Of a DNA stretch of 64,000 bases, positions 1 through 64,000 are shown piece by piece. Below the pieces are notes generated by a model. That model was not told where the DNA came from. It saw nothing but the letters and a program-made list of their open reading frames with translations, and made no database searches. Location of the stretch: the NCBI GenBank assembly GCA_021613535.1, contig CP075493.1:16120001-16184000 (forward strand), given 5' to 3'. The stretch is from Adineta vaga (Eukaryota; Animalia; Rotifera). How positions within the stretch are numbered: position 1 is the first letter of the stretch; every line of letters starts with the position of its first letter. The translations under genes were made by a program, and so were the position numbers.

Positions 1-1299
1 ATTAAACATGATAAATCATTACGTATTATGCACTAGAGTCCGATTTATAGTGCTAATATAACTATTTTCAAGAAATGAAAAAAAACATGGGTAAAAACGA
101 GCCGTTTTTTTGTAGTCCGACAGGAAGCGGTTTTAATGACACATGATTCAGGGTCCTATCTAATGTAATAAAAAATTAGATAGATTTACAAGAGATGGTA
201 GTCTTATAAAAAAAAAGTGATACTTCGTAGGTGAAAATTTAGATGTCCTATATATCATAGAATCTAGTTCTAGAATGCATACATAGGACCACTCAAACAT
301 GAAGAATTCGATTAGCACACCAGCGCGAATAAAAAGTGAAGAATTAAAGAGAGAGAGAGAGGATATGACTTTTAGAGAAGTTTTAGAAAAATTAGGATTT
401 TGGAGGTTTAGAACCCTTCAGTATTTTGCATTTTTCTTGACGAAAACTTGATCAAAATTAAAAAAACAATACTATATTCGTGATCAGCGTGAAGAACTGC
501 ATCTAGTTATGCATCTTTGTGCCAAAACTCGGAGATGCTGTAATTTCGCTTTAATTGCACCTTACAAATCAGGAGTATTCGAGTAATTGTATTAAGTAAG
601 CGTACTTTAAACGAATTGTTTGATTCATTTTTATACTGATTGTCACGAATGAAAACTTGTTATTTTTGTTTCTTCTTATAGAAAACGAAATTTTATATGA
701 CATTAGAATTATATCTGATGAGAATTACTATAGAAAGATGCGTAAGTAGAGAGGAATACGACTAAAGGTTTGAAAATAACAAATGATAATATCAGAGGGG
801 GGAAAATTTCGATGTCTTATGAATAGTTGCTGTCAAAAAGACATACCAATAAAAACAACATTTATAATTTGATTGTGTCGACGTTCTGCTGGGTGTGGAT
901 GGGCGTGTTTACAGATAAGAAAATAATTCGAAGCAATCATACGATCGCGATTTAGTCACTTGTTCGGCTAGTTTGCTGATTCTGAAGATAGAAGAAAGAA
1001 GTTTATAATATATGAATGATGCATTACTTGTCGTCAATAGGTAATAGATGATCAGGCTTGGTTTGGATGTTTGTATATGTGAATGTGTATAATCTAAAAA
1101 GGATTACATAGATGTGTTGATGAAGAGATGGAAGGTAGAATGATAGATGAGTAACAGAGGAATAATAAATGGGTTTTATTTGAAGAAAAAAAAGTAAAAG
1201 TCTTTGTGTTGGTAAAGGAAAAAGTAGGAGGAATTGTACATTAGTATTGAATGAGAGAGGAAAAGTGTTTTTTGTTGAAATTTAAATGCAGAAATGATA

Positions 1300-2275
1300 T
1301 TAGTTTTCTGTTGATTCTATTTTGGTTAGTATTTCTCTTGATGGTTTTTTATGAATTAAGTATTGTTCAAGTGTTCGATTGGTGTTTCCTATCAGAAGAA
1401 TGCGTACATTATTCAGATCATTGGGGCCATATTTAAAATGTTTATTCCACCATTGATTGAATTGTTTTGGAAAGTGTGTTGTTAGAGCACTATCATATTT
1501 ATATTTTACATACATAATTGATTTATTCCATGGTTTTTTTTGTAAGACAGCAGGATATTGAATTGGATCTTTTATCGAGGCATTCAGTTGTTTTTTACGT
1601 CGTGAAGGTTTATGTAGTACTTCATGATGTAATCGTTGATAGATATCTGTATCTAATTGTTCTAAGACAGGAAGTGCATTGTAGTTGTGAAAAAAGTTTT
1701 TAAATTGGTAAGTGATAAATCTTGGTGGATAATTATTTAATAAGAGAGACATGTCAATACGAATACGTTCTGTAATAAAGTCTTCGACATGCGAACAAAG
1801 ACGAGCTGCACGTAATAAAGCTGTATATGGTATATTACGATGAATATGACGTGGATGATCTGATGTATAAAGTAATATATATGGTTCGGCAGTTGGTTTA
1901 TGATAGATCGATGTTCGTAATTGACCATTTTCATTAGTAATTGATACATCGAGAAAATTGACTGACAAACTAATTTCTGGTGTTATCTTAATATTAATAT
2001 CTTTGATTTGAGCTTTTTGTAATTCCACTTGTACCTCGGCAATTGGTTGATTCGTAACGATGAAGATATCATCAATATATCTAAGGAAGAAACATAATAG
2101 AATCAATCTATTTCCTTGGTGAATACATTACATACCTGCCATAGATTCCATTATGTTGGTGTATATATGCAATTAAGTCTTGTTCCCGTTCCAACATATA
2201 AATATTGGCTAGAACTTGTGTGAAAGCGGAACCCATGGCTCCACCACGTATTTGTTTGTAGTATTTATCAAAGTA
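1300..2275 (-). mobile_element. 5'-truncated Penelope-like (Athena-type) reverse transcriptase, C-terminal half, with intron
   Basis: QIRGGAMGS motif; YGR|YIDD split by a GT-AG intron (about 2080-2134); FLDV, IYHKPT and SDHPRHIH motifs; no GIY-YIG domain before the stop; clearly homologous to the RT at 21302-22658. Confidence 0.9.
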
Positions 2276-2454
2276 ACGCTCGTCGTGCCGACTCACTCAA
2301 CCCTCGACTGTGGAGAACAGGTATTTCTAGTTAGACCCAATAGTGAAACGAATTGATCCGCCAACTTACCATACGAGAAAACCGCTCAAATGTTACTGCT
2401 GAAATGTGTAGTAACCTTCGAAAACAAAATAATAACTTTTTCTATAAAACAATC

Positions 2455-2533
2455 TCACCCAACATCCCCCACACCCTACACCCACCAACGGTATCACCCA
2501 ACATCCTCACCCACCCACACTCATACCCACACC
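2455..2533. repeat. Degenerate C-rich telomeric-like (CACACC/CTCACC)n tract
   Basis: Repeated caccc/cacacc hexamer variants. Confidence 0.6.
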
Positions 2534-2959
2534 GTAGTTTATAGAGAATAGAATTGAATGGTGATCAGAGTAGGAATGTTAAATTTTAGTTATTGAAGGT
2601 GAAATATATAGTTATAAAGTAAGTCTATTTAAAACGGTGATGATTGTAAGATAAAAGTTTGTTTTAAAAGTTATTTAGATTCTATTGAACTATTGAAATA
2701 AAAATGTGATATCTTCCTGTGAGCGTCAACGGTTGTTACTTTATGACTGCTCGATATTCGATATTTGACATATTTGAAATAGCACTATACAAAATGACTA
2801 GAAAAACGTTTTATTTCTAATTAAAGAAACGCGCCAATTAGATCAAAAACTGTATATTGTAATAATATTGCGCCCTCTATAGAATGACAGAAAGCAAATG
2901 CCTTGCGGATGTACCGTGAAATGAGTTGCACGAACTTTTCGGACAACCTATTAACAGAA

Positions 2960-3029
2960 GGTGTGGGTATGAATGTGATGATGAGATAATACTTTTACCC
3001 ACACCCACACCAACACCCACACCCACCCC
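2960..3029. repeat. Head-to-head telomeric-repeat hairpin
   Basis: ggtgtgggt, then a short AT-rich spacer, then (acccac)n. Confidence 0.7.
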
Positions 3030-3856
3030 ATCTATTTCCCTTGTCATACTTCGACCGATAATATCGTTCAATATTCATCCGCATATGAAGAAATATTGAT
3101 GATTTAGATTTAAATCGATCTTCTCTCATAGAAACTGATTAAAATTGGTTTTTCACAAATGGTGGATTTTAATGGATTTTTTTCTAAATAAAAATCTGAT
3201 TATAACTTGATGAAAGTCGTACCATTTTAATACATTTTTTATCATGAAAAGAAGCAATTAAAATCAAATTTTTTACCGTTTATTTTTACATGGGCTATGA
3301 ATAAGATTCGGAAAACGCAACAACTTTCATCGGATCTTTCGACAATTACCGTCTTCTCGATGAAATCTTTGACATTGAGTAGAACAAATGACCATTGTGT
3401 ACTCAGAGCTGTTTCTAGACTTAAAAATTCAAAATTTTCCGTCACAAAAACCCTCATTGTGGTTTCTTTCACTTTAAGATCTACCGAGATGATCGTGTAA
3501 TCATACAGTAAGTGATTAAAATTAATTATCAGTCAACTGTGATCGAAATCATCAATCTGGTTGTTATCTAGGAATTAATCAGATTTTAATTAGTTTTAGT
3601 TTTGATTCTGTTGCAGAAAAATCAGATTTTTGATTATGATTATCCCCATAGGATTTTGAAATTTTAAGCAATTCTAATCCTGAAAAATTTTCACTAGGTA
3701 TCGTGAATTTCAAGAAATCAGATTAACATCAGATAAAAATTATGTCTTTTTGAACTTAAAAAATGCATTTCTGCCGACTAAATAATCAAATAGTCGATTT
3801 TTGTATTAGTTTTTGGCAAAATTGCTTTTAAACATCAATGACGAATTATGAATTAA

Positions 3857-4468
3857 TTGATTTTCACTGAAAACAATTTGATCAATGACATAAGTTTTGA
3901 ACATGCAGAAAAAGCCGATGTATGTCTCGTATTAGGCTCTTCAATACGCGTTCCACTAGCAGCGTATGTTCCGCAAAGAGTCAGTGAACGTGGTGGTAAA
4001 TTAGCTATGGACAATTTACAATTGACTTCATCAGCTCCATTAGCTCAACTCAATATTCACGCCTTATGCGACGATCTTATGCGCGGATTGATGGCTAAAT
4101 TAGACATTTCCATACCCGACTGGGAGCTTCATCGACGAGTACGTGCTATCATTCAAAAACAAAGAATTAAGATTATGGGTCTCGATGTTGATCAAGACAT
4201 TTCATACACACTTTTTTTCGAGAGTGAGAATACGAGTTCAACAAGGAACTTTATCGAAATACGAATCCAGAAAGCTCATAGGTCGAGAATCTATCGAACA
4301 TAAAATACCGGTCAATGATAGTACTGGTAATATGGACGTTTATATTGAATTGCATTGGCAAGGCAACTACAATGAACCGATGTATACGCTTCGAACATGA
4401 TTAACAGATTCGAGAAAAGACGTACACCTTTTTTATAATCCAAAATTGCGTGTCTGGCGGGAGCAATA
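3857..4468 (+). pseudogene. Sirtuin (SIRT6/7-like) C-terminal half, frameshifted and 5'-truncated
   Basis: ADVCLVLGSSI and NLQLT...NIHALCDDLM match the sirtuin GTSL and NLQxT motifs; reading continues in another frame (4143-4400) after a T-run near 4212; N-terminal GAGIS motif absent. Confidence 0.75.
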
Positions 4469-4724
4469 AAGTGTTCAAGTAAAAAATCTAACGAATAGTT
4501 TTGTACTTATCTTGCATGATTGATATTTTACTTCGAAAATTAAATGATTTTTTTGAGAATTTTTGTGTAAACAATTAAAGTCTTGATAAAATAATTTGTT
4601 TGACGAATTATCATTGAAGACAAACAAAAAGAAAACAATTCAAATCTTCTAGATTTTACGTCAGGCATCTCGTCGTTTGTCGAAACAGCGGTAATACTAT
4701 TCAGCATCTCGAGGCAATGCAGTT

Positions 4725-5058
4725 ATCTTGAGGGTGTGGATATAGGCGAGAGTAAGTGGGTGCAGGTGCGACTGCGGGTGGGTAAGTGGGCGTAGATGTG
4801 GTAGAAGATAAAAGAATACACCCACCCACACCCTCAAGTTCTTCATATGACTGCTAATGATCCAACAGCTATACTTGTACTTACACAAAATATGTTTAAT
4901 CTTTTGTACATTATATGTTAAATATGAACGTGATTCATGAAAACGTAAATCTGGAGCTGATCTTAGCAAATATTTATAATATTTTGAGGGTATGAGTGAG
5001 GGTGGATGAGAGTACGAAAAGAAAGATGAATCCTCACCCACACCCTCACCCTCAAGAT
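4725..5058. repeat. Two adjacent telomeric-repeat hairpins (4727-4838, 4984-5055)
   Basis: Each is TTGAGGGT..spacer..ACCCTCAA; the outer 12 bp ATCTTGAGGGTG / CACCCTCAAGAT are perfectly inverted. Confidence 0.75.
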
Positions 5059-5421
5059 TAATAAATCGGTAATTATATTGATTTTCTTTAATATTTGTTA
5101 ACTGATGTTGAAAAAAAAAATACTTTGATTTATTTCAATATCTATATACCTACTTTAATACTGTTCGTGTTCGTGTTCATGTATTGTAAGAGAGAAATTT
5201 AGTTTTGGGTGAAAATGATCGATAGAGGATCGAAAATTTCTAGAATAAAATAAAACAACTTTTTGTTTAAATTTCATTATGTACTATATTTTTCATTATT
5301 ATTATGATTATATTAAATTTGCTCAAAATCTCATGTTCATTTATTCTTTGAACATGCTTTCAAAATTATTTCGCAATAGATTTTTCTTTTTAGAGCAAAC
5401 GAAAAAGCTTATAAGAAATTA

Positions 5422-7533
5422 TTAGAATTTTCTGTTTACACGATCCAGATTCTTTTCGAATATTATTAAATTTGGATGGTTCGAGGATAATGAAAGTTTT
5501 CCAGCATTCACAGCATATTCATAATATAGACGTGCTACCGGGTAATTAGACATACTTTCGTACACTAAACCGATATTGCTATAATATTTGGATAATTCAG
5601 GATGATTTGATGGAAGTGATTTTTGTTGAACTTCAAGAGCTTTTTCGAAGAACAAAAGTGCTTTCAAAAAATCCCTCTTTTTTGCATACACATTACCAAT
5701 GTCGTTATAGGATTTAGCAAAATCAGGATGATTTGGAGGTAGCGATCTTTGGCGGATTTCAAGTCCTTTTTCGAGGTACGAAAGTGCTGTCGAATATTTC
5801 CCCTTATCGCTATACACTCCACCAATATTGTTATAGGAACGAGCCAAATCAGGATGATTTGGTGAAAGTGATTGTTGTCGGATTTTAAGAGCTTTTTCGT
5901 GACACTCAAGTGCTTTCGAATACTCTCTCATTATATCATACACCACACCGATGTCGTTGTAGTACTTAGCTACGTCTGGATGATTAGAAGGAAGAAATTG
6001 CTGTTGAATTTCGAGAGCTTTTTTGTGAAATGAAAGTGCTTTGGAGTGATCGCCTATGTTACCGTAGACATTACCGATATTGTTGTAAGACGTAGCCAAA
6101 TAAGGATGATTAGATGAAAACTTTTCTTGTTTTATTGTAAGTGATTTTTCATAATATATGATTGCCTCTCGATATTTTCCTTGATCATATTTCGCCAACC
6201 CAAGTTGATGATAAAGAGATGCGTTTCCATCCTTATTCATTGGCTGTTCTAATAGCATATCATAAATTTTTTGAGCTTTGTCGGGATGACCCATTAAAAA
6301 GAGTAATTGTCCTAATCGGTCCCATCCTATTGAGTTAGGAAACGTTTCTTCACTTATACGATCAGAAAGCACACGAAGATCTTGATCATTATCATTCGTA
6401 AGTGTCAAATTCACCTGATAGAGTCCTTTATATTCACTGCTCGGCATAACATCTCGAATACGAAAAACTGAATGCATTGAAAAGATCACTTCATCCTCAT
6501 CCTTGTGATGGCTGATGTCTCTAATTGAAGCGAATGGTGTTGTTGATTTAGATGGATCAACATTTATGACAAAGAGAACTCCTACGAGTTCAGGATTATT
6601 TCGATCAGGATCCGCAAAAATAAAAGAAACACCTTTAGTTTCACTAGTTGATAAGAAATTATTGAAGCATATAAGTCCGCCCTTATTTTTTGTCATTTGG
6701 TCAATGTCTGCTTTCAGCAATTGTTGACCGCGATATACTGTAAAAGAGCTATTGAAACGATGTTCATGAAACTGTTCTGAGTATAATCGCTCGATATCGT
6801 TAAGTAAATCCTTGATATAGAAACCCATTCTGAGAATAACTTCTACATCCATCAATCGAAGAGCACGATTCACCCATGAATATAAAAAATATTCACGACT
6901 GTACCACCAAATTGGTCTTTCGTCGCGATACTTCTGTTCGAATTTCTCGATGTCTTTTAACTTCGAAAAATCATTACTAGATACAACCCGACAGTAATGA
7001 ATAAATTCCTGAAGATGTATTTGCTCAAAGTTAATTGTTAATAATATTTCTTTGAGAATTTGGGTGTACATAAAAGATGAATCTAACTCATTCAACTTCT
7101 TGTTTGTGATGTCACTACTTGTACCCATAAAACTGATCGATGTCGCATTTTGTTCAAGCTCACCAGCAAGTGTCCTCAGGCTTTGACAGATTGATGTAAC
7201 TTGAGTAAATACACCTCTGATTTTTGACCAATTCTCAGCCCATTGTTCACATACTACCGCGTTTTCGCCAAAGATAAATATAGTATGAAGTTGTATGATA
7301 TTATGAATTAGAGGCACAATGTTTATACATAATGCATCAGAAATTATCAGAATAATGTTTCTGTCGCAAATATCCATAAGAAAGTCTACGCATTGATCAC
7401 TGTCAGTAAATGTTTCGATAGTGTTAGCAACACTTTTAAATTGTGTGATCATGTTGTGATACTTAGTACTATTTTTATCAGTACTATTGTCCAACCAAAT
7501 CAATAAAATATTTGGTACCATCTGCTCATTCAT
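5422..7533 (-). CDS. Mono-ADP-ribosyltransferase (R-S-E type) fused to TPR repeats
   Basis: Intronless ORF of about 700 aa; VYRGQ, FLSTS and EDEVIF catalytic motifs; C-terminal 42-aa TPR units (HPDLAxSYNNIG); first ATG at 7533, start uncertain. Confidence 0.9.
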   Translation of the reverse strand: MNEQMVPNILLIWLDNSTDKNSTKYHNMITQFKSVANTIETFTDSDQCVDFLMDICDRNIILIISDALCINIVPLIHNIIQLHTIFIFGENAVVCEQWAENWSKIRGVFTQVTSICQSLRTLAGELEQNATSISFMGTSSDITNKKLNELDSSFMYTQILKEILLTINFEQIHLQEFIHYCRVVSSNDFSKLKDIEKFEQKYRDERPIWWYSREYFLYSWVNRALRLMDVEVILRMGFYIKDLLNDIERLYSEQFHEHRFNSSFTVYRGQQLLKADIDQMTKNKGGLICFNNFLSTSETKGVSFIFADPDRNNPELVGVLFVINVDPSKSTTPFASIRDISHHKDEDEVIFSMHSVFRIRDVMPSSEYKGLYQVNLTLTNDNDQDLRVLSDRISEETFPNSIGWDRLGQLLFLMGHPDKAQKIYDMLLEQPMNKDGNASLYHQLGLAKYDQGKYREAIIYYEKSLTIKQEKFSSNHPYLATSYNNIGNVYGNIGDHSKALSFHKKALEIQQQFLPSNHPDVAKYYNDIGVVYDIMREYSKALECHEKALKIRQQSLSPNHPDLARSYNNIGGVYSDKGKYSTALSYLEKGLEIRQRSLPPNHPDFAKSYNDIGNVYAKKRDFLKALLFFEKALEVQQKSLPSNHPELSKYYSNIGLVYESMSNYPVARLYYEYAVNAGKLSLSSNHPNLIIFEKNLDRVNRKF

Positions 7534-10500
7534 TAATACGTAAACGCTCAATCACATTGTTTGAAGAGGCAAATAGTCGGCATGTCATTCTTGTACAATC
7601 TTGATTTCTTCGCTGTTATCAGTTGTTCTTTTTCGTAAATTTTTGTTTGAATGTGGTTGATTTGAAATGATTGAAAAGACTACTTGTAAAATAATAATAA
7701 AAATAACTTATTTTTGTAAGACGTATACTTGTTCTTCAGATTTTTCTCTCTTACTGCTCTTATTCTTTTTCCTATTTATATTAGAAGACACCATATGTTT
7801 CATTATTAAATACTATGAAAGATATATCAGTTTCACTCTCACGATGAATGCTAGAACAAAAACGAAAATGCAACCTTGCATAAATGTGTTTTGTTGTTCT
7901 TAAGGATACGACTGTGGGAGTAGATGTGTCATACTTTTTCTACACCCCCTATAAAGTATTCTCTATTAAAGGTTTCCTGAAACAGACTATTTTTTCGGTT
8001 GAAATATGCCTACTAATAACTTGGTTTGGCTGTAATAACAGCCCGAAATGTCAGAACAGACTTTTCACTTTCGACTTTCATCTCTGTTGTAAATGACAAG
8101 CTAAATATTCTTTGATTTGATGTATTGGAAGTGCGTTGTATTATCTTATAAATCGACCATTTTGTAATTGAATAGGTTACTCATCTGCTACAGAATATTT
8201 TAATCCTGCTATGTTACTTTATTTTTACGGCTAATTCTCTGCAGTATCCGAAGTTTTAACTCTTTCAGAACGAGTAGCCACTATAAGGTTCACTAACTGA
8301 TTTTAAATAGAGACATATCTGATTCACTGACGAATGAGAATAACTATATATGGACAATAATATACTCATTGTAATGATATATACACAATTTCATTGTTGA
8401 GATCCATCTTTATTATTCTTCTTTTTCCGGTCTGCATCAATCCGCGATCCTATCATTCTGATTCTAATATACCGTATATGTTTTTTCTTCTTTTCGTTTC
8501 TTATGAATCATACGTGTTGTCTCTCACATTTTCCAATGAACTATTGACTTTCTAATACCTTCTAAAGACTAATTTCTCTTTCCCCACTCCAATATATATA
8601 TACTTATATACGTCGTTGGAAACTTTCTGATTCATTGATCAGTAATCAATTACACTCGCAAACGACACATTAGAAAAATACTCCATACTACTACAAGTTT
8701 CCTCTCGTTTATTTTGCTGATCTTTGAATACCTTATGGCTGCATTCGGACACAAGGGAAGTACAGAAGTAACTGAAGCCTATATGACTTTCGAGTCCCTC
8801 GCGGAAAATTTTTTAAACAGATACCGGTGTAAGACGCGTTTTTTCCATAATGATCGTGATTATGTGATTAAAGACCGCAATGTTCTCTATAAACTGCAAC
8901 GCTATCCATCGTTGAAAACCGTGGTTTTGAAAAAGCTTCATTAGATGTAGATTAGTTGCTGTATTCGACAAACGCCATCTTTTATAGTTGTATATATTTG
9001 GAGAAGCCTAAGAAAATTTGAAAGTCGTGATCAGAGAGCGAAATAGAAGCTATAGTTAGTTCTGAGAATTTGTGAGTTTCTCCTCGGAACCCTTCATAGT
9101 ATCGCTAACGTCGTGTTTTCAAGCTCAAGATTAACAGAATTTTAAAAGTAAATCGACAAGTTGGATAGTTCAAACAATAATCAGTTTACCGTGAGGATCT
9201 ATGAATGAATAAAATAATTGTCGGAATCATGAGAGAGCCAACGAGTAAATGTTTCCAACTATTTAAACTTCTGAGAGTTATTTGGACTTTGTGTAAAATA
9301 TAGACCTTAATAAGATTAAAAAAATTAAAAAATATTCAATTTCTCAAGATTTTTCTAATCAGCCTTTCAAGTTTTCTACTAAGATTTTAGATTATACTGG
9401 GGTATATAACGATAAATCGATTGACGATATTTGAATTCGTGACTAAGTTCACGAATTGATCTGTTTAGGAATACGATGCGCGGAAATTTTCCGTCGCGAA
9501 TTAGTTAAGCGTTATAGATGACTGAAAGAACGCAAAAGACTAAATCTTCCGATTTTTACAAATTTCACTGTATCGAGAAGGAACGAATCTTTTCGACTGA
9601 ACTCCTTATAGTATTTTGTTCATAGATGGATACGTTTATGAACAGAATCTGAAGTAGAAATGTCGTCATTAGGTTTATTGATAAATACTCTAACGTCCAA
9701 CAGACTTACACTGGAATAAAATACCTATAATTCTGGATAGAAAAGATGAACGGAATTTAAATTTCCGAATTTTTTCATATTTGAGTGAGATTTATGTTTT
9801 TTCAAAAAGTGCGAACTCAGAAGAGACTGAATAGGTGAAAATATTGTAAGGTATGAATTACTCGAATAAAATCTTCACTTTCTGCACAGTAAGCCAGTAA
9901 GATGTCGATGATAATATTAAGCAAAAAATATGAATTAAAAGGCTTGCACGAAAATTTCTATCCTATCTGTCATTTCGTATCTACAAAACTGATCAATGCT
10001 GGGTAGAAATTATTCAGTCATGCATGAAAGCTATACATTTTGAAGCGCAAAAACATGTTCTGCAGTGAAAATAAGTATAACAGCTAGAAGAAATGCTTCT
10101 AAACTCGTTCATATTAGAAGAAAACTTTTTACTACGTTTCCATTTGTGCTTCTATTTCTTATACTGACAAACCGCTTCTACATTGTCTTGCCAACACCAT
10201 TGTTTGCATTTGTTCATCTTATATTTAATGGTGTTGATTTTTTTCGGAAGGAAAAATCAAATAATAATCGAAGAAAAGCTTTTTGAAGGAAAAAGAGGAA
10301 AAAAGAGAGCAGGAAGCTATGTTTTATAGTGTTTAATCTTTTACTTCGTCTGTCTGAGTAGGAAAAAAGTAAAAAAACACTATTTTTTATTCTTTTACGC
10401 ATCCTTTATAGTGTTGTTTGAAGTAACTATGATGTAGTTCACGATTTCTGATACGGATAGTCATCAAAGATGACTAAATTCTGATTTTGTTTTGTAAAAA

Positions 10501-12833
10501 CTACTATTTTTTCAGTTTCTTAAGACGTTATTGAAGCTCACTCAAAAACATAAAGTACGTTGAGCCTTCCCAAGCCTCCGCTACTTCAAATCAGGGAAGT
10601 TTGAACCTCTCCAAGCCTCATGCCTCCATTGCCTATGATGTAACAGCAAACGTTTGACAAATCTTTATTTCAGTGAAATCTTAATTTAAATTCTGCTTGG
10701 CTGGTGAGAGTATATATATACAGTAGAACCCCTCTTACTGAACACCCCTCCTTAGTGAAAACTATTTTCCAGTTCCGACTATATAATTTTCCTCTGTAAT
10801 GGGAACATTGTAGAGGGTGTTGTTACATTTCAACTTAAAACAGTGTATTCTATTGGCTAGTCTGATTTTTGACTATAGAGAAAAAGCTGTTAGCGCAAGT
10901 CCTGTGGGATTAAAATGTAAAATACGATGAACCTTCGGATATTTTGTAACGTACATACAGCTTCTATGATTTTGCGTATACAGTGCAAGTATTTACTAGA
11001 AGTACCGGCTTTTGAGAGGGAGGGGCACGGGAAAGGAGGTCATCGAGTCTGTCAGTCACGTCCGTGGGGGTGGGAGAGGATGGGTGCAAATTTTTGCCCT
11101 TATACACTTCAGCACTCTCTTTCAGATCATGTTTCACAAAATACTATTAAGTGTATAACACGAAATATATATTGTGTACTTTTCTGCTGACAAGTTTCAT
11201 TCACTAAAAAGCAAATGTATGTTTGTCTGTTAGAACGGTCAAAATTAGAGATTAGTTTCAAGGATTAAAAAAAACATACTTTATTGTAATTGTTAATGGC
11301 CAAAAGAAGTAAAGTTGTATATTTCTTTCAATTCATTATAAGTCGAATTAGGCAGCTACTCTGTTTTTCTCACTCTCTTTTGCTTCCTTTGGTATGCATA
11401 CCATTTGCTTGATGGGAGGAGGTGTCATGTACTTCGTCCATGATTCTTATACTCCTCAACAAATTTCATTCCCCTTCATTCCATTGTTCTCTTCTTCCTG
11501 TCTCTTCCATCAATAAAAATCTATCACACAGTTAACGATAGAGCACTACGAAATGTAGATTCACATAGTTTGGTTATACACATTTATGGGCAAATAAAAC
11601 ATGAATATTAACTTTACTTTGATCTACGAAAAAAATGAACTAAACAAAACGATTTTTGTATTCATATTGAAATACAAATAAATTTTCAATCAGAATATTC
11701 TTTTATTAAAATAAATTGATTAATTTTCGTTTAAAATGACGACAGATTAAATAAAATTCTTTTCGAAAACTTTTTGATGTTATTCTATAGAAATAAAATG
11801 TTATCTAAAATAGATTTTTTTTCTATATTTCTTGAATATATAAAAAGAGTATTACGAAAACTTGAATTTGCATAGTTTTATTGAACTAGTTTTTGTAATT
11901 ACACGAAAATGAGAAGAACTAGAGCTTTCAGCACATCAAGTGCCATCGTCAGTAGGTGAATAATGTTGTGATGATGTTACAGCGAGTGATAGTGAACTAT
12001 ATTTGATTATTACTGAATATGAAATACAAATAATAACAAATGATAGAATAATATCCAGAGTATTTTGATTTATCTAGTCATCATGTTTAAGCTAGGTTTT
12101 GTAGTCCAGGCCCGAAAGTATAGATGTTATCGTGTATGATGATATGTTCAATGTTGCTCTTTGTTAGATATAGATATCGGTGGTCTAGAAGATGATGATA
12201 TCGGTGATATCTTTTTAGTTATCTTTGTTATAAGTTGAATACTGTACCTTGTTTGATTGTTAATTTGATGATATATGAGGTTAGATATATGTTCGATGTA
12301 TGATTTCCGAATGATCTAGGTTTTCTGTCTGTAGTTTAAATTGAGAGAAGATTTTTCTTGATAGTCACTGTTGTTTTTATTTACTTACAAGCAAGTACTG
12401 ATTCTTCTCTTCGCTATTCAACTTTGACATTGGTACCTATTATTCAAGATAAGTGATCATTATTATGTGCGAGAGATTATAGTTTTATTGAGTTTTAAAA
12501 AGATAAAAACCTTTCCTCTTCCCACCCCTTCCCAATCAGGGGTGACGGGTTCTTCACCGAGAGGTGCTAACATAATAGCCGATCAATAATATGATCAAGG
12601 CACATATGCCAGCGAGTTTGTGTGGTCCTGAGCTCAAGTGAGAAATTATCAAGGGGGAAAAAGCAGGACTTCAGACTTCAGAAGTCCAGAAATACCGAGA
12701 AGTACCAAGAAGTCCAAAGAAGTAGAAAAATGCATCTAAAAATAAATAAAAAATTTTGATGTGTAGTTGGATATATAGAAAATGTACTTTCAAAAAAAAG
12801 ATTCTATTTCAAGAAGTAATCAAATGTATATAT

Positions 12834-15539
12834 TTAATTTTTGTAACTACTTTGAATAACAGGAGAGAGTCGGTCGTTTGCTAAGTGGCTATTTTTCTCA
12901 GTCAAAAGCCAAGAGGCTGATTGCTTGTATAGAAACTTCTGAATACCATTTATTTTAATTTTAAAATATGCATTTTGTTGGTGGGATTCTATTCTTTCAC
13001 AAATCTTCATGCCAGTGAAGTTGTCTTTAACTCTAGTTAGATTGTTATCGGCATTATCTTGATCATCAAAAATATCATCATCATCCTGTTCAGCATTGAT
13101 AAGCTCATTATTATTATCTTCAGTATCTTCTTCATCTTCAAGATCGAATTCATCATTATTACCTTCATCGTGTGTTATCTGCGTAGAGTAATCAAACATT
13201 TTTGAGCTTGTACTAAATTGTCGAAATACATATTTGCTTAACAGGTTCATGTCAAAAAGATTATATTTCTTCAGCGTTTCCGATATTCCTAACCGTTCAG
13301 TTAATTGAAGAGCCTGTTCAAACGCATCCGAAATTATATTTTCCACATCCATTGGATCAATATCATCTAGTTTTTGCAAAGATACTCGATGAGCATCGTG
13401 TTTGTGTTTGTGATGAATGGGAAACAATAAAGAATTACTATGATTTTGACCGGTTAATTGATCACATTTAATTCCTAATAATATCGAAAGCTTCTGTGAT
13501 CGATGCAGAAAATCAGCAACTGTAAAATTAATTATCGTTGAGAATGTACCACTTAATGACCTAGCGTTGCGAAACATTGATTCACATGACTGAGAATTGA
13601 ATAGATAAATATTCAAAGCTTCTTTTGGTAAATGTTTTTCCTTGACTAGTAAAATTATATACAGCAAAGTGTGGGCGTTAATTTCAACAGACAAATAAAC
13701 TGTTTTAGTAATAAAAAAATTTTCTTTGCTGTTTCTTTTTGTCGATGATGATGCTGTTGCTGTAAACTGTTTATGCTGGATCCAAGTCCACCACATCCTA
13801 CACAAAAACACAAGACACCAAGCTGATTTTAAACCTACAAAGAAAGAAAATAAGAAGGAATGTTTTTATATGAAAGAAAGATATCTACGTTCGTTAATGC
13901 TAGTTGATTTCTCAACATAAGTTTGTATTATCATTTTCAACATTACTAAATAAACAAATGTTCCATATGTTTCAGTTTCATTCAATAATAAAGAAAGTAT
14001 ATCATCTGAAGCAATTGTCGCACACGATTTATAATTTTGCTTGTCCTTCGGATTGAGATCAGTTCGTGTTAATCCATGATCTAGTTTAGAATAATCATTA
14101 TTTTCGATCATATCAATTAGATGTTCCATTGATATGCATTGACGACCAAAACGAAGCTGAGCCGTGCTTGACAATAGTCGGTTTCTCCATTTTGTAACCA
14201 AATGAACCGGATCTTGACAAAATAGAAGCAATTGCTTGCTTCTTAAAAAGAACCAGGACCACCGAGTAACGATTTCTACATTGAAAGATTCTTGATGATC
14301 TTCCATATTGAAATGAGGTAATGAGGCAAAAAAACCACTTGCTAAGCGCATAGCGCGTACATATTTCGCATCTCCATCTTAAATAAACAGGCAATTAAGA
14401 CGCCGTACGTTGACAATAGTAAATTCAAATGAAAACAACATCATTTTACCTGTTGAAAAACCAATAATGCGAATATTCTTCTCCAAACAATTGTTAAAGA
14501 TGAATAACCATCGTCGCAATATGTCTATTGATGTATAAGTATTCACAATACCATAGCCGGATAACAAGAAAGCAGGTGGAGCAGATGAATGGTTTAATGA
14601 AGGTAATGGTTGAATCATATGTATATTAAACAATGATGATCTATCTGATGACTCAAACCATGATTTTAACTGATCGAATGATTCTGTCCGGTAGTATTTA
14701 GAAATTGGTAGACCATCAAAAAGTGGTGTGGCAAACCCAATAAAAGAGTTTGTTTGTTGATCATAATTTATTTTTCTTAAAACACCAGTACAATCTTCAG
14801 ACCCGAATGCATATTTAACATTTATTCGTTTAAAATAACTTTCTAGAGCATTAAAACGAAATTCACCTTCATTTATTTTACGATCACTATCTAATATTAA
14901 TTTTGTTAATATTTGAACACTAGGCAAAGCACAAGGTAGATTCATCCTGACAAATTGATAAGTCATTTTCCCACCCATTATATACAATGCTAAAGCAAAC
15001 TATCGAATCGATTCTGAATAACGATAGTGATTTGGTGATTTTGTTAAATTGTATAGGATGGTATCAATGAACTTTTCCGAAAATGTTGATTCTGTCTTTG
15101 TTCCTTTTTCATTTTCTTTGTACCATGTTAATAAAGATCTTAACAAAGAGTTCTTTTTTATCAAGTCGAGAAACTTCTGGTCTTGATCGTCGTTTGGTAG
15201 TTGATCTCGATCTTCATTCAATAATTGTTCTCGTTTTATATTTAAAAGATTTGTCAATAAAGATAAATTTGTTAAAAGACCATTTCGAATTATATAATCA
15301 CCGTTTTCGGTTTTAAAACACACTTGGTTTCGTAAAGAATTTATTTCTGATGAATTAAATCGAAATATGTCAAACACGTTAGAGGTGTTCAGAAATGCAT
15401 CTGCTGAATCAATAAGTTGAATTTTTAAGACTTCGCATAAAATTTCACCACTTAGTTGAGATATGCATCGGAAAAATTCATCACCTTTCAAACAAAATAT
15501 ATTGTCTGGCAAAAGGGTAATTTTGTACTGGTCATTCAT
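12834..15539 (-). pseudogene. P-element/THAP9-like DDE transposase, two introns, one in-frame stop
   Basis: SEDCT, ST|DGD (intron about 14379-14449), QDPVH (DxxH), DKQN and SQSCESMF motifs; second intron about 13835-13889; in-frame TAG at 15000-15002 (ESIR*FALALYIMGG). Confidence 0.8.
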
Positions 15540-16802
15540 TATTAGAGCGAATAATAAGAAATTTAAAAACTATTTTTAATTTTGAGTGGAAATAATCAAG
15601 ATAAAGTAAATTTATGAAAATATTTTCTGTATATTTTTGTTTCAAGTCTAAAACAAAATTAAGATTTTTCTTTCAAAATAAAAATAAAAAATACATATGG
15701 ATCGAACAGAAAAACTTTGTAAAAGCATTCGTTTTTCTAACTCTGAATCATAATCATGATCTTTCTATACATCAATGAATTTGCTTTCCAGAGGCCGCTC
15801 TTGTTCGTTATAAAATAGTTTATATAGCGCAATAGGTTAAGAATATAACTTTAATTTTTAATTCGCTCTTGTCGTCCGTTGTTTGTTACTGTTTGTTTAT
15901 TTTACTTACTATTAGTTTAGTTCATATTCTATTTGCTGTTCAAAAGCCGTTCTTTTGAAAATAGATTAACATCATTAAAGGATTCATGGTCATGTCTTTT
16001 CCAAAGGTATTTCATGATACGAAAAATTTACCAAGAAATATACTAACATTAGTTGATGACGATTTTTATCGCTTCGTTGAGCAACGTTTAGGTGTTTATC
16101 AAGCATTACTTTTAAAAATTCAACAAATTAATTCGGTTCCATGTTTTCTTCTATCTGGTGATCCTTGTGAGGTTTTAAATCTGAATATCGATGACGATGA
16201 TGTCAATGATCTGAAACGTAAAATGTGCTTTATATTGTCTGACAGTTCATGTTTCATTAAGCCAGGTGTAAGAACCGGTTTTAAATGTTTAAACGAATTA
16301 TTATCAAAGGAAACCGACCACAAATTAAAACAATCGAGAAATATAAGAACAGAATTACCAACATTTTCTTCAGTGAATATTCTGATATCACCGTCGTCCA
16401 TCTTGACATCGTCTATAACAACAACGATATCAACTCAGCAACCAACGATGCCACAAGGACTAGAGCAGACATTAATAACATCAGCATCACAACAACCAAC
16501 AGCAGCTTCAGCTTCGCAACAATCAGCTACAACGCCGATACCACAAGAAACAACATCAACACCATCATCTTATGTTCCATCATCAATATCAATTTCTGAA
16601 CACCGGAAGTATTTATTAAATTTATTGAAACATTGGTGTTCAAATCATAAAAATGAATTTAATCTTGAAACTTTCGATTTGAAAGATGGCAAAGATTTCA
16701 TGCTGTATGTGAAACGTGGTGCAAACGATGTTATCGAAGCTAGTATAAAATGTAACTGTGGTCGACTGATCATTTTGACGAAGAAAGATGAAAATTTTCA
16801 AT

Positions 16803-18070
16803 CTCCCAGCGCTAAAATAAAGTTAAAAAATAAAACAATTAGATGTATACGATTCAAATGTATTTATTTCGAACTTTTATCATGAATAGATAGAGGAATG
16901 TGTAATGTACAAAAATACAATAAAATCAATTTAAGCATTAATAACTTCTTGCATAACAGTCAAAATATGCAAAATGTACGAATTTATAACCTTTTGAGGA
17001 ATAGCATCACATCCATTGTCAATTGCTTGTTCAATTTCGACTTTGGTTTTTGGTTGTTGTCTTTGCACATAGCTCTTGAGCCAAGACCACACGTATTCGA
17101 TTGCATTGAATTCAGGCGAATAAGCAGGCACATCGAGGAGTTCTAATCGATTTTCTTCGAACCATGTTAGCATGGCTGGTGTTTTATGTAATGGAATATT
17201 GTCTTGATAAAAGAAGAGATGACGATGATTTGATATATGTGGTACAAAGTACGTAGTGAGTAGTTGTTGATACAATAATGAATTCATGTAACCTTCATAT
17301 CTCCTAAATACTTTCCCACCCCACCATATGACACCCCATATTTGAGCATGTGCTTTGATGTTGTCAACATAATGTGTTGGCCGTTGTGAACCTGATTTTG
17401 CCCAAGCAATTGTACCGGTATTTTGAATAGTAAATATCTTCTCGTCCGTGAATGACCACTTTTTAATATTAGTATTTATATATTTCTGTGAAAATAATAG
17501 CTTTGATTGTTGTTGTGCTAATGTAAGTGACTTTTTAACTACTTGCTGATATGGACGATATCCTAAATCACGACGATATTTTTGAACAGTGCGAACACTA
17601 ACACGTTTATGCATGACTTGTAAAATATCGTTTGCAAGAACAATAGCAGTTGCTGTAGGTTTTTTCCTAATTAATTCATCGAGTTTTTTCATTTCTTCAT
17701 TATTAAGACATGTAGGACGACCGGTCGATTTACCACCATTGATCTCTCCTGTTTGATTGTAATGAGATAATATTTTACAAATTGCAGCTGGTGTACACTT
17801 ATGTTGTCGTGCAATTGTTTCTAATTTCTTTCCATCTCTTTCTCGTTCCATTATTATTTGAAGACGTTCGACATTACTAAAATGGCTCATTTTTGACTAC
17901 TTTTGTTCAAAATAGAAAACATAAGAAACAAGACGGAAACGAATCATCTATATATACCGTTGTGTAGTGTTTTAAGTTGTCTATGCACTGATATGTTACT
18001 AATTCTTGGATAATGAATTATGAGCGCGCACTATACTTTTGTTTTTTTAACGCTATTTTAGCGCTGGGAG
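16803..18070 (-). mobile_element. Tc1-like (DD34E) transposon, full length, 1268 bp
   Basis: TIR CTCCCAGCGCTAAAATA (17 bp perfect, about 30 bp imperfect); AAT on both flanks. Confidence 0.92.
16931..17890 (-). CDS. IS630-Tc1-mariner transposase, DD34E
   Basis: 319-aa intact ORF; HTH plus GRP; FTDEK, YQDN and SPEFNAIE with 34 residues between D and E. Confidence 0.95.
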   Translation of the reverse strand: MSHFSNVERLQIIMERERDGKKLETIARQHKCTPAAICKILSHYNQTGEINGGKSTGRPTCLNNEEMKKLDELIRKKPTATAIVLANDILQVMHKRVSVRTVQKYRRDLGYRPYQQVVKKSLTLAQQQSKLLFSQKYINTNIKKWSFTDEKIFTIQNTGTIAWAKSGSQRPTHYVDNIKAHAQIWGVIWWGGKVFRRYEGYMNSLLYQQLLTTYFVPHISNHRHLFFYQDNIPLHKTPAMLTWFEENRLELLDVPAYSPEFNAIEYVWSWLKSYVQRQQPKTKVEIEQAIDNGCDAIPQKVINSYILHILTVMQEVINA

Positions 18071-19183
18071 AATTGTCCAATTATCAAAAACATCTTCGTA
18101 CGAAAGGGTGTACTTATATGAACTCGTTGAAGGAAAAATATGGAGAAGGAAAGAAATTGAAACTTCAACAAGCAGCAGATGGTTTAACGTCGTCAAACTC
18201 CGTCGTATCGGCTTCGGTAGTATCATCACAACAACAGAAGGCTGAACCACAAGTGCCTGCTGATCTTTCGAATGATTCGTTGTCGGTTCAGGATTCACTT
18301 ACTTTAGATACTCAAACAACAATATCTCAAACAAACATTCGTAAACGCAGTCAACCATCATCTCAATCATCATCTCAATCATCATCTCAAAAGACGAAAA
18401 GACATCGTGGTTGAATTAATCAACCTTTGTTTCTCAATTAGCACCTTTTTATGTTGTATTTACTATTTGTCGCACAAGATTTTGTCTGGAACGTGCACTT
18501 TACTTTCAGTTTTCATAATATGTCGTTCTTCCTTTCACATCTAATTATTCTATTATTTACGTTTTATATAGCTATATGCTAAGTACGAAGAACGATTATA
18601 CTATCTTTCAAAGCAAGTGTAACCAATTTATTTCTACAGACTTGTAATCTTTTTTATTCATTTGCGTACTGTTCTGATTTGTGTGATTTTGCGTTATTTG
18701 TTTTTTCAAAATGCTTTATCGTTTTAAATATTACAAATGGATACCACATCATCAGTATTCATATCATGAAAGTACAGAGAAGTACAAAGAAGTACACGAA
18801 GTACAGAAGTCTGCTTTTTCCCCCTTGATTATAAATGTCATTTGTTCAATAAAAATGATATTCTTTCAAAAGATAACTTGATAACTCATTGACTTTTGAT
18901 TTCGATCGCTTCTTTTTTTATCAAAAACTATTTGTGTGTTTTCTATGATAAATAGTGGACATAACTATTTGTCATATATATATATATATACTTTTTTTGT
19001 CCGACAAAATTCAACCCTTTACTTCCACGTAGTGTCGGATGGAAACGTTAACATATACAGATTGTTAACGGCTGAAAAGAGCTATGGTGTTACTATATCG
19101 GTCATAACGATTGATATTGTTGTTGTTGATGAAACAGATGATACTTATTCGTGTTTGTATATTGTAGATTAAATCTTTTATTG

Positions 19184-20600
19184 ATGATTATGGAATCTGC
19201 TAACGATAATCAAACAGATAAGAAAGCACAGAAGAGGAATTATCGTGGAACTAGACGACAACAACGCTACAGAGCAAAAGCGAAACTTCTGCAACTATGT
19301 GAACTTGCTAGTGCACAAGCTCCAGAACTTATGGCAGTACAAGAAGTGGTAGCAATAGTAGAAGAAGAAGAAGAAAAACAGATGAACAATGGCTTGCAAA
19401 TGAATTTCTCATTGGTATGTATGTCTATGTTTGAAAGATGTTATATTTCGAAGATAAAAACACAAAGAACATCATTTTGTATTGCAAGATGAGCAAAATA
19501 ATGAAATGGAGAGACAAACAAGAAGAAGAAGAAGAGCAGCTAAACGTCGATCATCAAAAAAACATCATCTTGTTCGAGAGCAACAAAGTGATGTATATCT
19601 ACCGGATTATTTGAATATTCCAGATCGAATATTCAAGAAAATGTTCATATCGGCATCCAAAAGTCTGCATGCTTCTGTTCCATACAATATGATTTATCGA
19701 TGGTTAGACAATAGTTCTAATATGCGACATATTCGTGAACATGCTCTTCTATTAGATAAACTATTGTTTCTACAATTACAACAAGCAATATGGACAGAAT
19801 ATTTTAACATTGGCAGTCTATCAGATGGTGTACGGGCATCTGAAGTACAAGAGAAAATCAATCGGCGAATGAAAGATGAATCTATTACTAATATAGATCC
19901 ATTAACTTTTGTTATTCAATATCGACAAAATATTGAAGGCATTTGTTCGACTTGGACAACATAAATTAAATGGTGAATTCGAATGTAAAAAACGGCTATT
20001 ACATTTCCATTATCAAGATCATCTCTTGACGAAAGTTTTCTTTGATTTGAAACCGACGAAAAGACAGGTATAGTTGCAGACACATTAGAGAGAGAGTTCT
20101 GTTGAGTATATATTTTCTTACAGATTCGATCGGCTACAAAGATTTGGTCTGCTACATTTAAACAACAGATTGCTGAAGAACAAATAATGATACTTAAACA
20201 TCGTATATCTTCAAGAATATTACCGAAGATATTCGATGTATTAGATCATTCATTAGTTGATCTCAATAGAAATCTACAAGATCGCGTGATCGATAATGAT
20301 ATACGTGCAACCATAACAAGTCGCCGTAATAAAGTTATTGGTCAATTGAAAGCCGATATGATATCAATGGAGATTTCAATAGGCGAAGCAACAGCACGTG
20401 GTCATGCACAAAAAGTTAAACGAGAAAAAGAAGTATTGCTATCAAATCAATGCTCGCATGATGGAGATGAAGCAATGATTAATAATATGATTAATACTAT
20501 TCAGGCTCGTCAAGATAATATTATTAAACGAGCACAATATGTTACTGCCTGTAAAATGTCTTTTTTCGACGAAACTCCGGCGATGCTGCTTATGGATTAG
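19184..20600 (+). pseudogene. Athena-type ORF1 (basic NLS-like plus coiled-coil), intron-containing, apparently disrupted near 19960
   Basis: Arg/Lys-rich N-terminus (YRGTRRQQRYRAK); helical segments; putative GT-AG introns; ends with SFF at the slippery site directly upstream of the RT. Confidence 0.7.
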
Positions 20601-20626
20601 AAGGATGGCAACAGCATCGTCGGAGT
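20561..20626 (+). promoter_or_regulatory. Programmed -1 ribosomal frameshift signal
   Basis: T TTT TTC heptamer (20561-20567), 6-nt spacer, then a 15-bp stem ACTCCGGCGATGCTG / CAGCATCGTCGGAGT (one G-U pair); the -1 frame is open into the RT ORF. Confidence 0.85.
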
Positions 20627-22658
20627 ATAAAAATAAATCGACTTCCATCATCAGCTATTGTAGAAGTGGCCACGCCACTACAACAAGCACATTTGTTACT
20701 TTTGGCACGAGGTCCAAAATATGTTCCAACATGTCAAAGTTACTTTGCACTTCGTTCCATTAATGATATTATCCATCGTGAATATGAACGAATGTCAAAA
20801 GTAATTAAGGGATGTTTAACGGACAATTGTGTATCAGCATCAAATGAACGTGCAAAATTATTTCTTGTTTCCTTAAAAAATCTCCTGACAGATTTGTGTA
20901 CAACGAAAGATATTCAACAGAAATTATATCGAACACGTCAAAAAATTGTTCTGCGACGAACAGACAAGATTAAGGTGTTTCATTTGGGTTCATTCAATGA
21001 TTATGAACAGAAAGCAACACATTACATGATGAAGACATGTGCTTATGAAGAAGTCCACAGTGGGAAGTGTCCATTAGCTGCTAATTTATCATCGGTGATG
21101 GACTTACTCAATAGATTATTGAAAAACAATGCTATTAATATAAAACAATGGTCTGCAATGAAACCAAATAGAGATAAAGTGGAACTAGGTCATCTCTACT
21201 TCTTGCCTAAGCCTCATAAAGTAAGATGATGTGTGAATGTATCTATTTTCGAATCGTTGATGTTTTCTTTTCAATGGTCATATTCTTAGATTGGTACACC
21301 ATTGAGACCTATTATTTCTTCGATGAATGGGCCGACGAATAAAATATCCCATTTCTTAGATCATCATCTTCTTCGACCACTCTTTGATCATGTGGCGAAA
21401 CAGACGACATTCATCAATGGTATTGATCTTGTTCGACAATTAGAAGAATACCAACGAGATGGTCGTCTTTCGACATCAACTCAGTTTATTACATTTGATG
21501 TCACTGATCTATATACGATGATACCAAGAAATGGGTCATTGGAAGCATTAGGACGATTCTTAATTAAAACGTCGACAAAAGGCAAAATTGGTAATTTATC
21601 TATTGATACGATCTTAAAACTAGCTCGTCTAGTACTAGATACAACTTATTTTGTCTATAATAATAAATATCATCGACAAATTAAAGGTGGTGCAATGGGT
21701 TCGGCATTTACGATGACATTGGCCAATGTCTACATGTTAGGGTGGGAACAACCATTAGTCGAATTGCAAGCACAACAAGGAGAGCTGTATGGAAGGTAAG
21801 ATGGCGGGAAGTGTATATTCCTGGAGTATTCTATGTCTTCTTTATAGATATATCGATGGTGTATTCATGACATCGAATATGTCTATTAATAAAATTCGTG
21901 CAAAACTCGATTGGATGAATGAGAAGGATGGTGAACATATACGAATCACTCATTCAGCTGGTTTCAAAGTCGAATTTCTCGATGTTCAAATTGAAAATCA
22001 TCATGGTTCATTGAAGACATCCGTTTATCGTAAACCAGCTGCTGAGCCGTATGTATTACCATATTCATCTGATCATCCTCGTCATGTACATATCAACATA
22101 CCGTATGAAGCATTGTTACATGCTGCTCGATTATGTTCAGATGTGTATGCATTCGACAAAGAACGATTAGACATCGAAATGAAACTTCTATTAAATGGAT
22201 ATCTGCCGAGATTTCTTAATTATAATTTCGATCGATTCTTTCGATTGAATCAGGTGATAGAAGTTCATACTCAGTTAGATGTGGAGCAATATCAAACTTC
22301 AAATCGAAAATTATTATATTTGCCTACACGACGTGAAAAGAAACATCAACGACAGTTAACAGATCAAACTAGTGAAAAGTTAGTTGCAAATAATGATGTG
22401 GTAACAAAGAAGAAATGGAATAGGAAGATCTTAATGTTACCACATACATTCGAAAGTGGTCCATCGAAGGATTTCAATCGACAGTTTCGGAAATTATGGA
22501 CGAAATATTATGGTTACAAAGGATCAGCTGTCAAAGACGTACGTGTCATGATGACAGCATTGAAAAATCCATCTTTGAATGATCTATTTGTTCGAAAGAA
22601 ACCTTCGGCATCATTATTGACCAGAATAGAAGCAACAGACGTTGAACAGTTGATCTGA
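20561..22658 (+). pseudogene. Penelope-like (Athena-type) endonuclease-less reverse transcriptase with two introns
   Basis: GPKYVP, RRTDK, LYFLPKPHK|IGTPLRPIIS (intron 21221-21290), FDVTDLYT, GGAMGS, YGR|YIDG (intron 21796-21848); catalytic YIDD changed to YIDG; no GIY-YIG. Confidence 0.92.
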
Positions 22659-22834
22659 AGTAGTGTCTTCTTTTCTTTTTATTATTGTATGTGTTCGTTT
22701 TTGCATGATCATTTGTTACGTGTCAGACTGAAATAAAGTTGCATGACGTACTCTTGTATTGATGTAGAGCATAGAGATATATTATATTTTTATTTTATAC
22801 TTTAGATTTAAGTATAAATATTTACTCGTCAGAT

Positions 22835-23520
22835 ATGCCTAGCCGCAAGAAGTCAGTCGAGCAGAAGTCGTTGGTAAAAAGACTCCTCGATGATCTTATG
22901 CCAACGAAAGCAAAAAGACGGCCTATCGTCAGAAGACTGTCTGATGATACTACTCAGTTATCATCAGATGAAGCCGTCACTCGGTCTTCTTCTGGTTTAA
23001 AACGCCATGAAGAAGTACCACATAAGGTATCAACATCACCTGAACCAAGCCTTGTTTCAGGTCACAGGCCATCAAGCAGCAGACCTGATGGTGTAGAACA
23101 AGAAGGATCAGTGGTAAGGACAGCTTTGAATAAACATGAATTTCGTAATCGAACTTGTTTGATACTACTTTTATTCTATAGGCAACTCCATTGGTGTCGG
23201 CTAATGGTCAATTCTTTTATTCACCAATGTATCGGCGATACTATGGATTAACGCCTCCAAATCCGAGGTTAAATAATCCTCGGTTATTGGAGGATTACAT
23301 CGATTGGTACATCAATGTGTACATGGAAGAAGAACTTCCATGGCAATGGGTAAGATGTGTAGAAAAGAATTCTTATGAGAAATATTAAATATCGAACTAT
23401 TTCCGTATTAAATAGATCGATGTTGGTAATCCAGTGGAACGTAGACAACGAGATGAATATGAAGCAAAAGAAGAATCCAAAAGGCTCGGTGTTACTCCGT
23501 CAACATCAACAAACAAATAG
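22835..23520 (+). CDS. Co-oriented accessory ORF of unknown function downstream of the RT (3 exons predicted)
   Basis: ATG at 22835; GT-AG introns about 23114-23181 and 23350-23415 join the ORFs in frame (..GSV|ATPLVSANGQFFYSPMYRRYYG..WQW|IDVGNPVERRQR..); AATAAA near 23604. Confidence 0.6.
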
Positions 23521-23987
23521 TATTATGTCGATTTAACACCACAGACAAATAATACTTCGTCGAAAAAGTAACTTTTTCTGTTATCGATGAGTTTTATTTC
23601 ATTTAATAAAAAGAAAGCTAAGAATAAATTCGATGACTATTTTTCATTATCTTATATCAAAGGTAAAGACGAAACTTTCCATGGCTATGCGTAGCCGACC
23701 GGTTTCGATGAGATGTTACTATTTTGCTTTTTCATGTACTTGTCTATTGATCCTTTGAATCTCCTTCTCTTATTTTGTGTTGAAGATGAGAACGTTATTT
23801 TTGAATATCTTATCAGTATGAAAACAAAATCGTTAGTATTTGAGTAGTTGAGCACTGCGAAGAGTCATAAGACAAACACACACCGGTCATGATAGTTCAT
23901 GTCTGCATATCACATCATTTCTCTCGAATTCTTTCGTTATAAATAGACATTCAGCATTTGAAGTCGTGATGCGAGGCTATGCAGACA

Positions 23988-24036
23988 TAATCCATCTGAT
24001 GAGACCCTTGGACAAGGTCGAAACCGGTAGATTATT
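23988..24036 (+). ncRNA. Type I minimal hammerhead ribozyme
   Basis: CTGATGA - stem II (GACC..GGTC) - GAAA - CCGG - TA core, with a short imperfect stem I. Confidence 0.75.
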
Positions 24037-24467
24037 TTAAAATGGAAATTGCAAAAGACGAAACGACAGTAAGATTGAGAGGGGCACAAACAACAGATAA
24101 CTGCATTTCCGAGAACGTGAACAGTATTTATAGCTACGAATCAACAGAAATAAATAGTACAACGATGACTTCAGAACCAAAACGCGAGAAGCAACCTCTA
24201 TTACGAAGAGCAGAGTCTCAGCGAAGCATCAGCCATTCTGATATGACGTGATCGTGAACACCAGAACGGTATTCAGCCAATATCCTCAGACCGGTTATCG
24301 GAAGATGTGGGTTCGAGTTCTGCTTTGATTTCATGATCTTTTTAGATAAGTTTTTCGTACTTATCTGAGCATATCGCTGCGGATACTTCAAATGAATTAG
24401 ATCGGAATGTATCGTGGACAAAATGAAAAGATTTCTAATATTTGATTCTTTCTATACCTATTTTCAA

Positions 24468-24488
24468 ACACACCCACACCCACACCCA
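24468..24488 (+). repeat. C-rich telomeric tract marking the likely 3' end of the Athena unit
   Basis: ACACACCCACACCCACACCC. Confidence 0.65.
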
Positions 24489-24589
24489 AACCCTCTCCCC
24501 ATTTTTCTCTCTTAGTTAGAGGTTACAAATTAAATGTCACGAGTTCTGCTTAAATACTATTTGTTCGTTTATTCAAAAAAATACGATGC

Positions 24590-25460
24590 TTTTGATTGTT
24601 GCTGCCTTATTTACTCGTAACAGCCAGCACAACGTCTTCAGACATCGCGAGTAGAACCTTACTTCTCTTCGAGCTTGTGATCAACAAGTTTACGCTTCGT
24701 TTGGCCTACTGATTTTTGTGTTGGGTCCGGTTTGAACTTCTCGAATACCTTGCCAAGCAGTAAAGATCTGACAAGATTTTCACGAAACTGCAGAATGGTT
24801 ACTTTGCCTATCACATAGATTTCATTGTATATCAAATCGCTATTTACCAGTGTCGTCGCCAAAACTAATTCATATGCTGCCTTTCGGTAGCGCTTTATCG
24901 ATCGCCTGAGACACGTTTAATATGATGATAACTGATCAGATAAATCAGTACCTATTCTTCGTTCATTGTAATCGAGTACAACTTGTCGTTCCATGATGCG
25001 TTCATTTTTACTATTGATATTTTCAGGATTGACCAAAGTTGCTGAATGCGACGGACGTGTAGACATCATCAAGACGTCTTTCTTGTCTTTCCATTTGATC
25101 GATTTCACGCCGTTTTTGTTCTGTAGTCCATAAACTTTGCTGTTTGACCTGGCACGATTGCTTGTTAGTGTTCTAACAAACGATTCACCAGAGGAATGCC
25201 AGTAAAGGAGTTCTCCACTACCACTGTTTGAGCATGCCTAAGATCCGCCATGGAATATTGTTGATCAATGCAGATTATATAATCCTAGGTGTATCCATTA
25301 GTAGTCGCTAGCTTGTAAACTTTGACGCCGTACTTGTGCGCTTTCCTAGGAATATATTGTTTGAACGAAAGTTTGCCTTGCCATGGTACGATACTTTCAT
25401 CGATAGTGGCAACCAAACCAGGTATATACACTGTATTATCTTTTTCGACGAGTTCATGGT
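24590..25460 (-). pseudogene. Degenerate piggyBac transposase
   Basis: IDESIVPWQGKLSFKQYIPRKAHKYGVK, KWKDKKDVLMMST and DYN..GTDLSDQ spread over broken frames. Confidence 0.85.
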
Positions 25461-25963
25461 CTTCCGTAAATTCTTCGTCCAATTCTGATTCTATCTCGTC
25501 GTAAGATCTAAAAGAATGCAAAAAAAAGCTAGAGGAATTTTTCATATGTTACCAAAAATGACTCATTATGTGATGATTCAAAAAAGAAAACAATAGATAA
25601 TTGATGAAAGATGGATATTTCAACGAAATTTCCTGAAAAAATCTGAATCGTGATAAATGGATCAACCGCACCTGTTATCTTATTTTTTCTTATATTACCA
25701 TGTCTGATTCTCTCGTATATATCCAAGTGTATCGATTCAATGGAAAACTCTTGAATATTTCTTAGTGGATATTTTCTCTCGTTTATCCCTCCAATAGTCA
25801 CTTTCCTGATTTTTGCTTTACCCTCAGAGTTCGTCAGAAAAGAATGTAAAAAATCCATTTCTCGTCGATCAAACGCTGTTTATTCCTTTTCTCAATGACG
25901 ATTTTTGTCTTCTGTAAATACGAAAAATCCGTTCACGTGGTGGTGGGGGGGGGGGGTCTCCCC

Positions 25964-26530
25964 TTAAATTTATCCAACGTAAGAAATCCGTCACCTGATG
26001 CATCCAACCTACACATAAAGTTTTCAATTCTTATCCATAACTTCGAAAGACTCTTACATGTGAAATGAGTGGGTCAACATAATATCCAACTCATCATTGC
26101 TGATTGCAACGGCTGCTAAAATAAATTCACGGAAAGTTACGGTACCATCGTTATTTGTATCAAATGCACCAAATATTTCGCTAAAACAATCGATGATAGT
26201 ATCGAAAGAGATACGTCGAAGAACATACTCAGTTTTTACGCGATCTAGGCGATCATTTCCGAATAGTTTTCGAGCAAAATTATGAAATTCTTCCTTTGTC
26301 AATTTGCCATCGCCATCATCTACATTTACAAAATGCTGAGCAAAAGACAGCAATGAACTAACTGAAATCGTTCATGAATTCTCTTACTTCGTAACATGCG
26401 CGAATTTCTAAATAGCGAAAAACAAACATATCTAAATTTTAGAGGAGAAAAGTATTTGCACACTTTCTTGTACCTTCTTCACTCATATTTGAACTGGCTT
26501 TAAGTGCATCAAGTTCTAATACAATCCAAA
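25964..26530 (-). pseudogene. EF-hand neuronal-calcium-sensor-like gene, truncated
   Basis: EF loops DDGDGKLTKEEF, DTNNDGTVTFREF and DASGDGFLTLDKF in short spliced exons; ends at TTAA followed by an element-like terminus. Confidence 0.7.
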
Positions 26531-28495
26531 TGATTGCCACCAAAAGATTAGAGAAAATCAAACAAACCTGCATCAGTCAATTTTCGTTTGCTGCCTTTGT
26601 CACTCATAACTTCGTTGATTTGATAATGAAGGAAACCCTGAAGGAAAAAACAACGACATTTATAGAGGAAAAACAAGCAATCATTCTTTTCGAACACATA
26701 GGCAAATATGAAAAGTTTTAGATAAAAAAACAAATAAAAAACGTGATTGCATACGTCTTCTTCCTCAAATAGCGTCATTAGTCGAAAATTTCGTCGATTA
26801 ATCGAATACTACCGATGTATTTACTAGTGCGATGATGATAAAATCCAATCGTCAGGAACTGAAAATTGAGTACAGAACATGGTGTTTTTCGTACTTTGCA
26901 CCGAAAAACCTTGACGCGATAACGTGTTCAAAATTCGATGAGAAATTTTAGTAATATTTTTAGATATTCTTCGTATAAGAAATTAACTGATAATTTTGTC
27001 TAATATACTAAACGACAGAGCATTGAACGTGGAACAAAATTCACCTCACATTTTCGATTGCAAAAGAACTATTAGGAACGAATCCTGCAGAGTGTCCAAT
27101 GCTGTCGAGTACTCATTACGTGAAAAATATCACAACGGTATTCTCATCGGCAGAATATACAACCTTCATATGACTCCGTGAAATTTATGCTGAAGATTTC
27201 AGTATATACGCTAATTAGGACGGTAATCGTTACAGCTCATACACATAGTTTAGACAAGGTAGCGAAGTGTGACGATGAGTCATATTTACACTTTGTTTGA
27301 TGTAAAAGGAAGTAAAGTAATGTCTAAATATCATATTTTTCGATACAACTGATCGTCGTCAGTAGTTCTAAATGAACCAACTCGACTCTTTCTGTTTAAT
27401 GCATATTTATTAAAGACAATAGAATTCTTTAAAACTAAAATTATGAAGACGAAAGTTTATTTTTCTCCAATAAGAAAACTGATAAATTCGTTGTTCTTTT
27501 TACATCTAGAACAAAAATTCTTTTCAAAACAAAGAAAATCATCAGTATTTCATTCGCTTACCCTTCTATAAATTGTTCTTTGCTTATTTGTTTTGTTGGA
27601 TCAAGACCGCATTGTTCAAAAATCTGTTTACTAAATTTATTAATATCGACTTGCCTTCCCATTTCTGGACCCATTCGAATTGAGAGCTTTAAAAAGAACA
27701 GAATAATCTTCTGCTTTACTAAGCATAAAAAAATCATTTACTATTTTTTCTATAGAATCCTTAAGGAGACACCCCCCCCCCCCCTTTCCGACGTGTCTGC
27801 CGAACGACTGGATTATAATTTTTGAAAACTTAAGGGTAGATAGATCTCAGGTAGCACAGCAAAAGCCGCCCTAAACCTCCCCTTCCCGCAAAGCTACACA
27901 TTTCGTCCGTTTGATCTGAAACTTTCGATACAGGTAGGAGAGTTCAATCAGGGAGGATGATACTACCAAGCGACATTTTCTCTCGAGACCCAAGTCAAAG
28001 CCAAAACTGACTCCATGTCTTATTCTCATCTACACCCGTACTCTCAAGATTTCGGTTTAATGTCAGTTGATCCAAATAGATAAAGTTGAAGGATGATTGT
28101 CGTCGTCGAAGTCAGCAGTTACATATAGATTAGTTTCGATAAGTGTTCGATTAAAAATGAAGTTTCTACTTCGTTGGAAAGACATTTAACCCTAGATACT
28201 CCCAGGCCTATTTTTAGTGATAAAAATAGAATGTATTTTGAGAACGATATTATTTTTCTCTTTTCAACAAGTATGTGATTAAAACTGAATTATTTCTAAG
28301 TATCAGTCAATCAAAAATGACTTAACTAATAAATTTTGTTTATTTAGAACAATTAATACAAAAAACGCGTTTCACACTATGTTGTTCGCATACGAGCTCT
28401 GAACATCGCTTTCGCTTAGAGTGTGCAGAATATGTGATAGATGTTTCTAATTCCGTTTCAATGCGTGGATAACCAAACAGAGCTAGCGCATTTTC

Positions 28496-28892
28496 AGTGG
28501 TGTCAAACTCCAAAGTTGAATTCAGTTATTCAACTATTACTTCAGTTATTCAGTTATTAACGGATTTCAGTTTTCAGTTAGACCAATCGCAAATCACTGT
28601 CACGGAAAAGATCTGTTATAACACCCCCTCGATTTGAGGCGTTATAGCGGTTTTAGAGCAGCTGCAAACTTCCCCATTACAATCATTTTACAAAACATAT
28701 GAATAGCCGGTAACCGACATAACGAATTTGATCAACTTTATACTTTACTTTCATAATAGTGGCAATGCCCCTTATACCCGATGTCACAATAATCCTCTTA
28801 TCACCTTTCGAGGCACCATCAGTGCGATGGAAAGTTGAATACTTGAATAACTGAATAGCTGAAGTAATAGTTAAATACCTGAATTCAACTTT
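28496..28892. repeat. MITE-like remnant with about 45-bp inverted repeats
   Basis: AAAGTTGAATTCAGTTATTCAACTATTACTTCAGTTATTCAGTTATT (about 28512-28558) inverted at about 28847-28892; hAT-like CAGTGGTGTCAAAC left end. Confidence 0.55.
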
Positions 28893-29349
28893 CCGGCGTT
28901 ATATTTATATTTAAAAAATTTTCTTTCATCTATATTTATCTTAAAGTACGATAAAACAACAAATCAAATCTATATTTCATATTAAAATATAAACGAATTA
29001 CAAAATTATTGTATCGTTTTGGGAAAAAAATATTTTCGAAATATTGCTAATATAATCATTAGATTCTTACTCGAGAATTGAATAGTCTGAAAGACATAAA
29101 ACAGAGTTAATTCACATAGTACTTTTAAAATTTACCGAATTTTCATTTATATTCTCTAGAATCTGAAACCTCAAGAATCCGTCGTTTTCCTATATGCATG
29201 AAACCTATGTATTATTTCGGTAGTAAAAATATTGTTTTATAATTGTGTCTATTATTATCGATGTTTTTTATTTGAATGAATCACTCGACGAATGCAAAGA
29301 ATATATTCACCTTTGAATAAAGTTAAAATTAATTTTAAATGAGTTTTTA

Positions 29350-31200
29350 TTCAGATTATAGAATCAATAAGATATATCTCACAAATAATTCAACCATATC
29401 TTTTTAATTTCGTTTTTATTGAATTAATGATGTTGTTTTTTTTTGATAAAAATTTAATTGATACTCAAATAAATTAGAAATTAAGATTTAATAACATTAC
29501 ATTCTCAAACAATAACAATATCTTCTATAAATGAAAATCATTTTAAACAACTTTTAATCGATTGCAAAGAAACACTTTCATGTCCATGTACAAAAATAAA
29601 TGTAACACATGAATTTTATTTGTAATATAAAATTTCATTCAATTTGTTCAAGTATTTATATAAGTAAAGAATGGATTGAATCATTATATTTAATTAATGG
29701 AAGTGATTGTATACCATCAGATTTTCGTGTAACAGAAAAATCTCAAGTAATTTATTAATTTTATTTAAATTTCATTGATTTTTCATAATGTAGTTTCAAC
29801 TTTTATCTGATCTTTGTTTAATGTCAAAAAATATCGTTTATAAAAATAATGATGAATTTATAAGAATTTATTTAATTTCTGAAGAAGAACTTCAATCAAA
29901 AGTGAATATTTCTATAAATACAATTAAAAATAGTATATCAACACAAATTATATAATTTCTTAACTAATGCTCAATTTCAAGTAAATAGATAATTAAAATT
30001 AAAAATATTCGTTTTTTTTTCTATTATAAATTGTTAGGAAATTCAGTATATGATTTATCAATTGCAATCTCAATATACTCCAGATATGGGTGTTGATGTG
30101 TAGTAGTCAAAATCCAATTACTCCAACAGGATTTTTTCCTCAATTAAATACAACAGGTATTTTTGAACGAGCTGGATGGGCTGATCCAAAAATAAATTCA
30201 ACACTTGTTGATGGATTTTTTCGAGCATGAACATCACTCAAAGCTCTTTTACTAAGTAAACTTGATTGTTTATATTCAATTCAATGTATTTATTTACTCA
30301 TGAATTATTTTCTTGATCTTTTTATAGAGGAATGGTTAACAGAAGTAAATTATTCGAGATATTTTAATGAATGTTCTCCATTATCATGTTCATATACAAT
30401 AACAGATCAAAGAAATATTTCATATGCATTAACGATGTTTATTAGGTTATATGGTGATGGTCTTATTATTATACTTCGTTTAATTGCACTATTATTAATT
30501 CAATTTTTATGGAAATTTAAGGAATATTTAACAATTTTTCAAACTATTCTTAAAATCAATAAAACGATTAAATTCATAGAAAAATCTTGAGAAAAGATCA
30601 GAAGAAAATATAAAACATCAACGAATGATAACTCGTCTTTATTTATTTTTCTTATCAGATTTAGTTTTAATTCTTCTTCTATTTATTTCATTAGAAAGTG
30701 AAATAATTACAATAATTCTATCAAAATCCATCATTAAATACTTATTATAATGATTTACAAAAGACGTATATACAAACACTTCGATGTTCTTGTTCACAAA
30801 CAACAATATCTTATTAAAAACTTTTAACATTATCACCAATTTTACATGAAATATGTTCAAGTGATTTTATAATTAATGAATGGCTTTTAATATTACAACA
30901 ATTATCTGATTATAATGGTGAAGATTGGCGAAATCGTGCTTATCCTCAATTTCAACTTTTATCTAATTTATGTAAATTAACTCAAAATACAATTGATGAT
31001 GCAATTCAACGTTTTCTTTTTCAATCTTTTTTATTTCAAGTATTATTATACAAGTTGATCAATATTTTATGGGAAAAAGAAAAACATCATGGAGTGCTAC
31101 TCTTGATAATTTGTTAACATCAAATAATCAATCACTTCAAGTAGATTTTTATAAAATAAATCTTTTTTCTATATTAATTCTTTGTTTTTTCTTTAGGTTG
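29350..31200 (+). pseudogene. Heavily degraded Cys-motif multi-transmembrane protein gene with internal repeat
   Basis: Twice-repeated TL(S/R)C(P/S)C..CSS.FI..EW..D(F/W)R..FQLLS.LC pattern; YFNECSPLSCSY followed by a TM segment; many stops. Confidence 0.5.
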
Positions 31201-32218
31201 TTTTTAATTCATTTGGAACTCGTTATGTAAAGGACGGGGGCGTATAATGGCCTATTTTCGCCCCTTTTGAATTTTCAATCTGACCCGGCTTTTTTACTCG
31301 GTGGAATGCAAGATTAGAAGATTCTGATCGTTCTGATGCTAAATTTGAGGTATATTAGTGGATTTCTGGTGTACTTGCTGTCTATCCTTTTCATATGGTA
31401 AATAGCTGGATTAGGCGCTTTCAGCATTGTACATTGTTAGTACTATATTATAAGAAAAATATTAGAGGGATACAACGAATTTGGATTATACTGATAGGCC
31501 TTTGTTCAGCTACATTTTCGTAGTAGATAAAGATAGTTAAAAGAATAATTTCTGTGCTCTATGATTACTACAATTGCTATCTTTGTTTAGGAGAAAGTGC
31601 AGTAGAAAATATAGAAGTAAAAAAAGAGATAACTGCAGCAAAAATCATTTTATTTCAATTCAGAAAAAAAAGAAAGGACTCAAGCTTTCGTATACAAGAA
31701 CACGTATACATCTTCAGGAGTTACAATATTGTGAGATTAAATTAAAATTACAAGTGGAAATATGTTGTTGTTGATATTAAAGAGTCATTCGTATGTTACG
31801 TATTACAATTGTTTACCATTATTAAATAGATAAACATTAATGCAAAGTAAGTATCATAATTGACATAATGATGTGACAAAGAACAAATCTATTAAGAATA
31901 GATTCACATAGAATTACGAAATTTATCAATCCAACGAGTGTGATCGAGAATCATAAGTAACAATATATAAGTTGTGACAGGAGTAAGCAAAATATGATGA
32001 GGAAATGTTATTTATAAAATAAACACATTATGACTCACAAGTAAACAATATAGATTTGAAGAAATACAAGTAAAAGTTAAGACACATAAGTATGTGTAAT
32101 TCATAGAATGTATAAGGAAATTATGTTTTACAATAAATGGAATAAGGACAACAGAACTTACACACGTCTTCAATGAGAAAATATAAACTAATACAACAAA
32201 AACGTAGTGGAAACCATC

Positions 32219-32298
32219 TTGAGGGTGTGGGTGAGGGGTGTGGGTGTGGGTGTGGGTTAAGAGTATAGTCTGACTCACACCCACACCCACACCCTCAA
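32219..32298. repeat. Head-to-head telomeric-repeat hairpin
   Basis: TTGAGGGTGTGGG..(TGTGGG)3 TTAAGAGTATAGTCTGACT (CACACC)n CTCAA. Confidence 0.85.
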
Positions 32299-32926
32299 AA
32301 TAATGCCACAAAAATATTTGGAAAGAAAAATATAAAATTCTATTTCATTATCTCGTTCCTACTGTGTACTCGACATATGAAAAAAATGGAAACTTGAATA
32401 GCCATCCAATGAAATGAGAAGGAGAATCCTTTAGTATTGGTAAAAAAAACACTAAAAAGAGAAGCAAATGTTTATATACGCTAAATAACCCAAGAGATAT
32501 ATTTATACTTATACAGAATAAACATACATGAAAATCACTAAATTAAAGCTATTGTCTAGCAAAATCGAATCGCCTCGAAAGGGTTAAAGAACTTATCACG
32601 AGCAGTCCTAGGTATATTTGATGATGAAGATGAAGCATTTTCTCCTTGTTCCATATTAAAAGATAACTTTATGTCGTTTAATTGTTTATGATTTAATTAT
32701 GAAAGAAAACAAAGAAATCAACATACTTCGATTAAAAAAACCATTGGTGGGACAAAATGACCAATGGAAACAGAAAAGGACCGTAATATTTCCGAAATAT
32801 TTTATTTTATTTCAAGCCGAATTCAGTTTGTGAAAATAGATTTTGTTTTTGATTATATTTTTCTACTATATTTCAAATTAGAAATCAAAACTGAAGTGTA
32901 TAAAAAATTCATATCCTACAAGTTTT

Positions 32927-33052
32927 TGGACTTGACTTGACTCGATATTTAGAGCCAAGTCACAAGTCAACGTCTACCCAAAAATTTTCCAAGTCAAGTC
33001 TGACTTGCCTTGACTTGATTCAAGTCAAAAATGACTCGACTTGTCCATCTCT
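32927..33052 (-). repeat. hAT-like element end with GACTT/AAGTC pentamer array
   Basis: Many GACTT and AAGTC copies ending in CATCTCTG (CAGAGATG terminus); partner end not found. Confidence 0.5.
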
Positions 33053-33642
33053 GTATCTATTTCATTTTACAACACTCTATGAGCACCTCAGTACTTAATT
33101 AGCAATTTTGGGTACTGAATGCCAGCACGTAGCCGCTTGTTACAAACGCGTTTTATTTTTAACCGCGTTCACCCATGTTCAAAATTCTTTTTTAAACGTG
33201 TGTAACCATAATTCCGTTCAAAATTGCGTCCAACCGTATGTTGGCGCAGTTTCATTTGAAATCGCGTCCAGATGCAGTTTATGTCAAAACCACGATTGAA
33301 CACCGGTATTCTGCATTTTATGTCTACATAGGCAAGGATATAGTAATAAGAGTATACGTATAAGAGTATATTAATCAGGATTTAAGCATAAGAGCCTAAT
33401 AAAAACCGGTACTTCAAGTCATTTGCATGCATGACGTTCTTTATACATTGTAATGAAGGGGTGGGTACTATAATCATTTCTAACCCGCTCACACCCATCC
33501 ACCCGAAAACGTCAAACAACATTTTGTACCATATCAAATAAAATGAATATAAATTGATCAAGAATATTTTCCAGAAGCGTCGTCAAAATCAAATGATGAT
33601 GCATATCATCAGTGATTCTCTTTTTGATAAGTAGGATAATGT

Positions 33643-34010
33643 TTATTTAGATTTGTTTGAAAAGTATTGTCGTATATTAAATATATATCTTTTTTTTAAA
33701 ATAATAAAGGTATTTTTATAAGTTTTTGATGGTAATATAAAAACAAAAAGAACACATATTGATGGAACAAATGAGACAAAATAGCCAATTAGATAAAACC
33801 ATGGATGTCGTCCTGATTTCATACATATAAAAAGAAACGCAATCAATAAACGAGGAAGAGTCAATAACACAAGTATTAAAGGACTAATTATCATATGTTT
33901 ATGTTTAGAAAATTGCTTATGTAGTTGATTAACGTACGATTGATGGGTGTTAAAAATTAATCGTCTACGTGTTGTTATTATTATAATTACAAAAGCAGAT
34001 ATTAAATTCA
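33643..34010 (-). pseudogene. C-terminal TM6-TM7 fragment of a GPCR-like membrane protein
   Basis: Hydrophobic helices SPLILVLLTLPRLL and YFVSFVPS..FVFILPSKTYK; upstream part missing. Confidence 0.55.
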
Positions 34011-34300
34011 TGGGATGGTAATCTCCAGTTTCCAGGAAACTCAAATAAAATGAATTTCCAGGATATTTAATTTGTACTTACGGGTTGAATTGGGAAACTC
34101 ATTTGGGCATGGAAATAGTACTATATATTCATATGATATATTATTCAATCATGGGTTGGGTTGGGTTGGGTTGGGTCGGGTTGGGTCGGGTACTTGGGTA
34201 TTGGAAACTCATTTTCATATGAATATAGTCTTATATGTACATATATATCATACTCAGTTTTTTGTTTGAACTCTTTTTTGGAATGTACAAAATTAATGTA

Positions 34301-35451
34301 CAGTGCTGGCCAAAATTATAAGAACAGCATATTCCATATAATTGTTTGCTCCCTTTCGCGTACGTAACACGTAAGTTATTTAAAATCCTTTTGTGCTTTT
34401 ATACGTTGAGGTATGCCCTATCCGAATATGAAATTAAAAACTTTGATTATGATTGAAGAGTTCGAGGGAACATATACTTTCTTGAAAAAGTTGATTTTCT
34501 CCTGGCCAAATTATAAAAACAAATTCATAACTTCATCTATTCTATCCAAATTCACGACTGTTTCGAATCGAAAAAAATATAGATAGACGTAACTGTTAAT
34601 GCTGAACATTTCCATAAAAACAGTTATGGAAAATAGTCAAACGCAGAATTTATAGGCGTGCCTCATTTTTAAGCTAAAATGACTGAAAAATGGGAGTAAC
34701 ATCGATTAATCTGGTTCTCATACCAGAAATACAATAGATATCGAAATTTAAACGATAGATTTGAATAGAGCATCACTTTCTGCACTAGAAAAAATATTGA
34801 TTAGATCCGCATCTCTTTCTATTGTCTAGATATAGCCATCGACACTCTGAATTTAAGAAAAATTGCGTTTTTTGGCTTATTGTTCATGCAAAATGGAGAA
34901 ATGAATTCATTCGTAGATGCAGCTGGTTGGTAGAAAAATATGTAAATCTACCCAATATTTTTTCTAGTGCAGAAAGTGATGCTCTATTCAAATCTATCGT
35001 TTAAATTTCGATATCTATTGTATTTCTGGTATGAGAACCAGATTAATCGATGTTACTCCCATTTTTCAGTCATTTTAGCTTAAAAATGAGGCACGCCTAT
35101 AAATTCTGCGTTTGACTATTTTCCATAACTGTTTTTATGGAAATGTTCAGCATTAACAGTTACGTCTATCTATATTTTTTTCGATTCGAAACAGTCGTGA
35201 ATTTGGATAGAATAGATGAAGTTATGAATTTGTTTTTATAATTTGGCCAGGAGAAAATCAACTTTTTCAAGAAAGTATATGTTCCCTCGAACTCTTCAAT
35301 CATAATCAAAGTTTTTAATTTCATATTCGGATAGGGCATACCTCAACGTATAAAAGCACAAAAGGATTTTAAATAACTTACGTGTTACGTACGCGAAAGG
35401 GAGCAAACAATTATATGGAATATGCTGTTCTTATAATTTTGGCCAGCACTG
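34301..35451. mobile_element. Non-autonomous Tc1-family foldback element, 1151 bp
   Basis: Near-perfect TIRs of about 500 bp starting CAGTGCTGGCCAAAA; spacer of about 150 bp; TA on both sides. Confidence 0.93.
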
Positions 35452-36149
35452 TATGTGTATGCACTGTTCAATGTAATGTAGTTAGCTGAACTCACAGTCA
35501 ATAGAAAAAAAATATAGGTTTTCGTTTATAAACATGAAAATATGACCAAATAGTCTTCACAAACACAAGACTCAATTAGAATTTCACCATATCGTTTTAT
35601 TATACCAGTATGACTATGTATTTGATAATAAATAAAAGGAGTACCCTTGACTTCGTAAGAATCTGTCGACATCTAGCGTATGAGTACAATTGTTAGCATT
35701 GCTAGAAAATATTTACATCTATTAGATAAAGACTTACTGTGAGTAGAGTAACATCATTTGGATCTATTTTTCATTTAAATAAAATATTTCTAATGATATT
35801 GATAGAGAAAAGGCTAGTTCTGCAATTGGCTTACCAGAGAGGTCAATTACATTTATTTACATATGGACGTCGATTATGACTCGGCATTTTGAAAAAAATA
35901 TAATAACTTTTTCTAGACATTTTTTTGTTGATCATTATTAAAAGTGTTGAATATTTAAAAAATGTTTTTTTTCTTTAATTAAATAAATTAGATGAAAAAA
36001 TTCAATGAGCTCACAGAGCGCTGTAGCAAACTTTATATGGATAATTTGGATAAATGTCTTCAAATCAAACCTGATATGAATGATATTTTCGTGGATGGAA
36101 ATGAATATACACCAGGATTAGCTGAATGGACACGTTCAGCGTTGTTTAA

Positions 36150-38540
36150 CCCTTTGACTTCCCTGGTATAAAAAAAGCTACACCTGTTTTTTTAATATTT
36201 CTCATAGTGTAATTCATAAAAATTAGTACATAATCTTTTGAAAGGATGTAACAGAAAGTGTTCTAGGATTTTTTTCGAAGTACCTGTGCCATATACACCG
36301 CCTTCACATAGCGGTATTTGCGATCTTAACACAAGCTAGTGTCGCGAAGTATTTGGATCAGTTGATGCCGTATATCAGTTTTACGCGTTCTTCTATATCT
36401 TTGATTTTCCTTTTCTAATGACGTAATTTGTACTCATCTACCTTCTATGTTCTGCTATTCTTCTATGATATTATATATGTATTCTTTCATGACGTCATGT
36501 TCTCTGTTGGATCTTCCTAGAACGTAATGTTCGAAATCTATATATAGTTACTGATTTTCTGCTATAATACATCTATATTTATCTCATACAATTAGTTTTA
36601 ACTGTTTCCATTTGATCGAACGTAATTCTAATATACAACAAGCACAACATGGATACTGATCAAGAAAGTAATGCAAGTGACTTACCTTTTGCTGATGAAA
36701 GCGGTTTTTATGAGGAAAATGAAAGTGATCTTGAAATAGATGAAGAAGACGTTATTGAAGATGAAAACGAAGAAGAAGATGATGATACTGAAAACAAAAT
36801 GGAAGAAGAACTTGAGTGGATTTGGAGTGAAAAATTTATACAAGACACAATTTTTTCTGTAAATGAAGTCAAAGGACACACAACAATAAATTTTACCAAT
36901 AACATCAAACCGATTGACATCTTCCACAAGTTCTTCACACAAGATGTTTATAATTTGATGATAAAACAAACAAATATTTATGGAAAGAAAAAATGGTTGG
37001 CACAAGAACAACCAAGTAATTGGCAAGAAGTTAGTGAAAGTACTATTCGTGCTTTTCTCGGTATATTGATAATCATGGGTCTACATCGATTACCTCGAAT
37101 AAATGATTACTGGTGTAGGAATAAAATATTTTATACAGAAATTATTTCGAATACTATGCCAAGAAAAGAATTTTATCGAATATTTACTTCATTTCATTTA
37201 TCAGACAATACAAAACAAAAACAATTTGCAAAAAGTTCAAAAAAGTTCAAATTATTCAAAGTTTTCGACTTCATACATTTACTCAAGACGAACTTTCAAG
37301 TGAACTTTATTTTGGGAACCAACATTTGCATCGACGAAAGTATGATCAAATTTAAAGGTAAAAGCTCTTTGAAACAATATTTACCTTTAAAACCGATCAA
37401 GAGAGGATACAAGGTGTGGTGTTTAGCAGATTCTTTGACAGGATATCTTTATAATTTCGACATTTATACCGGTAAACAAGAAACTAGACAAGGAGCATTA
37501 GGTGAAAGTGTTGTTTTACAGCTTATTAACAACTTGAATTTAGTGAATCACCAGCTATTTTTTGATAACTTTTTTACATCTATTCCTCTGCTGCTACAAC
37601 TAAAACAGAAGAAAATTGGAGCAACTGGAACGATAAGAACTAATAGAAAGTTATTTCCTACAGAACTTTTACTAAAAGAGAAACTGAAAAGAGGAGAATA
37701 TAAATACTGCTCTTACAACCAAATATCTGTGGTCAAATGGCAGGACAGGAAGCCGGTGTTTGTTGCAACTAATTCCTTTGATCCAAGAGAAACAGAAACA
37801 ATTTTTAGAGGAGAAAAAGATGGCTCAAAACAACGCATTATTTGTCCACAAATGATATCTAAATACAACAAATTTATGGGTGGTGTAGATTCATTCGATC
37901 AACGCATTTCTTGTTATTCGATTGACAGAAAATCTAAGCGAAATTGGTTTCGTATATTTATTTACTTCCTTCAAGCAAGTCTTTCGAATGCGTTGATTTG
38001 TTATAACGATCTCAATGAACAACATATGGATTATATTGACTTCCTCTCTTCTATTTCAATGTCGCTAATTGGTGATGTTAGTACAAGAAAAAGAAAAGGT
38101 AGACCTGTTCACTTTTCTGCTCAAAAGCTAAGACGAATTCAAATGACAACGAAGAACAAATCTTTATCAACTCAATTATTAGCACATATGCCTGTAGCTG
38201 GACCTAAAGGAAGGTGTGGATATTGCAGTACTAAAGCTCGACCGATATTTAGTAACATAAAATGCAGTTTTTGTGGTATTTCTTTATGTGTAAAACAGCA
38301 TAAAAATTGTTTTTTGTTATTTCATGAAAACACTGCATAAGTTTTACAATTAATAAACTTCAACAGTTAAAATTTCCGTTCAGCCTAGTAGAGTTCAATG
38401 TGACTTATATTGCGCAAATCGATTAATCACCTGTGATAACACATCAGATATATCTAACATATACTGTTATGTCTAGAGGAAGCTAATTCAGTGATTTACT
38501 TGAATGCAATCCAACAAAAAATAATTCGGAAGTCAAAGGG
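36150..38540 (+). mobile_element. Full-length piggyBac transposon, 2391 bp
   Basis: TTAA|CCCTTTGACTTCC ... GGAAGTCAAAGGG|TTAA (13-bp TIR, TTAA TSD). Confidence 0.97.
36649..38340 (+). CDS. piggyBac transposase, intact
   Basis: 563 aa; acidic N-terminus; IDES, DNFFTS and GGVDSFDQ triad; C-terminal Cys-rich domain. Confidence 0.96.
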   Translation: MDTDQESNASDLPFADESGFYEENESDLEIDEEDVIEDENEEEDDDTENKMEEELEWIWSEKFIQDTIFSVNEVKGHTTINFTNNIKPIDIFHKFFTQDVYNLMIKQTNIYGKKKWLAQEQPSNWQEVSESTIRAFLGILIIMGLHRLPRINDYWCRNKIFYTEIISNTMPRKEFYRIFTSFHLSDNTKQKQFAKSSKKFKLFKVFDFIHLLKTNFQVNFILGTNICIDESMIKFKGKSSLKQYLPLKPIKRGYKVWCLADSLTGYLYNFDIYTGKQETRQGALGESVVLQLINNLNLVNHQLFFDNFFTSIPLLLQLKQKKIGATGTIRTNRKLFPTELLLKEKLKRGEYKYCSYNQISVVKWQDRKPVFVATNSFDPRETETIFRGEKDGSKQRIICPQMISKYNKFMGGVDSFDQRISCYSIDRKSKRNWFRIFIYFLQASLSNALICYNDLNEQHMDYIDFLSSISMSLIGDVSTRKRKGRPVHFSAQKLRRIQMTTKNKSLSTQLLAHMPVAGPKGRCGYCSTKARPIFSNIKCSFCGISLCVKQHKNCFLLFHENTA

Positions 38541-39229
38541 TTAAAGCAGAGTAACTGATTCACCATACGAATTTCAATCAGTCTTCACTAGTAGAGATTA
38601 CGTTATTTTGTGTCGATCAAAAATCAATGCAGATGGTTAAAAAGTATTAGCATTTGATAAGAAGGATTGGATATAACGAAAAAACCAAAGTAAATACTAG
38701 AATATTAGATTCTGAAAAATTGGAAATTTTAGAAGATTCATTAGAAATCTGTAGATATCAAGATTTAATTACAACTTGAATATCAGTGATTTTATCACGA
38801 TTTCGGATATTTTTCCGTAGTTTCTATCGAATTTCAGCTGTTTTTAATGATTCGTTTTCTATCTCTTTTTTTGAAATGAAAAATCATAATCTGGAATCAT
38901 TTCTAATGATTTCTCCTTCAGAAATCATTTTTTCCCTCTACGTCAATGTATAATAGTACAATCAACATCAAAACCTACCTGTCATTTGACAGGTATATTG
39001 CTTAACATTTAAGCAATTATTTTCGTGGTATCTGATGACTATTTGTAATTACCAACATTTCAGAATTACTCTTGTATTTGGCACACATATGATCATAATC
39101 GTTATTAGGTTTGATTTCCCTTGACAAATCATATCGCACTAAGTTGCAAATGTAATTGAGAAATATTATTTCTTTCACTGAAGTCTAATCGTTATGCTAA
39201 ATGACGTTTATAACTTCTCGATTATTTCC

Positions 39230-39606
39230 GATATGTACCTGTGACAAGTTCCTGGCGGATCTATATTTTCGGACAGCGTTAAAACTCGATCAAAGGAATT
39301 CCTGTGTTCCTGTAGCATCCGACAAGTTCCGGTAACAGTAATTGAACGGTTTTTCCCGGAATCTGGGGTTATGTGAAACTGTAAATTCCGGTAATTTCTT
39401 GACACCGGATCACACCGGATCTGACCGGTTCCGAATATATGTATCTTGCCGGGAATTGCCGGATCCGATAAGCGGATATCAAGGGAAGTTAATAGATTGC
39501 ATCGGAATCCGTTGACAAGTGGCCGACCGGATCCGATCATCCATTTAACAACGGATTTGATAGATCCCCAACAGGATCCGATGGACACGTTTTGACCTGG
39601 GACTGT
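39230..39606 (-). repeat. Element end with CCGG/GATCCG subterminal repeats (CCCAGGTCAA terminus)
   Basis: GC-rich patch with many CCGG/GGATCC motifs ending TTGACCTGGG; a similar TTGACCTTGG end occurs at about 40797. Confidence 0.45.
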
Positions 39607-39881
39607 GTAATTCACAAGATACTGTTCTTAAATAGCATTTTATCGCCAGTAAGTGGCTAAAATGTTTAATGGATTCTGCTACCAAATGTATGCATTTGTA
39701 CCGGTATTAGCTTTAAAATTTTCAAAAGAAAACGAATGATACAAGGTACGTATTCATTTACGCCTACTGGTAACAATATCAAACTATATGTGAAACAATA
39801 CAGATGTCTTTAATAATACCATGATTATAAAAATCAGTGAAAATATTTGACTATTTACACATTTTTAGTGTTTCAATCAAT

Positions 39882-40193
39882 ATGCATAGTTATCCTTTAG
39901 CTGCTTTCCTCTTAATATTCGTTCCCGGTTGTATTTATTCCAGTGAACTCAATCGTGACAAACGTTGTGCAACTTGTTGTGGCCCACCTCCATGTTGTAA
40001 CTGTTGTGGTTTACCAAAATGTGGTTTTAAATTCAATCTAACTGACTTAATTAATCTAACCACCGAACCAATGGTAATCACATCAACTGTCTCCACTCCG
40101 GTGGTTCGTGTAACTCGACCTCCAATGTGTCTCACGTGTTGTGGAAAACCATCTTGTTGTAATACATGTGGACTCGATATTAGATCTAATTAA
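39882..40193 (+). CDS. Small secreted Cys-rich peptide precursor (103 aa)
   Basis: Hydrophobic signal peptide; KR site; two CxTCCGxPxCCNxCGL modules separated by a Thr/Pro-rich linker. Confidence 0.75.
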   Translation: MHSYPLAAFLLIFVPGCIYSSELNRDKRCATCCGPPPCCNCCGLPKCGFKFNLTDLINLTTEPMVITSTVSTPVVRVTRPPMCLTCCGKPSCCNTCGLDIRSN

Positions 40194-40960
40194 ATTACTA
40201 ATAGAAATTATTGACACATTCCGGAGTCTTTTAAATAGAAGATAGTCACTAAAGAAATCTATTTTGGAGTTGAATTTGAAAAGAATATGAAAATACAATT
40301 TATTTTTATTTCATTAACTCTTTGAGTCCCGGGTTTTTTTTTCAAAAAAAAACGAAACTTTTTAATAAAATCTCTACAAATGACCTCTATTCTTTAAAAA
40401 GTAATTCTGTTTTTGTCACAAATAGTCACTATTAGGTCATCTTTGTATGGTAGTCTTTAAAGCAATCAACAATACAAACATGTGTATCGCAGTCAGGAAA
40501 AATATATCGTGTATCACTACAAATATTATGCGATGCACAAGTGACTTATATTCTTCGCAGTTGATTTGATTGTGAGACTTACAGAATAAGTGCAAGAATA
40601 TGTCGAGTAGTTAGACGAAGAGGAGAATCTCTTATAGATAGTCTTCCAATAGTAGTTGATCTTTGTAGTTCATAGTTTATCAAAGTTCCTCCAGTTATTT
40701 CAAGCCTAAAATCAGATACCCAGATTCAGCAATCCAACACCGTATCTTACAAAATCTTGTAAGTTCCAACCATCCTACACAATCCTATTGGATTGATTGA
40801 CCTTGGATGATATGTGTTATCATCTAATAAAAGATAAAAGGATGTTCCAAACGATTAAAGAATATGTGTAAGGCAAAGTTGGGTTTTAGGCAAAGTTAAA
40901 CTTTAATTTTTCAGGTATTCTAACTTTTAATTTCAAATATGAATCTTAGTTTAAAATATG

Positions 40961-41007
40961 TTGAGGGTGGGTGTGGGGTTACTACATGTATCTAACACCC
41001 ACACCCT
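40961..41007. repeat. Head-to-head telomeric-repeat hairpin
   Basis: TTGAGGGTGGGTGTGGGG, 16-17 nt spacer, ACACCCACACCCT. Confidence 0.7.
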
Positions 41008-41332
41008 AATGTTAATTTATTCTTCAGTATTATGATCATTAAATTAGGTATGTGCGGCGTCAGTGACAATACACTAAAACTATTACACTGATATGAGTAT
41101 GGATATATAAGAGTAGAAAATATACATTTAAATATAATTATTTCAGTATTTTAGTTCAGAAATTTGTATTTGATTTCTATCGAATCTACGAATAAATTTG
41201 ATTAACATTCAATTGATTTCTTCGCACTGTACTAATCGAGTCAAAACAACTGAAGATTCATTCAGTGCTACACATTGTTGACTATATTGAGCCAATATTC
41301 GACGTTCAAGGGATTATAAATATTGGACAATA

Positions 41333-42565
41333 CTATTGTAATTTTTGTAAATGATCACAACACCAGTAATCAATTTCATTAGGAGATGTTGATTTTGACA
41401 GCATCAGAGGATGTAGAATAGTGTACCGATCGAAACTATGTGGTAAAGTATACAAATAGATGGAAGCCCACTGTTGATCATTAATCCATTTGCACCGTAC
41501 AAACCATCGATGATCTCTTATCCAAAAATTAGTACTAAACGATTGAAGTAAAGTGTCAACATGATTCTCTTTCATATCACAGTTCCAACAGTACTCTTTC
41601 ATTTTCAATTGAAAAGTGTTTAATTTTGGTAAATGATTGACAATAATCTTTTTCCATTGATATCCATTTATTTCAATGTAAAATCTATCTCTCCTGATAT
41701 TCGTATAATGATCGGAGTTATACTCATATCTGCCGTATAACCAATGACGTATTTTTCCCAAATATGTATTCAATAACTCAATCGTCAAATGTCGTAAATT
41801 AGGCATACATGTCAAAAACTTTTCTATCGCAAATGAAGCATCACGAGCATAAAGTTTCAGTGAAACGATTGATTCTAACCGATATAATGAAATGTCATTC
41901 ATAAAATATTCATTTATTTCTATGGATAAATGTGTAAGGTGAGGTGTATGTATGATTAATCTTAACAAATCACTGAATTGAATATTCACAGACTGTATAG
42001 TCAAATACTTTAAATACGAAGACGTAATTGTTGGGGATAGATAATGTATTCGCCCATGAAAACTAATATCAACATGACACCGAATTAACTTAGGAATTTG
42101 CCAAATATTATCAATCAGCAACTGATATCGCCCATTGGTCAAAGACATATAACACTTATTGAAACGAAGGTAAGTTAGATGAGGAATAAAATGACATTCG
42201 CTGATGATTTCTTTGATAGTTTCATAGGATGACATATGATCAAACGAAAGTAATCGCAGGTTTGAAAAAGAACGAATAAGTAAACTTCGACAAAAAAGAT
42301 GTTGGATTAAATCTTGTAATTCATCATTATTTGAGAAGCGAATAGAAGTAATTCGATCAGGAAATTTACATATGTACAAAGAAAAGATACTTGAAAAAGT
42401 GTTCTTTGATATCGATTGAAAATCAAAATGATAATTTCGACTCGAAGAGAATAATAACGAATTAAATCGATTGTTGAGACCATAAAATGCTTGAAAAATA
42501 TGAACATCATCAAGAAATTCGAATAGATATAATAATATTTCGTTGGGGAATGATTCTAAATTCAT
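41333..42565 (-). CDS. F-box plus LRR-like protein, possibly C-terminally truncated
   Basis: N-terminal LESFPNEILLYLFEFL F-box-like motif; LxxLxL repeats; LYTLP motif. Confidence 0.75.
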   Translation of the reverse strand: MNLESFPNEILLYLFEFLDDVHIFQAFYGLNNRFNSLLFSSSRNYHFDFQSISKNTFSSIFSLYICKFPDRITSIRFSNNDELQDLIQHLFCRSLLIRSFSNLRLLSFDHMSSYETIKEIISECHFIPHLTYLRFNKCYMSLTNGRYQLLIDNIWQIPKLIRCHVDISFHGRIHYLSPTITSSYLKYLTIQSVNIQFSDLLRLIIHTPHLTHLSIEINEYFMNDISLYRLESIVSLKLYARDASFAIEKFLTCMPNLRHLTIELLNTYLGKIRHWLYGRYEYNSDHYTNIRRDRFYIEINGYQWKKIIVNHLPKLNTFQLKMKEYCWNCDMKENHVDTLLQSFSTNFWIRDHRWFVRCKWINDQQWASIYLYTLPHSFDRYTILHPLMLSKSTSPNEIDYWCCDHLQKLQ

Positions 42566-42780
42566 TATCTCTTTCCTAATTATTAGATTAAAAAATTAAT
42601 AATCTACAATAAAAAAATATTTTTTTTATTACTTAATCGATTTTACAATTATTTTCAGAAGATTTCCCTTATCTCTGTAAGTATTTCACAATTTCAAGAA
42701 AATTATTATCAGAAGGTCAGATTTCATCATTCTATCTAATTATGGTCAATAACTTCGTTTTACTCACTCAGAAATATCTT

Positions 42781-42837
42781 GGGTGGGTGTGGGTGAGGGT
42801 GTGGGTGTGGGTGTGGGTGTGGGTGAGGGAGGGTGAG
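42781..42837 (+). repeat. Interstitial telomeric tract (TGTGGG/TGAGGG)n
   Basis: About 9 hexamer units. Confidence 0.9.
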
Positions 42838-42843
42838 AATAGC

Positions 42844-42889
42844 TACCATGACCGGTTTCGACCTTGCTAAAGAGTCTCATCAGATGGCA
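42844..42889 (-). ncRNA. Type I minimal hammerhead ribozyme
   Basis: Minus strand reads TGCCAT CTGATGA GACTCTTTAGCAAGGTC GAAA CCGG TC ATGGTA: full core, GUC cleavage triplet, stem I GCCAT/ATGGT. Confidence 0.85.
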
Positions 42890-42980
42890 AAGAAATCTGA
42901 GGATCTAATTATAGAGATACCAAAGAAATTTAGTTCGAACTGTTAAATTAACTTAGAACAAACTAATCTAATGTCCAGAA

Positions 42981-43035
42981 GGGTGTGGGTGTCGATGTTG
43001 TGTATGAGACGAAGTAATTATACACCCACACCCAT
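42981..43035. repeat. Head-to-head telomeric-repeat hairpin
   Basis: GGGTGTGGGTGT..spacer..ACACCCACACCC. Confidence 0.7.
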
Positions 43036-44477
43036 CTTGACTATAGATAGATCTTATACTCGTAAGAATTCCCTAAAATTTTAAACCTGAAATAATAATT
43101 TTTTTGCTTCAGTTATTGAGCAATAAAGAAACTCAATTTTTTAATCTTTTCTTGTGATATATCATATTTTTTCAATTTCTAATATGTGGAAACAAAGATG
43201 ATTGTTCTAGGCTAAATGTTTTAGAATATCCTGACTAGCATGAGATTTGTCTATAGTCAAGATCTCAGCTCAAGACTGTGCGATTTTCTGCTTCTCTGTA
43301 TGCTCTGCCCAAGCCCAAAACTCCAGTGGAATCATCTTAACTCGAGAAAGACAGCGTATAGGGACGAACTCTTTTACGGCTGAACTAATCTCACCAGGTG
43401 CCACTTATTGCTAAAGTTTCAGTTCAATCAGTGAGTCACACTTGCGGATCTTTCCTCGTTAGTTAAACTTTTCAAACCGTATACATGGAATTTTGATCAA
43501 AACATGTTTTATTCTAAAAAATTAATAGCTTCTAAGAAAAACTGTGAATATTAGGAAATATACTAAAAATGAAAAAAATTGCAGGTGTAGTGCAATACTA
43601 AAAGTATAAGAAAAAAGCTAATAAAGTGAAATTCCACGAAAAACATAAATACACAGAACTTCTTTGTTTAGAATTCATAAACATTTAGAAGTTCAAAATG
43701 TACGTGCTTTTTACAGGTGTCACAATATGACAGAATTATGAAGCTTGGCAAAAGTTTGGTTTGTCTATTAATTGAGAGATTCGTTGATCAGTTTGGGTTT
43801 GAGTAGACTAACTAAAATTATAAAAAAATTGTTATTGGATAATCATCATTTATTACTTTCAATCGAGTAAAGTCGATTGAATCGTAATGTAATAAATTTC
43901 GACAGATTTCTCTCATATAAATCGATTTTTATCAGTTAAATCATGTAAAATAATATCTTTTAATAATTTTCTCAAGTACAGAGAATAGCTTTCATTGATG
44001 AAATGTGAAATAATTATTTTAGTTGGTTATTATGTTTAAAATCGATTAAAATCCTTAAAGTCCATTGGAATCTTAATTGGTTTTAATCCAATGACGGGTC
44101 TAAGATCTTCGAAACGGAGAATGATTACAGTCAAAAATGACCTTTTGAGGCTCATTTGAGATAATATGAAGTCATCTCTCAGTCATTTCTGCTAAAAAAA
44201 TTAAAAAATTGAAAATATTTCCTTATCAACAGGGGTGATTGTACCCAGTGTCACCTAAGCTCGCTATTGGAAAGAGTTAAAATTAACTGTCAACTGATCG
44301 AAGAGAATTTCAACTTGTTATTAAGCTTAAAATCTATGAAACAGGAATTTCTGATAGGTATCCTATTTAACTATTATTGTAATTATTTATCCACAAATCA
44401 TCATTCGATTTAAGAATATGTTTAAAATATTACTACTTACAGTTAAATGATAAATTGCAAATTAGTCAGCTGGAACG

Positions 44478-45917
44478 TCAGTGCTTACGATATATATCGA
44501 CCACATCTAACGTTTTTTTACGAACTAAGTCTAGTGTTTCTATAAAGGTGAGTTGGCTATAATTTGCATTTTTTATTTCTAAATTCACATAACCGTAGTG
44601 AGATTTGTATTCGGCGTGTGCTGGAGCTTCTTTCTCTATATGCTGTTTTGGTTCCGGAGCCCCACCAGCTCCACTGGTTACATAAATCGTGCCTGGTTGG
44701 TAGATGTAATTTCTTGCAAAAGGATATCCAGTGGAATTAGCTGCAAGCAAACGTTCATACCAATGAACATGTCCACAAAAATAAAAATCAACGTTATATT
44801 TTTCCATAATCGCTGCAAAAGCTTGACGACACGTGTTGTAAATCTTTTGATCTGCAATATCATTAGCAGCTTCTGGTATGCTGCCAAAAAATGGCCGATG
44901 AGCAGCGACTACTAACCATGGTACTGTTGCACGACTTTTATTGGTACGATCTAAGTCATTTATTAACCATTGTGTTTGATTTCCTAGTGGTCTAAAGTTG
45001 CCTCCATTTAGCGTTGTGTTAGGGCCCGCTGGTGCACCTTTAAAATCGGTTTCACTGGTGACAACAGCGATATGTACCATTCCAAACGTGAAACTATACC
45101 ATAAATTTTTGAAACCTCCAGTTTCATCACCAGGCATACGAAACGGATGTAAATAAGCCGAGAAGTTTCTGAACGGTTGATGTTCTGGATTAGCACACCT
45201 CTTTTTGTCATGCCCTTGAATACAGGTAACCTCATGGTTACCTGGTTCTGTCATATAAAACTTAGTTGTAGTTATTGGTTGCATTGCATTTTGGAAGTCG
45301 TTCCATTCTTGTTTATAGGTCTCCGGATCGTGCTCTACAAAGTGATCATCTGCATAAGATATATCTCCAACACGCAGGTACAAGTCTGTCTTGTTCCTTG
45401 CGTCGATTAAAGCCTTGATTGTGTGAGTAGCGGAAGTTTTCCGTATACCTAAATCACCAACAATAGCTATATTTATCGGTTTCGATTCGCCATCAGGTGG
45501 GGGTGCTTTAAACGAATATGTCGTGGATGCACGAGTACAATTAGCAGCCATTATGTAGTAATAGTAGGTTGTTGACGAAGTGACATTTATACCAACATTA
45601 TGGAACCAAGATCCAGTATCAGACGCATAGTACATCGTCGAAGTTCCATTTGCAGTAATGCTCTGAGAAAAATTTCGAAATATACTATGTACAACTTTCG
45701 GAACAGGTGTGTCATCTATACCATATGTGGGTATCGAATTTTTTACATATTTCTTTCCATACGTTTTCCATGATATGAAAACCCCATTCGGTGGTTTCAA
45801 TGCAATTCAAATTTGCTCTGGCACACTATTATTTTTAATACATTGTACTTCATCGGCGTTCACCTGGAACAGCATCAAAAAGATGCAAATCACTATAATA
45901 AGAGCAATAAATCGCAT
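44478..45917 (-). pseudogene. Secreted purple acid phosphatase, intronless, one in-frame TGA
   Basis: Signal peptide from ATG 45917; TGA at 45807-45809 (PEQI*IALKPP); all five motifs present: GDLG, GDISY, GNHE, AHRP, GHVHWYER. Confidence 0.9.
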
Positions 45918-46058
45918 TATGCTATAGCGAAAGTACCGTCTAAACTCTTCTACAAGAATATACAAAAAAGGTTTTATTAAAAAGTGAAAAGGAGAGATGT
46001 GGAAGCTGTTATTAAAATACAATTTTCCCTGATTGGGTAATCATACGCATGTCTAGAA

Positions 46059-46147
46059 GGTGTGGGTGTGGGTGGGTGTGAGGGTGGGGGTGAGTCTCCA
46101 GATGAATAAGACACCCACACCCACCCACCCACCCCACCCACACCCTC
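46059..46147. repeat. Head-to-head telomeric-repeat hairpin
   Basis: (GGTGTG)n TCTCCAGATGAATAAG (ACACCC)n. Confidence 0.85.
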
Positions 46148-46154
46148 TGCATAA

Positions 46155-46992
46155 TTATTTTATAAGATAACTAAGTTCTTTACGATAGATCCGACTTGAT
46201 GAAATATAACAAAAAAATGGTGTAGTAAATGATATTTTAAATAAAATATCAAAACAGCTAGATACCAAACGAAATTGTGATGTGGACACAAATGCCAATG
46301 GTAAATTTAATATAATAAATGGAATTCCTTTTGGAATATTTAAAATAACATAAATTCCTAATTTGAAAAAATAACATTTGAAATAATTGACTTTCAGTAC
46401 GGCGATAGGAAGAATTTTCCACTGGTATGACATGATTTCGACTAATATTATGAATTGTTAAAAAGCCAAATACAGTCATAAGAATATGTCCAATTATTGC
46501 TACTATAATAGGTAGCATAAGTCCAAATACTTGTTTATAAGGCATATCATATCGTATTCGACATCCGAATCCATCATCTTGTCGTAATGTAGCCAATACT
46601 AGATAAATTGCAGCACACAATTCAAAAATCAAAGTGACAATAATGAGAACATACCGTGATACTTTGATATTACTTAAATTTCTTATTTGAACTTTATTTG
46701 AACTAGCACAATATCGATCAATTGATACAATTACAGTATAATAAGGTAAAAGAAAAACACATAATACATTACCATACACAAAGAATCTACACGAATGAAC
46801 TGATGTTTGAGCTAAATCAATCAGAGAATTAATTGATAATGCAAGAAAATAACGAGAACAAGCGTGGTTATAAAGAAAACGTCGTGTAAGTACAGCAATA
46901 TTTAATGAATTACCAATTATATCACAAGCAATAATGATAGGTATTATAATTTTTGTTAATTGTAAATTAATCATTTGAAAAATATCTGCCAT
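46155..46992 (-). pseudogene. Rhodopsin-like GPCR, frameshifted near TM6
   Basis: IGNSLN and SIDRY motifs; TM6-TM7 (PFFCYISSSRIYRKEL) lie in a different frame. Confidence 0.8.
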
Positions 46993-47190
46993 TGATAGTT
47001 TTATAATTTCAAGTTCCGTTTATAAAAACAAAAGTAAACCTATATGAAATAATGACATTAATATATATATATATATACTTGATGTGAATCGAAAGAGGAA
47101 AACTGTGTCTGTCGCTAACAAAACGATCTTTTATATGGGGTGGGGAGTGCAGACACCATCACAATCTAGAAAGAAAAGTTTGTTTATATT

Positions 47191-48391
47191 TGTGACGACA
47201 AACTGGTTGAGTAGCTAACCGCCTCTCACGGTATGATGTTTATTGACTACTCTACATGACCAGAATGTGGCGATTTCACAATAAGACACACGTTTATATA
47301 GAGAAGAGGAAAGAGAGAGATGACCCGGAGACAATATGATATAGAGGTGAGAGAATAGAGAACAGAAAGAGATGAACGATATCATTATCGTTACACCCTC
47401 CCATTCAGATTAGACGCGCTCCTGAGCGTCTTTACAATATAAAGTCGAAAGCGAAAAAAAAATGAAGATGAGTAGATAATGATCATGAGAAAGGTCACAT
47501 GAATACGAACAATATAAACTCATCGAATACACTAAAATATCTCAACGAAAAATGCGATTTATAAACGTTTACATAAAACGAAATAGTTTAAATAAACTGC
47601 GATCAAACAACTACGATGTTCATACAAAAAAATTAGCGCAATAACAAACACATACGCATTAACAAGAGATATTTAATACGACTTTTCCTCATCCTCTTGC
47701 TTAAATCGATTACCTCGATGTTTCATACAAAGCAAAAAAAAATAAAAATATAATGAGTCAGTTAGTGCACTCTTCTGTATGCAACTTTATTCGAACGAAT
47801 CTTGTGCCAATAAAATGAATCGCCACGCACTAGAAGTAGAACACTTCCATGTCATTCTTCTCACGGATAACTCGGCTGTTCGGGCGTTGGGTCGTTCTCG
47901 CAGCTACACATCGATAAATTCCATCGATTGTCTTTGTTTCAAATAATTCTGTCTGGGTTAAGATACCTGCCAACGCTTGCCCATTCGATTCCGATGCCGT
48001 TCATGCCGTTAAGGAGGTTCATCATCATATTAATTCAAAATTCATTCTTGTTATTTTACATACACTGCAGTCACCGATTGACCATTAAATTTTGGTTAGT
48101 TCATTGATTGATCTCCAATGTTGTTTGTGTTCACTAAAGAATCTACTTCGAGTGGATTTATGAAGATTCAGTAGCCAGGGTCGCCATGTGACGACAAACT
48201 GGTTGAGTAGCTAACCGCCTCTCACGGTATGATGTTTATTGACTACTCTACATGACCAGAATGTCCCGATTTCACAATAAGACACACGTTTATATAGAGA
48301 AGAGGAAAGAGAGAGATGACCCGGAGACAATATGATATAGAGGTGAGAGAATAGAGAACAGAAAGAGATGAACGATATCATTATCGTTACA
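47191..48391 (-). mobile_element. Non-autonomous mini LTR retrotransposon (TRIM-like), 1201 bp
   Basis: 205-bp TG..CA direct repeats (47191-47395, 48187-48391); ATATT 5-bp TSD; minus-strand PBS TGGCGACCCTGG and PPT GAATGGGAGGG; no long internal ORF. Confidence 0.93.
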
Positions 48392-48900
48392 ATATTGTGT
48401 ATTTTTTGTTTCTAAAAAAATAAGACTTTGTCAGATCAATTATTTTGCAATGGCAAAATTAACCGTACAGAATCTTGCTTTTTTTTCTAAACAAAAATTA
48501 CACAATTCAAATGCGCTTTACTATGTAGATTGCACAGCTTTTCAGGCTGCATCTTGTAGTATATTTTGTTTTCTTCCAATGTAGAGGAAAGATGATACAC
48601 AAGAGCAACTCATTCTTTCAGGCCTGGAAAAACTAAAATTTCGAGAATGTAAACCTATATATCTCCCTTATAATAGGGGATAGAGACATGAAACTTTGGG
48701 ATAATATTCGCCTACTTACAAGGGATAGAATACCAAAGTTTAAGCATTTTTGAGTTTATTATAAGGAAGAACGAAGAATTTTCTCAACAACTACCAAGAC
48801 TTTTAGTTCACCCTTTAGTAACAAATTCAGTGACTTGAAGTAATTTGAAAATATTCTTTTTTATTCTATTATTCAAAGAATTTAATATAAAATGTTATAT

Positions 48901-49822
48901 TTAATCTCTTCGAAATGCTAATTTATTTTTAATATATCGCCTTAAATCTTGATTACAAAAAATAAAATCACAAATACAAATAAATTCACTAATAACAGCT
49001 AAAACTTGTAAAAGTGAATATACAATTGCACTAACACTATAATTATAATCAAAAGCTACAAGAGAAAAAATTGGTGTCCATCCAATAATAAACATTGAGA
49101 ACATAAATATCATATGTCTTAATAAATATAAATCACGACGATTCATTATTGAACGTTGTTGATGAAGAATGATTGATTGTTGAGGTATAGCTATTACTTG
49201 TTGATGAACTCGACGAGATGATGAATGAACATATTTAAATATAATGAAATTTATACTAAAAGTAATCAATGCTGGAATAATTATAGCAATTACTATTGTA
49301 TAGATTAATAACCATTGAGGAATTGAACAATACTAAAATTAAAAAAGAAATATTTATTTTATTATTTATTAAATAATTATTTTTTACTAATGAAACATAA
49401 AATTTAAATGGTAATGAAATAAGACAAGAAATAATCCATTGTAATATAACACTTATAATCATAAACTTTTTTGTATTAAAAATTCTTTTTGTATGATATA
49501 AAATATTAAAAAATCGATTAATTGTAATGGTTACAAATGAAAATGAACATGCACAAAGACATATTGATTGAATATATGATAGAAATTGACATGTTATTTG
49601 TGTAAATAAATATTCAATATAATATTGACGCATTATAAAATCATTTAAAAAATAAATCGAAATACATGTTGTACTAAAACAAATATTAATTATAAGAATA
49701 TTAATACGATTTGATAAACGACGAATAAATAACAATAAAAATAAATAAATTATTAATAGAAATACATTTAGTGCAAATACAATGATTTTCAATAATGACA
49801 ATATATAAGTAAGATTTTCCAT
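48901..49822 (-). CDS. Rhodopsin-like 7TM GPCR, two exons
   Basis: TINRF (DRY variant) and FIIGWTP motifs; GT-AG intron about 49333-49387 joins the two ORFs in frame. Confidence 0.8.
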
Positions 49823-51029
49823 GATATTTTTACAAAAAATGAACTTATCTCTCTTGAAAATGATTAATATATATATATAAGAGTTTTTGATGGTGTTTAT
49901 TTTTATGATAACTTATTAAATAAAAATATTCACGACGTCATACTTTTTCAGATGTATTTACTATCAATATTTTTAATTAAATCTCTTCACATTACGTCCT
50001 GGATGACTACAAGTATTTTTAAGAAGTTAAAATATTTGTACTAACGAGGTAACCTCAACCATTAATACCATCTATTTGAGCTCATAGATAAGATTCATAG
50101 TGTAGATAAAAATACTAAAATGATTCGTCTCTATAAGTTGTTTTTGATGAGATATAGCTTTTCCTTTCGAACGCTATTGTATTAAACATGTATCTTTTGA
50201 AAAATTCACAACTCGAGGGAACTTTGTTTAAAACAGTTTCATGTACAAATTCTAAAATCTGATTTAGATTGGAAAATGGACTTTTATAGGGAAAATTAAA
50301 TAAAATTGTTATAGTTGATCAAAAATAACCTATGGAGACGAATCATTTAGATAGATCAATGAATGCTATTCATGCTTACGTAATTTCTCTTTGAACTATA
50401 TGGATATTTTTGATAGAATACACGTTATGATAAAAATAATTCAAATCCTTTTTAGTCATTATTGTAACTACGAGTAATAGCTAACATGTGAATATATTCA
50501 GAAAAATATAAATTATGATATTTTTCACATAATATACCTCGATATTATTATCGTTTCTTCCATTATCATGTCTTCACATGTCAAAATGTTTGGACTATTA
50601 CTACTTGACATAAAGCCGCATAAAAATAACGTATGCGATTATATTTCAAACATCGTAGAGAAATGTTGTCAAATAATCAACCTATAAATAAATAGTTAAG
50701 ATTAGGAAAACGAACTGAAAGTATATCTTTATTTAGTTTTCATACTTAAGTAAAAGATCTTTAATCTTTTCGAGGTGATTCAATTTTCAGAGAAATTAAC
50801 GTCTCTAAATTCATTTTATTAAAAATTAAAATACATCACAAGATGCAGCGTGAAAAGCTCGACAATCTACATCTGTTATGTTCGAGGTATAGGTGGAAAG
50901 AAAAAGGAAGACGTGAGTGTTTAGTCCGTTAGAACATAACCGAGTATTTCTTTTAATTTCACAACATATATAGAACCGGTAAAAAAAGAAATAAGAAAGA
51001 AATAGTCAAGAAAATAGATGTCATGATAT

Positions 51030-52345
51030 TTCATATCATAATACAAATGCATCGCTTTTCGTGAGGCTCGAGATAGGGGTGCAACATTCATTAATCGCTA
51101 GTGGATTGCAGAAAAAATTCATCGTAGTACACGATTTGTCACAGAGTGCTGGGAGAGATTTTATGATGATTACTTCGCTGATTATTCCGAATGTGGTCGA
51201 AAACTGAAATTATCAGATGCCGGTCAAAATCTCATTCTCAGTGCAACTAGTAAGCAAAAAAGAAGTTCTTATGCTTTGATCAAAGAGATTGCAGCAAAAT
51301 ACAAAGAGTATGTTACACGAAAAACAATCGATAATTGCCGTCATAGGAGTGGGTTGAAACCATTTCATGTTATTCCAAAACCCTTAAAAACAGAGACCTA
51401 TATTTCGAACCGTTTGTGGTTTTATGATTGGCTAAGAGACTGGACTCAAGAGAATTTTCTTCACCTTGCACTCTCCGATAAATTCTATGTCTGGACTATT
51501 CGCAGGCCATGAATTATCAAAATGATAGTGTGGGGAAGAAGTATTAAAGATATTGAAGATGATGAAAAGTATCGCGAGATGGTAAAAAATCAATTATGTA
51601 TCGGAATTTTTATCATTTTCACGGCAAAAAAGCTGCACTGGGTAATGAAAGTGAAGGGTGAATCTTGGACTGGTCAATATTTCCGTGACGTTGTTCTGAT
51701 GCAGTATGTGTTTCCATTTCTACAGGATGAAGAAAATGTGATCAATCCTGATCAAGTGATTTGCCCATGACAAAGCGCCATGTATCCGTGCAAATATGAC
51801 TCGACATTTGCTTAAAGTGAATGATATAATTTTTTGGCGTAATGACACACGGCCTGGCAATTCACCTGATCTAAATGTCGCTGAACACATTGGAACAATA
51901 ATTAAAGATGAAGTTGCGCGAAAAATATTATCGGAAACTGTGCGGAATCGTTACAAGCAAGAGATATTAGAAAAGTATCTCATAGATGTTCTGACTAACA
52001 TGGAATCAAATGTGGAACTATCTGAAACTCTTTTATGTTCGTATCCGCCCCGTCTTCGGGTAGTGAAGATTCACTAATCAGTTTTGAAAAATAAATCCTT
52101 TTGATGTTATCGATCGCTTCCAATAAGATGCACTTTGAATTGCTTCAAGCACTAAACTTTCTCATAGTGAAATAGCTGGAAATTCTAAAGATAAATTATG
52201 TTTATTATAAAAGAGTTTTCAGAATCCTCACAATTTAGCATCAGAATATCCCATTTTTCCGCGCTTTCATTTGGTATAAAATTCATTGTGGTTACCATTT
52301 GTTACGGTAGAGTTACTTCCCTGGAAAACATTTTTACGCACCCTG
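51030..52345 (+). pseudogene. Degenerate IS630-Tc1-mariner transposase, DD37E
   Basis: LSDKFY and HDKAP..SPDLNVAE (37 residues between D and E); stops and frameshifts; probable right end ..ACGCACCCTG. Confidence 0.8.
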
Positions 52346-52585
52346 CACAACAGAGCGCATTGAGAACACTTTGCATGTGTTTATATCCATTACCGTTACA
52401 GACGTCACTTTGCACAGTGCTGTACACGAATGAATGATTATTGCCATATTTTTTTTTCTTCCGCTCTTGCTATATTAGACATACGTTTTTGACCTAATGT
52501 GGAAATATGTACTGTAATTTAAAATGAATGAAATATATTGAAAACAAATTGCCTTTCTGATTTGTGTATCTGTCACACAACACAA

Positions 52586-53116
52586 ATGAAAACAACTGAA
52601 TATAACGACTCAATCAACAGTATGGATCTGCCATCTTCGGAAAAGGGAAAACAACTGTCTGGTCGTTTAATACGAATTTCTCGTGATCGAAACTATCCAT
52701 TAAATGATATAGAAAACGTTTTATTACCATTATTTCAACCAGCTCATACAGAAGAAACTTTACGTGTAACTATTGATAGTGCCACTCATATTTGGTGTGC
52801 ATATGAAAATGATCAATGTCTTGGCTGTGCATTGGCTAGTGACATTGGTTCACATCGTGGATTGTATGTGATTTTATTTGGTGTCTCTGAATCCGCACAA
52901 GGTTTTGGAATTGGAACACGTATATTAAAAAAAATGATCAAATGGTGTCGAAAGCGTCAGCGTCCATTTATTTTTCTTTTGACAGAATCTTACAATGAAC
53001 GAGCCCTTCGATTGTATCGAAAGACTGGTTTTCAAAAACATTCTCCTTCATCTATATATGATGAGTCTTTACCCGATTACGGAGATGGTGTCATTCCATT
53101 AATACTATTGATATAA
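52586..53116 (+). CDS. GNAT-family N-acetyltransferase
   Basis: Motif A (VSESAQGFGIG) and motif B (NERALRLYRKTGF); intronless; AATAAA at the stop. Confidence 0.88.
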   Translation: MKTTEYNDSINSMDLPSSEKGKQLSGRLIRISRDRNYPLNDIENVLLPLFQPAHTEETLRVTIDSATHIWCAYENDQCLGCALASDIGSHRGLYVILFGVSESAQGFGIGTRILKKMIKWCRKRQRPFIFLLTESYNERALRLYRKTGFQKHSPSSIYDESLPDYGDGVIPLILLI

Positions 53117-53855
53117 ATAAATAGCATTCGTCGCACATGACTCGCCTTACCCTCGACTGAATATAATGTAAATGACGGCCATGGCTTTCAGCTATGAGTA
53201 AAAAAATCTGTAAACCATTCGTATATAATCCACATCTTTGAGTCATATGCATGTTACTGGAGTTTTATAGCCTCCTGGTGTATGCTCGTATGGGTGTGTG
53301 TTGTGTTTTATATATCATCATCGAACAAACTATATTGGAGATCTCACATCGGTCAGTTTCAAAAGTGTTGTCAAGAAAATTATTAGTGTGAAATAAAAAA
53401 TATATTCACGTGCTTTATGCTTGAATTTCCAGCCGTATTATTGGAACCATATAAGGATTTACGTAACCGAAACATTATATAATTTTCCATGAAACTAATG
53501 AATACTTACCGAAGCTGCTAGCCGATCCGAGCATGCACTACTATTTCTACCGATATATATGTACACGTATTCTATGAAGAACTTCATCTTTTTCTTCGCA
53601 AAAGAATTGTTGACCTTTAAACAAAGATCCAAATAGGCCTAGTTTTTATGGGCCTGGCCTGCCTAAAACCCACGAAAAAATATTTAATGCAATACCCCTG
53701 ACAGACATGGTTTTTTTCATAATGGTTTCGGTTATGTCTTGAAAGATCGCGGTGTGCAAAATAAAACGCAGTTGACCTCGGTGTTTTGTACCGCACCACC
53801 GATTTAGAGCGGTACATTCGAACGAAACCACGATGTTCACACTGTTAGATATCGC

Positions 53856-53907
53856 GGGTGGGTGTAAGTCAGACTATACTCTTAACCCACACCCACACCC
53901 ACACCCT
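53856..53907. repeat. Head-to-head telomeric-repeat hairpin
   Basis: GGGTGGGTGT AAGTCAGACTATACTCTTA (ACCCAC)n; same spacer as 32257-32275. Confidence 0.85.
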
Positions 53908-53917
53908 ATTCAATTTA

Positions 53918-55044
53918 CCATGAATTTCTTCAGATGTTACATCTGCTTCACGATATGAATAAGCAACAATTCGACAATCGGTAAATACATTTTCATCATA
54001 TTTCATTTTTATCCGATAATCACTTCCTGTTTTTTTCATTACTTCTATTGTTTCACATCCTTTAAAATTACCGGCTGCTAGTAAATTTTCATTTGCAGCT
54101 TCCACACGTTCACGAAAAACTGCTAAAGGTCCAATTTCATTTACTCGCTCTCCTAAATGAAAATTTTCATAAAGATATGACTTTAAAAAACACTCGGATT
54201 TCTTACCGACACGTAACCGCTCATCTCCCCGTAATTGATTAGTCATTATTTCTGTTTCAGGATTATGTTTTTCAATTCCTGATATTTCCATCAAAAATAA
54301 TGCTGCTGTGAAGATATCTGGTTTATTTTCAAGAGTAATAAAATATGATCTGGTACATTCACTGCCCGTGCACTCAGCACGACACCAGAATGGTTTACCA
54401 TTTTTTTTTCTTTCACCTTGTGGTGTATGTGGTTTTCCAAATTTACTTCCACATTTAATTCCACATGACTCCATTTTGTCACGGAATATTTTAGTCCAAC
54501 CAGGATTCATTTTTTTCCGTGAGTGACTAAATGCTGTTTTCCATTCAGTTGGAGTTAAAACAAATGTAACTTTTTCAACTGGTGCATTATTCGGATCATT
54601 TTCATGTTTTTGTTGCACTTTATTACGACGTGTTTTTGGTCGTTCTCGTATTGGTATTGATGTATCAGGAAGTAAGTATGACTTTTTATCATTCGAAAGA
54701 GACATATCATCCGTCTCATTCATGTCACAATCATTATCATTATTGATATTATTATTGATATTTTTTTGCATTTGTTTTTTCACACGTAGACGAATATGAT
54801 AACGATTTTTATACCATATATTGTATAAAGAACGACGATTTTTTTCAATATGATCAATATTCAAGTTTCTAATAACTTTTGCCCAAAGAGATGTTTGTGA
54901 TTTTGTTTTAACAGTTAGTCGCCATGTTTCCTTTTCCAACTGATCAATGTCGGTTCCAAGAGAAGCAATTGCAGCAATCAATTGTTCAGGAGAAATTAAC
55001 GACCAGATATTAGTTACGGTTTTCTTTGGCTTTGATTTTGCCAT
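53918..55044 (-). pseudogene. N-terminal part of a probable MULE-like transposase, 3'-truncated
   Basis: Basic protein with C-x4-C..H (AECTGSEC..EKH), a WRKY/GCM-like pattern; putative intron about 54154-54207; breaks off at a splice donor; catalytic domain absent, so the family call is tentative. Confidence 0.45.
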
Positions 55045-57225
55045 AGTTTAGATACAAAGAATACAATGAGAAAGAGTCCAAAATACTTTGTCAATGAAAA
55101 GAGACTTTTCACATAAATTGAATTTGAAATGATATGATTTTCGTATTGCTAAATTTTATTTGAAATTCAAACAAATATTTTATATTCCTCGTTTTATCAA
55201 TATAAAAAAACATAAATTGATTAACAAAAAAAGACATTATCAAGACAGAACACTTGATGGTCAAGCAAAATACACATTCAAAATGTTATCCTTTGATCTG
55301 TTATCACTCAACAAACACGATGCGTACAATCAATCGAGATCGTGAATGACTATAAGTATCAACACCTCTTGAAAATAAAAAAAAAGAACAAACACCACCT
55401 TCCTTATCTATACAATACATTCGTGAGGTTAAACTCGATTATTGAGTGTTCCCATATCTATTCAACAAATAAAAGAACCTACTCCTCATAGAATGAAGTG
55501 AGCAAACACACAGTATCAAGATATAAAGCACATAAGACAAATTACGAACATTGTCACAAAAAAAGTCAATAACATACACCTATCAGTAGTCGAAAGCAAA
55601 CCTTTTAATTTATTTTGACATTCAATCAATTGTGTCAGCTTTTGCCAAAAACATCACTCACTAGAAATGGATAATAAATGGGATGTACATCCAATTGAAC
55701 ATCCTTGGTAATTTTCGCTATCTTTTATCTAAAAAATAAATGATCAAACTCCTAAATCATTTTATAAAAATCGCTAAACTTTCAATAAATCGTTATTATA
55801 ATGGAAAACATTTCCTTCTTGTCATTTTTAGCGTCCATTTTTCACACTACTTATAATTATTTATGATATCATACAATATAAGAAACTCTTTATACTATCA
55901 ATCTGCACATTTCTTTTGGAGATTTGTAGCGATTTGAATATAAATCTTTTCTAATATTTATTTCTATTCTTCGTTATCCAATTCGACATTGAAAACAAAC
56001 AGGCTAGCGATCCATCATATATTTTAACTAAATTCAATTTTTCATTCTAATCAATTTTTCTCACGATAAAAACTTTAATCTTCAAGCTCATAAATTCCAT
56101 TCTTATTTTAAATAATTCTTTCATTTTTCCACATTGATCATTAATGATCAGTATTTATTATTTATAGAATTAAATTAAAAAGAAATTTTAAATAAAATTC
56201 CTTTTTTTCAAAAAAAATTCATAAAATTTAATTTTTTTCTGACCATAAAGATCAATTTATATGATTTTGAGAATTAATTTTAAATAAAACAATTTCTCAA
56301 AAAATTTATTCATTTTTATTTATATTTTCGTTAAAAGAATTTTTTCACTAAAAAAGTATTTTATCGATTAATTCTGTTAATTTTTTGTTCAACATTGTCA
56401 AATTTCTATCAAAACAACGACTATTAACATTTTTTCCATCATGGGATGAAATGAATCAACCAATAGAACTTTTCTATCCAATCACATGCATTCTATTGAA
56501 CTGGCAGACAACGCCGTCTATTTTAAAATTCATTTAAATAAAAATAATTTTAGGTCAAACATTCCGTCCAATTCATAATTATTTTATTTTAATCGTTAAT
56601 ATTCATAAAATAAATAATTTTTAAAAATATAACAACGAAAAAAGTTTTAGTTGTGATTTATGACATGTTACAAGAGAAAAATATCCCATTGGTTGAAAGA
56701 AAGTAACGAATGAAATTTTTTTGTTAGTGCAGTTATGATGTGTTGATTGATAATTAACAGATTTCTCGGCTATAAAGAGCTCAAAATTGAAAAATAAGAT
56801 GTGAAATCGATAGAGCTCGTCGAGCTGCATCTGGTTCCACCAAAAACAGAGTTTGTTCTAGTCGAAAGACGAATCCGATCAGGTTTTTCTCGTTTTTTGG
56901 ACATTTTTTCGCTGTTTTTCGTGTTTTCGGGAGGTAAGGGGGGTATTTTTGGAATTTATTTTTTTGGAATCGATAGAGCTCGTTGAGATGCATCTGGTTC
57001 CACCGAAATGAGCATTGGTTCCAGTCCATAGGCGAATCGGCCCTGGAAAAACTCGAATCGGGCGCTAAGATATCCTACGTATTTTTTATTGATCATTTAA
57101 ATGCACGCCAAAAAATAAATCGTTTTTTTTCCGGTAGGAACTTTAGATTAAGGGAGGTATTGTCTGATCTTGTCGTTCTTCATTTTATAATGGTGTTTGT
57201 ATATCTTCATCATTATTATTTGTGC

Positions 57226-57760
57226 TATTCTCTTTGCACTTTGTTCTAATACACGGCATTTTAGTTAATATGATTGTACTGAATAAAAAGAGAAATAATC
57301 CAATAAATAAATATTTAATTGCTTGTTTTGTATTTGGTTTTATCCATTCCCAAACATCATTGGATTTTCTAGAACGATTAGGAGGAAGACCATAACATTT
57401 ATAGATTTGATTTTTCTAAATATAATCATTTAATTAGTTTAAAAAAAAATAAAATAAAATTCCTACCTGATATTTTTCCATTTCCTTCCGAGCAGTTGAT
57501 TCGAAAAGCGTAGTTAAAGTTTGCTCGATTGTGGTTTTTTTTGGTTTATTTGCATCCGTAACTGTAACACTCCAAATTCCAGTAAAATAATTTCTATGTT
57601 TTCGTAATTCATGTGAATTAACTTGGCAATTATAAATAGTATATTCTTGCGATTTGATATGTTCATCCCAAGCACGATAAAAGAACAATGCAGACAAAAA
57701 ATACGTAAATAACGAGATGAACCCGAAACAATATATAGTCGATGATTTATATGTTCTCAT
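57226..57760 (-). CDS. Small two-TM membrane protein with Cys-containing loop (2 exons)
   Basis: N-terminal TM; intron after KYQ|GTAGG; second exon KNQIYKCY..W..TM. Confidence 0.5.
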
Positions 57761-58567
57761 ACTGAATTTTTAAAATATTCTGATCGTAGAAAAAAAAATT
57801 AGTGTAATTACATAGTAATACACCTTTTGTTTTTATACATACGTCTATTCAACCCTGAAATGGTTTTTTTAATCAGAGTATACAATCAGAAAAGTAAAGA
57901 AATAATCGACACATGTAAGTATAAAAACATGCACATTGTATGATAGATAAAACGATCATTTTTTATGAGAAAAAAAAGGTAAATTATAATGTTTCGAAGC
58001 CTTTCTATTTCGCCGAATCGGAACATAAGCGTATATTTCTTTCTTTTTTTTGTTTCTCTATTCGTACAAAAACTAAAATCATTCGCCAATGTATTTCATT
58101 TCATTTCTGATATGTAAGTGAAGGTAAAATATCAATATGAATACATGGATGACCGTTATTTTATAGTCTTATAAACAACATTTTTATTATAATAAAATTT
58201 TTTTTGTATATTTCCTGTATTTTTTTGGACAAACAGAACATAGTTGAATAAATTACATTTCTATTAAGAAACAGAAAATAATCATGTTTATTTAATTGTT
58301 CTATTCACAAAACTATCACATTCTGATTCAATAAAATAATGAAAGATACAATCAATCGATTTTAATATCTAAGATTTTTTCTAAAACTTTTTCATTTAGA
58401 TCATTTGTTGACAGATTCAAATCATTATAAAAAGTAAAAAGAAAAATCTAATTTTCTTTGAAAGTGTTGTTATTGTCATGCATAAATATAAAGAGAAAAA
58501 GAAACTATTTTCATAATATATTATTTCAAGTAAAAGTCATTCTTTTCAACGATATTTTCTATAGTTA

Positions 58568-59025
58568 TGTATAAAAGATAAATTTATCTTCTCTTTATTT
58601 TTGTTTTTATTGGACAAATATTTGCATATGATATGAGATCGATTGAAATGAGTTTATTTTCTAATAAACAATTTCAATGTGGAAATACAAGTTGTTCAAC
58701 ATTTGTTACTACAACTGAACGAAATGTTCGTCGATGTCAAATCCCCTGTTTATCTAATGGTTTATGTGAAGGAGCTAGTTTTCATCAATCAACATCAATT
58801 TGTTAATTATTTTCATATTTACCAAATTCAAATATAAATATGTTAACTAATTCATACATTTATTCAATGAAAGTCGAAAGTGAATCACGACAACCGTCAG
58901 GTTAGTAGAAATATTAATATACGTAGTAGTGAGTTTGTAATATACTATTCTATTCTTATTAGGATTCTTCTTAGTTGTTTTCATATTTAGAGTGGATAAC
59001 TGTTACAAGTATGAATGATGCACGC
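58568..59025 (+). pseudogene. Secreted PAN/Apple-domain protein (possible Kelch start), with stops
   Basis: Signal-like segment; CQIPCLSNGLCEGASF..SIC*L; after an intron WITVTSMNDAR; then truncated. Confidence 0.55.
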
Positions 59026-59108
59026 ATGAGTTGCCTAATTATAATTATAATATAAATGCACCTTCCACAGTTATATATGACTTATAGAATAAATAACTAT
59101 TAATATAT

Positions 59109-59298
59109 GGAATAGATTTAGATTTAGATATAGTTATACATATACATAGGTACCCATGTTAGTTGCAGGAATAGATTTAGATTTAGATATAGTTATATAT
59201 ATACATAGGTACCCATGTTAGTTGTAGGAATAGATTTAGATTTAGATATAGTTATATATATACATAGGTACCTATGGTATGGACAGATTTAGATTTAG
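59109..59298. repeat. 59-bp tandem repeat, about 3.3 copies
   Basis: AATAGATTTAGATTTAGATATAGTTATA.. recurs at 59111, 59170 and 59229. Confidence 0.9.
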
Positions 59299-60808
59299 TT
59301 TTTGCAAAAGTATCCATTTTAATTTGTACATTTAAGTCTATAAATTGACATAGAAATGAATCTGTCATTTTTCTCAAAAGGTAGGGTTACTGTCCTATGT
59401 TTGCTGAATAACATTTGTTTTTCTGTTTATGTGACTTGCGAAAATGGTTACAGAAAGAAGAAGATGAATTAAGTTGAATTTCCTAGAATGGTGTGTTAAC
59501 TTCCAATCGAAATTTTAAGGAGAAACGACTTCGTGTCGAGCTAGAAGTTTGAAAGTAGGGAAGTAGAAAACTAGGATGGAGTGTCCTGTAATCGAGTTAA
59601 AAGTTTTATAGGGAAAAATGTCGACAATTTTGAAATGGTTAAATGTTGCTGATGTTTGTTTTCGGATGTCAGTGGCATTTAATAATATATTTGTTATTTG
59701 TAATGCAGTCATGTCGAAAAGATCATTATTAATACTTTTTATGCAAGAAAAGAAGATTCTATTTTACTATGGATGAAGTATATCGAACAAAAAAGTTGAT
59801 GTTATTAGTTATATATGAAGTAGATCAAATTTGGAGTTTTCTTTTTTTTAAATGCTTAATAACTATCTAGTGTGGGAGTATATGCTGTGCATCGTATGGT
59901 GGCTGATTTGGTTTGGTATGAGGGCGACGTGCAAGACTGTTAGGGAATGCTAATAGGATGGATATTCATTCCGGAGAAGCATGTCGATTTGAGAAAACTA
60001 TAAGCGTTCAGTATGGTCATCACCGTATGTGTATTTGATTTGTACTTAAATTTATAAATTAGATTAATTTATTGTCGGTATCAAATAACTGCTTATTACT
60101 GCTTCAAGTTATTCTATTAGACAGAATGATTATGTTATTTATTGTTTAATATTGTGATCTATTTGAGTATACAAGTCAATCTGTGATTATGTATATATGT
60201 AAACGATGTGAAGAACGTTTGTCGGATTTTTTCCTGAGCAAAAATGTATATGTATATATACATATTTATGATTGTTCATATACAATCTAGTCGAATATAG
60301 GCAGGGGCAAAATAATAATTGCTACGTAATCATTAATATTAAGAATTATGAATTGTATTGAGTGTTGCTTAAATGTATAAAAATAAATAAGTTCAAAAAG
60401 ATGATCAGCTATTCATTCATTTTTATCGTTGTAGAATATAGAACGAAGTTTCCAAACTTTTCTTCTCATACAAAATTGTGACATACAACAATTGCTGCAA
60501 TTAATGACTCTGTTAGTCAAGTAATAATTCTGTTAGTTCTTCTTGTTCATACTTTTGTTTATTCAATATGCATTCGATGACACATATGCAAAAAATATCA
60601 TGTTTATAAAAACAAAGAGACATAATACAAACACGAATAAACAAAAAAAAACATGATATGAAAACACCATGGAAAATATTACTTCAAATTGTAAAACTTT
60701 TCCATGTTGTTGATTATTTGTTGTGTTGTCTGACTGATAGACAACTTGAACATTTGTGCGACATATTCATAAACTTTGGCGACAAAAACTGGGTGAGTAT
60801 CCCAAACA

Positions 60809-62710
60809 TTAGGACACTAAAGAGTTAATATCATGTTGCATATTTAAATAAATTTCAAAAGAAGATCTTACCTCAGCAATTGTGTAATGTGGTGCAACAC
60901 TTTCGATTAGTAAAGATTGTAATGGTGCACGTTCAATAGCTTTCTTTGCAGCCTCATTCACGCAAATATTCAAATTGCATCCAAAAAATATACAGCTGAA
61001 TTTACATTTCACCATATTCATTTCTTCACCACCATATGCAAATTGACGCCAGCATATTCGATAGTCTTTTGGTAATTCCTTAAATGATCAAAACCAAAAA
61101 AGTCATGTGTTTTTTCTTTTCTCAAACTGATCTTACTTGACATAGAATTTCCATTGTTTTGATAAAACTATTACGTGAATGAATTACAACCGGAAGATTT
61201 TTTTCACGAGCTATAGACAATTGTTGAATAAAGGCATATATTTGTACATCATCAGATGGCCGTGATGAACTAAAAAAATATGAATTTCTTAGTAAAAATT
61301 TCATTCATTTTCAGTATATATTATCATACGTATAGAAATCTAAACCAATCTCGCCGATGGCAACCACTCGCTCGTGCTTTACGACTCTTCGAATATTTAA
61401 CTCCATTTGAAAAGAAAAATGGTGCGAAAATAAAGGATGCAAACCACATTGTCCATATACAACTGGATGATTTAAATATTTTGAATATGTATATATCCAT
61501 TTTTCTAAACATGAAAATTTCATGATAATATTAATCAGAAGTATAGGATTACCATTATCGAAATGTCTTGGAGCAAAATAACATTGTATGATATACTTCA
61601 TATCGATTCCCTGATCGTATAATTCAGAATTATGCTCGATGTAACACCAAATACTTTGATCCGGACATTTTAGTCTATTAATAACAAAGATTATCATATA
61701 AGAATTTATTAAAAATAAACGAACTTTTCAAACAAAACATCAAAGTAGCAGTGCGCATCGCACATATACAACGGATTACTTGGATGAAAATATTCATTTG
61801 ACAAAACATTTTTAATCATATTAATAATTTCTTGCTGTATTTTAAAACGAGATAAACAACGACGTTTGATAGTATTTTGTGTTTGATTTCTAAAAACAGG
61901 AACGTGGTCAACAATATCCATATAATTAAGATCAAGATCTTACTTATGAATAGGTTGATCTTTTTTTTCATACTCAATACCATCTTGTTCATCACGTTCA
62001 ATATCATATTGAGTTCGATCTCTAAAATAAAAAAAGAACGTGGTTGATAAAATCTATCGAATAAAGATCGACAACTTACTCAAGAATAGATGAATGTTCA
62101 TCGTGAGATACAATACCATCTTGTTCATCACGTTCAATATCATATTGTGTTCGATCTCTAAAAGAAAAAAAAGAACGTGGTTGATAAAATCTATCGAATA
62201 AAGATCGACAACTTACTCAAGAATAGATGAATGTTCATCGTGAGATACAATACCATCTTGTTCATCACGTTCAATATCATATTGTGTTCGATCTCTAAAA
62301 GAAAAAAAAGAACGTGGTTGATAAAATCTATCGAATAAAGATCGACAACTTACTCAAGAATAGATGAATGTTCATCGTGAGATACAATACCATCTTGTTC
62401 ATCACGTTCAATATCATATTGTGTTCGATCTCTAAAATAAAAAAAGAACGTGGTTAATAAAATCCATCTAATAATGTCCGACATCTCACTTATCAGTAGA
62501 TCGATCTTCATCTTCACATACAATATCCAATGGTTTTTCACTACCAACAGCAGTTTTTTTTGTATCTATAATATCAGTTTGTTCTTTACATTCATAGGCT
62601 GTTGTTGATTGATTTTTGTTAAAGCCAAAGTGTGTGAAAATTGGACGTGCTCGAACTAACTTTCCACGTGCACAATAGCTAATTGTTGTGACATCTAACA
62701 TTAACATCAA
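60809..62710 (-). CDS. TatD-like DNase with long N-terminal extension, multi-exon, degenerate active site
   Basis: DAHCYFD, GLHP, VAIGEIGLDF, LPVVIHSR and LLIESVAP in successive exons; 5' boundary uncertain. Confidence 0.7.
61890..62490 (-). repeat. 136-137 bp tandem repeat, each unit a 78-nt exon plus about 59-nt intron
   Basis: AACGTGG recurs at 61901, 62037, 62174, 62311 and 62447; each unit has GTAAG..polyT..AG. Confidence 0.9.
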
Positions 62711-64000
62711 TCATATAGATTATTTTTGTATATTGGTTGTGAAATAATTTACTCTTATTCACATTCAGACATGGAATATTCATTGCATGTTGTACTGGAT
62801 GATTCAGTCTGTAATAGAAAATTATAAAACTAATATGATTCATTGTTATTTAAATGCTTACTTGATAGAAATCGATTCGACAACTTCTGGAGTGATCTCA
62901 TTGTCGTTAAACATATTCAATGAAAACTTTTGTTTTAAGAATAAACAAATCTAGAAATAGTTTGTCGGGATAAGGAAAAATAATTGTTAAATAGCTGTAA
63001 TAATAAAGAATAAATGGTTACAAGGAGGTACTTGATATACAAAAAGAAAGTTGGACATGAAATATTCATCCTTGTTTTAATATCTTCAATGCTCTATAAT
63101 CTTATGCTTCTTTTCCTATCCAACTTTTGCTATGTGGATGTAATTTTCATATAAGGTTTAGAGGTCAATAAAGAATGAACATTAAATTGAAATATATAAT
63201 GAGCCATCTATTGAATTTTTTGATTGGTTCTTATGAAATTTAGAATTATTCGAACGAAAAATAAACAGAATAGAAACACGCGGTAGCTTATTCTTAAAAG
63301 AGATTTTCTATGAATTTAATATAACTTCTTGTGAAAGAAGTAATATTGAAATCTCCGCGAAAACAAAGATAATCATAATGACGAAAATGGTAATGTAATA
63401 CAAACTGATACAAATCAAATACATAAAAGTAAACAAAAGCTATGACGAATAATAATGAGCTTAATTTTCAATTTCGAATCTTCCAGTTATGAAATCCAAT
63501 GAGATGTCTTTATTAGAACAAATGCTGATAAATGATAATAATGTCAAATCATATTTTACAGAAATAATTTCTTTATGACAGGTGTGATATTCTGGTTGTT
63601 TTCATAATTTCAACACATAAATATTAAGTAAAGGATGTCTGTATGCTTGTGTGAAAAATGATATAGCACTCTTCAAATGATGATTTAAATAAGCCAGTGT
63701 TGATTGAGAATAATATCATAGAAAGAATTTTGTAATCAACAGATGCTATACTATAACAATCGTTTCAAATCATAGATGGACAAAAGACACTTTAAATTAT
63801 TCTTTTATTCTGTTACATGGAAAAGATAGGAAAAGATATAAGTAAAAATCATCCAACAATAATGTCAATGTCATACATCAAAAGTAAGACGATATAAGAA
63901 AATAGATAATTAGAGAAATACGAAAAACAAATCTATTGAAGTATATACAAAAATATATAATTGAGGCGATGAGAAAATTATTGCTGCTCTTCGTGGCTTT

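Follow-up and report, generated by a model that had tools for sequence, protein, structure and literature searches.

P elements are a textbook one-protein system, and a transposon of the bdelloid rotifer Adineta vaga raises the question of what a second gene does in an element with a P-type transposase, when the products of both genes begin with the same kind of domain. The element lies in a stretch of 64,000 nucleotides that was analysed as a whole and is called the window; positions refer to it unless a chromosome is named. The original prediction, made from the letters of this stretch, proposed a head-to-head two-gene transposon with a possible two-subunit transposase.

Ends, genes and state of the window copy

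Positions 12650-18827 of the window are a DNA transposon bounded by perfect 17-bp inverted ends (TIRs) with the sequence CAAGGGGGAAAAAGCAG. The predicted TIRs were found to be fully complementary (Table 1), and a genome-wide count gave 154 occurrences of their first 15 bp versus one of the reversed control. These 15 bp are constant across all subfamilies and also in Rotaria, while the subterminal repeats vary by subfamily (GAAGTAC, GGACTCCA, GGATCC and GATTTAAAT). The motif AGAAGTMC has 8 matches in the window, 5 of them within the two element ends, at a chance expectation of 2.4 for the whole window. About 150 termini of the family and many MITEs are present in the A. vaga genome. A perfect target site duplication (TSD) of 8 bp was observed at four insertions (C5:172443-175473, L074, L079 and L081) and an imperfect one at two others (7/8 and 6/8). 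The window copy is flanked by just a 5-bp repeat, ATTAT, unlike the 8-bp duplications of the family, and no target duplication was found at the flanks of the chromosome 2 copy.

Table 1. Features of the transposon and of the element nested in it (window positions)
Feature	Position	Strand	Remarks
Left TIR, 17 bp	12650..12666	+	Perfect inverted match to 18811-18827
Left subterminal repeats	12667..12730	+	ACTTC/GAAGTMC units ~10 bp apart; read from sequence, motif count
Transposase exon 3, includes stop codon	12834..13834	-	SQSCES, catalytic E motif, 13595-13572; acidic tract; C-terminal domain
Transposase intron 2, 54 nt	13835..13888	-	GT..AG; absent from paralogue L025
Transposase exon 2	13889..14377	-	Insertion domain of P-type core; dN/dS 0.12
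Transposase intron 1, 72 nt	14378..14449	-	GT..AG; splicing restores family consensus
Transposase exon 1	14450..15539	-	SAM-like N-domain 15539-15195; THAP9-like HTH ~15032-14930; in-frame TAG 15002-15000; first half of RNase H core with SEDCTG 14807-14784
Spacer between divergent start codons, 446 bp	15540..15985	.	Presumed bidirectional promoter, by position
ORF2 part 1	15986..16802	+	SAM-like N-domain 15986-16345; Ser/Thr-rich linker; first half of C2HC domain 16589-16802 with CxC 16751-16759
Nested Tc1-like element, 1268 bp	16803..18070	-	Not part of the P-like element; Pfam DDE_3, TIRs, empty site
ORF2 part 2	18074..18414	+	Second half of C2HC domain with SNYQKH...C 18076-18111; Ser-rich tail; basic C-terminal motifs 18337-18354 and 18391-18411; stop codon
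Right subterminal repeats	18740..18810	+	GAAGTAC units, 10-bp spacing; sequence and motif count
Right TIR, 17 bp	18811..18827	+	Perfect complement of left TIR

The two genes are divergent. Their start codons, ATG at 15539 for the transposase (minus strand) and ATG at 15986 for ORF2 (plus strand), are 446 bp apart, close to the 450 bp estimated earlier, and the relatives L074 and L076 have spacers of like length (456 and 465 bp). Three sequencing runs presumed to be RNA gave only tiny exact contigs over 16175-16800 and none over the transposase.

The transposase gene consists of three exons with about 859 codons. Intron 1 interrupts the codon of the second catalytic D, and the spliced sequence GFST-D-GDAKY equals the family consensus; the intron-free paralogue L025 reads through the site of intron 2. 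Exon 1 is broken by an in-frame TAG. The relative L074 has Q at this position and a variant contig from a 2013 run has CAG. Exon 3 shares 78% amino acid identity with the intact relative L074 at a dN/dS of 0.15, and dN/dS values of 0.11-0.23 were obtained for the transposase. No basic nuclear-import motif was apparent in this protein.

ORF2 is split inside its CxC...H...C finger by a Tc1-like element, which encodes a DDE_3 transposase of 319 amino acids at 16931-17890 (Pfam DDE_3, E 1.2e-17), has TIRs forming a 34-nt inverted repeat and is flanked on both sides by AAT (16800-16802 and 18071-18073). The chromosome 2 copy contains the empty site, and this copy together with the relatives supports the continuity of ORF2 across the insertion. 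Because of the premature TAG in the transposase and the divided ORF2 finger the window copy is dead and unable to act by itself. The original prediction had overlooked the nested element, the two transposase introns, the TAG and the 5-bp-only flank.

Affiliation of the transposase with the P superfamily

The window transposase is spliced and broken; its exons were searched separately, natural full-length relatives served for whole-protein searches, and the structure model is an AlphaFold model of the full-length relative P0151. Foldseek with this model returned the Drosophila P element transposase (6pe2/6p5a) as the best match (E 1.4e-9, TM 0.68 by target), the next family being Hermes (E 3.6e-3). 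In VIA the Drosophila P transposase came first at a Z of 21.2, the alignment covering 414 of 456 residues, ahead of Transib (10.6) and RAG1 (9.1). The model has the P-type architecture of an HTH, an RNase H-like core and a large insertion domain. The catalytic acids D247 (strand 1), D379 (after strand 4) and E628 (helix past the insertion domain) are invariant in 25 transposases, and the window transposase retains SEDCTG, D(G)DAKY and SQSCES. In relatives PF12017 (THAP9-like HTH) scored 25-29 bits against a cut-off of 23, no other P or THAP9 family of Pfam scoring. Pfam gave no match on the window exons; the HTH of the window transposase is cut by the in-frame stop codon. Sequence and profile searches of the PDB with transposase halves yielded nothing relevant, and 6p5a was not among the matches.

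A THAP finger was matched by Pfam in none of the transposases scanned. In its place the models predict an N-terminal SAM-like domain of ~110 residues, followed by a long helix. An N-terminal THAP zinc finger is typical of described members of the P superfamily, whose TSDs measure 7-8 bp. We treat the finger as typical of the superfamily, not as defining it, because transposon superfamilies are defined by their catalytic core. The earlier description of P-like catalytic motifs without a THAP finger was borne out by both structure searches and by the absence of THAP matches. The window element is a defective cut-and-paste DNA transposon of the P superfamily. A RAG/Transib-like reading, based on the 5-bp flank and the head-to-head pair, was rejected, since the TSD of the family is 8 bp and the fold is far closer to P. 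The P-superfamily lineage with a SAM-like domain and ORF2 has so far been seen only in bdelloid rotifers.

The shared N-terminal domain and the distribution of ORF2

A recount of the N-termini of transposase and ORF2 gave 18 ungapped identities in 41 residues. BLASTP extended the similarity, which had been expected to continue past this segment, over 105 residues (30% identity, E 2e-12). Searched against the whole genome in six frames, each N-terminus retrieved the other (E 2.7e-8 and 4.7e-9), and separately built profiles aligned with a probability of 99.7% and an E of 9.1e-26. As judged from these alignments the N-termini are truly homologous, and the predicted paralogy is significant at the profile level.

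The AlphaFold model of ORF2 reached a pLDDT > 90 in both domains. In an exhaustive VIA search with the N-domain about 25 of the 30 top structural matches were SAM domains, at Z 5-7.3, middling values by VIA's own note. These matches covered whole chains (rmsd ~2.0-2.4 Å over 60-80 residues), and several were heterodimeric SAM pairs; RNA polymerase alpha CTD, the NusA C-terminal domain and the RAD51 N-domain were found among the lower matches. The modelled N-domain has the five-helix bundle fold of SAM domains, and the SAM-like pattern guessed earlier is supported by structural matches. Other searches returned less: a language-model search yielded no more than weak leads to SAM, neither the 13 N-domain members nor their profile had a SAM sequence match in Pfam or the PDB, and the matches of the Atlas shape search were all rotifer clusters of the family itself. 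When the complete two-domain model of ORF2 was submitted to Foldseek, no match reached E <= 0.001, the SAM fold emerging only in the VIA search.

In the ORF2 protein of about 320-385 amino acids the SAM-like domain is followed by a low-complexity linker, a CxC-x17-19-H-x5-C domain and, at the C-terminus, a basic tail. The CxC..SNYQKH..C finger recognized in the first reading is real, its C, C, H and C being invariant in 21 relatives. Of the two proteins, ORF2 is the sole carrier of a cysteine/histidine finger and of a conserved KRR...KR(S)R tail. A dN/dS of 0.24 against L074 indicates purifying selection. The C2HC domain had no sequence match in Pfam or the PDB, its structural matches were weak alpha/beta sandwiches only, and an Atlas feature search gave no usable match. 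A BED-type zinc finger was rejected on spacing, which differs from Cx2C...Hx3-5[H/C], and on the lack of a zf-BED match in Pfam or the PDB; a Myb match was likewise not obtained in ORF2.

ORF2 lies upstream of the transposase in every clade examined of Adineta and Rotaria, either head-to-head or in tandem. The A. vaga copies with an upstream ORF2 are the window copy, the chromosome 2 copy, C3:2.18 Mb, C2:15.55 Mb and C2:0.26 Mb; the other loci are L074, L076, L077, L079, L080, L081, L083 and L084 (loci L074-L084 were drawn from Rotaria genome records and environmental assemblies). Thus the predicted head-to-head layout holds for the window and part of the subfamilies, the arrangement being tandem in about half of them. 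The proposed survey of other copies for ORF2 also had a mixed outcome: all clades examined have it, but some A. vaga copies do not (C3:313005-317749, C3:18620669-18625375 and C3:20005576-20011920). Rotaria relatives of these copies do carry ORF2. Single-gene subfamilies as a general claim were rejected; a related copy retains an ORF2 remnant and a Rotaria relative has ORF2.

Possible roles of ORF2 and comparison with known systems

On the modelled structures, a P-type transposon with a SAM-sharing second gene points to a two-protein transposition machine. Our best explanation, to which we assign a probability of about 0.5, is that the window element is a defective bdelloid P-superfamily copy whose ORF2 is a SAM-paired DNA-binding and nuclear-import subunit. 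In this reading the two SAM-like domains would pair. ORF2 would attach to the subterminal repeats typical of each subfamily (GAAGTAC units in the window element), providing sequence-specific DNA binding as well as nuclear import, and would deliver the catalytic subunit to the conserved ends of 15-17 bp. There cleavage and 8-bp staggered insertion would occur as in P elements. For this division of labour speak the terminal 15 bp, constant while the subterminal repeats differ, and the finger and basic tail of ORF2. Somewhat more tentatively, THAP may have been replaced by a SAM-like pairing domain, with end recognition and import moved to a paralogous partner, which would make this an obligate heteromeric P-type transposase.

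A complex prediction for the pair, suggested from the outset, scored 0.36 versus 0.01 for the best control, rated as weak support; without a good prior, a pass in this score range is more likely to be false than true. At least 76% of the contacts agreed between runs, with a partner pLDDT of at least 80; among 78 solved complexes 51 attain the mark applied, among 108 mismatched pairs 2 do so. SAM-SAM complexes are abundant among solved structures, which counts against the weight of the score. Further points stand against the SAM-paired subunit. The C2HC domain has no known relatives, and DNA binding by it is a guess because neither a sequence match nor a clear structural match was found. The SAM-like fold overlaps with helix-hairpin-helix DNA-binding domains, ORF2-less A. 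vaga copies exist, and P-element repressors likewise share an N-terminal module with the transposase.

This last feature leads to a competing reading, which we regard as unlikely but worth weighing: ORF2 could be a dedicated regulator or repressor that limits transposition through inactive mixed oligomers or occupied subterminal sites, as the KP and 66-kDa proteins limit transposition of the Drosophila P element. The rotifer transposase retains its own HTH and might bind the conserved termini unaided, and conservation with purifying selection fits a regulator as well as a cofactor. However, the P repressors are shortened proteins made from the transposase gene itself, whereas ORF2 is encoded separately and has a finger and an import signal of its own. 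In the rotifer element the one obvious sequence-specific module sits in ORF2, and the transposase has no basic import motif. One would also expect some lineages to have lost a gene that acts only as a brake, yet ORF2 was kept in every clade examined. Less probable still is a shared N-domain of helix-hairpin-helix type, with which both proteins would bind transposon DNA independently and ORF2 would add contacts or bending. The lower structural matches are of this type, so that the domain could bind DNA rather than protein; it occupies the position of THAP, the DNA binder of P elements, and ORF2-less copies still have it. Nevertheless, protein-pairing SAM domains rank highest and are the most frequent among the matches, and the interface in the complex prediction was consistent and scored far above the controls. 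It appears highly improbable that ORF2 was merely captured, or arose by partial duplication, and travels as a passenger without a role in transposition, even though its N-domain could stem from duplication of the transposase 5' end and tandem-type ORF2s cluster with their own transposases in the N-domain tree (92/85 support). Its C-domain is conserved with the invariant finger residues, and comparative sequence data indicate that ORF2 is not a passenger, because it accompanies the transposase in all clades examined, in two genera, and is under purifying selection.

With Drosophila P and human THAP9 the rotifer element shares the fold of HTH, RNase H core and insertion domain, the PF12017 HTH, the placement of the acidic triad, the 8-bp TSD, and short TIRs with subterminal repeats. 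Sequence matches to the transposase are limited to the HTH (Pfam; no PDB match). GTP acts as a cofactor in the P superfamily, whose insertion domain aligns structurally with that of the rotifer model. It differs in having a SAM-like domain instead of the THAP finger and a second conserved gene. The P-element KP and 66-kDa repressors are also second proteins with the N-terminal module of the transposase, but they are same-gene truncations sharing the DNA-binding THAP, whereas ORF2 is encoded apart from the transposase and has a finger of its own.

PIF/Harbinger elements resemble the rotifer element in having two genes inside TIRs and, as far as sequence motifs tell, an accessory protein with a DNA-binding-type module and a nuclear-import signal. 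In the reconstructed Harbinger3_DR the accessory protein reportedly attaches to subterminal repeats, recruits the transposase and brings it into the nucleus; by analogy, the working principle of ORF2 may resemble that of the Myb-like protein of Harbinger. In contrast, the Harbinger transposase belongs to an unrelated superfamily, the TSD is 3 bp and the SANT/Myb partner shares no domain with the transposase. Membership in PIF/Harbinger was rejected, the rotifer transposase being P-type, its partner without a Myb match and the TSD 8 bp. ProtoRAG and RAG1-RAG2 also show a head-to-head pair in TIRs and an RNase H transposase with an insertion domain (RAG1, a distant structural match, Z 9.1). Unlike in the rotifer element, the RAG2-like protein is of kelch/PHD type and shares nothing with the RAG1-like protein, termini start with CAC and the TSD is 5 bp; the 5-bp flank of the window copy is not the rule of the rotifer family. 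KolobokP, a recently described animal DNA transposon lineage, has a His-Me endonuclease as second conserved protein beside the transposase (PMC9587614). According to that description it belongs to another superfamily, its accessory protein is an enzyme and the two proteins have no common domain.

No published description of a two-gene P-type family was found in the searchable literature, in agreement with the original prediction, which knew of no family with this layout. If the reading of ORF2 as a SAM-paired subunit is true, a SAM-joined heteromeric design would be one not described for any eukaryotic cut-and-paste superfamily. It would represent a two-component logic like that of Harbinger and RAG, arrived at independently, and would illustrate how a transposase can exchange its DNA-binding head. 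The result would be a modular scaffold in which the core reads conserved termini and an exchangeable partner reads variable subterminal sites, a design that engineers of targeted transposases want. For rotifer genomics, the analysis gives a name to a family annotated only as 'uncharacterized' or 'THAP9-like HTH'.

Structure of the window element and class of its transposase

Perfect inverted repeats of 17 bp delimit the element. Directly inside both repeats GAAGTAC/GAAGTCC units with a spacing of 10 bp were found. The motif AGAAGTMC matched eight times in the 64-kb window, where 2.4 matches are expected, and five of the eight lay within the two element ends. Two ACTTC units adjoin the left inverted repeat and mirror the right end; the left array then turns to GAAGT, and most units at both ends share one direction along the element. 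The same asymmetry, with AAAGTAC units, was observed for the element at 2.18 Mb of A. vaga contig 3. The window copy is flanked by a 5-bp ATTAT, which is not the rule for the family.

The minus strand carries four long open stretches in one common frame, and comparison with paralogues and relatives gave a transposase gene of three exons. Its single in-frame TAG occupies a position that is glutamine in the relatives and CAG in a variant contig from a 2013 run.

The transposase was modelled using a natural full-length relative from Rotaria socialis, P0151, in place of the window protein; 25 family members were aligned as input (mean pLDDT 73, pTM 0.68). In Foldseek the best match was the Drosophila P element transposase (E 1.4e-9, TM 0.68–0.69 by target), with Hermes trailing by six orders of magnitude. 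VIA aligned 414 of 456 residues with the P element transposase at Z 21.2; Transib scored 10.6, RAG1 9.1 and Hermes 7.2. Invariant acidic residues of the model are located in strand 1, after strand 4 and in the helix following the insertion domain. Among the Pfam families of P/THAP9 transposases only PF12017 (THAP9-like HTH) was hit, barely over the cut-off in relatives; PDB searches with the transposase, by sequence and by profile, revealed nothing relevant. Target duplications of relatives and short non-autonomous copies were 8 bp long, perfect in four cases and near-perfect in two. Thus, by its core fold and its target duplication the element belongs to the P superfamily, and, in line with the original observation, it has no THAP finger.

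ORF2 as a second gene of the family

ORF2 starts 446 bp from the transposase start and is interrupted by a nested 1268-bp Tc1-like element with 34-nt inverted ends and a DDE_3 transposase (E 1.2e-17). The 319-aa open reading frame of this insertion is intact and comprises DDE_3 and HTH_Tnp_Tc3_2 domains; its flanks are a 3-bp AAT duplication in place of TA. The boundaries were set by the uninterrupted site (TTTTCAATTGTCC) of a second copy on contig 2; this copy lacks the Tc1-like insertion and thereby reveals the empty site as well as the AAT duplication. In sequencing runs guessed to be RNA, the exact contigs were small and confined to the middle of ORF2.

The contig 2 copy is 98–99% identical to the window element over most of its length (95% in the right-hand 0.7 kb), and its flanks are unrelated to those of the window from the first base of the inverted repeat. 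It exhibits an internal deletion, and 284 bp are inserted at codon 5 of its ORF2. The insertion contains many CATATGACGTCATATG-like palindromes and is possibly another small non-autonomous element. Because the TAG is common to both copies and each carries further lesions, the two assembled copies are dead and were probably mobilised in trans.

The element at locus L074 belongs to the same subfamily as the window copy; it is intact, 5175 bp long, and has an identical inverted repeat and an 8-bp duplication. Comparison of the window with L074 gave a dN/dS of 0.24 for ORF2 and 0.11–0.23 for the transposase. In 8 of 8 transposase clades with fetched loci (mostly from Rotaria genome records, with L074 and L080 from environmental assemblies), an ORF2 with the N-terminal domain and the C2HC domain lies upstream of the transposase. 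The head-to-head layout originally described holds for the window, contig 2 and several other loci, whereas other loci are arranged in tandem. ORF2 is missing from a few A. vaga copies; in this group a related copy retains an ORF2 remnant, and a Rotaria relative has ORF2.

Coordinates of the element, its copies and relatives (C1–C6, also G000:C1 etc., A. vaga contigs; L, fetched loci; positions without prefix, window)
Feature	Position	Strand	Remark
Element	12650-18827
Subterminal arrays	12667-12730; 18740-18810
Transposase, three exons	15539-14450; 14377-13889; 13834-12837	minus	comparison with paralogues and relatives
Transposase, two introns		minus	72 nt and 54 nt, GT..AG; comparison with paralogues and relatives
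In-frame TAG	15002-15000	minus
ORF2	start 15986; interrupted 16802/16803; continues 18074; end 18414	plus
Tc1-like element	16803-18070
AAT duplication	16800-16802; 18071-18073
Contig 2 copy	C2:16112208-16116684
Deletion in contig 2 copy	15216-15911		window equivalent
284-bp insertion in contig 2 copy	L017, about 4670-4952	reverse	L017 = G000:C2:16110200-16118700
Head-to-head pairs, A. vaga	window; contig 2 copy; C3:2.18 Mb; C3:0.63 Mb; C1:17.93 Mb
Tandem pairs, A. vaga	C2:15.55 Mb; C2:0.26 Mb; C3:15.93 Mb; C3:19.87 Mb; C6:0.90 Mb
Head-to-head clade loci	L074; L076; L077; L084
Tandem clade loci	L079; L080; L081; L083
Copy without ORF2 (example)	C3:313005-317749
piggyBac-type gene around C3:2.18 Mb element	G000:C3:2183086-2184519; 2190093-2190501
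Short paired termini (examples)	G000:C1:17064174-17064555; C3:1825458-1825839; C3:5388723-5389104; C3:1993473-1993620
3-kb non-autonomous copy	C5:172443-175473		perfect 8-bp duplication
Tandem-type element in HSP70 gene	L081/L082, 1947-7529		Rotaria sp. Silwood2
O-FucT genes	L076, 1389-2537; 12059-13207		inverted
Stand-alone 165-aa ORF	G000:C1:9284160-9284654 (L041:1444-1938)	minus

About 154 family termini were detected genome-wide. Many of them are paired at 148–382 bp and thus represent MITE-like derivatives; the listed places concentrate towards contig ends. The element at C3:2.18 Mb, whose left terminus is absent or degenerate, lies inside a piggyBac-type transposase gene with the reading frame resuming beyond the insertion. 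The Silwood2 element has the perfect 8-bp duplication GGTGAACG. At the Rotaria socialis locus L076, two O-FucT genes of identical length flank the element and a DDE_3 gene, which may reflect an inverted segmental duplication around transposons.

The N-terminal domain common to both proteins

The predicted N-terminal similarity between transposase and ORF2 proved to be real. BLASTP of the window proteins gave 31/105 identities (E 2e-12), and in a six-frame genome search either N-terminus retrieved the other one and those of other subfamilies. Profiles built separately from seven transposase and five ORF2 N-termini aligned over 102 columns with a probability of 99.7% (E 9.1e-26). Pfam and PDB sequence searches gave no match for this domain of about 110 residues. 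Its profile retrieved 557 cluster representatives from 1.84 billion proteins, 387 of them at E <= 1e-10, and all named ones were from bdelloid rotifers (Rotaria, Adineta, Didymodactylos).

For ORF2 the closest intact relative, P0004 from the L074 element (69% identity over the N-terminal domain), was modelled. Two confident domains were obtained (residues 10–120 and 181–288, pLDDT above 90 in both). In an exhaustive structural search the first matched almost only SAM domains, in agreement with the SAM-like pattern suggested originally, and the best matches were the partners of the CNK/HYP SAM heterodimer. Z scores were a middling 5–7.3 (rmsd about 2 Å over 60–80 residues) in a very uniform list. 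In both modelled proteins a beta hairpin follows the bundle, and then a long helix.

The second, C2HC domain comprises a helix, four strands and a further pair of helices, and the C, C, H and C of its CxC-x17-19-H-x5-C pattern are invariant. It gave no Pfam or PDB match and no clear fold match. Conserved basic motifs at the C-terminal end of ORF2 resemble a bipartite import signal.

In the N-domain tree head-to-head ORF2s formed one group (support 93/86), and tandem ORF2s adjoined their own transposases (92/85). The tandem placement points to either gene conversion or a second duplication in these sequences, and head-to-head and tandem ORF2s may still have a single origin. A stand-alone 165-aa open reading frame on contig 1 combines the SAM-like domain with a basic tail; it lacks a finger, and the 3.4 kb examined around the locus contain no transposase. 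This frame could represent a truncated ORF2 or else a domesticated fragment.

Proposed roles and relation to known two-component transposons

Across all subfamilies the outermost 15 bp of the termini are identical, and the subterminal repeats vary by subfamily (GAAGTAC, AAAGTAC, GGACTCCA, GGATCC/GGATTC, GATTTAAAT). On the simplest reading this probably reflects a division of labour. The conserved transposase core with its HTH would read the conserved terminus, by analogy with the P element complex, and the variable repeats would be read by the variable partner, ORF2. The paralogous SAM-like domains would couple the two proteins, and ORF2 would additionally provide nuclear import. Complex prediction for the two N-terminal domains of the window gave 0.36, 0.35 and 0.37 (controls 0.00–0.01), with at least 76% of contacts agreeing between runs and a partner pLDDT of at least 80. 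Among solved complexes 51 of 78 attain the pass mark of the method, as do 2 of 108 mismatched pairs. Passes at such low scores frequently turn out wrong, and the predictor may have memorised SAM pairs, so that the models amount to a weak hint at pairing of the two domains.

The main rival to this division of labour is that ORF2 acts as a repressor, which would poison the transposase or compete with it, as KP does in the case of P. The other alternative assigns DNA binding to the N-terminal domain itself; a few helix-hairpin-helix DNA-binding domains occurred among its lower-ranked structural matches.

Two-component DNA transposons are known from Harbinger, CACTA, MuDR, ProtoRAG and KolobokP. 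The rotifer element likewise has two genes but differs from these in belonging to the P superfamily and in the SAM-like domain common to both proteins. What is new is a two-gene design within the P superfamily, in which THAP is replaced by a SAM-like domain and the partner carries the same domain. Full-text searches of the literature on rotifer P-like elements, rotifer THAP9, transposon SAM domains and two-ORF P elements gave no description of the family, which may be deposited in Repbase or Dfam. In the databases its proteins are labelled uncharacterised or 'THAP9-like HTH domain-containing', and one A. vaga member is present in UniProt (B3G4J8) as 'unknown'.
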